NCBI GenBank assembly: GCA_038324555.1
Contig: JBBQIC010000003.1
Coordinates: 1-38,001, forward strand
Length of the DNA: 38,001 bases
Direction: 5' to 3'
Source of the DNA: Chloroflexia bacterium
Lineage (GTDB): Bacteria; Chloroflexota; Chloroflexia; QHBQ01; JADMIH01
Shown here in pieces: positions 1 to 38,001 of the stretch. Positions within the stretch are counted from its first letter, which is position 1. Each line of letters starts with the position of its first letter. The notes beneath the pieces are model-generated. The model worked only from the letters and a program-made list of their open reading frames with translations, was not told where the DNA came from and did no database searches. Made by a program: the position numbers and the translations under genes.

Positions 1-121
1 GGGGGGGGTGGGGTGTGGGTCTGTGTCGCGTGCGGCTCGTGGTGTGTGTGGTGGGTGGTGGTGGGCGGGGTTTGGGGGTGTTGTTGGCGGAGCCACCCCC
101 CCCCCCCCCCCCCCCCCCCCC

Positions 122-1674
122 GACTCCCAATCCAAAATCATATTGACTCTCTTGTTGACAAGAGCCTTCTTCGACAAGAAGAACAGGGAGACGGACTCAG
201 GTTCAAGATGCTGGAGACGATACGGGAGTATGGGCTTGAGAGGTTGGTGGAGAGTGGCGAAACTGAGAGTGTATTCAGGCTCTTTGCCGATTTCTTTTTG
301 GACCTGGCCGAGCGGGCGGACGCACAAATGCGTGGGCCATACGAAGCCGAGTGGTTGGACAAGCTGGAATCGGAGTACGACAACCTTCGCGCCGCGTTGC
401 GCTGGGCAAGTACGTCTTCCAGTGCAGTGAAGGAAGCGTCCACCGAGGTGAGCGGGGATCGGGGATCGGGGATCAGGGATCAGGGATCAGGGGTCGGGGG
501 TCGGGATTTAGAAACTGATCCCCGATCCCTGATCCCTGATCCCTCATTCGAAACGGCCTTGCGAATGGCCGCCGCCCTGGGGTGGTTCTGGTTCCGACGT
601 GGCTATCTTAGCGAAGGGCGAGGGCGTCTAGTAGAGATATTGTCGCGCACGAAACCGTTCGGGGTCGAACAATCTGAAGTGAGGGCGAAAGCTCTCATCG
701 CCGCAGCCAGGCTCGCCGACCACCAGGGCGACAACGCGATGGCCCGCTCTCTTTACGAGGATGGCCTGGCTGCGTTCCAGGCGCTCGATGTCGCCGAGGG
801 AGTGGGGCACGCGCTGTGTGGCCTGGGCTTCACCACCTTCCGCGAGGGCAACGGCAACCAGGCGCGAATCCTGTACGAGCAGGGCCTGGAAACGTTCCGA
901 AAGCATGTGCCTGGACGCGAGCGAACGCTGGGCATGGCTATTGCCCTCCGGGGCCTGGGAGACGTTGCCTTGCGGGAGGGAGATTATATGTCAGCCCAGT
1001 CTCTCTATTCGGAAAGCCTGGCGCTATTCCAGGAGATAGACGACAAATACAGCGTCGCTACCTTGCTCAACGGCCTGGGCAACGTCGCCCTCGACACGGG
1101 AGATTATGCTTCGGCCCGCGCCCTTTACGAGGAAGCGTTGGCTATACTCCAGGAGATGCGGTACAACTTTGGCGTCGCCATATCGCTCCTCAGCCTGGGG
1201 GAAGTAGCCCGATGTCAGGGCGATTATCAGGCGGCCTGCACGCTCCACGAGCGCAGCCTGGAAATATGGAGGGAGTTGGGGGACAAGTGGAACACGGCGA
1301 TGGCGATGCACAACCTGGGCCATGCCGTACATCACCAGGGCGATTTCAAGCGAGCAAGTGCGCTCTTCGCGGAGAGCTTGATGCTGTTCCTGGACGTGAG
1401 CGCGAAAGCGGGTATCCCGATGTGCCTGGCAGGGCTGGCGGGGGTCGCAGGATCCATCCAACAGGCCGAACGCTCGACCAGGCTTTTTGGCGCGACGGAA
1501 GCGTTACTCGAGGCTGCGGGCGCGCCGTTGCAAGGGGCGGACCTGGCCGACTACGAACTCAACATCACCGCCACCCGCAACATGCTCGATGAAGCGGCGT
1601 TCGCGGCGGCCTGGTCGGACGGGCATGGCATGACGGTTGAACAGGCCGTTAGTTATGCACTCGAGGAAGGCTAG
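122..1674 (+). CDS. 5'-truncated STAND ATPase (winged-helix end) plus TPR-repeat protein, paralog of 2494-5475
   Basis: SLVDKSLL...[12 protein letters not shown] and NLRAAL motifs are followed by ~40-aa TPR repeats and an AVSYAL C-terminus. The first ~120 nt of the window are low-complexity and unreliable. Confidence 0.85.
454..544. repeat. GGGATC(A/G) heptamer tandem array with inverted copy, in-frame inside the CDS
   Basis: ggggatc/agggatc repeats, a short spacer, then tgatccc repeats; translated as [29 protein letters not shown]. Confidence 0.9.
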
Positions 1675-1725
1675 GTTTATCCTTGAAACTCGGCCCTGTT
1701 ACTCTTGATATTACCCTGTTCACAA

Positions 1726-1851
1726 GTAAGAGTTCAGAGTTAGGATACTCCGTAGGGGCGAACCTTGTGTTCGCCCTCTTGACTAAGCGTTTTGCAGTTT
1801 GGGCTAAAAAATGTTTCGACCCTACGGTTAATCCTAACTCTGAACTCTTAC
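1726..1851. mobile_element. MITE carrying a GTAG-type REP hairpin
   Basis: Perfect inverted ends GTAAGAGTTCAGAGTTAGGAT / ATCCTAACTCTGAACTCTTAC; flanks gttcacaa / tttcacaa (7 of 8 match); same family as 31561-31684. Confidence 0.8.
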
Positions 1852-1884
1852 TTTCACAAATAGCGTATTATAAGTGACGGCAAG

Positions 1885-1893
1885 TGTTATAAT
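1885..1893 (+). promoter_or_regulatory. extended -10 promoter (TGnTATAAT)
   Basis: TGTTATAAT 47 nt upstream of the Uma2 ATG; AGGAGG RBS at 1928-1933. Confidence 0.55.
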
Positions 1894-1940
1894 AGCTGTG
1901 CCTAGATATTGAATTGTTCTGCGCATCAGGAGGTCATCCC

Positions 1941-2462
1941 ATGCCAACTACAAATATCCCAGATTTGGATCAACTCATCAATGACGGCGTCATCCGGCTG
2001 GAAATCACCGGAGGCGTGCCGACTTGGGAAGCCTTTCCGGGGGTGCTCCACCAGGAAACAATAGACCTTATTCGCGCTTCAATCAAGCCAATAGAAGATA
2101 GCGCAACTGGGTGCGCCTGCGTCCATTTCTCAGACATACTAATTCGCTTCAAAGACGGTTCCCTAAAACGCCCCGACATCGCTATCTTCTGTACGAAACC
2201 ACCCAGGCAGGACGAGGCGCTGACAGTAATACCCGACGCTGTTATCGAAATTATCAGCCCCGGTTACGAATATAAAGACCTGTCACTCAACCCGCAATTC
2301 TATCTCGCCCAGGGCGTCAGCGACGTGGTTATTGTTGATCCTCGTTCCGATTTCATAACACACTATCGCACGACCTCTGCCGTAAACCATCGTGCTCCCA
2401 TAGCAATCGAGTTACAGTGCGGCTGCCAATTCGCAGTGCCCCAGCTTGGGGAGATAGGCTGA
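1941..2462 (+). CDS. Uma2 (DUF820) family PD-(D/E)xK endonuclease-like protein
   Basis: LEITGG, P-x2-[20 protein letters not shown]-x2-QGV, IVDP motifs; ATG follows AGGAGG. Confidence 0.85.
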
Positions 2463-2493
2463 CCGGACGGCGCGTAATTTGATAACTAAAACC

Positions 2494-5475
2494 ATGTCTG
2501 ATCTACCAGTTGGCACGGTCACCTTTCTATTTACTGATATAGAGGGGAGCACCACTCTGTGGGAGTTGCACCCCGAGGAGGCGCGCGCTGCCCTGGTCCG
2601 CCATGACGCGCTCATCGAAGACATGGTTAGCCAGCATGACGGTTTTGTGGTGCGACCACGCGGAGAGGGCGATAGCCGCTTTGCCGTTTTCGCCCGCGCC
2701 ACAGACGCCGCGAACGCGACCGTCGCCCTGCAAAAAGCCTTGTATGCCGAACAGTGGCCCACGCCCACTCCTATCAAAGTACGGATAGCTCTGCACACGG
2801 GAGAGGCAGACTTGCGCGGGGGGGACTACTATGGCAGCGCGGTCAACCGTTGCGCTCGGCTGCGCGCTGCTGCTCATGGCGGCCAATCCCTCATCTCCCA
2901 CGCTACCTACGACCTGGTGCGCGACGCCCTACCTTCGGGCGCGGAGATCCGAGACCTGGGCGAGCACCGTCTCAAGGACTTGCAACGACCGGAACACGTT
3001 TTCCAACTGTTGACCTCCGGCCTGCCTTCCAGTTTCCCACCTCTGAAGACGCTGGATAACCGCCCCAACAACTTACCTATGCAGCGCAGTTCTCTCATCG
3101 GTAGAGAGAAGGAGTTGGCTGCCGTCCAGGCGTTACTGCTGCGCAAAGATGTTGGACTGCTCACACTTACGGGGCCGGGCGGCGTCGGCAAGACACGCTT
3201 GTGCCTGCAAGTCGCCGCTGAAGTGATTGAGCACTTCGAGGACGGAGTGTTCTTCGTCGCCCTCACCCCGGTCAGCGATCCCGACCTGGTTGTACCCACA
3301 ATCGCACAAACCCTGGGGGTCAAGGAAACAGGAAATCAACCCTTACTTGGCACTCTCAAACAGCACTTACAAGACAAGCAAATGCTCCTGGCGCTTGATA
3401 ATTTCGAGCGAGTGCTGGAAGCTGCGCCTTCTATTTCCGAGCTTGTGGGGGTGGCGCCGCGCGTGAAGATACTGGTCACGAGCAGGGAAGCCTTGCATCT
3501 TTATAGTGAACATAGGTTTCCCGTCCCGCCGATGGCTCTCCCCGATAGCAAACACCTGCCAACGCTGGAAGCCATGTCCCAGTATGAAGCAGTACGACTG
3601 TTTATCGAGCGCGCCCAGTCCGTCAAACCCGACTTCATGGTCACAAACGACAATGCCCCTGCCGTTGCCGAAATATGCCATCGCCTGGACGGATTGCCCC
3701 TGGCGATAGAACTGGCCGCTGCTCGCATTACGATCCTCGCGCCGCAGGCGATGCTTGTGCGTTTGCAGAGCAGACTCAAGCTGCTTACGGGCGGCGCGCG
3801 CGATGTCCCGGCCCGTCAACAGACCCTCCGAGGCACATTCGAGTGGAGCCACGACATGCTCGACCCGGCAGAACAGGTCCTCTTCCGTAGGCTAGCGATC
3901 TTCGTGGGCAGTTTCTCGCTGGAGGCTGCGGAAGAGGTATGCAATCTAGGGATCGGGGATCAGGGATCAGGGATCAGGGGTAGAGAACTGATCCCTGATC
4001 CCCGACCCCCGATCCCTTTAGACATTGACATCCTGGACAGGGTAATGTCGCTGGCGGGCAAGAGCTTGCTGCGCGAGATAGAGGGAAATAGTGGGGAGAC
4101 CCGTTTCGGTATGTTGGAGACCATCCGAGAGTATGCACTTGAGATGCTGTCGGAAAGCGGAGAGGTCGAGGAACTGCGCAAGCAGCATATGGTCTTCTTC
4201 CTGAGGCTGCTGAAGATAAATGAAGACCTGCTGTTCGCTATTAACCTACCGGCGGTGCAACAATTCATTACGGAGTTCGACAACATACGCGCCGCAGTGG
4301 ACTTGCCGTTCGAGCAACGCGATCTCGGAAGAATAGCCGACTTAGCTTTCTCTTTGTATGGATTCTGGGATATTGGGGGTTATTTTAGCGAAGGCCGGGC
4401 AAAAATCGAAAGCGTACTGGCTACCCTACAAGGGAGCGGGGAGGGGAGTGGGGGCGCACAAACAGCCAGTGAGCAAATACGCGCCGGGTTGCTCTACCTG
4501 GCCGGGGCAATGGCCTTTTTGCAGGGTGATTATCCAGTCACTCGTTCTCGGCTGGAGGAAAGCGTGGCGATTTTGCGGCAGCATGGGGATCATGTCAACC
4601 TGGCCGGAGCACTGCATATCTTAGGAATGTCCGTCCATTTCCAAAATGACTACACGGTTGCCCGTTCACTGCTAGAGGAAAGTGTGGAGTTATTTCGTAG
4701 GATAGGGGTTAAGGGTGGTCTCGCCATAGCCCTTTTCTCTCTTGGAGACGTTGACCTTGCATTGGGCGATGATGCAGAAGCGCGAGCCAGGTATGAAGAA
4801 AGCCTGGCAACCTATCGGCAACTAGGTAATACTGGGGGCGATACTTTTCCGCTGACCAGCCTGGGCCGACTAGCCTGGCTGCAAGGCGATTATCCTACTG
4901 CGCGATCCCTCGTCGAAGAGAGCCTGGAGATAAGGCGTGCCATTGGAGGCTCACTGGGGGGCATCAACTGGGTGACTGCCATCTCGTTGGACAGCCTGAG
5001 CGATATAGCGCGATGTCAGGGCAACTACGCAGAGGCGGCGTCTCTCGCTAAGGAGGCTCTGCATATATACAGAGAGCTAGGTGACACCGGCGGCATAGCA
5101 TGGTCGCTTTCCAACCTGGCCTACGTCGCACGTTACGAAGAGGACTACGACCGAGCGGCGCAACTTTTCAAAGAGGCGCTGTCCTTGAGAAACGAGCAGG
5201 GCAGCAAAGGGGATATAGCTCTCTGCCTGGCGGGGGTGGCAGGAGTGAGCGGGTTGCAAGGGCAGCCGGAGAGGGCAGCGCGTCTTTATGGGGCTGCGGA
5301 AACTCTGTTCGAGTCAGTAGGCGTTCGCATGTCCCCTTATGACCGCGCCGACTACAATCAGAATCGTACCGCTGTGTGTTCTCAACTGGGCGACGACAAG
5401 TTCAAGGCCGAGCGGGAGGCGGGTCGAGCCATGAGTACGGATCAGGCTATCGCTTACGCTCTGAAGGAGGCTTAG
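2494..5475 (+). CDS. class III adenylate/guanylate cyclase - STAND (NB-ARC-like) ATPase - TPR protein
   Basis: [14 protein letters not shown] and [12 protein letters not shown] cyclase motifs; Walker A GPGGVGKT; LDNFE; [10 protein letters not shown]; C-terminal TPRs. Confidence 0.92.
3948..4017. repeat. GGGATCA heptamer palindrome, in-frame inside the CDS
   Basis: Same family as 454-544; translated as [23 protein letters not shown]. Confidence 0.9.
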
Positions 5476-5487
5476 AAGGAGTCAATC

Positions 5488-6009
5488 ATGGCGATCACCA
5501 AAATCTCAGACCTGGACCAATTGCTCCGCGAAGGAGCGGTCCGCCTTGAGATTACGGCAGGCGTCCCAACCTGGGAGGCTTTTCCTGGGTCGCGCCACCA
5601 GCGCATGATAGACCGTATCAGGGCGTCCATCGAACCTATAGCCGAGAGCGAGAATGGATACGGTTGCTCGCACCTTTCCGATGTGCTGATTCGTTTCCAG
5701 GATGGTTCGCTCAAACGCCCCGATATAGCCATCTTTTGCACGAAACCACCCAGGCAGGACGAAGCGCTAACGATAATACCCGACGCCGTTATCGAAGTTG
5801 TCAGCCCCGGTTACGAATATAAGGATCTGTCACTCAACCCCCAATTCTACCTTGCCCAGGGTGTCAGTGACGTGGTTATCGTTGATCCCCGTTCCGACTT
5901 CATAACGCATTACCGCACGACCTCTGCCGTAAATCACCGCGCCCCTACAACCCTTGAGTTACAATGCGGGTGCCAATGCACAGTGCCGCAGCTTGGGGAT
6001 ATAAGCTGA
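5488..6009 (+). CDS. Uma2 (DUF820) family endonuclease-like protein, close paralog of 1941-2462
   Basis: Same motifs; 3' half nearly identical to the first copy; AAGGAG RBS. Confidence 0.85.
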   Translation: MAITKISDLDQLLREGAVRLEITAGVPTWEAFPGSRHQRMIDRIRASIEPIAESENGYGCSHLSDVLIRFQDGSLKRPDIAIFCTKPPRQDEALTIIPDAVIEVVSPGYEYKDLSLNPQFYLAQGVSDVVIVDPRSDFITHYRTTSAVNHRAPTTLELQCGCQCTVPQLGDIS

Positions 6010-6038
6010 CCGAACAGGCAGACAAAAAGAATCACAAA

Positions 6039-6068
6039 TTGCCCTCGAAGTCAAAGTCCTGATATAAT
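6039..6068 (+). promoter_or_regulatory. sigma70-type promoter
   Basis: TTGCCC-18 nt-TATAAT with extended TG. Confidence 0.55.
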
Positions 6069-6104
6069 AACCCCGCTTATCTAATCAACCCAGGAGAAAC
6101 TCAG

Positions 6105-6929
6105 ATGAACGATGCTACAGGGCGATACCCTGAACCTAAACGGCTTGATTGGGCGCTGGTGCTTGGCTCTTCTTCGGGCTTTGGCGCGGCCACCTCTGTA
6201 AAGCTGGCCGAGGAGGCGGGTCTGAATATATGCGGGGTACACTTACGCCGCCCTACCGACCAGGACGCTTTCGAGAGCACCAAAGCCCGCATAGAAGCCG
6301 CAGGGCGCAAATACTTGCCGTTCAACATGAACGCCGCCAACCCGGACCGCCGCCGAGAGGCCCTCGACAAGATGGCCGAGGCTATGGACGGCTCTGGCTT
6401 CCGCGTGCTGCTCCACTCGCTGGCCTTCGGCACACTCAAACCCTATATAGCAGATAAAGCCGAAGACGCTATCACCGAGGAGAACATGGACATGACTCTG
6501 CGCGTGATGGCGCACTCCCTCGTCTACTGGGTGCAGGACTCGCTGGCGCGTAACCTTTTGGGCCGGGGCAGCCGCATCTTCGCTATGACTTCGGCAGGCT
6601 CGCAGCGCATAGTGCCTAACTATGGAGCGGTGTCGGCGGCCAAAGCCGCGCTGGAGTCGCACATCCGCCAGCTTACCTACGAATTAGCCCCTCGCGGCGT
6701 CACAGCCAACGCCATACGCGCAGGCGTGACCGACACCCCAGCGCTGCGCCGCATACCTGGCAACGAACTGCTCATAGAGGGCGCGCTTGCCCGCAATCCA
6801 CATGGCCGCCTCACCACGCCGGAGGACGTAGCCCAATTCATCGCCATCCTCGCCAAACCCGGCCCCGCCGCCGATTGGCTCACGGGTAACGTGCTGGGCG
6901 TTGATGGTGGAGAAGATATTGTTGGGTAG
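6105..6929 (+). CDS. fabL: SDR oxidoreductase, FabL-like enoyl-ACP reductase
   Basis: LGSSSGFG Rossmann motif, Y-x6-K (YGAVSAAK), TDTPAL, NPHGRLTTPEDVA, VDGG. Confidence 0.7.
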   Translation: MNDATGRYPEPKRLDWALVLGSSSGFGAATSVKLAEEAGLNICGVHLRRPTDQDAFESTKARIEAAGRKYLPFNMNAANPDRRREALDKMAEAMDGSGFRVLLHSLAFGTLKPYIADKAEDAITEENMDMTLRVMAHSLVYWVQDSLARNLLGRGSRIFAMTSAGSQRIVPNYGAVSAAKAALESHIRQLTYELAPRGVTANAIRAGVTDTPALRRIPGNELLIEGALARNPHGRLTTPEDVAQFIAILAKPGPAADWLTGNVLGVDGGEDIVG

Positions 6930-6986
6930 CCCTGCCCGGCGGCTAATGAAGATTTACAAAATAATCATCACATAGAATTGGCTGCT

Positions 6987-7062
6987 GTAGGGGCGAACCT
7001 TGTGTTCGCCCTCTCTACATACCGCTTCGTCAAGAGGGCGAACACAAGGTTCGCCCCTACAC
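6987..7062. repeat. REPIN-like doublet of inverted GTAG REP hairpins
   Basis: GTAGGGGCGAACCTTGTGTTCGCCCTCT...AGAGGGCGAACACAAGGTTCGCCCCTAC; near-identical to the core of 31587-31660. Confidence 0.85.
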
Positions 7063-7107
7063 AGCTATCTCCTCTACCCCTATTCTTCTGAAAATAGGGT
7101 GCTCCCG

Positions 7108-7134
7108 TAGGGGCGCACGGCCGTGCGCCCCTAC
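7108..7134. repeat. GTAG REP palindrome
   Basis: GTAGGGGCGCACGGCCGTGCGCCCCTAC, identical to the copy at 37259-37286. Confidence 0.85.
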
Positions 7135-7208
7135 CCCCACATTTTCATTCCCGGTTGGTGGCCCGACAGGTCATGGATTAGTCTGAACATTAACATTCAA
7201 AACTACCG

Positions 7209-7237
7209 TTGACAGTGGTCTCGCAATCGGATACACT
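7209..7237 (+). promoter_or_regulatory. sigma70-type promoter for the tlpA-rhodanese pair
   Basis: TTGACA-17 nt-TACACT. Confidence 0.65.
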
Positions 7238-7329
7238 AGGAGTACGCGACAGCCCATGTCGCTGGATTCGCCTATCTCACATATATAAGCATAATAAACG
7301 CGGCTATTTAGCTTCCGGGGTATAAGATA

Positions 7330-8139
7330 ATGAGCAAAGCAGCATACAATAACCTTAAAGTCGTCCCTGGTGTTCCAAAAGACGAGGAAATTGAGGCATA
7401 TAGTGACGAAGCGGACGACCCATACGGGTATCTGTACGAAGACGAGCAAGCGGTAGAGAGGGTAGGGCTTTTCAGCACTCCTGCTCGCGCTATCACCCTC
7501 GGCTTTTCGATACTCCTGCTCCTCGGCGTGGTCGTCATGGCAGCATGGCTCCTCGGTCAGGCTGGTAAGAAGCCCGACACCGTCCCCGCGCTTGGCGGGA
7601 ATAATGGCGAGCAAGCGTACCATGCGACCTCCGCAGGCAGCTTGAAAGCAGTGCCCGACATCAACAACGCAAACGCCTCCTACACCAGCAAGCCTGCCGG
7701 CCTGTCGGAAGCCCCAAAGGTGGGTTCGCTTCCGCCTAACTTCCAATGGGCCGACCAGAAGACCGGCCAACCCGTCACCCTCGAGTCGTTGCGAGGCAAG
7801 CCCGTGCTCCTCAACTTCTGGGGTACGTGGTGCCCGCCGTGCCGCGCCGAGATGCCTGAAATGCAGAAGATATACGACCACGAGAAGGGCAATCTGACGT
7901 TCCTTGGCGTCTCAATGGGGCCGCGTGACGAGCCTCTGGGCGTCGCTCAGTTCGTCCAATTGGGGAATTATACCTGGGACTTCATTCACGATCCAAATAG
8001 CGACGTAATGACCCGCTATCAGGTTACAGGTATCCCAAGTTCGTACTTTATTGATAAAAGCGGCGTTATTCGCGCTATCCATGTTGGAGGCGCAGACGCT
8101 CAGATCATCGAAGACAATCTGAAAAAGGCCCAGCAATAG
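7330..8139 (+). CDS. membrane-anchored TlpA/ResA-family thiol-disulfide oxidoreductase
   Basis: Single TM helix; LRGKPVLLNFWGTWCPPCRAEMP; GIPSSYFID (cis-Pro loop). Confidence 0.92.
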   Translation: MSKAAYNNLKVVPGVPKDEEIEAYSDEADDPYGYLYEDEQAVERVGLFSTPARAITLGFSILLLLGVVVMAAWLLGQAGKKPDTVPALGGNNGEQAYHATSAGSLKAVPDINNANASYTSKPAGLSEAPKVGSLPPNFQWADQKTGQPVTLESLRGKPVLLNFWGTWCPPCRAEMPEMQKIYDHEKGNLTFLGVSMGPRDEPLGVAQFVQLGNYTWDFIHDPNSDVMTRYQVTGIPSSYFIDKSGVIRAIHVGGADAQIIEDNLKKAQQ

Positions 8140-8241
8140 GTTACTAACCAACCCGGCAGAGCGGCTACTGCCAGCCCATATGGCGACATCGCCAGCTAAT
8201 CTACATACATCCACCCAGACTGAGGAGGAAGCAATAATTTA

Positions 8242-9054
8242 ATGAGTCAACCCCCAAGAACCAGACCACCAGCTCGCCGTGTAGCTGGCGGCTCCCAACC
8301 ACCGCCACCGGCTCGCCGATCCAGCGCCCCGGCCCGGCGCGACCCGTTCCCATACATACTCGGCGGGATACTGACGGTCGTACTCGTTGGTATCGTTTTC
8401 GTAGTAGTATTTCTTCTAAGCCAAAACACTAATCCCAACGGCGTTGCCCAGGTGCCGCCGGTCGCAACAGGCACGAGCATTGGTGATCCTCCTGTCAAAC
8501 CAGGTGTAACCACGATTGATCCCAACGTGACGGCAGGACCGACCTCTGAGCCGCCCCCGCGTATGCCCCTGGCGGAGTTCAAAGCCCTGTACGATGATCC
8601 TGCGAAGCGCCCGCTCATCATAGACGTGCGCGCCAAGGAAGCCTTCGACGCGGGCCACATCAAGGGATCTCAGTCCTGGCCCGAAGCGGATATAGATGCT
8701 ACAAACGTAAAGCTGCCAAAAGACAAGCTCATCGTAGCCTACTGCCAATGACCGGCTGAGAATGAAAGCGCCCGTGTGGCGCAAAAGCTTCACGACACCT
8801 ACAAATTCAGCTACGACAAATTGAAGGTACTTCTCGGCGGTTGGAACACCTGGAAGCAGGAGAACGCCAAAGATGCGGCGGCATACCCGATAGAGATCAC
8901 CGCAGGATCGACCACTCCGGGAGCCAGCACTCCGGCCACCAAGGGTGGTGTACCTGCCACAATAGAGTTGCAGGCCGCCCCGGCCAATACAGTAGCGCCA
9001 AACGGCGCTGCTCCCCCGCCGGGCCTTGTGCCCATACCGGGTAAGACGCCGTAA
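8242..9054 (+). CDS. membrane-anchored rhodanese-domain protein with in-frame TGA (8749-8751), probable selenoprotein of 270 aa
   Basis: ORFs 8242-8751 and 8776-9054 share a frame. Read-through gives IIDVR..F..GHIKGS..IVAYCQ-U-PAENESARVA..LLGGWNTW, a complete rhodanese domain. Confidence 0.85.
8752..8792 (+). promoter_or_regulatory. putative bacterial SECIS element
   Basis: Stem GCGCC (8768-8772) / GGCGC (8778-8782) with loop CGTGT starting 21 nt after the UGA, G at loop position 2; TGAA/TTCA can extend the lower stem. Confidence 0.55.
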
Positions 9055-9075
9055 TAAACAGATCAGAAAGCCAAC

Positions 9076-9114
9076 AACAAAAAATCTGCCCCATGTGCGG
9101 GCAGATTTTTTGTT
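9076..9114 (+). terminator. intrinsic terminator
   Basis: AAAAAATCTGCCC-loop-GGGCAGATTTTTT. Confidence 0.8.
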
Positions 9115-9231
9115 CCAATCTTAATCGTTGCTGGCAAGTACACGGAGCAGTCCCCCAAGCCTACGAACTACCCTCTACCGCAGTACGCCTATGGGCAGGC
9201 ACGGAGACCTGCCCATAGGCGCGAACTTAAG

Positions 9232-9402
9232 GGCAAACAAACCCTCTGACCCTTGTCATTCTGAACGGAGTGAAGAATCTCGTCGTGCTCCAGGATGCTT
9301 GGGATACGATAAATCAGGCATCTACGCGAGGGACGAGATTCTTCACTCCGTTCAGAATGACAAGGGTGAGTGCAATGACACGGGTCAGAGGGTTTGTTTG
9401 CC
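9232..9402. repeat. nested palindromic element (TGTCATTCTGA...GAAGAATC family)
   Basis: TGTCATTCTGAACGGAGTGAAGAATCT and its reverse complement inside outer GGCAAACAAACCCTCTGACCC arms; related to 32224-32374. Confidence 0.8.
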
Positions 9403-9477
9403 ATGCAGACCCCTTAAGTTTGCCCCTACGACTTTTCCTCTACTCCAAGTCTGAACACTTAACCCAATTACGCCGGG

Positions 9478-9506
9478 TTGCACAAACGCAAGTGATTTGC
9501 TATAAT
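9478..9506 (+). promoter_or_regulatory. tRNA promoter
   Basis: TTGCAC-17 nt-TATAAT. Confidence 0.75.
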
Positions 9507-9522
9507 TTGCTCTGCATGTTGA

Positions 9523-9599
<77 letters not shown>

Positions 9600-9617
9600 C
9601 AATTTACGCACGAAAAT

Positions 9618-9652
9618 GGCCCGGATGTTGTATTGTCCGGGCCTTTTCTTTT
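9618..9652 (+). terminator. intrinsic terminator after the tRNA
   Basis: GGCCCGGA...TCCGGGCC followed by TTTTCTTT. Confidence 0.7.
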
Positions 9653-9689
9653 AACTCTGTAGTCAATTATTTACCCAACCACACTTGCC

Positions 9690-11576
9690 TTAATTACACC
9701 CTGGCTTGTTGCTTGCGGCGAGGCATACGATCTTGGAGATCTGCGCCCGCGTGGCGTTATTAGCTGGCTGGAACGTATGGTCGGCGTAGCCTCCGATTAT
9801 TACGTGGCATATCGCCGTCTCAACATACTTGTAGAACGGGTCAGTTGTAGGCACATCGCTGAAACTGGGGGCCTGCGGATTTCGGAGCGACCAACTATAC
9901 GCGACGATAGCTGCGTTGACTACTATTTTTGACAGCTGCCCCCTGGTCACGTTATCGCCTGGGCGAAACGTGTGATCGCTGTAACCGCTGATCAGACCGC
10001 CGTTGGAGGCAGTCTCTATGAAGCCATAGAATGGGTCCCTAACAGCAACGTCGGTGTAGTGCGGGCCGCCTTTGGTGTTGATGGGTATAGCGAAGGCCAG
10101 CACGACTATCTTACACATCTGGGCGCGCGTGGTATTGTTGCTGGGTTGGAACGTATGGTCGGCGTAACCGGAGATCGCGCCGTGGCAACTCAAGCATCGC
10201 ACCGAGTCGTAGAACCAATCTGCTGGGCGCACATCGCTGAAGCTTATAGGGCACTGGGTTGCGATGCCGGTCGGCGTGGATGTGGGTGTAAATGTCGGCC
10301 TGGTTGTTGGCGTAGGAGTGCTGGTCAGAGTGTCGCAGGGCAGGCCCAAATAGGACATAGTGAGGCTTTCCCCAGGGTCGCGGGAGGAGCCTACCGCCCA
10401 CAGGTCTCGGCCCGGCGAGACCCCAACCCCGTACAGGGTCGCCTGCCACGGCGTGGAAGGGCTGCGACCGACCGCCCATTGCGCGCCATTCCAATGTAGT
10501 GTCAGGGTCTGAAGCAGCACGCCCCGAGTGTAATAGCCCACAGCCCATATGTCGTTGTCGGCGACTGCGGAGATAGAATACAGCCTGGAGAAGCTGGACG
10601 GAGTAGGGCCTGCCACTTGCGCCCAATTGCGCAGAATTAGCGTATGAAGGCTGCTGCCATCGGAATAAGAGCCTACAGCCCACACATCGCCGCTGGGTGC
10701 AACTGCCACGTCGTAAAGGGTACTGGATATTGAGCCGGGGTCGGGAGTAGACACTCGAGTCCAGCTATGACCGTCCCAGCGTATGGCAACAGTATCCTGC
10801 GCGCCTCCCACAGCGTATACTCTGTTTGAGGACACCGCGGCGACCGCTGCAAGCAAATTGTTTCCGGCGCTGGGGTTGGGACTGGGTACAATAGACCACT
10901 GGGAGCCATTGTAGTGCATTGTAAGGCTGCTATATCCTGTGTCCTCTGTCAGGGTCGAACCCACCGCCCATATGTCAGCAGCAGCGATTGCCGTCACACC
11001 TGACAGATAGTTGCCTGATCCCGCGACGTTCGGGCTGAAGACGCTGGTCCAACTGCCGCCGTCCCAGTGCAATATCAGGGTTTGCGCCATGCTTGGAGAA
11101 CCCACAAAGTACTCGCCCACAGCCCAGATGTCATTGGCCGACAGAGCGGTTACGTCGTGTAGGGTGTTCGAGTCCGTGCCGACGTTGGGGCTGGCAACTT
11201 GCGCCCATTCCGAACCGTTCCAATGCAATATCAGGGTTTGCGTCACACCTACAGTGTCTACATACCCACCCACAACCCAAACATTGTTGGCCGATAGCGA
11301 CGCCACGCCTGTAAGAGTGTTGGCTCCCGTCTGTATATTGGGGCTGGGAATGACGCCCCATGCCCCAGGCACGCAGCCTCCGACAGGTGTGACAGTGGGG
11401 GTGCGGGTCGGTGATGTGCCGCCAAACGGATTGCGAGCCGGCAGGGTCCCCGCCGCAGCCTCCGACGGCAGCGCACCTACCCACATCAAAATGCCTATGC
11501 TACCCAGCAAGAGCATGACCAATAAGGCTAACGTGAATATAGCGCCCGCCATATAGTTGCGTCTTGTATTTATCAT
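9690..11576 (-). CDS. secreted beta-propeller-repeat (WxGxxW) protein with C-terminal SLH domains
   Basis: Start MINTRR after a GGAAGGA RBS, signal/TM segment, repeats L-x-x-V-x-A-x-S-x-N-D-I-W-A-V-G...HWNGxxW, T/P linker, three ISGY-x-D-x-TF-x-P...TRxQ SLH motifs. Confidence 0.85.
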   Translation of the reverse strand: MINTRRNYMAGAIFTLALLVMLLLGSIGILMWVGALPSEAAAGTLPARNPFGGTSPTRTPTVTPVGGCVPGAWGVIPSPNIQTGANTLTGVASLSANNVWVVGGYVDTVGVTQTLILHWNGSEWAQVASPNVGTDSNTLHDVTALSANDIWAVGEYFVGSPSMAQTLILHWDGGSWTSVFSPNVAGSGNYLSGVTAIAAADIWAVGSTLTEDTGYSSLTMHYNGSQWSIVPSPNPSAGNNLLAAVAAVSSNRVYAVGGAQDTVAIRWDGHSWTRVSTPDPGSISSTLYDVAVAPSGDVWAVGSYSDGSSLHTLILRNWAQVAGPTPSSFSRLYSISAVADNDIWAVGYYTRGVLLQTLTLHWNGAQWAVGRSPSTPWQATLYGVGVSPGRDLWAVGSSRDPGESLTMSYLGLPCDTLTSTPTPTTRPTFTPTSTPTGIATQCPISFSDVRPADWFYDSVRCLSCHGAISGYADHTFQPSNNTTRAQMCKIVVLAFAIPINTKGGPHYTDVAVRDPFYGFIETASNGGLISGYSDHTFRPGDNVTRGQLSKIVVNAAIVAYSWSLRNPQAPSFSDVPTTDPFYKYVETAICHVIIGGYADHTFQPANNATRAQISKIVCLAASNKPGCN

Positions 11577-11685
11577 TGCTATCCTTCCCCGCGATATGAA
11601 ATTCGTGCTGCTAGTATATGTTTGTATGGCCCATAGTGCAAGTGTATATCCAGGGCGGATGCAAAGTCGGGCATGGCTGCTAGTT

Positions 11686-11770
11686 GACGATGGACGATGG
11701 ACGATGGACGATGGACGATGGACGATGGACGATGGACGATTGAACAGGCATCGTCCATCGTCCATCGTCC
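11686..11770. repeat. GACGATG heptamer tandem array (8 copies) with 3 inverted copies
   Basis: Seen directly; lies between divergent genes. Confidence 0.9.
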
Positions 11771-11789
11771 ACAAAAAGGAAGCACCACT

Positions 11790-12461
11790 ATGCTGATAAA
11801 CGTGTTTGGCGCGCTGGCTTTTCTCGGAACTGTCCTGGGACTGGTGATCGCTCTACTTGCTGTGGTTTATCTGCTGGCGACTCGGAAGGTGGGTCTTGCT
11901 TTCGCGGTGGCTAAGTGGACGCTGGCGGGGCTGGCGGTGTATTTTGGCCTATTGGTTCTGGCGTCTGTTACGAGCGCGCAGACGGTTCTCAGCTTGAACC
12001 AGGAGCAACGGTTCTGTGCGGCGGACTGCGACCTGGCTTTTTCGGTGACAGGCGTCAGGAGAACGCAAACGCTAGGGAATCCGCCCAACCTACAGAAGGC
12101 GCAGGGTACATACTACGTGGCAACGGTGAAGATGAGCAGTGACGCCGCCCGCGTGACTATGCAATTCAACGACCCCGTTTATATTAAGGTAGTTGACGCC
12201 GATGATAGAAATTACACATACTCACCGGAGGGGCAGAGGGCGCTGGACCGCTCCCAGGGCAGGACCGGAGATTTGGAGCTACCCTGGGCACATAGTCTGC
12301 ACCCAGGCGAGTCGGCAAGCCGAGACATCGTTTTCGACATCCCCTCGGACGTGAAAAGCCCCGCCCTGGTTATACAGGAGGGCGGTTGGGAGAGCACGCT
12401 CGTCATAGGGGACGAGAATAGCTTGTTTCACAAGCAGACGAAGATCAGGCTCGAACCGTGA
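11790..12461 (+). CDS. membrane protein with DUF4352-like Ig-fold C-terminal domain
   Basis: Two N-terminal TM helices; LHPGES...IVFDIP motif; AAGGA RBS. Confidence 0.6.
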   Translation: MLINVFGALAFLGTVLGLVIALLAVVYLLATRKVGLAFAVAKWTLAGLAVYFGLLVLASVTSAQTVLSLNQEQRFCAADCDLAFSVTGVRRTQTLGNPPNLQKAQGTYYVATVKMSSDAARVTMQFNDPVYIKVVDADDRNYTYSPEGQRALDRSQGRTGDLELPWAHSLHPGESASRDIVFDIPSDVKSPALVIQEGGWESTLVIGDENSLFHKQTKIRLEP

Positions 12462-12464
12462 GTA

Positions 12465-12515
12465 GGATATAAATCACAAACACGTCGCTCCGCGACGTGT
12501 TTGTGATTTATATCC
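12465..12515. terminator. 24-bp perfect hairpin between convergent genes (probable bidirectional terminator)
   Basis: GGATATAAATCACAAACACGTCGC-TCC-GCGACGTGTTTGTGATTTATATCC. Confidence 0.65.
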
Positions 12516-12519
12516 GAGT

Positions 12520-14229
12520 CTAGTCTTTGCTGGTGATCTGGGCAAGTGCGTCCTCTACTATTGAGCTTACTACGCGGTCGTTGAGGGCGAACTCCGCGCC
12601 TGCTGCTTTGAAGAGTTCGGGCAAGGGGCGGGAGCCGCCGAGGGCCAGGGCGCGCTTGTAGGCGGCGACGGCCTCTTTTTCGTTTTGGAGCGAGTTGAGC
12701 CAGACGCGGCAGGCTGCGAGTTGGGCTATGCCGTACTCTACGTAGTAGAAGGGCACGCTGAAGACGTGCGGATACTGCCAGCCGATGTCGCGGTATTGTT
12801 CTAGGCCGGACCAGTCTACTCCTGGTCGCAAGCGCTGCTCTAGCTCGGCCCATTTTGCGCGGCGAGCTTTAGCCCCGTGATCGGGCACGGTGTAGACCCA
12901 GTGCTGGAAGGCGTCTATCATCGCCATGAAGGGGAAGAAGCTGAGGCCCTCGCGTATCTGCTCGTCTCGCAAGCGGGGGATCTCGTCTTCGGTATAGAAC
13001 TCGCTCATGTAGGGGCGCGATAGCAGTTCCATGCTCATAGAGGCTACCTCGGCGAATTCGAGGCCGGTGTGGTGGTAGCTGTTGAGAGGCAGGTCGCGGG
13101 CCAGGAAGTAGTGGAACGAATGGCCCCCCTCGTGTAGCACGGTATCTACGTCGCGCTTGGTTCCTACAGCGTTCATGAATATGAAGGGCACGCGCCTGTC
13201 GGGGAAGGACATCATGTAGCCTCCTGGCGACTTGCCGGGGCGGTTTTCGAGGTCGAGCAGTCGCTCCTCCATCATCGTGTGGAAGAAGCCAGCGAGTTCG
13301 GGATCTATCTTCTGGATGATGCGCTCGCAGCCTTCTTTGAGGCGGTCTACCGTGTCGAAAGGACGCAAAGGCTCGTTGCCTTCGGGGTCCACGCTGAGGT
13401 CCCATGGGCGTAGCGTTTCGAGGCCGAGGAGACGCTTGCGCCGCTGCTGGTCTTTGGCGACTACGGGCACCATGTACTTCTCGATGGAGCTATGGAAGGA
13501 CAGACAGTCTTCGGGGGTATAGTCGAAGCGTTTCATGGCCTTGAACTGGTAGTCACGGTAGTTGCTGAAGCCCGCGTTGGTAGCTATCTGTTTGCGTATC
13601 TCGTACAGGCGGTCGTAGAGTTCGTCCAGGGCGTCGGCGTCGGCCAACTTGGCGTCGGCGCGGGCGCGCCACGCCTCTTCGCGGGTGGCACTGTCGGTTT
13701 CTTCCAGGTAGCGGGCCAGTTGCGGGAGGGTGTAGGTCGTGCCTCGAAACTCGGCTTGCTGACCGCCGCTTATCTTCTCGAACTCCTGGTCCAGCTTCTG
13801 CTCCTCCATGATGAGGGGTACGTTCTCTTCCTTAAATATCTCTATCTCGGCGCGGACGTTGCGCAGGAAGACTACATAGTCGGGACCAAGTTGGCTGACG
13901 GCGGGAGATTTGAGCAGTTTTTCTTTGAGTAGGAAGCCGCGCTGCTCGGTGACGGGGATGATGTTTTCGACGACCTTGATGAAGCGGGCCTCGTAGTCGG
14001 AATTGGTCGTGTCGGAGGTCATGTCAACGTAGGCGTCGGTGTAACACTCGGTGAGCACGGCGTTGAGTTCTTCCCAGTCGAGTATCCAGTTTTCGAGGGC
14101 GCTTCGGGTTGAGACGTCGCGGGCGTCGAGTTGGTCGTAGAGTGTGGCTACGGCCTCTGGGTCGGTGGCGTCGAGCACGTCGGGCGCGAAGCGGTGCGGT
14201 TGGGTGCGTTTGGTGGCTATGTTGGGCAT
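12520..14229 (-). CDS. M3B family oligoendopeptidase F
   Basis: HEGGH zinc motif, EFAEVASMSME, GKSPGGY, PFYYVEY. Confidence 0.93.
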   Translation of the reverse strand: MPNIATKRTQPHRFAPDVLDATDPEAVATLYDQLDARDVSTRSALENWILDWEELNAVLTECYTDAYVDMTSDTTNSDYEARFIKVVENIIPVTEQRGFLLKEKLLKSPAVSQLGPDYVVFLRNVRAEIEIFKEENVPLIMEEQKLDQEFEKISGGQQAEFRGTTYTLPQLARYLEETDSATREEAWRARADAKLADADALDELYDRLYEIRKQIATNAGFSNYRDYQFKAMKRFDYTPEDCLSFHSSIEKYMVPVVAKDQQRRKRLLGLETLRPWDLSVDPEGNEPLRPFDTVDRLKEGCERIIQKIDPELAGFFHTMMEERLLDLENRPGKSPGGYMMSFPDRRVPFIFMNAVGTKRDVDTVLHEGGHSFHYFLARDLPLNSYHHTGLEFAEVASMSMELLSRPYMSEFYTEDEIPRLRDEQIREGLSFFPFMAMIDAFQHWVYTVPDHGAKARRAKWAELEQRLRPGVDWSGLEQYRDIGWQYPHVFSVPFYYVEYGIAQLAACRVWLNSLQNEKEAVAAYKRALALGGSRPLPELFKAAGAEFALNDRVVSSIVEDALAQITSKD

Positions 14230-14287
14230 ATCAGTTCCTTCTCATGGTGTGGTTGGCGCGAGTATTTCCTATAAGGATAGTATAAAC

Positions 14288-14887
14288 GTGGTCGGGGCGC
14301 AACCTACCGGAACGGATGTAGCTGTATCTCCCACAAGCACCGATGTTGCGCAGCTAACCCTCACGCCAGTTGCCTCTGCTACTTCTGTTGCCACAGCTAC
14401 CAACGTTTCTGCTTCAGCTACCGTGGTGATAGCCACCCATGTAGCCTATGCCACAGATGTAGCCCAGTTCAGGGAGCAACTGCGCACCTCTGTAGCGTTG
14501 ACCCATGCTCCCACTATTACACCAGGAACGCCACTACCTATGCCCTCTCCCACGCCAATATTAGGAATGCTCCCAGGCTGTGGCAACATCAGCACATATG
14601 GGCCACAGGCTGTCAGTTGCTGGCGAGGAGTAGTAGATGGGCAGATGGTGGAAGTGTATGCAGGTAGGGAAGGCAGTGAGGGAGACCCTACACAGGGTAT
14701 TGTGAGGGTGCATATTCGAGGGCAGCAAGGGAGTGACACCATCTACCAGACGCCAGATAGGGTAGGGGCAGTGCGGATAACATCGGTATCGGTAGATGGC
14801 ACAGAGTTTACACTGGAAACAGTGGAGCGGCCAACACCCCAGGTGTTTGTGTTCGATTTGGCTGGCAGGAGGTGGGTGTCACCGTAG
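14288..14887 (+). CDS. hypothetical Thr/Pro/Ala-rich protein, start uncertain, possibly a 5'-truncated exoprotein
   Basis: T/P-rich linker followed by a compact beta-rich domain with a Cys pair; GTG 14288 after AAGGA avoids overlap with the peptidase gene. Confidence 0.5.
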   Translation: MVGAQPTGTDVAVSPTSTDVAQLTLTPVASATSVATATNVSASATVVIATHVAYATDVAQFREQLRTSVALTHAPTITPGTPLPMPSPTPILGMLPGCGNISTYGPQAVSCWRGVVDGQMVEVYAGREGSEGDPTQGIVRVHIRGQQGSDTIYQTPDRVGAVRITSVSVDGTEFTLETVERPTPQVFVFDLAGRRWVSP

Positions 14888-14968
14888 CCACAGGCTGTGG
14901 TTGTATAAGTGTGGTAAAATTAGAATAGTAAAGGTAGTAGCAAGTAGCAATCAACTACGTGTAAATAG

Positions 14969-16957
14969 ATGATGCATAGAGTGGACACACTCAGGAGCTA
15001 TGAGCGTATCCGATCAAGGGTAGGTTCACCATCCACGTTGGATACAAAGGCTCTGAGTGTGTCCATTTCTGTGGCATCGTTGATCGTTCTGCTGTTGTTG
15101 GCGGCAGCGTCATCATTGTATGTCCAATCGTCAATCGAAACTGCCAATGCACAACCGCAATCTATCGCAACCAGAGCCGACCCAATCTTATCCAGCCGAA
15201 GAAATGCGTTCGCTGACTATCGCCACCACAGCATAGCCCAAAGCAAGAGCATACCCCAGATCACACCAACAGGTACATGCATTCCATCGTGGCAAGCAGT
15301 AACCAGCCCCAACTTCGGCCAGGATACTAATTACCTTCAGGGTGTGAGTGCCATCTCAGCTAATGACATTTGGGCGGTTGGTACAAATGACTATGGCGGT
15401 ACTTATCCTGGTTGTGCAACACTAACGCTGCATTGGGATGGGCAGGCGTGGACCCGCATCCCCAGTCCCAATGTGGGCACTTTCTATGATTGCAGCGCCC
15501 TTCTTGGTGTAGATGCAGTTTCTTCAAATGAAGTATGGGCGGTCGGTTATGTGGATACCACTGCTCCTGGCACACTCACCCTTATAGAGCACTGGGATGG
15601 GGTGCAGTGGAGCATCGTGCCTAGCCCTAGCTTGTCTAACACTGACAACGTGCTAGAGTCAGTTACAGCCATCTCCTCCAACGATGTATGGGCTGTGGGA
15701 TACTTCACTGCGGTCTCAGGCACTACCGGCTATCCACAAACACTGGCATTGCATTGGAATGGTACTCAGTGGAGTACAATACCCACCCCTAACTCTCCTT
15801 CCGATCACGACAGGTTCTGGGCTGTCTCGGCGATCTCCTCCAACGATGTGTGGGCTGTAGGGGCTACTGCCCAAAATGCGAATGGCGCGCTGATCGAGCA
15901 CTGGAATGGCAGCCAGTGGAGTATTGTGCCCAGTCCTATCCCTCCTTGCACCGATTGTGGTTACATACTGTATGGGGTAGCTGCGATTTCTAGCAACGAC
16001 GTGTGGGCAGCAGGGACCGTTGTATATTTTGGGGGTGGGGAGTACACGCTGATCGAGCACTGGGACGGCAGCCAGTGGAGTATTATAGGTAGCCCCAACA
16101 CGAGTTCCACTCACAATGAATTAGCTGCCATTAGTGCCGTCTCCCCGACCGATGTATGGGCTGTGGGCTATTCGGGAATGGGAGTACTCATTGAGCATTG
16201 GGATGGCAGCCAATGGAACCTTATTCCCAGCCCCAACAGCGGATACCTATGGGGGGTGGTAGCACTATCAAGCACAGACGTATGGGCAGTTGGGTATTTG
16301 CACAGTTGTCAAGGCGGTCCATGCGGCTGGCATACACTCGCCGAGCACTACTCCAGTCCTTGTGGGTCTGGTACGCTTACTCCTACTCCTACTCCATCTC
16401 CTTCCCCTTCACCCACTATGACACCGATCCTGACCATCACAACAACGCCTACTGTCCCACCAATATTAGTAGGCCACGTCAATTGGGAGGCTCGTCCTGC
16501 CCAGCCTAACGCCCTACAGCAGCTACCTATCACCCTCACTCTAAGGTCAGGCACAAACGAGATAGACTACCCAACCCAACTGACCGACCAGTACGGCTTC
16601 TTTACTGTAACGCTTGGCAGTCTGCCTAATGGCACTTACATCTGGCGAGTTGACGATGGCGCATCAGGATCTCACTCACCCAACTACCTGGCTAACTCTG
16701 GTTTTGTTGATATATCAGTAAATCCAAGCACTAATGTGGAGATGGGCATGATGAGGACAGGAGACGCCGATGATAATAACCGTGTAAACATCAGCGACTT
16801 CAACATGCTCAAAGTATCGTTTGGCTCTACATGTGGAAACCCAACGTATGACATGCGTACCGATTTCAGTGGGGACTGCTTTATCAACGTTTCTGATTTC
16901 AACCCTCTCAAGCGCAACTTCGGGCAGGCGGGCGCGCTTCCCGTCGGGCCAAGGTGA
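14969..16957 (+). CDS. secreted WxGxxW beta-propeller protein with C-terminal Ig-like and dockerin-like domains
   Basis: TM/signal segment; seven AISSNDVWAVG...EHWDGSQW-type repeats; paired Ca-binding-type motifs GDADDNNRVNISDF and DFSGDCFINVSDF. Confidence 0.8.
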   Translation: MMHRVDTLRSYERIRSRVGSPSTLDTKALSVSISVASLIVLLLLAAASSLYVQSSIETANAQPQSIATRADPILSSRRNAFADYRHHSIAQSKSIPQITPTGTCIPSWQAVTSPNFGQDTNYLQGVSAISANDIWAVGTNDYGGTYPGCATLTLHWDGQAWTRIPSPNVGTFYDCSALLGVDAVSSNEVWAVGYVDTTAPGTLTLIEHWDGVQWSIVPSPSLSNTDNVLESVTAISSNDVWAVGYFTAVSGTTGYPQTLALHWNGTQWSTIPTPNSPSDHDRFWAVSAISSNDVWAVGATAQNANGALIEHWNGSQWSIVPSPIPPCTDCGYILYGVAAISSNDVWAAGTVVYFGGGEYTLIEHWDGSQWSIIGSPNTSSTHNELAAISAVSPTDVWAVGYSGMGVLIEHWDGSQWNLIPSPNSGYLWGVVALSSTDVWAVGYLHSCQGGPCGWHTLAEHYSSPCGSGTLTPTPTPSPSPSPTMTPILTITTTPTVPPILVGHVNWEARPAQPNALQQLPITLTLRSGTNEIDYPTQLTDQYGFFTVTLGSLPNGTYIWRVDDGASGSHSPNYLANSGFVDISVNPSTNVEMGMMRTGDADDNNRVNISDFNMLKVSFGSTCGNPTYDMRTDFSGDCFINVSDFNPLKRNFGQAGALPVGPR

Positions 16958-17017
16958 GGTCAAAGGAGATGAGCAGGGTCTAGTCTAGCAAGATTCAACA
17001 TTTTGTGGAAAACCTTG

Positions 17018-17071
17018 CCTCGCACACATAAATCATGTACTGTGAATAGTACATGATTTATGTGTGCGAGG
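17018..17071. promoter_or_regulatory. 24-bp perfect inverted repeat overlapping the putative nurA promoter and RBS
   Basis: CCTCGCACACATAAATCATGTACT-GTGAAT-AGTACATGATTTATGTGTGCGAGG; TTGCCT-17-TACTGT overlaps the left arm. Confidence 0.6.
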
Positions 17072-17078
17072 ATAACAG

Positions 17079-18209
17079 ATGCCATTCGACGCAGCCGAAG
17101 TTGCCAGGCAAATAGAGCAAAGCCGCAGCAGCGTTCATTTCGAGGCGCGGGCGCGAGAGAACGCTATCGAGTTGGCGTTGCGGATATACAGGGCGGTCGG
17201 CGAGACCGAATGGGAGCAGCGCGTGCAGGACGCTACCCTGCGGCGGTGGGTGGGGCTGCCTCTTTCGCCAATCAGGGACGGGGCGCAGGTCGCGCCGTCG
17301 GCTGGCAATTACTGCGTGGCGGCGACAGACTCGTCGTTCGTGGCTCCTGACAAGCACCGAGGCTCTTTCTCGCATCTCATCAATGTGGGCCGGGTGATGG
17401 TGCGTTATGGCGAGAGCCAGGCAGCCGAGTTGGACAACACTCCCAACCACTACACCGATATGCTGGTCGAGGGCGAAGAGCAGACCTCCGGCAAGCTGCT
17501 GCAAACCAAGTGCGCCTTGCGAGAATTGCAGGAGCTGTTGAATTGGGCAACCGAGTATAGGCCGCAGATCGCCCTCGTTGACGGCTCGCTGATGCAGCTT
17601 GTGCTCGTGCTCTCTAAGGACGAGGAAGTCAAGGCGCTCATGGAGGAGTATTTCAAGACCTTGCACGGTTTCCGGGATATAAACGTGCCCGTGATCGGCT
17701 ACGTCAGCCAGCCCGAAAGCCAGATGGTGATGCGGGCGATCAGGATGTTGGCGTGCGACCAACCCACGCCGTGCGAGAAGCGGCCCAACGAGCCGTGCGG
17801 ATGCCAGCCGCTTTGGAGCATCAACGACGCGGACCTTTTCTGGGCATTGCTCGATACGGGGGAGCGTTCAGCGATATTCGGGCCGGAGTTTTCGTATCTG
17901 GCGGGGCAGGATGTTTATGGCATCAAACAAATGGGATTTGCGTATGTGGGCACCGAGTACGAGGTGGCGCGCCTGGAGTTTCCGCAATGGATTTGGGAAG
18001 AGGGACAAATGGACAGGACGATCTCCATAATCTTGCACCAGTGTAAGCTGGGCCAGGGCTACCCCAATTGCTTAACGCTGGCTCACCAATTTGCCGCGTT
18101 GCACAACACCGACCGCGAGAGCTACTATTTCCTGTTGGAGCGGGCGGGCTTGCTAAGGAAGACCTCGGAGAAGGCGCGGGGGAAGAGGGCTATTGGGCAG
18201 GCTATTTAG
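17079..18209 (+). CDS. nurA: NurA family 5'-3' nuclease
   Basis: ATDSS and LVDGSL acidic motifs, ARLEFP, GYP-x2-L-x2-AH; upstream of herA. Confidence 0.88.
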   Translation: MPFDAAEVARQIEQSRSSVHFEARARENAIELALRIYRAVGETEWEQRVQDATLRRWVGLPLSPIRDGAQVAPSAGNYCVAATDSSFVAPDKHRGSFSHLINVGRVMVRYGESQAAELDNTPNHYTDMLVEGEEQTSGKLLQTKCALRELQELLNWATEYRPQIALVDGSLMQLVLVLSKDEEVKALMEEYFKTLHGFRDINVPVIGYVSQPESQMVMRAIRMLACDQPTPCEKRPNEPCGCQPLWSINDADLFWALLDTGERSAIFGPEFSYLAGQDVYGIKQMGFAYVGTEYEVARLEFPQWIWEEGQMDRTISIILHQCKLGQGYPNCLTLAHQFAALHNTDRESYYFLLERAGLLRKTSEKARGKRAIGQAI

Positions 18210-18276
18210 TAGGGTGAGGGAATAGGGTGAGGGAGTAGTCTTTATTCCTACTCCCTCACCCTATTCCCTCACCCTA
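18210..18276. repeat. TAGGGTGAGGGAA 13-mer doublet with inverted copy
   Basis: Same element as 30811-30877. Confidence 0.85.
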
Positions 18277-18290
18277 TGGGGGAGAGCACT

Positions 18291-18962
18291 GTGGACAACC
18301 ACACACAACACCGCAAGCAGCTTGGTGAGGTTATCGCTACCTCTTACAGCAGCTTTACAGCGGAGAGCTATGAGTTGAACAGCACGCCGCCTCTTGGGGG
18401 GCTGGTGGTAGCGGAGGACGTGCTTGGGGTTGTGTGTGCGGCGCGGACCGAGGGGTTGGGGCCGATTTCGGCCAAGGGGAGTATTGAGGACGAAGACGGG
18501 GGCGTTTACCGCAATTATCCTGATTTGCAGAGGACGCTTAGGACGCAGTTTACGGCGCTGGTTGTGGGTTGTTATGACGGGGCGGCGGGTGATGGGCATG
18601 GGCGGCGGGTGGCTGTGTACACTTACCCTGAATGCCCGCCCAGGGTGCATTACAAGTGCTGGTTGGCGTCGGATGAGGAACTTATCAGCTTTACGGCGAA
18701 GCCCGATTATCTGCGGCTCCTCCTATCGTCCACAGAAGCGACCAACGTGGACCAGGTGCTCATACACCTCATAGTGAAGACCTTCAAAACCAGGGGGCGC
18801 GACCACGAATGGCTATCCGCAACTGCCGAGTATCTAGGGCGGCAGTTGAAGGGGCAATATGACCGGCTGCTGGCTATTCTGAAGACGCTGGATGCGCTGA
18901 CTGAGGAGCGCGTGGCAAGCCCCGGTGAAGTACAAGACTCCATAGGGAAAGTTAGGCTCTAA
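18291..18962 (+). CDS. HAS-barrel domain protein of the nurA-herA operon
   Basis: LGEVIATS..F.AE.YEL...PPLGGLV; position between nurA and herA; GTG start after GGGGAG (ATG 18276 lies in the repeat). Confidence 0.7.
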   Translation: MDNHTQHRKQLGEVIATSYSSFTAESYELNSTPPLGGLVVAEDVLGVVCAARTEGLGPISAKGSIEDEDGGVYRNYPDLQRTLRTQFTALVVGCYDGAAGDGHGRRVAVYTYPECPPRVHYKCWLASDEELISFTAKPDYLRLLLSSTEATNVDQVLIHLIVKTFKTRGRDHEWLSATAEYLGRQLKGQYDRLLAILKTLDALTEERVASPGEVQDSIGKVRL

Positions 18963-19034
18963 AAAGGAATAAATCCTAAAATAACATACTCAGTGCGTGA
19001 TTATGTTATTTTAGCAAAAGAAGGATCGATCCTT

Positions 19035-20765
19035 ATGAATAGCAACGGCAGCAAGAGTCTGGTATCACAGATAGTAGAGCGCAATGGTCATAACAGCCAC
19101 ACCAGCGCACACATCGAGCGCACCCTGCTTGGGCAGGTCACGGCAGCTGATACCGAGCGCGGGGTGACGGTCCACCTGCGGCGCGAGCAGCCCGTAGAAT
19201 TGTTGCGCCAGGGGCAGTTTGTGGTCGTAGAGGGCCACCACGTACGCTTCTTCGGCACTATCAACTCCTTCCGGCTGGCGACCACCGACCCTGCGGTGGG
19301 GATGGACCCGCCGGACTCCGGGTCGGCGCTGGTGCGCGACACGCTGTCGAGGGCGGCTACATACGTGGAGTGCAACGTGCGGGCGGCGTTGGAGCTTTCG
19401 CAGGAGGGCACGCCACGCCCGGCGAGGACGATACCGGGGCCGTTCACGCAGGCATTTGTGGCGGGCAGGCATGATTATGAGATCGTCTTCGGCAGTGAGG
19501 ACAAGAGCCACTTTATTATGGGTTCGCCGCGTGAGTTGCCGGAGAGCGAGGCGGCGCAGGCTCCTATTTGCATAAATTTGTCGAGGTTCGTAGAGCGGTC
19601 GAACGGCATATTCGGGCGGTCGGGGACGGGCAAGAGCGTGCTGGCGAGGCTGCTGCTGTGCGGGCTGATAAAGACAAATAGCTGCGTCAACCTCATCTTC
19701 GATATGCACTCCGAGTACGCGAGCGACAAGCAGATGGAGTCGGGGCAGGCGGCGAAGGGGTTGAGAACGCTGTTCGGTAAGGGCCGCGTGGCCCTCTACA
19801 CGATGGACGAAGAGGCGAGCCGCAAGGGCGGAGGGGTGGACGGCACGATACGTATACCGTTGCGCGACATCACGATTGACGATATAGAGGCGCTGGCGTC
19901 AGAGTTGAAGATGAGCGAAGGCTCGGCGGCTATCATTACGGCGAGGCAGGTGTATCGCAAGTTCGGCAAGGGCTGGATCGAGCGGCTGATTGACATGTCG
20001 GCTGAGGACCTGTCTGAGTTCGCCAAAGAGACGGGGGCGCACCAGGGATCACTTGAAGGGCTAAAGCGCAAGCTAGAGACGATAGCCGACCTGGGTTTCG
20101 TTGTGCGCTCTACTCAGGCCGAGGGAACGGGGATTGACGGCCTGATAAGCGACCTGCGGGCGGGCAGGCACGTTATCCTGATGTTCGGCAAGTATCGCGG
20201 CACGCTTGCGTATATGCTGGTGGCGAACATACTGACCAAGCGCATACACGATAAGTGGGTGAAGATGATGGAGGACCACGAGGAGGACTCCGGCAAGCAC
20301 GAGCGACCCAGTCCGCTGATGATTACCATCGAGGAGGCACACAAGTTCCTGGGCAAGGACAGCGCGACGATATTCGGGACGATAGCCCGCGAGATGCGTA
20401 AGTACCTGGTGACGCTGATGGTGATTGACCAGCGCCCGTCTGGGATAGACGACGAGGTGATGAGCCAGATTGGGACGCGCATGACCCACCTGCTAAACGA
20501 CGAGAAGGATATTGACGCGGTCTTCACGGGGGTGCGCGGGGGCAGTCAGCTAAAGGCGCTGCTGGCTACGCTGGATAGCAAGCAGGAGGTGATGGTGATG
20601 GGCCACGCTGTGCCGATGGAGGTGGTGATGCGCGTGCGCTCGTTCGATACGGAGTTTTACAAGAGTTTGCAAGACGGCGGTTCGCAGGTGGCGCGGGAAG
20701 TCGGGGAGAACGTGGTGAAGGCGGAGAAGGGGAAGGTCAAGTTGGAGGATTTGTTTGGGGAGTAA
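19035..20765 (+). CDS. herA: HerA/FtsK-family ATPase (DUF87 helicase HerA)
   Basis: Walker A GRSGTGKS, FDMHSEY, Walker B ITIEEAH, IAREMRKY, DQRP. Confidence 0.9.
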   Translation: MNSNGSKSLVSQIVERNGHNSHTSAHIERTLLGQVTAADTERGVTVHLRREQPVELLRQGQFVVVEGHHVRFFGTINSFRLATTDPAVGMDPPDSGSALVRDTLSRAATYVECNVRAALELSQEGTPRPARTIPGPFTQAFVAGRHDYEIVFGSEDKSHFIMGSPRELPESEAAQAPICINLSRFVERSNGIFGRSGTGKSVLARLLLCGLIKTNSCVNLIFDMHSEYASDKQMESGQAAKGLRTLFGKGRVALYTMDEEASRKGGGVDGTIRIPLRDITIDDIEALASELKMSEGSAAIITARQVYRKFGKGWIERLIDMSAEDLSEFAKETGAHQGSLEGLKRKLETIADLGFVVRSTQAEGTGIDGLISDLRAGRHVILMFGKYRGTLAYMLVANILTKRIHDKWVKMMEDHEEDSGKHERPSPLMITIEEAHKFLGKDSATIFGTIAREMRKYLVTLMVIDQRPSGIDDEVMSQIGTRMTHLLNDEKDIDAVFTGVRGGSQLKALLATLDSKQEVMVMGHAVPMEVVMRVRSFDTEFYKSLQDGGSQVAREVGENVVKAEKGKVKLEDLFGE

Positions 20766-20811
20766 AATGTTTCCCATACCCAAGTCTGAACGCTTACCTG
20801 TGCTTGTATGA

Positions 20812-20840
20812 TTGACACTTTGCAATGACTGCGATACAAT
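20812..20840 (+). promoter_or_regulatory. sigma70 promoter of the vapBC operon
   Basis: TTGACA-17 nt-TACAAT. Confidence 0.7.
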
Positions 20841-20875
20841 GAGGACACGTATGTGACTACTACAAGTATGAAGGG

Positions 20876-21142
20876 GTGGAGCAAATGCAAACTATCGGAA
20901 TTAGAGAGTTTAAGGCGCATCTAAGCGAAGTGCTGCGCGAAGTGGAAGAGAACGGGAAGATAATAGACGTGACCAACCGAGGCGAGGTAGTTGTCCGCCT
21001 GGTGCCAATGCGCCGCCACAAATTGAGCGAACAGCAGGTGAACGCCATAGTAAGCGACTTGGACGCGATGGCAGACGAACTAGCCGAGCATTGGCCGGAG
21101 GGCGTGAGTGCACAAGACGCAATTGACGACGTAAGGCGTTAG
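20876..21142 (+). CDS. Phd/YefM-family antitoxin
   Basis: IGIREFKAHLSEVLREV...VTNRGEVVVRLVP. Confidence 0.9.
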   Translation: MEQMQTIGIREFKAHLSEVLREVEENGKIIDVTNRGEVVVRLVPMRRHKLSEQQVNAIVSDLDAMADELAEHWPEGVSAQDAIDDVRR

Positions 21143-21147
21143 CCTAG

Positions 21148-21579
21148 ATGTTGCCTTCGTATACAACCGTTGCTGTCGTTGCTGTAGATGCCAGCGCATG
21201 GGTCAGCCGAATACTAGCAAGCGACGACAACCATGAGGCAGCCAGCGCATGGTTGGACAAGCATATAGCCGACGGCGGGAGTTTGGTGGCCCCGGAGTTG
21301 TTGGTGGTTGAGGTTGCGGCGGCTATCGGACGGCAGACTGGGCGTGCAGCAATGGCGCGACAGTTCGCCCACAGGCTGTACGATTTGCCCATAATGAGTT
21401 TGGTGCCTACTGACACAACTTTGTTGAAACAATCGGCAGATATGGCCGCGTCGCTCAGGTTGCGAGCGGGGGATGCGATATACGCGGCGGTTGCTGCTCA
21501 GTTAGACGTTCCGTTAGTGGCGTTCGATAAAGAACTGCTGGTTAGAACGGAAGGTGTGATTACGACGATGCGGCCTTGA
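21148..21579 (+). CDS. vapC: PIN-domain (VapC) toxin
   Basis: VDASA, EV, LRAGDAIY, FDKEL acidic tetrad. Confidence 0.88.
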   Translation: MLPSYTTVAVVAVDASAWVSRILASDDNHEAASAWLDKHIADGGSLVAPELLVVEVAAAIGRQTGRAAMARQFAHRLYDLPIMSLVPTDTTLLKQSADMAASLRLRAGDAIYAAVAAQLDVPLVAFDKELLVRTEGVITTMRP

Positions 21580-21601
21580 GATAGAGTTCCCTTACCCGTT
21601 C

Positions 21602-22000
21602 CTACAAACGAATCACAAGTTTGCACTGGCGACGTAGCAAAACACGAACTTCGTTGTCTTTCTCGCCTGGCACGTCCGTATGCGCTCTATTATCAGGCGT
21701 CGGCGTGTGTTCGACAGACTGTCTGGGTATTTCGCGTACATTGCCAACTATGAACGCGCCAACAGCATTATCTTCAGGGTTCTTCCCGTACATAGCAACC
21801 TCATCCCGCGTCTGCTCTGCTGTAGAGTATTTGGACCAATTCGTAGACATACCGCCGCCATGGTTTTGGAAGGCTTTGGGGATAATTTTGTTGTCCTCAT
21901 CAAACCAGGTGCGATGAATACGCATATAAAGCGTATCTTCGTCAGGAATGTGCTCTTTGGGCCAGCCTGTTAGTACTTCGCCAACCACAAAAGCAACCAC
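21602..22000 (-). CDS. small putative ADP-ribosyltransferase-fold toxin (start uncertain)
   Basis: LYMRIH...F...GMST...HTP...NRAH pattern resembles the R-S strands of ART folds; overlaps the upstream partner gene. Confidence 0.5.
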   Translation of the reverse strand: MVAFVVGEVLTGWPKEHIPDEDTLYMRIHRTWFDEDNKIIPKAFQNHGGGMSTNWSKYSTAEQTRDEVAMYGKNPEDNAVGAFIVGNVREIPRQSVEHTPTPDNRAHTDVPGEKDNEVRVLLRRQCKLVIRL

Positions 22001-22419
22001 TCTGCGTCTGCTGTAGTTTGTAATGTACCTTTTGTCGTGCTGCGAGGGGAGTCGCCGTAATATGTGATGGGGTCTGCCGGGTCAGGTGGAATAGTGACCA
22101 GCAATTCATGGTCGTCAACTTCCCAGTGGATGTCAATGCTTCCATTAGGACCCGGCAGTATCTTTGGAATATCCATTACGGTTGAGTACATGTTCCAAAG
22201 GCGTGTCGCGTTGCTGGTTAGAAACTCGGCTGCTCGCTCAAATGTAGCCGCTTCGTAAGGCTCGCTCCCCTCTCCGTCCCAATTATCCGCGAGGCTCAAA
22301 ATCCTGTGTGTAGCCTTCTCAATGGTAGTTTGAAGCTGCACGAGATGCTCTGGTTCGGTAGAGATTCGTGCGAGTGGAGCAACATCTTTTAGAAGGTTCA
22401 AGCGTCGTCTTATCGCCAT
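21970..22419 (-). CDS. hypothetical protein, putative antitoxin partner
   Basis: L-x-DNWDGEG...A-x-FL...P-x-I-x-P-x-x-NGSI-x-I-x-W pattern; AAGGA RBS; overlaps the next gene. Confidence 0.6.
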   Translation of the reverse strand: MAIRRRLNLLKDVAPLARISTEPEHLVQLQTTIEKATHRILSLADNWDGEGSEPYEAATFERAAEFLTSNATRLWNMYSTVMDIPKILPGPNGSIDIHWEVDDHELLVTIPPDPADPITYYGDSPRSTTKGTLQTTADAEWLLLWLAKY

Positions 22420-22543
22420 TTTCTTATCCTTGCTTGTTCCATTTGAACGTCAGTCCTATATAACCTATTATACCCTGTCATACAGTATTATAGCATAACG
22501 CCATCTAGAATTATCACTTTGCAGGGTTCCACGCGAAACGTAG

Positions 22544-22586
22544 ACAAGTGCAGAAATGGCAGCGTTATCTGCCCTTCTGCACTTGT
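22544..22586. terminator. hairpin downstream of the 22603-23892 gene
   Basis: ACAAGTGCAGAA...TTCTGCACTTGT. Confidence 0.5.
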
Positions 22587-22602
22587 TTATAACGTGATAG
22601 AT

Positions 22603-23892
22603 CTATTTAGAGAGTGGGTTCGGAACAAGATCCTTGAGCGGCTGTTGTAGCATGAAGCCGATCACAGGGCAGTTGATTACGAAACCCGCCGAACCGTATG
22701 GCATACCATCAGGCCCGGTTATCAGGCCGTCTACGGCGAGCTTGAGTATCTGGTTCTCGTCGTTCTGGCGCTTGTTGAGGCCTTTGGCAATTGCGTCCTT
22801 CGTCCACACTCCTACCTGCGCGTCCCATAGCGGACTGTAGGCATTGGCGTGGCGTGGGTCGCCCTGGGTGGGGAAGTCGCCTTGGGTGTTGAGCGCATCG
22901 CCTCCGTTACGCAGGGCCGCTATCAGCGCGGTGTTGTCCACGTTAGCGTCCTGGTCGCCATAGGCGTCAAGAATAGTATGGGCGAAACCCTGGGCCTGCG
23001 GATTGTCCCTGCCGGTCTGCCCATTAGCGAATGGGAAGATGCGTTCCCGCGCCGAACCGAGGAAGTCATCGCCGCCGAGGAAAGGAGCATTTTTGAGCAA
23101 TGGCACGAAGACAGCGCGCTCTATGGCTGCGGCCATTGGATCAGACGCCTCGGTGCTGAGGTATATGATAGGTTGCCCCGAGTCAAAGCCCCGTATGAAG
23201 AGCATGTCCACTTTCTCATCGCCCGGCTTGAGGTCTACGTTCATAGCGCGGTCAGAGGTGTTGGTGTGGTGCGTGACGTCGAATCCGCCATCGCCGACCG
23301 CCACAATAGGGGCGTTGTAGATGACGGTAGAGCCTTGTATGCGGATAAAGGGGCTATATTTCGCATCGCCTACCGCGCCAGGTTGCACAGCGGCGGGCGG
23401 GAAGCCTGTAGGCCCGGGGCTGAGTACGCGCATGGGCGAGAAGTCGGGAATGCCCTGGAAGTTTACGATGGCGTCGTTGAACTTGTTATCAGCGGGTACT
23501 GTAAGAGTAACCTCTTGCACACAAGCGGGGCAACCGATAGCCATGTTGGCAAGCTTAGGGGCGTAGTTGACGTCGAGATCGTGCGCCAGGCCAAAATCGG
23601 AGGCGTCGGTGATGATAAACCACACGGTCTTGCCATTGAAGTTGCCTTTGTGCAAAGGCAGCGCAACTATCTCTTTGTTCAGGTCTACAAGCTTGGTGCT
23701 ATTGATAGTGAGTTTGCTTGTGGGCAGGTATCCGGTGTTCGGTCCAGACGAGGTGGTTGACGCCGCCCGCGCAGGGGCAAACGCCTCCGTCGGCCCGGCC
23801 AGCGACTGGCGTGACAGGGCCAACGAGCCGAGTACGATCAGTGCAGCTACAGCTAAAAGTAAGGTGCGTGTGTAATTTGTATTGGGTTTCAT
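22603..23892 (-). CDS. secreted protein of unknown function with an internal duplication
   Basis: GGAGG RBS, signal peptide; repeated motifs FIITDASD/YLSTEASD and YSPF/YSPLW; C-terminal INCP. Confidence 0.75.
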   Translation of the reverse strand: MKPNTNYTRTLLLAVAALIVLGSLALSRQSLAGPTEAFAPARAASTTSSGPNTGYLPTSKLTINSTKLVDLNKEIVALPLHKGNFNGKTVWFIITDASDFGLAHDLDVNYAPKLANMAIGCPACVQEVTLTVPADNKFNDAIVNFQGIPDFSPMRVLSPGPTGFPPAAVQPGAVGDAKYSPFIRIQGSTVIYNAPIVAVGDGGFDVTHHTNTSDRAMNVDLKPGDEKVDMLFIRGFDSGQPIIYLSTEASDPMAAAIERAVFVPLLKNAPFLGGDDFLGSARERIFPFANGQTGRDNPQAQGFAHTILDAYGDQDANVDNTALIAALRNGGDALNTQGDFPTQGDPRHANAYSPLWDAQVGVWTKDAIAKGLNKRQNDENQILKLAVDGLITGPDGMPYGSAGFVINCPVIGFMLQQPLKDLVPNPLSK

Positions 23893-24206
23893 TGTTGTTC
23901 CTCCATAATTTGATATTATCTGTGGCGTTGCCCAGGAATTGGGCATGATACTCACCGATTTTCAGTCTGCAAGTATCATGCCGGAGTCAGCTTTTAGTAC
24001 ACTTAGAATCATTACAAAAGTATTACATCTTTATGTGTCAATTTGTGTAAGTTGGGTAGATATGAAAATGGTAGTTGGGGGTCATATCAATGTTGAGAAT
24101 GTCAGTAACTCACGTTACGCAACCAGGCAATGGGACAATTGGTTGGGGCAAGAGGGCGCGATAAATCACGCCCTCTTGCCTTACCTGCCAACCTACCATT
24201 CTTTCC

Positions 24207-24236
24207 TTGACACATTCGTCTGATTTGCATTACAAT
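24207..24236 (+). promoter_or_regulatory. upstream sigma70 promoter
   Basis: TTGACA-18 nt-TACAAT. Confidence 0.6.
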
Positions 24237-24404
24237 CGTCCTATTCAGGCTGTTGAGTTGCTGTCTAATATTGCCCGTTGGAGTTGCACTCTCGGCCTAG
24301 GAAACGTGAGTTCAAGAGTAGGTTGCCTTTCTATTCCTCCGCTCACGTAGGGGCGTGGCTTGATTTCGTTGGAAGCTCTCTGTACGAACTTAGTGTTGTG
24401 CTTA

Positions 24405-24433
24405 TTGACAATCGCAAAAGCCGGTCCTATAAT
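24405..24433 (+). promoter_or_regulatory. perfect-consensus sigma70 promoter
   Basis: TTGACA-17 nt-TATAAT. Confidence 0.85.
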
Positions 24434-24577
24434 GAGCAAGCCCAGTACAGTTACCCCCGTACCACACACCTGCTTGGGTGTCGCCGTACCATTTCGCTGT
24501 GCTTTTATCTACATCATCGCGGCATGTTTTGTTAAACCTCAGTTTACTATAGAAGGCAACTAGAAAGGCTTATATCA

Positions 24578-26767
24578 TTGAGCATCATTCGATTTAGAGG
24601 CAACGAACGGCTGTGGGTACTGCTGACTAGCGTGTCACTCGCCGTACTGGTTGGCGTTGTTCTCTTCTCTAATAGCGCGCAGGCAAGCATATCGTCTGGG
24701 GGCAGCGTATCAGTGCCTGCCGCACAACTGCAAGAGGTACAGTATTCGTCCGGCTCCGGCGGCAACACGCAACAGAAGGTGGCCTCCGGCAAAGCAGCAG
24801 GCGGGGCTACCGCCACACCTACCTGCGGACCGGGCTATAGCTACGCCACATCTACAGCTACAATCGTGCCAGGCGTGGACGACATTGGCAACCACTGCGA
24901 CGATTGCACTACTATTATTACTCTGCCGTTCGCTTTCACCTTCTTTAGCACTTCATACATCACCGCTACCGTAAGCTCTAATGGTAACTTGCAGTTCACA
25001 ACTGATAACGATACCCAGTATAACGACTGCTTGCCTACTACTACCATACCGGGACCTGCCATCTTCCCACACTGGGACGACTTGCGTACCGATGCTTCAA
25101 ACCCCAGCCCTTGCACGCCAGGACCGTGTGGCATCTACACATCGGTAAGTGGGAGTGCTCCCAATCGGATATTCAATATCGAATGGCGCACCAGCTATTA
25201 CTCTGATCCAGGCAACGCTTATTTTGAGATACTGCTGTATGAAGGCTCAACTGGCCCTAGCCGCTTTGATGTAATCCTGGGCACGTTAGACGGCGGCGCG
25301 GCGCTCGCCACCATCGGCCTACAAGATGGGACTGGCGCATTCACTCCGTTCTCATGCAATAGTTTTGTTCACGACAACACCCAGATCGCTTTCACATACT
25401 CTACAAGCTGCGTGCCTACCTCTACAAGCACTCCTACTCCAACAATATGTGTGGACTGCACTTCTACGCCGACGCCTACTTACTCGACGGATTACAGATA
25501 CAGCACCTCCACAGCGTCTATTGTGCCAGGCACAGATGACACAGGCAATCACGGCGATGAAGTAACGACGACCATTGCGCTTCCCTTCCCATTCCAGCTA
25601 TACGACCAAAGTTATACTAATGCGACTGTAAGCTCCAACGGTAACTTGCAGTTTGTGACGAGTGAAAACAACTACTTCAACAGCTGTTTACCTTACGCAC
25701 TACTAGGACCGGCCATCTTTCCGCATTGGGACGACCTGGTCACGGATGACACGGGCGCCTGCACCCCAGGACCGTGCGGTATTTACACATCGGTGAGTGG
25801 CAATGCTCCTAATCGAGTATTCAACATTGAATGGCGCGCATCCCTCTTTCGTGATTCTATCAGCGTCAACTTCGAGATACGACTGTATGAAAGCTCGCCT
25901 AGCCAATTTGATATAATCCTGGGTGCGATAGGGGGAAGTGGAGGTAGCGCCACCATAGGCGTGCAAGATGGGGCTGGAGCCTTCACCCAATTCGAGTGCA
26001 ACACATCAGGAGGAGCTCCAAACAACACCAGGATCGCCTATATCTGCGATAGGTGTGTTCCTCCTCAGCCAACCAACACTCCCACTAATACGCCCATCAA
26101 CGGGCCAACCAACACACCCACAGCCAGGCCCACGGTTCCGGCCTGCGATGTTAACTTTGCGGACGTGGCATCGGACAACAACGCTTTCGCTGCTGTGAGG
26201 TATCTGTACTGCGCTAACGCTATCTCCGGCTATACCTGCGGAGGGAAAGACGAGCCTTGCCCTGGTCAGTACTTCCGCCCGAACAACGATACTACCCGCG
26301 CCCAATTGTCCAAGATAATCGTGCTGGCGCTTGGGTGGCAGATAAATACTTCAGGCGGGCCACACTTCCAGGATGTGCCGTCTGATAATGTCTTCTATAA
26401 CTTCGTGGAGACGGCGGTAAATCACGGCATTATCTCAGGGTACGACTGCGGAGCAAAAGACGAGCCTTGCCCAGGTCAGTACTTCCGACCGGGCAATAAC
26501 GTAACCAGGCTACAGTTGTCTAAGATAATTGTGCTGGCAATGCAGTGGGCGATAAACTCTCCAAGCGAGCCGCACTTCAAGGATGTGCCGACAGATAATG
26601 CGTTCTATGGCATAATAGAGACGGCGGTAAGCCACGGCATCATCTTCGGGTATGACTGCGGAGCGCGAGGTGAGGCTTGCCCAGGCCAGTACTTCCGTCC
26701 AGGCAACAACGCCACGCGCAGCCAGATTAGCTTGATCACGTATCGAGCGCTCACGAATAACCCATAG
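24578..26767 (+). CDS. secreted protein with two tandem NIDO-like domains and three SLH domains
   Basis: Signal peptide; duplicated ~220-aa unit LPF.F......Y..ATVSSNGNLQF...IFPHWDDL; SLH motifs ISGY...FRP..N.TR.Q. Confidence 0.8.
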   Translation: MSIIRFRGNERLWVLLTSVSLAVLVGVVLFSNSAQASISSGGSVSVPAAQLQEVQYSSGSGGNTQQKVASGKAAGGATATPTCGPGYSYATSTATIVPGVDDIGNHCDDCTTIITLPFAFTFFSTSYITATVSSNGNLQFTTDNDTQYNDCLPTTTIPGPAIFPHWDDLRTDASNPSPCTPGPCGIYTSVSGSAPNRIFNIEWRTSYYSDPGNAYFEILLYEGSTGPSRFDVILGTLDGGAALATIGLQDGTGAFTPFSCNSFVHDNTQIAFTYSTSCVPTSTSTPTPTICVDCTSTPTPTYSTDYRYSTSTASIVPGTDDTGNHGDEVTTTIALPFPFQLYDQSYTNATVSSNGNLQFVTSENNYFNSCLPYALLGPAIFPHWDDLVTDDTGACTPGPCGIYTSVSGNAPNRVFNIEWRASLFRDSISVNFEIRLYESSPSQFDIILGAIGGSGGSATIGVQDGAGAFTQFECNTSGGAPNNTRIAYICDRCVPPQPTNTPTNTPINGPTNTPTARPTVPACDVNFADVASDNNAFAAVRYLYCANAISGYTCGGKDEPCPGQYFRPNNDTTRAQLSKIIVLALGWQINTSGGPHFQDVPSDNVFYNFVETAVNHGIISGYDCGAKDEPCPGQYFRPGNNVTRLQLSKIIVLAMQWAINSPSEPHFKDVPTDNAFYGIIETAVSHGIIFGYDCGARGEACPGQYFRPGNNATRSQISLITYRALTNNP

Positions 26768-26783
26768 TCGACGGTGCAAGGTT

Positions 26784-26811
26784 GAAAGGGCTAGACATAC
26801 CTAGCCCTTTC
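26784..26811 (+). terminator. intrinsic terminator
   Basis: GAAAGGGCTAG-acatac-CTAGCCCTTTC. Confidence 0.6.
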
Positions 26812-26864
26812 GACAACGGCAAATAGATATTTATCAATGAAAACATAGAGGTTAGGTACAAATT

Positions 26865-27458
26865 ATGGAAGGAATATGGCTGATCAGTTATATAGTGCTT
26901 TGGGCGCTGGTTATAGTGCTGATCCTATTGGTGATATTGCTCTATCGCCAGTTGGGGATAATGTATCTGGGCAGCGCGGAGGGCGTGTCGCGGGACGGCC
27001 TGACGCCGGGCGTTAAGGCCCCCGACTTTAGCTTGAAGGACCAGTATGACAATCCGCAAAGATTGAGCGACTATCGCGGTCGCCCTACAGTGCTGCTGTT
27101 CGGCTCTCCGCACTGTAGCCCCTGCCGCATCTTGCTACCCCAGCTGCACGACTGGTCTAAGGCACACCCCGAGGTCGGGGTGCTATGGCTCAACGCAGCC
27201 TCGGAGGAGGAGAGCCTCAAATTCGTATCCGATACAGGGTCCACACTACCCATCGCGCCCTATACCCCCCAGGAGAACCTCATGGACAAGTATAAAGTGC
27301 GCGTCACACCGTTCATGTTCCTGATTGACGAAAGCGGCGTCGTGAAGGTAAAGGGCCTGGTAAACACCAAAGCCGGTATGGACCTCTATTACAAAGAGTT
27401 CAAGGACATCAAATCCGGCAAACAACCTGAGCAGACTGTAGCGCAAGAGGCAAGCTAA
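26865..27458 (+). CDS. MauD-like membrane-anchored thioredoxin-fold protein
   Basis: N-terminal S-x-x-x-LW...L-x-RQLG-x-x-Y helix typical of MauD, G-x-x-APDF, F-x-SP-x-CSPC-x-x-LLP, TPF. Confidence 0.8.
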   Translation: MEGIWLISYIVLWALVIVLILLVILLYRQLGIMYLGSAEGVSRDGLTPGVKAPDFSLKDQYDNPQRLSDYRGRPTVLLFGSPHCSPCRILLPQLHDWSKAHPEVGVLWLNAASEEESLKFVSDTGSTLPIAPYTPQENLMDKYKVRVTPFMFLIDESGVVKVKGLVNTKAGMDLYYKEFKDIKSGKQPEQTVAQEAS

Positions 27459-27518
27459 TCGCCCTCACGCTGAACCGGGCGCGCTACGTCGGCAAACGTG
27501 GAGACTTGCATGAGTTAC

Positions 27519-27588
27519 TGACGATAGACGATAGACGATAGACGATGGACGATGGCGATTAGTTACCATCGTCCATCGTCTATCGTCA
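27519..27588. repeat. GACGAT(A/G) heptamer palindrome
   Basis: Five direct and three inverted units. Confidence 0.85.
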
Positions 27589-27638
27589 ATAATCCACGCA
27601 GCCTCACTTATTATCTAACAGTTGCAAGGAGGTTCTAC

Positions 27639-28127
27639 ATGATCGAAAGGGCGACACGTATTATCAGTGAAAACCTGGCCCGCGCCCTGGATAGGCGCGC
27701 TTTTCTGAGGCGGGCGGGCGAGGTCACATTCGTGGGGATGGCGGCGCTTGCGGCAGGGCGCATCACCCCCGCTCATGCCATGGCAGGCGTCGGTGGACAG
27801 CCGCCACAGCCTGTGCCCCTGGTGCCGCGCTGCGCTCCCCCAGGCCCATACTGCAACCTGAACGGTGTGAATGAGCCGAACGGCTGTCACGGCGCTTCAT
27901 GCTTCCAGCACCGCAACAGCAGCCAGGTTGTCCAATGCACCTATTACTACATCTACCAGGCGGGTTGCTGGACGACCCCCGACCCGGCCATCGGCGGATA
28001 CTGGACTTGCTGCGACTGCCGGTGCTCGGACAACTCGACTTGCGGCTGCGCCCAGCACAGTTCGCAACCGATACCGCGACCCGACGGGCCACAAGGCGGC
28101 GTTGGCATCGGCGGCGGCAAGGGGTAA
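27639..28127 (+). CDS. Tat-exported cysteine-rich protein (12 Cys, 2 Trp), possible distant relative of the methylamine dehydrogenase light chain
   Basis: AAGGAGG RBS; LARALDRRAFL twin-arginine motif; AHA cleavage site; CW...YWTCCDCRC...CGC; follows the mauD-like gene. Confidence 0.75.
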   Translation: MIERATRIISENLARALDRRAFLRRAGEVTFVGMAALAAGRITPAHAMAGVGGQPPQPVPLVPRCAPPGPYCNLNGVNEPNGCHGASCFQHRNSSQVVQCTYYYIYQAGCWTTPDPAIGGYWTCCDCRCSDNSTCGCAQHSSQPIPRPDGPQGGVGIGGGKG

Positions 28128-28134
28128 AGTTGAT

Positions 28135-28184
28135 TGGACGATGGACGATGGACAAAGGCCGCATCGTCTATCGTCCATCGTCCA
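28135..28184. repeat. GACGATG heptamer palindrome
   Basis: tggacgatggacgatggac...catcgtctatcgtccatcgtcca. Confidence 0.85.
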
Positions 28185-28414
28185 GAAACGCTCGGAACCG
28201 CGGGGCAGACCTCTTACTTACCTGGCCCGCAGCACAGGTACGGCGCGTAAGAAGGATCGCGGTTTCGAGCAATCGTGTACTCATCACTAGTAGGTGAGTT
28301 AATCCGTAATTTTTGCGCTCGGATGCCGCACGACTTGCCCGGTTACGTGCTTATAGGCGTCCTGGGGGCGAAACTTACAACATTATATCATCATAAGGAA
28401 GGGGATCAAGATTC

Positions 28415-30799
28415 ATGAATAAACGTATTTTAGGGTCAGTACTCTTTGCTTGCCTGTTCATGGCAGTTGCTATTTCATCAGCCATGGTGTTCCTCAGCAC
28501 TAGCACGCAAGCCGCAGTGACCATAGCCCCAGCCATCGGCGCAAAAGCAAAAGCGCCGGACGCCGGGACCGTCTCCACCTGGATGGACGTTGCGCCATTC
28601 CCAACAGTAAGTATTCCCCCCACGCCGGGCAGCTACCCACTCAAACTCAAGCGAGCCTGCGCGGCGGCCTATCCCTCGAACGGTAAAGTCTATCTATTCG
28701 GCGGGCGACACGGCACGGATGGTGAGGACATCACCCTCCAGTGGATTTGGGAACTTACACCCGGCGACCCAGGCAGTTGGGTACGCAAGAACGCCCTGCT
28801 CGACGGCTCCCAGCCGGGCAGCCGCTTCACGGCGAACATGGCCTGCGCTGCGTTGAACAATGCCAACGGGGACTCGCGTATCTATCTCGTGGGCGGCAGC
28901 AGCATCAACAGCGAGCCTACTCCGTCGGTGCGTGTATACGATCCCAACGCCGATCAGGTAACGGCTCTAACCACCGACCCGTGGCCTGTCACTCCGGTGC
29001 ATGTGCCCGGCGCGTATGCGGTGTACAACAACAAGCTGTACATCGTCGGCGGCTTCTCCGCCCTAGGGTCGGGCGCGGTGTTCGCCGATACATGGGAATT
29101 CGACCCCACGAGAGCGGACGGGCAGAGATGGCGACGGCTGACCAGCGCCGACCTGAACACGCCTCGCGGCTACATGGCTGGTGCGATACTCGATGGCAAG
29201 TTGTATGCCATAGGCGGTGACACCTGGAACCCTACGACCCACACGCTAAGTCCTGTAAACAACGTGGAGCGGCTAGACCTGACCCAGGCGAACCCAACCT
29301 GGACGAATATAGCATCGCTGCCCACGGCGAGAGGCGATATGGGAGCGTGGGCCTACAATACAGGCACGGGCTACGAAATATCGGGCCACATTGCCATCGC
29401 CGGTGGAGGCTACCCGGAGCCTGACCCGACGGGTTACTTATACGATCCGGGTAACGACAGTTGGGGTTCATGGGCCAGCCTAATGCACGCCACCCGCAAC
29501 TATGGGGCGACAGAGATGGACGGCTATCTGTACGCGCTCGGTGGTTACGATTACACGAACCACACGCCCACCGGCGCTAACTTCAGCCAGGTCTACGACG
29601 CCACCTCGCCAGGGGGCACTCCTACACCCACGCCAACAGAGTGTACCATCACCTTCAGCGACGTGAACCCAGGCGATTTCTTCTATGAGGCGGTTCAGTA
29701 TCTCGCCTGCCATGGCGCCATTAGCGGCTATGACGATGGCACATTCCGCCCATACAACAACACCAAGCGCGGGCAATTGACCAAGATAGTGGTGCTCTCC
29801 GAGGGTTGGCCCATTGATACCACAGGCGGGCCTCACTTCACCGACGTGTCCGAAGACTACGTCTTCTACGTCTACATAGAGACCGCCTACAATCACGGCA
29901 TCATCAACGGCTATGGTGACGGCAGCTTCCGGCCTGAGAACAACGTAACCAGGGCGCAACTGTCCAAGATAATAGTGCTCGCCCAGGGTTGGGAGATAGA
30001 CACAACAGGAGGTCCGCACTTCTCGGACGTGCCAACAACCCACCCGTTCTACGGCTACATCGAGACAGCCTACAATCACGGCATCATCAACGGCTACAAC
30101 GACGGCACTTTCCGCCCTGACAACAACGCCACCAGGGCCCAGATAAGCGTGATCGTCTATCGCGCTATCACGGGCGCGCCGCCACAACCTACCAACACAC
30201 CTTCAGCAAACACGCCCACCGCCACGTCGGTAGCAGGCACAGCTACCCGCACGCCCACTCGCACGCCCACTCCTGGCCTGTTCGGCGTCCAGATTATGAA
30301 CTTTGCCTTCAACCCGCAGAACATTACTATCCCGGTGGGGTCTTTCATACGCTGGACCAACTTCGACTCCGCGACGCACACCGCGACCAGTGATACGGGA
30401 GTATGGGATAGCGGCAATCTCGGTCAGAACCAATTCTACCAGCGTACCTTCTCCACACCTGGGGTGTTCCCATATCACTGTACAATCCACCCGAGCATGA
30501 CCGGCACGATTACCGTTACGGGCAGCGCCGCCAGGGACGTCGCCATCCAGGGCTTCGCGTTTGTCCCACCGAGCATTACTATTCCGGCGGGCACAAGCGT
30601 GAGGTGGACCAATATGGACGCCATAGGACATACATCTACGAGCACATCGGGAGTCTGGGATAGCGGCAATCTCAACCAGAACCAATCTTACACACACACT
30701 TTCAACACGCCAGGCACCTACTCCTACATATGTACACCACACCCGAACATGACGGGCACGATCATCGTTACCGGCTCTGACGTAGGTAGAAAGCAGTAA
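28415..30799 (+). CDS. secreted Kelch beta-propeller + 3 SLH + two amicyanin/plastocyanin-type cupredoxin domains
   Basis: Kelch VYLFGG/LYIVGG/LYAIGG repeats; SLH motifs; type-1 Cu sites H...YHCTIHPSM and H...YICTPHPNM. Confidence 0.9.
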   Translation: MNKRILGSVLFACLFMAVAISSAMVFLSTSTQAAVTIAPAIGAKAKAPDAGTVSTWMDVAPFPTVSIPPTPGSYPLKLKRACAAAYPSNGKVYLFGGRHGTDGEDITLQWIWELTPGDPGSWVRKNALLDGSQPGSRFTANMACAALNNANGDSRIYLVGGSSINSEPTPSVRVYDPNADQVTALTTDPWPVTPVHVPGAYAVYNNKLYIVGGFSALGSGAVFADTWEFDPTRADGQRWRRLTSADLNTPRGYMAGAILDGKLYAIGGDTWNPTTHTLSPVNNVERLDLTQANPTWTNIASLPTARGDMGAWAYNTGTGYEISGHIAIAGGGYPEPDPTGYLYDPGNDSWGSWASLMHATRNYGATEMDGYLYALGGYDYTNHTPTGANFSQVYDATSPGGTPTPTPTECTITFSDVNPGDFFYEAVQYLACHGAISGYDDGTFRPYNNTKRGQLTKIVVLSEGWPIDTTGGPHFTDVSEDYVFYVYIETAYNHGIINGYGDGSFRPENNVTRAQLSKIIVLAQGWEIDTTGGPHFSDVPTTHPFYGYIETAYNHGIINGYNDGTFRPDNNATRAQISVIVYRAITGAPPQPTNTPSANTPTATSVAGTATRTPTRTPTPGLFGVQIMNFAFNPQNITIPVGSFIRWTNFDSATHTATSDTGVWDSGNLGQNQFYQRTFSTPGVFPYHCTIHPSMTGTITVTGSAARDVAIQGFAFVPPSITIPAGTSVRWTNMDAIGHTSTSTSGVWDSGNLNQNQSYTHTFNTPGTYSYICTPHPNMTGTIIVTGSDVGRKQ

Positions 30800-30810
30800 A
30801 CGCCCAACCG

Positions 30811-30877
30811 TAGGGTGAGGGAATAGGGTGAGGGAGTAGGAATAGAAACTATTCCCTCACCCTAATCCCTCACCCTA
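30811..30877. repeat. TAGGGTGAGGGAA 13-mer palindrome between convergent genes
   Basis: Same family as 18210-18276. Confidence 0.85.
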
Positions 30878-30883
30878 TGTTAT

Positions 30884-31543
30884 TCACGTTCCTTCCCATC
30901 TTTCTTGAAGCTCCCGGCGCAGGATTACGATGGCGCTGTGCAGAGTCTTGTCTACTTCGCGCCTGGTGTGCCCGGTGAGGTCCGCAATTTGCGCGCTGGT
31001 CAGGTCGTCGTAATATCTGAGCTTGAGGGTTGCGCGCAGATCGAAGGGCAAAGATTTTATGTGGTCGCCCCATTGCGTTGTGCCATCTACGTCGTCGTTC
31101 ATGCGTGGCAACAAATATAACTCGTCACCGTCTCCATGCACTTCCAGAGGCAGAGTTTTCTGCGATACGTCGCCCCGCCTGCTAACGAGGGTGTCATGCA
31201 CGTACTCTCGCAAGCGCCAGGGCATCCTGCGCTTCAGGTATTTCATAAACAGTTCGGATTGCGGTTCCCAGGACGCAAGTAATTCGCAAAAAACTACAAA
31301 TGCCTGCTGCTCGATGTCATCGCCGTCAATAATCACGTTCACCCTCCCGCTATATATAGCAATCCTGAGTATCTTTTTGGCGTAGCTTCCCAATCTTTTT
31401 ATCAGCGCCCCGTGCCGCATATAAAGCACATTGCGCGCTTCATGGGAACCGACTTTCCCAGCATTCGCTAACTCTTCATCGTCGTAACATTCAAATGGCT
31501 CGGTCTCTTTACTACTGTCTGTAAACTCGTCATTCACACTCAT
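30884..31543 (-). CDS. sigma-70 family RNA polymerase sigma factor (regions 2 and 4)
   Basis: DDIEQQAF...F..YL (region 2); LP...R..L.LRYY..LT..QIA...G.T (region 4 HTH); the longer ORF start lies in the MITE. Confidence 0.8.
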   Translation of the reverse strand: MSVNDEFTDSSKETEPFECYDDEELANAGKVGSHEARNVLYMRHGALIKRLGSYAKKILRIAIYSGRVNVIIDGDDIEQQAFVVFCELLASWEPQSELFMKYLKRRMPWRLREYVHDTLVSRRGDVSQKTLPLEVHGDGDELYLLPRMNDDVDGTTQWGDHIKSLPFDLRATLKLRYYDDLTSAQIADLTGHTRREVDKTLHSAIVILRRELQERWEGT

Positions 31544-31560
31544 CACTCTACCCCCCAATC

Positions 31561-31684
31561 GTAACAGTTCAGATTTAGGGTACTGTGTAGGGGCGAACCT
31601 TGTGTTCGCCCTCTGCATACCACTTCGTCAAGAGGGCGAACACAAGGTTCGCCCCTACACAGTACCCTAAATCTGAACTGTTAC
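31561..31684. mobile_element. 124-bp MITE with perfect 8-bp target-site duplication and an internal REP doublet
   Basis: Ends GTAACAGTTCAGATTTAGG / CCTAAATCTGAACTGTTAC; CCCCAATC at 31553-31560 and 31685-31692. Confidence 0.88.
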
Positions 31685-31749
31685 CCCCAATCGCACTCTA
31701 TAAACACAAACGGCAAGACGACACCAATAGTAGATGTCATCTCAATAAT

Positions 31750-31763
31750 AGAACATAAGTTCG
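31750..31763. promoter_or_regulatory. putative LexA (SOS) box GAAC-N4-GTTC
   Basis: AGAACATAAGTTCG, flanked by TATTAT hexamers on the minus strand, upstream of the sigma factor. Confidence 0.6.
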
Positions 31764-31886
31764 TATAATACGAGTGGCTAAATGGTCAGAAACCCGAGCA
31801 ACAGGTAAACGTATAAGTCAAAAAGACCTGTAACGTGGAAATATCCAAGTCACAAAAGAGGTCGCAAGCGAGAGGGATCTGCCTAT

Positions 31887-32165
31887 CTACTTGCCTAATT
31901 CGGTGGGCGGTTGCTTAATACTGCCTATGCCGCCTGTCCCCGCGAACTCCTCGTCAAGGGTCGTAGTACCTGGGTTGAGGATGTCGGCGTAGTCATCGGT
32001 GATCGGGCCGGAAGTGGTGGTATTGCCCTCCTCTTTTCCCTCATTCCAGGGCGCTTCCTGGAACGCGCCTGCTTCATTCAGCGCATCGTCAGAGCCTGCC
32101 ATCTTATCGTCCGGCGGGTCTGATTGGGGATCGTCAAGATTGCTCGAGTTAATATAGTTGCTCAT
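31887..32165 (-). CDS. small acidic hypothetical protein
   Basis: AAGGAG RBS; 92 aa, D/E-rich, probably disordered. Confidence 0.65.
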   Translation of the reverse strand: MSNYINSSNLDDPQSDPPDDKMAGSDDALNEAGAFQEAPWNEGKEEGNTTTSGPITDDYADILNPGTTTLDEEFAGTGGIGSIKQPPTELGK

Positions 32166-32223
32166 CGTTGGTAAGCTCCTTTTTTAGGTACTCACCTTAC
32201 GCAGTCTCTTACAGGAGGAAGAT

Positions 32224-32374
32224 CAACCAACCCGTGTCATTCTGAGCCGCAGCGAAGAATCACTACGAGGTCGTAAGTGTCAGGAATGGAGATAACGGCG
32301 CTGATACTGATCTCCAAACAGGTTGGTAAGGTGAGTGATTCTTCGCTGCGGCTCAGAATGACACGGGTTGGTTG
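32224..32374. repeat. 41-bp perfect inverted-repeat element (TGTCATTCTGAGC...GAAGAATC family)
   Basis: Arms at 32224-32264 and 32334-32374. Confidence 0.85.
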
Positions 32375-32627
32375 GTTTGTTGCCCTCATACTTTTGCTTT
32401 CGATTTGGCGGTAACCCTGCTACTCGACTGCGTAACGTGAGTTAGGTATATTCACCGTTGTGCAAGAAGCGTACCTCATGGCAATTGGGGCATATGGGGG
32501 CTAACCGATGACAGGGATGGTATAATTGAATCACAAGCTCCGAGCTATTGAGCCTCATAAATCCCTAAACTCAGAACTTGTAGCTCATACAAGCCAAAAG
32601 TACCGAAGATTGGTCGGGGAAAACCAA

Positions 32628-32656
32628 TTGTGCAAGGCTTCACCATCAAGTATAAT
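32628..32656 (+). promoter_or_regulatory. clpPX promoter
   Basis: TTGTGC-17 nt-TATAAT; AGGAG RBS at 32666-32670. Confidence 0.65.
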
Positions 32657-32676
32657 ATGGCTCACAGGAGAAAATA

Positions 32677-33435
32677 ATGAACACTAATTTCAAGTCAGAA
32701 CTCTGGTCGCCAATCCAAAACTCAAAACTCAAAACCATGCCCTTGAACGAAGTGAAGGGTCAAAACTCAAAACTGGAAAGCCCCCAGGCTATCATCCCTT
32801 ACGTCGTGGAGAGCAGCAATAGGGGCGAGCGCGTATACGACATCTATTCTCGTCTGCTGCGGGACCGCATCATCTTCATCGGCACTCCCATAGACGACCA
32901 GGTAGCGAACGCCGTGGTAGCCCAGTTGCTCTTCCTTGAGCACGAGGACCCGGAGCGAGACATCCAAATATACATCCAGTCCCCTGGCGGCTCCATCACC
33001 GCAGGACTATCAATCTACGACACAATGCAATTCGTGCGCCCCGAAATAACCACTATCTGCATCGGCCTATCGGCTTCGATGGGCACGATCATCCTCTGCT
33101 CTGGCACCAAAGGCAAGCGTTATGCGCTGCCCAACTCCACTATCCACATGCACCCGGCGGGTATCGGCGGGATAGGTGGATATGCCCCCGATGTGGAAAT
33201 CCAGGCCCGCGAACTGCTCAGAATGCAGTCCAAGATTCGCACAATTATGGCGAACCACACGGGCCAGACGCTCGAAAAAGTCTCCCGCGACTTTGACCGC
33301 GATATGTACATGGACTCATACCAGGCCGTAGAGTATGGTATTATAGATGAGGTGGTAACGACCGCCAATGCTATCGCCACCAATGAGGTGTCGAGCGCCG
33401 ACAGCTTGATCAAGACCGACGGACTACGTGTATAA
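32677..33435 (+). CDS. clpP: ATP-dependent Clp protease proteolytic subunit
   Basis: [25 protein letters not shown] (catalytic Ser), HMHP, DRD. Confidence 0.97.
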
Positions 33436-33437
33436 AT

Positions 33438-33506
33438 AAGAACTATGAAGTAAGAATTATGAAAGGAAGGGAAGCGTTCATAATTCTTACTTCATAGTTC
33501 ATAATT
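33438..33506. repeat. AT-rich heptamer-type palindrome in the clpP-clpX spacer
   Basis: aactatgaagtaagaattatgaa...ttcataattcttacttcatagtt. Confidence 0.75.
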
Positions 33507-33518
33507 TGGAGGGAAGGC

Positions 33519-34859
33519 ATGGCTAATACCCGCAGCGGTAAGCCCCAGTATCGGTGCTCTTTTTGTGGAAAGAGCCAGGAGGACGTTCGCAGGCTAATCG
33601 CGGGGCCGGGCGCGGTCTATATATGCGATGAGTGCGTAGAGCTTTGCAGGGAGATCATTGACGAGGAAGAGTTGACCGTCGGTAAGCCCGACTTTAATCT
33701 CGGTCGCCAGATACCCAAGCCCAAGCGTATCGCCGAAATGCTAGACCAGTACGTCATCGGCCAGGACCGCGCCAAAAAGGTGCTGTCCGTCGCGGTATAC
33801 AACCATTACAAGCGCATCGTCACCAGCATGAAGGGTGACGACGTAGAGCTTCAGAAGAGCAACATCCTCTTACTCGGACCGACAGGCTGCGGCAAGACGC
33901 TGCTAGCCCAGACCCTCGCCAGGATACTCGACGTGCCGTTCTCTATCGCCGACGCCACCGCCCTCACCGAGGCGGGCTACGTGGGCGAGGACGTGGAGAA
34001 CATACTGCTCCGGCTGTTGCAGTCGGCTGACCTGGATATAGCCCGGGCCGAGAAGGGCATCGTCTACATAGACGAGATAGACAAGATAGCCCGCAAAGGC
34101 GACAACCCCTCTATCACCCGCGATGTGTCGGGCGAAGGCGTACAGCAAGCCCTCCTCAAGATCGTAGAAGGCACGGTAGCCAATGTGCCTCCGCAGTCGG
34201 GCCGCAAGCACCCCCACCAGGAGTTTATCCAGGTGGACACCAACCACATCCTGTTCATATGCGGCGGGGCGTTCGAGGGGCTTGAAGAGATCATCTCCAG
34301 GCGCGTCGGGGGCGGCAACGCACTCGGTTTCACACGTTCCAAGCACCCGGAAGACCGCGCCGCGCAATCAGCCGCCCTCCTCTCGAAGGTGATACCCGAA
34401 GACCTGCTCAAGTACGGCCTCATCCCTGAGTTCGTGGGCCGCCTGCCTATAATAGTATCCCTCAACCCGCTCGACCGCAACTCGCTCGTGCGCATCCTCA
34501 CCGAGCCGAAGAACGCTATCGTCAAGCAGTACCAGAAGTTGATGCAGCAGGACAAAGTGGAGTTGGTCTTCACCGACGCAGCCCTGGAAGCTGCCGCCGA
34601 CAAAGCCCTCAAGCAGAAGACCGGCGCTCGCGGCCTGCGCACCATCATCGAAGAGACGTTGCTCGACGTGATGTACGAGATACCGTCTCAGGAGGGCGTG
34701 GGTAAGTGCATGATCACCGAGGACGTGATAGAAGGCACACGCAGCCCGGTAGTGATCTCCCGCAACGACCGAGCAGGGCGCAACTACGAGCGCGATACGG
34801 CGGCCAAGACAGCCGCTGCAGATTTGGCGTTGGCGAGGGAGTTGGAAGAGACGGCCTGA
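33519..34859 (+). CDS. clpX: ATP-dependent Clp protease ATP-binding subunit
   Basis: CSFCGK...ICDEC zinc domain, [24 protein letters not shown] loop, TGARGLR. Confidence 0.98.
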
Positions 34860-34879
34860 TCTGCGGGGATTACTTTAGG

Positions 34880-34920
34880 TTCAATAAAAAGCCAGCCGCA
34901 GGGCTGGTTTTTTTATTGAA
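34880..34920 (+). terminator. intrinsic terminator
   Basis: AAAAAGCCAGCC-gcag-GGCTGGTTTTTTT. Confidence 0.8.
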
Positions 34921-35159
34921 TGGGTGCTCTTTCGCATCTCTTGCTTCGATTGGGGATAAAGTTTGCAGTTTGATAATCAAACACTATGAGGGCGGGGAAG
35001 TTAGTGCTATAATGGAACTTGCCAGGTGGAAAGCCACAGCTATCATTACAAAGGTGCTAATAGTTGCCAGGATATTTCGCCGTCATTTCTTTACCTCTTT
35101 GCAATGCCTTTAGCGCCTCCTCTTGAGTGCGGCCATATGACGCTATAGGAGAGCTATAA

Positions 35160-37238
35160 ATGAACTCTACAAAACCAGCCTATCCTCTTTCCCGGCGAGT
35201 AATTGCCTTCTTCATCCGGCCCCTTATTTTGTTCTTGTTATGCGGGACCTCACTACCAGGGGCAACCCAGTTGACTTCGACGCACGCCCAGGATGTTCCC
35301 GTGTCCACGTTTGGATCCACTAAGAGTCAGGAATTAGGGCGACCCACAACGCCCCTGGAAAAGGTGTTGAACAAAGACGGCTCGCTCAACGTAGATAGCG
35401 GCTTCAGTGGCAGCCTCGACCCCACAGGCTGGCAGATGGCAAGCGGTCCAGGGGGACAGCCTCGCTTTGTACGGGCAGGGGTAGCTAAGGCAGGTGAGCC
35501 GCAGAAGCGGATAAGCCCAACGGCAAATCCTGGCGCTGACCATGCGCAACTAGTTCCAGGCGATGAGAATTGGGACGACAGGTTTTACCTCTCTGGTGCG
35601 GATAACGAAGTCTATGCTATAGGGATCAGTGGGAGCGATGTGTATTTGGGTGGTCGTTTCACCTATGTAGGAGGAATACCTGCCAACCACGTAGCGATGT
35701 GGAATGGGAGCGCATGGTCTGCCCTGGGTAACGGTGCGAGTAATGGCGTGAATGGCTGGGTCCATGCGATAGGGATAAGTGGGAGCGATGTGTACGTGGG
35801 TGGCTATTTCTCACAGGCAGGAGGAATACCTGCCAACAGCATAGCGATGTGGAATGGGAGCACATGGTCAGCCCTGGGTAGTGGCGTGAGTAATGGCGTG
35901 AATGACTATATCTATACTATAGGGATCAGTGGGAGCAATGTGTATGTGGGTGGCTCTTTCATCTATGCAGGGGGAATACCTGCCAACCACGTAGCGATGT
36001 GGAATGGGAGCGCATGGTCTGCCCTGGGTAGCGGCATGAGTAATGGCGTGAATGACGCTGTCAGAGTGATAGGGATAAGCGGGAGCAATGTCTATGTGGG
36101 TGGCTCCTTCACGCAGGCAGGTGGAATGCCTGCCAATTACATAGCCCGTTGGGATGGGAGCACATGGACGGCCCTAGGCAGCGGTGCGAATAATGGCGTG
36201 GATGGTTCTGTCTATGCTATAGGAATCAGTGGGAGCAATGTCTATGTGGGTGGCTCCTTCACACAGGCAGGTGGAATACCTGCTAACAGCATAGCAATGT
36301 GGGATGGGAGCGCATGGTCAGCCCTGGGTAACGGTGCGGGTAATGGCGTGAATGACTGGGTCTATGCTATAGAGATAAGCGGGAGCAATATCTATGTGGG
36401 TGGCTCTTTCTCACAGGCAGGAGGAATGCCTGCCAACAGCATAGCAATGTGGGATGGAAGCGCATGGTCTGCCCTGGGTAACGGTGTAAGTGGTGGTGTG
36501 GATATCGGTGTCAAAGCGATAGGAATCAGTGGGAGCGATGTATATGTGGGTGGCCGTTTCACATATGCAGGGGAAATACCTGCCAACAGTATAGCGATGT
36601 GGAATGGGAACCTTTGGTCTGCCCTGGGCAATGATGCGAGTAATGGTGTGTATGGCAATGTCTATGCAATAGGCATCAATGACCTTGATGTGCATGTAGG
36701 TGGCTCTTTCAATTCAGCAGGTAATAAGCCTTCCGTCCACTTCGGTATATGGCATAACCCAGGCTTGGTATCCCATATGACTTGGCAGGGTCGTCCTTCC
36801 CAACCTGACCCACGACTGCAACTACCCATCACCCTCACACTCAAGTCAGGTACGACTGAAGTCAACTACCCAAGTCAGAGCACCAGTTCTAGAGGCTATT
36901 TCACGACAGCAGTGGGCACTTTACCTGCCGGAACCTACAACTGGCGGGCGAAGAACCCCAAGTACCTGGCTAATTCAGGCACTGTCACGTTGACAGGCAC
37001 CGGAACGGTCAACCTGGACATGGGCGTGATGAGGGCAGGAGACGCCAACAACGACAACCTGATAACTGCCCTCGACTTCAACATCCTGAAGCCCACGTAT
37101 GGCCTGGGTACAGGCGACCCAAACTATGACGACCGGGCGGACTTCAACGGCGATCAACTCGTCACCATCCTGGACTTCAATCTCTTGAAGATCAATTTCG
37201 GGCAGGGAGGCGCGCCGCCCATCAGCCCGAACCCTTAG
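35160..37238 (+). CDS. secreted protein with 50-aa tandem beta-propeller repeats and C-terminal Ig-like and dockerin-like domains
   Basis: AGGAG RBS, signal peptide, 7 full and 1 partial VYAIGISGSDVYVGG.F...WNGSAWSALG repeats; GDANNDNLITALDF and DFNGDQLVTILDF. Confidence 0.85.
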   Translation: MNSTKPAYPLSRRVIAFFIRPLILFLLCGTSLPGATQLTSTHAQDVPVSTFGSTKSQELGRPTTPLEKVLNKDGSLNVDSGFSGSLDPTGWQMASGPGGQPRFVRAGVAKAGEPQKRISPTANPGADHAQLVPGDENWDDRFYLSGADNEVYAIGISGSDVYLGGRFTYVGGIPANHVAMWNGSAWSALGNGASNGVNGWVHAIGISGSDVYVGGYFSQAGGIPANSIAMWNGSTWSALGSGVSNGVNDYIYTIGISGSNVYVGGSFIYAGGIPANHVAMWNGSAWSALGSGMSNGVNDAVRVIGISGSNVYVGGSFTQAGGMPANYIARWDGSTWTALGSGANNGVDGSVYAIGISGSNVYVGGSFTQAGGIPANSIAMWDGSAWSALGNGAGNGVNDWVYAIEISGSNIYVGGSFSQAGGMPANSIAMWDGSAWSALGNGVSGGVDIGVKAIGISGSDVYVGGRFTYAGEIPANSIAMWNGNLWSALGNDASNGVYGNVYAIGINDLDVHVGGSFNSAGNKPSVHFGIWHNPGLVSHMTWQGRPSQPDPRLQLPITLTLKSGTTEVNYPSQSTSSRGYFTTAVGTLPAGTYNWRAKNPKYLANSGTVTLTGTGTVNLDMGVMRAGDANNDNLITALDFNILKPTYGLGTGDPNYDDRADFNGDQLVTILDFNLLKINFGQGGAPPISPNP
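35610..36760 (+). repeat. 150-nt intragenic tandem repeat
   Basis: Units start every 150 nt from 35610 to 36660. Confidence 0.9.
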
Positions 37239-37242
37239 AACG

Positions 37243-37302
37243 AAGCGCAAAGACAGAGGTAGGGGCGCACGGCCGTGCGCCCCTACCTCTGTCTTTGCGC
37301 TT
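37243..37302. repeat. 60-bp perfect palindrome centred on a GTAG REP, between convergent genes
   Basis: AAGCGCAAAGACAGAGGTAGGGGCGCACGG|CCGTGCGCCCCTACCTCTGTCTTTGCGCTT. Confidence 0.85.
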
Positions 37303-37318
37303 AGTCTACCTTATGCGG

Positions 37319-37513
37319 CTAGGAACCTGCGCGTTGGGTCTTGTTCAGGGTGCGCAGACAGCGGGTGCATAGCTTCACGCGCTGGTACTCACCGTTTACC
37401 ATCACCTGGGTGGCCTGGATGTTGGGCATCCAGCGCCGGTTCGTGTGGTTCTTCGCGTGGCTCACGTTGTGGCCATAGTTAGGCTTTTTGCCGCACACTT
37501 CACACATTGCCAT
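37319..37513 (-). CDS. rpmB: 50S ribosomal protein L28 (zinc-ribbon form)
   Basis: CEVCGK...GHNVSHA...RRWMPNIQ...CTRCLR. Confidence 0.97.
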   Translation of the reverse strand: MAMCEVCGKKPNYGHNVSHAKNHTNRRWMPNIQATQVMVNGEYQRVKLCTRCLRTLNKTQRAGS

Positions 37514-37663
37514 CTTTGGTCCCTCTCTCTTCTCTTCTATAGCAAGCCCTTTACGAAAGCGGGCTTTTCAGTTATATTAGTCGTTAGTATATTATCAGCA
37601 CGGTATTCGGCTGCACAGTTTTTTATCTTACCACATCAGCCCCATTTTGGCAAGGTTTTAGCT

Positions 37664-38001
37664 ATGGCTTCAAGACACCGCAGAGATCGTAGCGGCTTTG
37701 GATTACAACCGGACGCGGTTTCCTCCAACGGCAAGCTTGCCATCAAGCGAAGCGAAGGGAAGGCGTCACAGTCTGCTGACATGGATGGATACGCGTCTTC
37801 ACAGGGCAGTGAATCTATAAGCCTGAAAGTCGGCCAGAGCGGCCAACCTGGGAAGATAGAAGTCTCGCCGAGGGCCATCGCCCACCTTGCAAGCCGCGCG
37901 GCCCAACGCTCCTACGGAGTGGTAGGGTTAGCCCAACGCCACTCTCGCCCCGGCTGGGCCGAACTGCTGCGGCTGGAAGAAGCTTATAAGGGCGTGGACG
38001 T
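37664..38001 (+). CDS. Asp23/Gls24 family protein (YloU-like), 3'-partial; start may be ATG 37781
   Basis: Frame is open to the window end: GKIEVSPRAIAHLASRAAQRSYGVVGLA...KGVD; divergent from rpmB as in the conserved rpmB/yloU arrangement. Confidence 0.85.
   Translation, partial: MASRHRRDRSGFGLQPDAVSSNGKLAIKRSEGKASQSADMDGYASSQGSESISLKVGQSGQPGKIEVSPRAIAHLASRAAQRSYGVVGLAQRHSRPGWAELLRLEEAYKGVD

What the first reader, a model, noticed from the sequence alone, without database searches (positions are those of the whole stretch)
7330..9054. Hidden selenoprotein: membrane-anchored CxU rhodanese in an operon with a TlpA thioredoxin
Seen: ORFs 8242-8751 and 8776-9054 are one frame interrupted by a single TGA in the rhodanese active-site loop (IVAYC-Q-TGA-PAENESARVA), and the domain's closing LLGGWNTW motif lies after the TGA. 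A GCGCC-CGTGT-GGCGC hairpin has its loop 21 nt downstream. Known: many homologs have YCxCPxE..SA here, Cys/TGA alignment is the standard sign of selenocysteine, and bacterial SECIS elements lie just 3' of the UGA. Sec rhodaneses have been reported. Inference: the Arg-rich N-terminus and single TM helix place the Sec domain outside the membrane, where the adjacent WCPPC TlpA could reduce it, giving an extracytoplasmic Se-dependent redox or sulfur-transfer relay that standard annotation would split.
Basis: partly seen in the sequence, partly recalled or inferred. Interest (0 to 1): 0.82.

Follow-up and report, generated by a model that had tools for sequence, protein, structure and literature searches.

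The report
Membrane-anchored Cys-x-Sec rhodanese selenoprotein
Two apparent short genes are really one gene for a membrane-tethered rhodanese enzyme that carries the rare amino acid selenocysteine in its active site, a type already catalogued but here in a mis-annotated soil-bacterial branch that is paired with a thioredoxin-like partner.

Summary
ORFs 8242-8751 and 8776-9054 are one 270-codon frame broken only by TGA 8749-8751, inside a rhodanese domain.

The TGA very probably encodes selenocysteine:
- It sits in the same column in 36 of 36 distinct TGA-containing homologues, and 8 relatives have Cys there.
- A hairpin, GCGCC-CGUGU-GGCGC, fits the published bacterial SECIS model. It is held by invariant synonymous codons.
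- The genome has selA, selC, a Sec-containing selD and a selB fragment.
- TGA is otherwise an ordinary stop.

CxU rhodanese selenoproteins are already catalogued (NF041203, "form 3"). This protein is the best match to that model, but at 67.6 bits against a cut-off of 115. It belongs to a divergent Chloroflexia branch with an N-terminal membrane anchor and seven paralogues in this MAG.

A TlpA-like gene is adjacent in 16 of 20 loci, and two database proteins fuse the two domains. Of 120 public relatives, 117 are truncated at the TGA.

The TlpA-to-rhodanese redox relay is inferred, not shown. The substrate is unknown.

The parts
7209..7237 (+). Promoter-like site (TTGACA-17-TACACT) upstream of the tlpA-like gene
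   Evidence: This is a consensus match only: 2 sites were found against 1.5 expected in shuffles.
7330..8139 (+). TlpA/ResA-like thiol:disulfide oxidoreductase, 269 aa, with one hydrophobic anchor (residues 57-75) and a WCPPC motif
   Evidence: AhpC-TSA E 8e-24, Redoxin E 4e-21; best NCBIfam hit is ResA at 99.4 bits (cut-off 170), with TlpA at 58.3 bits (cut-off 230). W-C-x-P-C and the cis-Pro are invariant in 22 homologues.
8224..8228 (+). GGAGG ribosome-binding site, 13 nt before ATG 8242
   Evidence: Read directly.
8242..9054 (+). Complete selenoprotein gene: 270 codons plus TAA, read through TGA 8749-8751
8356..8412 (+). Single transmembrane anchor (residues 39-57), preceded by an Arg-rich N-terminus
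   Evidence: mean Kyte-Doolittle hydropathy 3.05; 8 K+R before the window and 0 in the 25 residues after it.
8572..8862 (+). Rhodanese homology domain (residues 111-207)
   Evidence: PF00581, E 2e-13. AlphaFold2 model with pLDDT 95.4. Foldseek TM-score about 0.75 to BH2092 and other rhodaneses.
8743..8751 (+). Active-site codons TGC-CAA-TGA, giving Cys168-Gln169-Sec170 (the CxU motif)
   Evidence: Cys168 aligns with the active-site-loop Cys (YCWGPAC) of BH2092, taken as the canonical catalytic position. U or C occupies this column in relatives.
8768..8782 (+). SECIS-type hairpin GCGCC-CGUGU-GGCGC
   Evidence: Searches show conservation (96.1% of cells paired) and invariant synonymous codons. 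One search gives the published bSECIS constraints, all four of which are met.
9076..9114 (+). Intrinsic-terminator-like palindrome with flanking A and T runs, 22 nt after the stop codon
   Evidence: The scan lists it on both strands (9085-9101 on + and 9114-9076 on -).

Best explanation
**Shown or strongly supported**
- Window 8242-9054 is one gene for a 270-residue selenoprotein.
- TGA 8749-8751 is decoded as selenocysteine by SelB and tRNA-Sec. The signal is a small G+C-rich hairpin at 8768-8782 whose GU-containing loop starts 21 nt after the UGA.

**Predicted architecture**
- An Arg-rich cytoplasmic N-terminus.
- One membrane anchor.
- A low-complexity linker.
- A single rhodanese domain on the outer face of the membrane.
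- A Pro/Thr/Ala-rich tail.

**Active site**
- Cys168 occupies the canonical rhodanese catalytic position.
- Sec170 is the third residue of the six-residue active-site loop, C-Q-U-P-A-E.

**Inferred mechanism**
- Cys168 and Sec170 cycle between a thiol/selenol pair and a selenenylsulfide, or carry a chalcogen adduct, while acting on an unknown extracytoplasmic substrate.
- The co-transcribed membrane-anchored TlpA/ResA-like WCPPC protein (7330-8139) returns the pair to the reduced state.
- TlpA would in turn draw electrons through a CcdA/DsbD-type membrane protein. Such a protein lies next to some paralogous loci but not this one.

**Family placement**
- The protein belongs to a divergent, membrane-anchored Chloroflexia branch of the already catalogued CxU rhodanese selenoproteins.
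For: **Sec decoding**
- TGA lies in one alignment column in 36 of 36 distinct TGA-containing sequences. Eight relatives have Cys there (YCDCP, YCECP, YCNCT), and 3 relatives lack both residues.
- 56 of 57 matches scoring at least 100 bits in 61 genomes carry a TGA.
- All 31 matches listed from a sample of 151 Chloroflexota genomes carry a TGA.
- Protein conservation continues after the TGA.

**SECIS**
- The hairpin is at the same register in 35 of 36 sequences. The 36th (L056) has a different-sequence 7-bp hairpin shifted by 1 nt.
- Codons inside the hairpin are nearly fixed: Ser AGC 36/36, Ala GCC 35/35, Val GTG 28/29, Ala GCG 35/36. A flanking Ala uses 4 codons and a flanking Leu uses 5.
- 0 of 8 Cys forms has this hairpin.
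- It meets the published constraints: a 5-nt loop (3-9 allowed) with G in second position followed by U, a 5-bp stem (4-16 allowed), 21-nt spacing (16-37 allowed) and -9.1 kcal/mol (limit -7.5).

**Machinery in this genome**
- selA scores 560.6 bits.
- tRNA-Sec scores 69.8 bits with anticodon TCA.
- selD scores 336 bits and has U in SCAGUAAK.
- A SelB winged-helix-3 domain, E 2.9e-21, lies at a contig end.
- TGA ends 288 of 933 long open frames, so it is not reassigned.

**Topology**
- The charge bias is 8 K+R against 0 across the anchor.
- Relatives carry the same domain behind a lipoprotein-type signal peptide (L086), behind a signal peptide (P0087), or behind an N-terminal zf-HC2 anti-sigma domain plus one membrane helix (P0048).

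**Coupling to TlpA**
- tlpA is immediately upstream on the same strand in 15 of 20 loci and adjacent in a 16th.
- Own-genome paralogues are arranged tlpA-rhd-rhd and tlpA-tlpA-rhd.
- Two database proteins fuse TlpA and rhodanese after a single anchor (P0048, P0057).
- A DsbD_2 membrane protein (E 5e-15) follows the rhodanese in 3 loci.
- No terminator-like site on the + strand lies in the 102-nt gap between the two genes; the only + strand site listed between the promoter-like site and the final palindrome lies inside the rhodanese gene (8367-8394). The promoter-like site lies before tlpA and the terminator-like site after the rhodanese.
Against: - No direct evidence of selenium incorporation or of expression is available.
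- SelB is present only as a 140-residue C-terminal fragment, because the contig ends there.
- The hairpin shows almost no covariation because it is nearly invariant. One pair has a double change, and 11 of 500 shuffles reach the observed score.
- Folded alone, the window sequence prefers an alternative pairing and is not unusually stable: z -1.52.
- Local folding energies of Sec and Cys forms overlap: means -9.47 and -6.6 kcal/mol, with Cys forms ranging from -2.5 to -11.0.
- TlpA's own topology is ambiguous by charge: 2 K+R in the last 15 residues before its anchor and 2 K+R in the 25 after it.
- 4 of 20 loci, two own-genome paralogues (C35, C17) and 10 of 10 loci from other Chloroflexota lineages have no tlpA within the DNA fetched.
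- This locus has no ccdA/dsbD neighbour.
- The acidic loop (E173, E175) is unlike thiosulfate-type rhodaneses, and the substrate is unknown.
Confidence: 0.8

Rival explanations
1. The TGA is a true stop. On this view the locus is a nonsense pseudogene or a split gene that yields a 169-residue truncated rhodanese, with or without a separate 92-residue product from GTG 8776.
For: - Table 11 gives two ORFs.
- 117 of 120 database entries are called this way.
- There is no expression data.
Against: - The same TGA column recurs in 36 of 36 distinct sequences from many independent assemblies, and the protein stays strongly conserved after it.
- Synonymous codons are fixed in the hairpin.
- Cys occupies the column in relatives.
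- The Sec machinery is largely present, with selB seen only as a fragment, and selD is itself a selenoprotein.
- The truncated product would lack the last strand and helix of the domain.
Confidence: 0.02
2. The TGA is read through as Trp or another standard residue, either by an alternative genetic code or by near-cognate suppression, and not as Sec.
For: Two JGI gene calls (P0002, P0003) translate this codon as W.
Against: - TGA ends 288 of 933 long open frames in this genome.
- P0003 also runs on past the normal stop, which marks a code-4-type calling artefact.
- The only tRNA found with a TCA anticodon is tRNA-Sec.
- Relatives have Cys in the column, never Trp.
- A SECIS-type hairpin is conserved.
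Confidence: 0.02
3. It is a genuine Sec protein, but the chemistry is not a TlpA-recycled selenenylsulfide redox cycle. The Cys/Sec pair might instead carry sulfane sulfur or selenium (a persulfide or perselenide, as in sulfurtransferases). Alternatively it might bind or reduce a metal or chalcogen oxyanion, with TlpA serving only in maturation or in a parallel role.
For: - The rhodanese fold and the canonical catalytic Cys are retained.
- Relatives score weakly against PspE, GlpE and the chromate-resistance rhodanese ChrE.
- The same CxU domain occurs without tlpA in other lineages, fused to cation/proton-antiporter-like membrane proteins or as a small soluble protein.
- The loop is acidic.
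Against: - The tight tlpA synteny and the two fusion proteins point to direct coupling in this subfamily.
- CxU and CxxU motifs in other catalogued selenoproteins belong mostly to families homologous to thiol oxidoreductases (passages).

The two readings are not mutually exclusive.
Confidence: 0.3
4. The Sec-rhodanese domain faces the cytoplasm. On this view the anchor is inverted, or the hydrophobic stretch is not membrane-spanning.
For: - No topology predictor or experiment was available.
- The TlpA anchor's charge bias is ambiguous.
Against: - There are 8 K+R against 0 across the rhodanese anchor.
- Homologous domains sit behind signal peptides, a lipobox, or a zf-HC2 anti-sigma domain plus one helix.
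- From general knowledge, characterised TlpA/ResA/CcmG proteins act outside the membrane.
Confidence: 0.07

Closest known systems
NF041203 rhodanese_LYCAU, 'rhodanese-related (seleno)protein'. [quoted passage not shown] The first prediction is credited there to Zhang & Gladyshev 2005.
   Same: - It is the best NCBIfam match (E 7.6e-19).
- It is a single rhodanese domain.
- Sec sits two residues after the catalytic Cys (CxU).
- It is known only from prediction, and no function has been determined.
   Different: - The score is 67.6 bits against the curated cut-off of 115. All 9 related Chloroflexota forms tested also fall below it, at 52.7-99.9 bits. None of 151 phylum genomes reaches it.
- The model is 126 positions long. 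This protein has 270 residues, with a membrane anchor, a linker and a tail.
- The motif is AYCQU rather than LYCAU.
- This subfamily has a TlpA partner.
TsoB, a rhodanese/DsbD fusion-like selenoprotein (NF045694, rhodanese 'form 5', UxxxxU)
   Same: It combines a Sec-bearing rhodanese domain with DsbD-type and thioredoxin-like modules. Those are the same three module types seen here as separate or partly fused genes. In support, the rhodanese matches TsoB positions 50-154 and the TlpA-like protein matches positions 472-547.
   Different: - The scores are only 15.4 and 19 bits against a cut-off of 805.
- TsoB is a single 572-position protein with two Sec residues in a different motif.
The CcdA/DsbD to TlpA/ResA/CcmG extracytoplasmic reducing pathway. 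The pathway itself is recalled from general knowledge.
   Same: - The upstream gene has the thioredoxin fold, WCPPC and a single anchor.
- A DsbD_2 membrane protein accompanies three paralogous or orthologous loci.
   Different: - The known clients are apocytochrome c, Sco and CoxB-type proteins, not a selenoprotein rhodanese.
- The scores are below the ResA, TlpA and DsbE cut-offs.
BH2092 of Bacillus halodurans (PDB 3o3w, 3nhv), a structural-genomics rhodanese
   Same: It is the closest solved chain by sequence (E 3.9e-7) and among the closest by fold (TM-score about 0.76, rmsd 2.2 Å). The Cys of its loop (YCWGPAC) aligns with Cys168.
   Different: - It has Gly where Sec170 lies.
- It is soluble.
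- It contains no selenium, and its function is unknown.
The periplasmic single-Cys rhodaneses PspE and Sud (recalled from general knowledge)
   Same: They set a precedent for a rhodanese domain working outside the cytoplasmic membrane.
   Different: - They have one Cys, no Sec and basic loops.
- Relatives score 26-37 bits against PspE, whose cut-off is 102.

Membership tests
Bacterial selenoprotein gene (Sec-UGA) | An in-frame UGA aligned with Cys in homologues (a Cys/Sec pair), with conservation on both sides | tested here: met
   U in 36 of 36 distinct TGA forms and Cys in 8 relatives at the same column. The domain stays conserved after the TGA.
Bacterial selenoprotein gene (Sec-UGA) | A bSECIS element just 3' of the UGA: loop of 3-9 nt with G in its first two positions, stem of 4-16 bp, spacing of 16-37 nt, and energy of -7.5 kcal/mol or lower | tested here: met
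   The constraints were read in PMC13188914. This hairpin has a 5-nt loop CGUGU, a 5-bp stem, 21-nt spacing and -9.1 kcal/mol. It is conserved in 35 of 36 sequences with fixed synonymous codons. The program bSECISearch itself was not run.
Bacterial selenoprotein gene (Sec-UGA) | selA, selB, selC and selD present in the genome | tested here: met
   selA scores 560.6 bits. selC scores 69.8 bits. selD scores 336 bits and contains Sec. For selB only the C-terminal winged-helix fragment was found, E 2.9e-21, at a contig end. The MAG is 79.8% complete.
Bacterial selenoprotein gene (Sec-UGA) | Selenium is actually incorporated at the UGA | not testable with these tools
   This needs 75Se labelling or mass spectrometry.
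NF041203 rhodanese_LYCAU (CxU rhodanese selenoprotein, form 3) | Whole-protein score at or above the curated equivalog cut-off of 115 bits | tested here: not met
   67.6 bits; 62.7 bits for this locus, and all 7 own-genome paralogues fall below the cut-off.
NF041203 rhodanese_LYCAU (CxU rhodanese selenoprotein, form 3) | A Cys-x-Sec motif in the rhodanese active-site loop | tested here: met
   Searches show C168-Q-U170. The review table lists CxU for this family.
Rhodanese homology domain (PF00581) | A Pfam score above the gathering threshold, the rhodanese fold, and Cys at the start of the active-site loop | tested here: met
   51.1 bits against 22.2; model pLDDT 95.4 and TM-score about 0.75 to solved rhodaneses. 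Cys168 aligns with the loop Cys of BH2092.
TlpA/ResA/DsbE thiol:disulfide oxidoreductases (upstream gene) | A thioredoxin fold with a CxxC motif and the cis-Pro loop | tested here: met
   AhpC-TSA and Redoxin matches. W47, C48, P50, C51 and P116 are invariant in 22 sequences.
TlpA/ResA/DsbE thiol:disulfide oxidoreductases (upstream gene) | A score above a curated NCBIfam cut-off for ResA, TlpA or DsbE | tested here: not met
   ResA 99.4 bits against 170, TlpA 58.3 against 230, DsbE 66.5 against 123.15.
TlpA/ResA/DsbE thiol:disulfide oxidoreductases (upstream gene) | The catalytic domain lies outside the cytoplasmic membrane | tested here: inconclusive
   there is one anchor but the charge is balanced, 2 against 2. 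Fusion proteins place TlpA and the rhodanese on the same side.
TsoB rhodanese/DsbD fusion selenoprotein (NF045694) | A score at or above 805 bits, and the UxxxxU motif | tested here: not met
   15.4 bits, and the motif here is CxU.

The most novel reading that the evidence does not exclude
Soil Chloroflexia run a selenium-dependent redox pathway on the outer face of their cytoplasmic membrane. Electrons would pass from a CcdA/DsbD_2 membrane protein to TlpA and then to a tethered Cys-x-Sec rhodanese. The module has multiplied to at least seven copies per genome and has fused with TlpA or anti-sigma domains in some lineages. That pattern suggests a family of extracytoplasmic selenoenzymes, and possibly sensors, acting on an envelope or environmental substrate not yet linked to selenoproteins. 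Candidates are sulfane sulfur, oxidised thiols, and chalcogen or metal species.
Probability: 0.3. Interest if true: 0.7.

Novelty: new variant of a known kind. Interest (0 to 1): 0.5.

Why it matters
- **Annotation.** A whole branch of selenoproteins is systematically mis-annotated. Of 120 public protein clusters, 117 stop at the Sec codon and 2 read it as Trp. The curated NCBI model for the nearest family does not reach any of them. Selenoproteome counts for soil Chloroflexota are therefore underestimates.
- **Biology.** A membrane-tethered, probably extracytoplasmic Sec enzyme has a dedicated thioredoxin-fold partner and is present in seven copies in one genome. This gives a testable model for how selenium chemistry is used in the cell envelope of widespread soil bacteria. 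It also gives the long-predicted but uncharacterised CxU rhodanese family a first plausible redox partner.
- **Limits.** This is not a new kind of element. The recoding mechanism and the motif are both already known.

Tried and rejected
**Analyses that led nowhere or were weak**
- **Single-sequence folding.** The 91-nt fold is unremarkable (z -1.52). The minimum-energy structure pairs CGUG..CACG instead of the GCGCC stem. That alternative depends on Lys-Leu-His-Asp codons that vary among homologues, so I rejected it as the conserved element.
- **Covariation test.** It is uninformative because the stem is nearly invariant: one double change, and 11 of 500 shuffles reach the observed score.
- **NF041203 and TsoB membership.** Both were rejected on the curated cut-offs.
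- **Alternative code.** TGA read as W, as in the two JGI calls, was rejected on stop-codon usage.
- **SelB N-terminus.** It was not found. The best TIGR00475 match (C197, 191 bits) sits in a 410-codon frame beside a weak tRNA-like match. I take it to be EF-Tu, but I did not test that.
- **Expression.** No RNA holder was listed: 3 DNA runs of one study.
- **Laid contigs.** These are DNA contigs only. No other letter is listed at 8749-8751 among the 40 of 55 difference rows shown; 15 rows were not shown. One run may be the sample of origin, so this adds little.
- **Model geometry.** The S-Se distance could not be measured, because model coordinates are not exposed to the script box.
- **TlpA topology.** The charge-bias test is inconclusive.
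- **Literature.**
  - Two searches were run. I read passages only, through find, of PMC13188914, PMC9312934, PMC5029168, PMC13326102 and PMC1794560.
  - The two selenoproteome reviews searched for it (PMC13188914, PMC9312934) have no occurrence of 'Chloroflex'.
  - None of the passages returned describes a TlpA-linked or membrane-anchored CxU rhodanese.
  - I did not read whole texts, and supplements are closed. The BSepDB tables or the supplements of Zhang-group papers may already list these genes.

**Unpublished genomes**
- G017 (L023) and G023 (L029) contribute 2 of the 36 Sec sequences, 2 of the 16 tlpA-linked loci, and rows.
- G022 and G033 contribute rows.
- G202 (L084) contributes one row.
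- Every conclusion holds without them: 34 of 34 Sec sequences and 14 of 18 tlpA-linked loci.
- L023 and L029 were left out of alignments A2 and A3. This left 42 of the 44 available domain sequences in A2.
Full report
**1. The observation**

The window holds ATG 8242, preceded by GGAGG at 8224-8228. The frame reaches TAA 9052-9054 and is interrupted once, by TGA 8749-8751. Reading that codon as U gives a 270-residue protein...KDKLIVAYCQUPAENESARVAQKLHDTYKFSYDKLKVLLGGWNTW....

Pfam's Rhodanese model (E 2e-13) covers residues 111-207, so the domain straddles the TGA. The hairpin GCGCC (8768-8772), CGTGT, GGCGC (8778-8782) is present. Its loop starts 21 nt after the TGA.

The N-terminus has 8 Arg/Lys and 1 acidic residue before a very hydrophobic window (residues 39-57). 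No Arg/Lys occurs in the following 25 residues. The upstream ORF 7330-8139 is an AhpC-TSA/Redoxin protein with WCPPC.

**2. Is the TGA a selenocysteine codon?**

I searched 61 genomes of the same class with the read-through protein.
- 56 of the 57 matches scoring at least 100 bits contain a TGA.
- The remaining match ends at query residue 151 at a contig edge.
- The window's own MAG holds seven paralogues, on C3, C268 (two), C334, C115, C35 and C17. All read YC[Q/D/A]U.

In an alignment of 44 domain sequences, U falls in one column.
- Eight relatives have Cys there (YCDCP, YCECP, YCNCT).
- Three relatives lack both residues (YGDATRPE, YGDSARPE).
- One relative reads UxU.

Sequence after the TGA is as well conserved as sequence before it. 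In a separate sample of 151 Chloroflexota genomes, all 31 listed matches to the nearest NCBIfam model carry a TGA.

The genome has the decoding apparatus.
- selA scores 560.6 bits.
- tRNA-Sec scores 69.8 bits with anticodon TCA, found by both Infernal and ARAGORN.
- selD scores 336 bits and itself has U in SCAGUAAK.
- A SelB winged-helix-3 domain (E 2.9e-21) lies in a 140-residue fragment cut off by the end of contig C22.

The N-terminal part of SelB was not found. The MAG is 79.8% complete. TGA ends 288 of 933 long open frames, so it is a normal stop elsewhere in this genome.

**3. The SECIS element**

All 36 distinct Sec forms have a small hairpin at the same place.
- In 35 it is GCGCC-N5-GGCGC or a close variant.
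- 96.1% of cells are paired, against 21-60% when the 3' partner is slid by 1-3 columns.
- The 36th (L056) has a 7-bp hairpin of different sequence, shifted by one base.

The stem is nearly invariant, so covariation is almost absent. The stronger evidence is at synonymous sites.
- Inside the hairpin: Ser is AGC in 36 of 36, Ala GCC in 35 of 35, Val GTG in 28 of 29, and Ala GCG in 35 of 36.
- Outside it: an Ala four codons upstream uses four codons, and a Leu three codons downstream uses five.

None of the 8 Cys forms has the hairpin at this register. Where the peptide is the same (SASVA), the last Ala is GCC instead of GCG, which breaks the stem.

The element meets the four constraints of the published bSECIS model, as quoted in PMC13188914 (passage read). 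It has a 5-nt loop with G in second position followed by U, a 5-bp stem, 21-nt spacing, and -9.1 kcal/mol.

Three points count against it.
- Folded alone, the window's 91 nt are unremarkable (z -1.52).
- The minimum-energy fold uses a competing pairing that is not conserved.
- The energy ranges of Sec and Cys forms overlap.

**4. What the protein is**

An AlphaFold2 model of residues 101-215 was built from 42 sequences and has pLDDT 95.4. It is a standard single rhodanese domain, with TM-score about 0.75 to BH2092 (3o3w, 3nhv), 3tp9 and others.

Cys168 aligns with the loop Cys of BH2092 (YCWGPAC), the canonical catalytic position, and Sec170 aligns with a Gly two residues later. The helix after the loop starts at model residue 74. 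The six-residue loop is therefore C-Q-U-P-A-E, with Sec at its third position.

The charge bias puts the N-terminus inside and the domain outside. Relatives support this. The same domain follows a lipoprotein-type signal peptide (L086), a signal peptide plus another domain (P0087), or a zf-HC2 anti-sigma domain plus one helix (P0048).

**5. The TlpA partner**

Among 20 loci from the genus and order, a tlpA homologue lies immediately upstream on the same strand in 15 and is adjacent in one more. Four have none within about 1.5-1.8 kb.

- **Own-genome paralogues.** They are arranged tlpA-rhd-rhd (C268) and tlpA-tlpA-rhd (C334). C35 and C17 have no tlpA nearby.
- **Fusion proteins.** Two database proteins are natural fusions, and both are truncated at YCQ by the gene caller:
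  - P0057: anchor, TlpA, linker, rhodanese.
  - P0048: zf-HC2, anchor, TlpA, linker, rhodanese.
- **DsbD_2 neighbour.** A DsbD_2 membrane protein (PF13386, E 5e-15) follows the rhodanese in C334, C115 and L021.
- **TlpA conservation.** W-C-x-P-C and the cis-Pro are invariant in 22 TlpA homologues.
- **Operon signals in the window.** A promoter-like site precedes tlpA and a terminator-like palindrome follows the rhodanese. No + strand terminator-like site lies in the gap between the two genes.

These facts support functional coupling, with both domains on the same side of the membrane. They do not show electron transfer. In ten loci from other Chloroflexota lineages the CxU domain occurs without tlpA, fused to antiporter-like membrane proteins or as a small soluble protein. 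The partnership is therefore specific to this subfamily.

**6. Comparison with what is known**

The 2026 review of prokaryotic selenoproteomes lists five rhodanese selenoprotein forms. Form 3 is 'CxU, NF041203', credited to Zhang & Gladyshev 2005 (passages read). The 2022 review lists the same family as 'COG0607 form 2, CxU'.

NF041203 ('rhodanese_LYCAU') is this protein's best NCBIfam match, but at 67.6 bits against a cut-off of 115. Nine related forms score 52.7-99.9 bits, and no genome of 151 in the phylum reaches the cut-off. The protein shares the defining motif but fails the curated membership test. It also differs in length and architecture.

Public annotation confirms the gap. Of 120 listed relatives, 117 end at YCQ or YCS, 2 read the codon as W and 1 is partial. 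Their names are 'hypothetical protein' or 'rhodanese-like domain-containing protein' from Chloroflexi/Chloroflexia MAGs.

TsoB (NF045694) combines rhodanese, DsbD and thioredoxin-like modules in one selenoprotein, which makes it a conceptual parallel. The scores are negligible, however.

**7. Verdict**

This is a genuine, mis-annotated selenoprotein gene. I put confidence in Sec decoding at about 0.93. It is a divergent, membrane-anchored member of the known CxU rhodanese kind.

The relay from TlpA, and from CcdA-type proteins, is well motivated but untested. The substrate is unknown.

The novelty is moderate. It rests on the new architecture, the partner and the paralogue expansion, not on a new principle.

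Noticed in passing
L051 (G040:C56, about 32777-33085): One relative reads YUTUAKEEYSARAA. Both the canonical Cys and the +2 position are TGA (UxU), followed by the same GCGCC-CGGGC-GGCGC hairpin. It is a possible double-Sec rhodanese served by one SECIS. That genome is only 51% complete.
   Followed up: partly
L080, L083, L087, L088 (also L052, L053): In other Chloroflexota the CxU rhodanese domain (YCTUP.E.TSARVA) is the C-terminal domain of 530-620-codon frames. Their upstream part looks like a polytopic cation/proton-antiporter-type membrane protein. The membrane part was not scanned against Pfam.
   Followed up: no
G000 contigs C333:2373-3197 and C22:2-385: There are two nearly identical Sec-containing selD copies, differing by a few residues. 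The second is cut by a contig end, and the selB fragment lies at the other end of the same contig. They could be a duplicate gene, strain heterogeneity or an assembly split.
   Followed up: partly
window 9128-9454: ORFs on both strands translate to near-identical peptides (…PSDPCHSERSEESR… and …DEILHSVQNDKG…). This implies an inverted repeat between the rhodanese terminator and tRNA-Pro. It is possibly a small palindromic repeat element.
   Followed up: no
window 2479-5475: This is a 998-residue protein with an adenylate/guanylate cyclase domain, an NB-ARC/AAA ATPase and TPR repeats, a STAND-type signalling ATPase.
   Followed up: no
window 9690-11774 (minus strand): This is a 694-residue protein with three C-terminal SLH domains and repeated WAVG-type segments. 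It is probably a cell-surface protein.
   Followed up: no
window 26865-27458: A second, shorter AhpC-TSA/Redoxin protein lies in the window. It is 31% identical to the TlpA-like domain.
   Followed up: no
G000 contigs C163:1105-2188 and C220:764-1688: Two further tlpA homologues are each followed by a gene that matches only the N-terminal anchor and linker part of the rhodanese protein (query residues 19-109 and 27-101), without a TGA. What domain follows was not examined.
   Followed up: no
G000, a contig other than the window (ARAGORN row c[32219,32295]): ARAGORN reports a tRNA of undetermined identity with a four-base anticodon (tgca). The contig was not identified.
   Followed up: no
window 7788-7857 and 8703-8824: In the three metagenome runs, many short contigs from other organisms align only to these two stretches, the WCPPC region and the CxU-plus-hairpin region. 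This fits unusually strong nucleotide-level conservation there.
   Followed up: no
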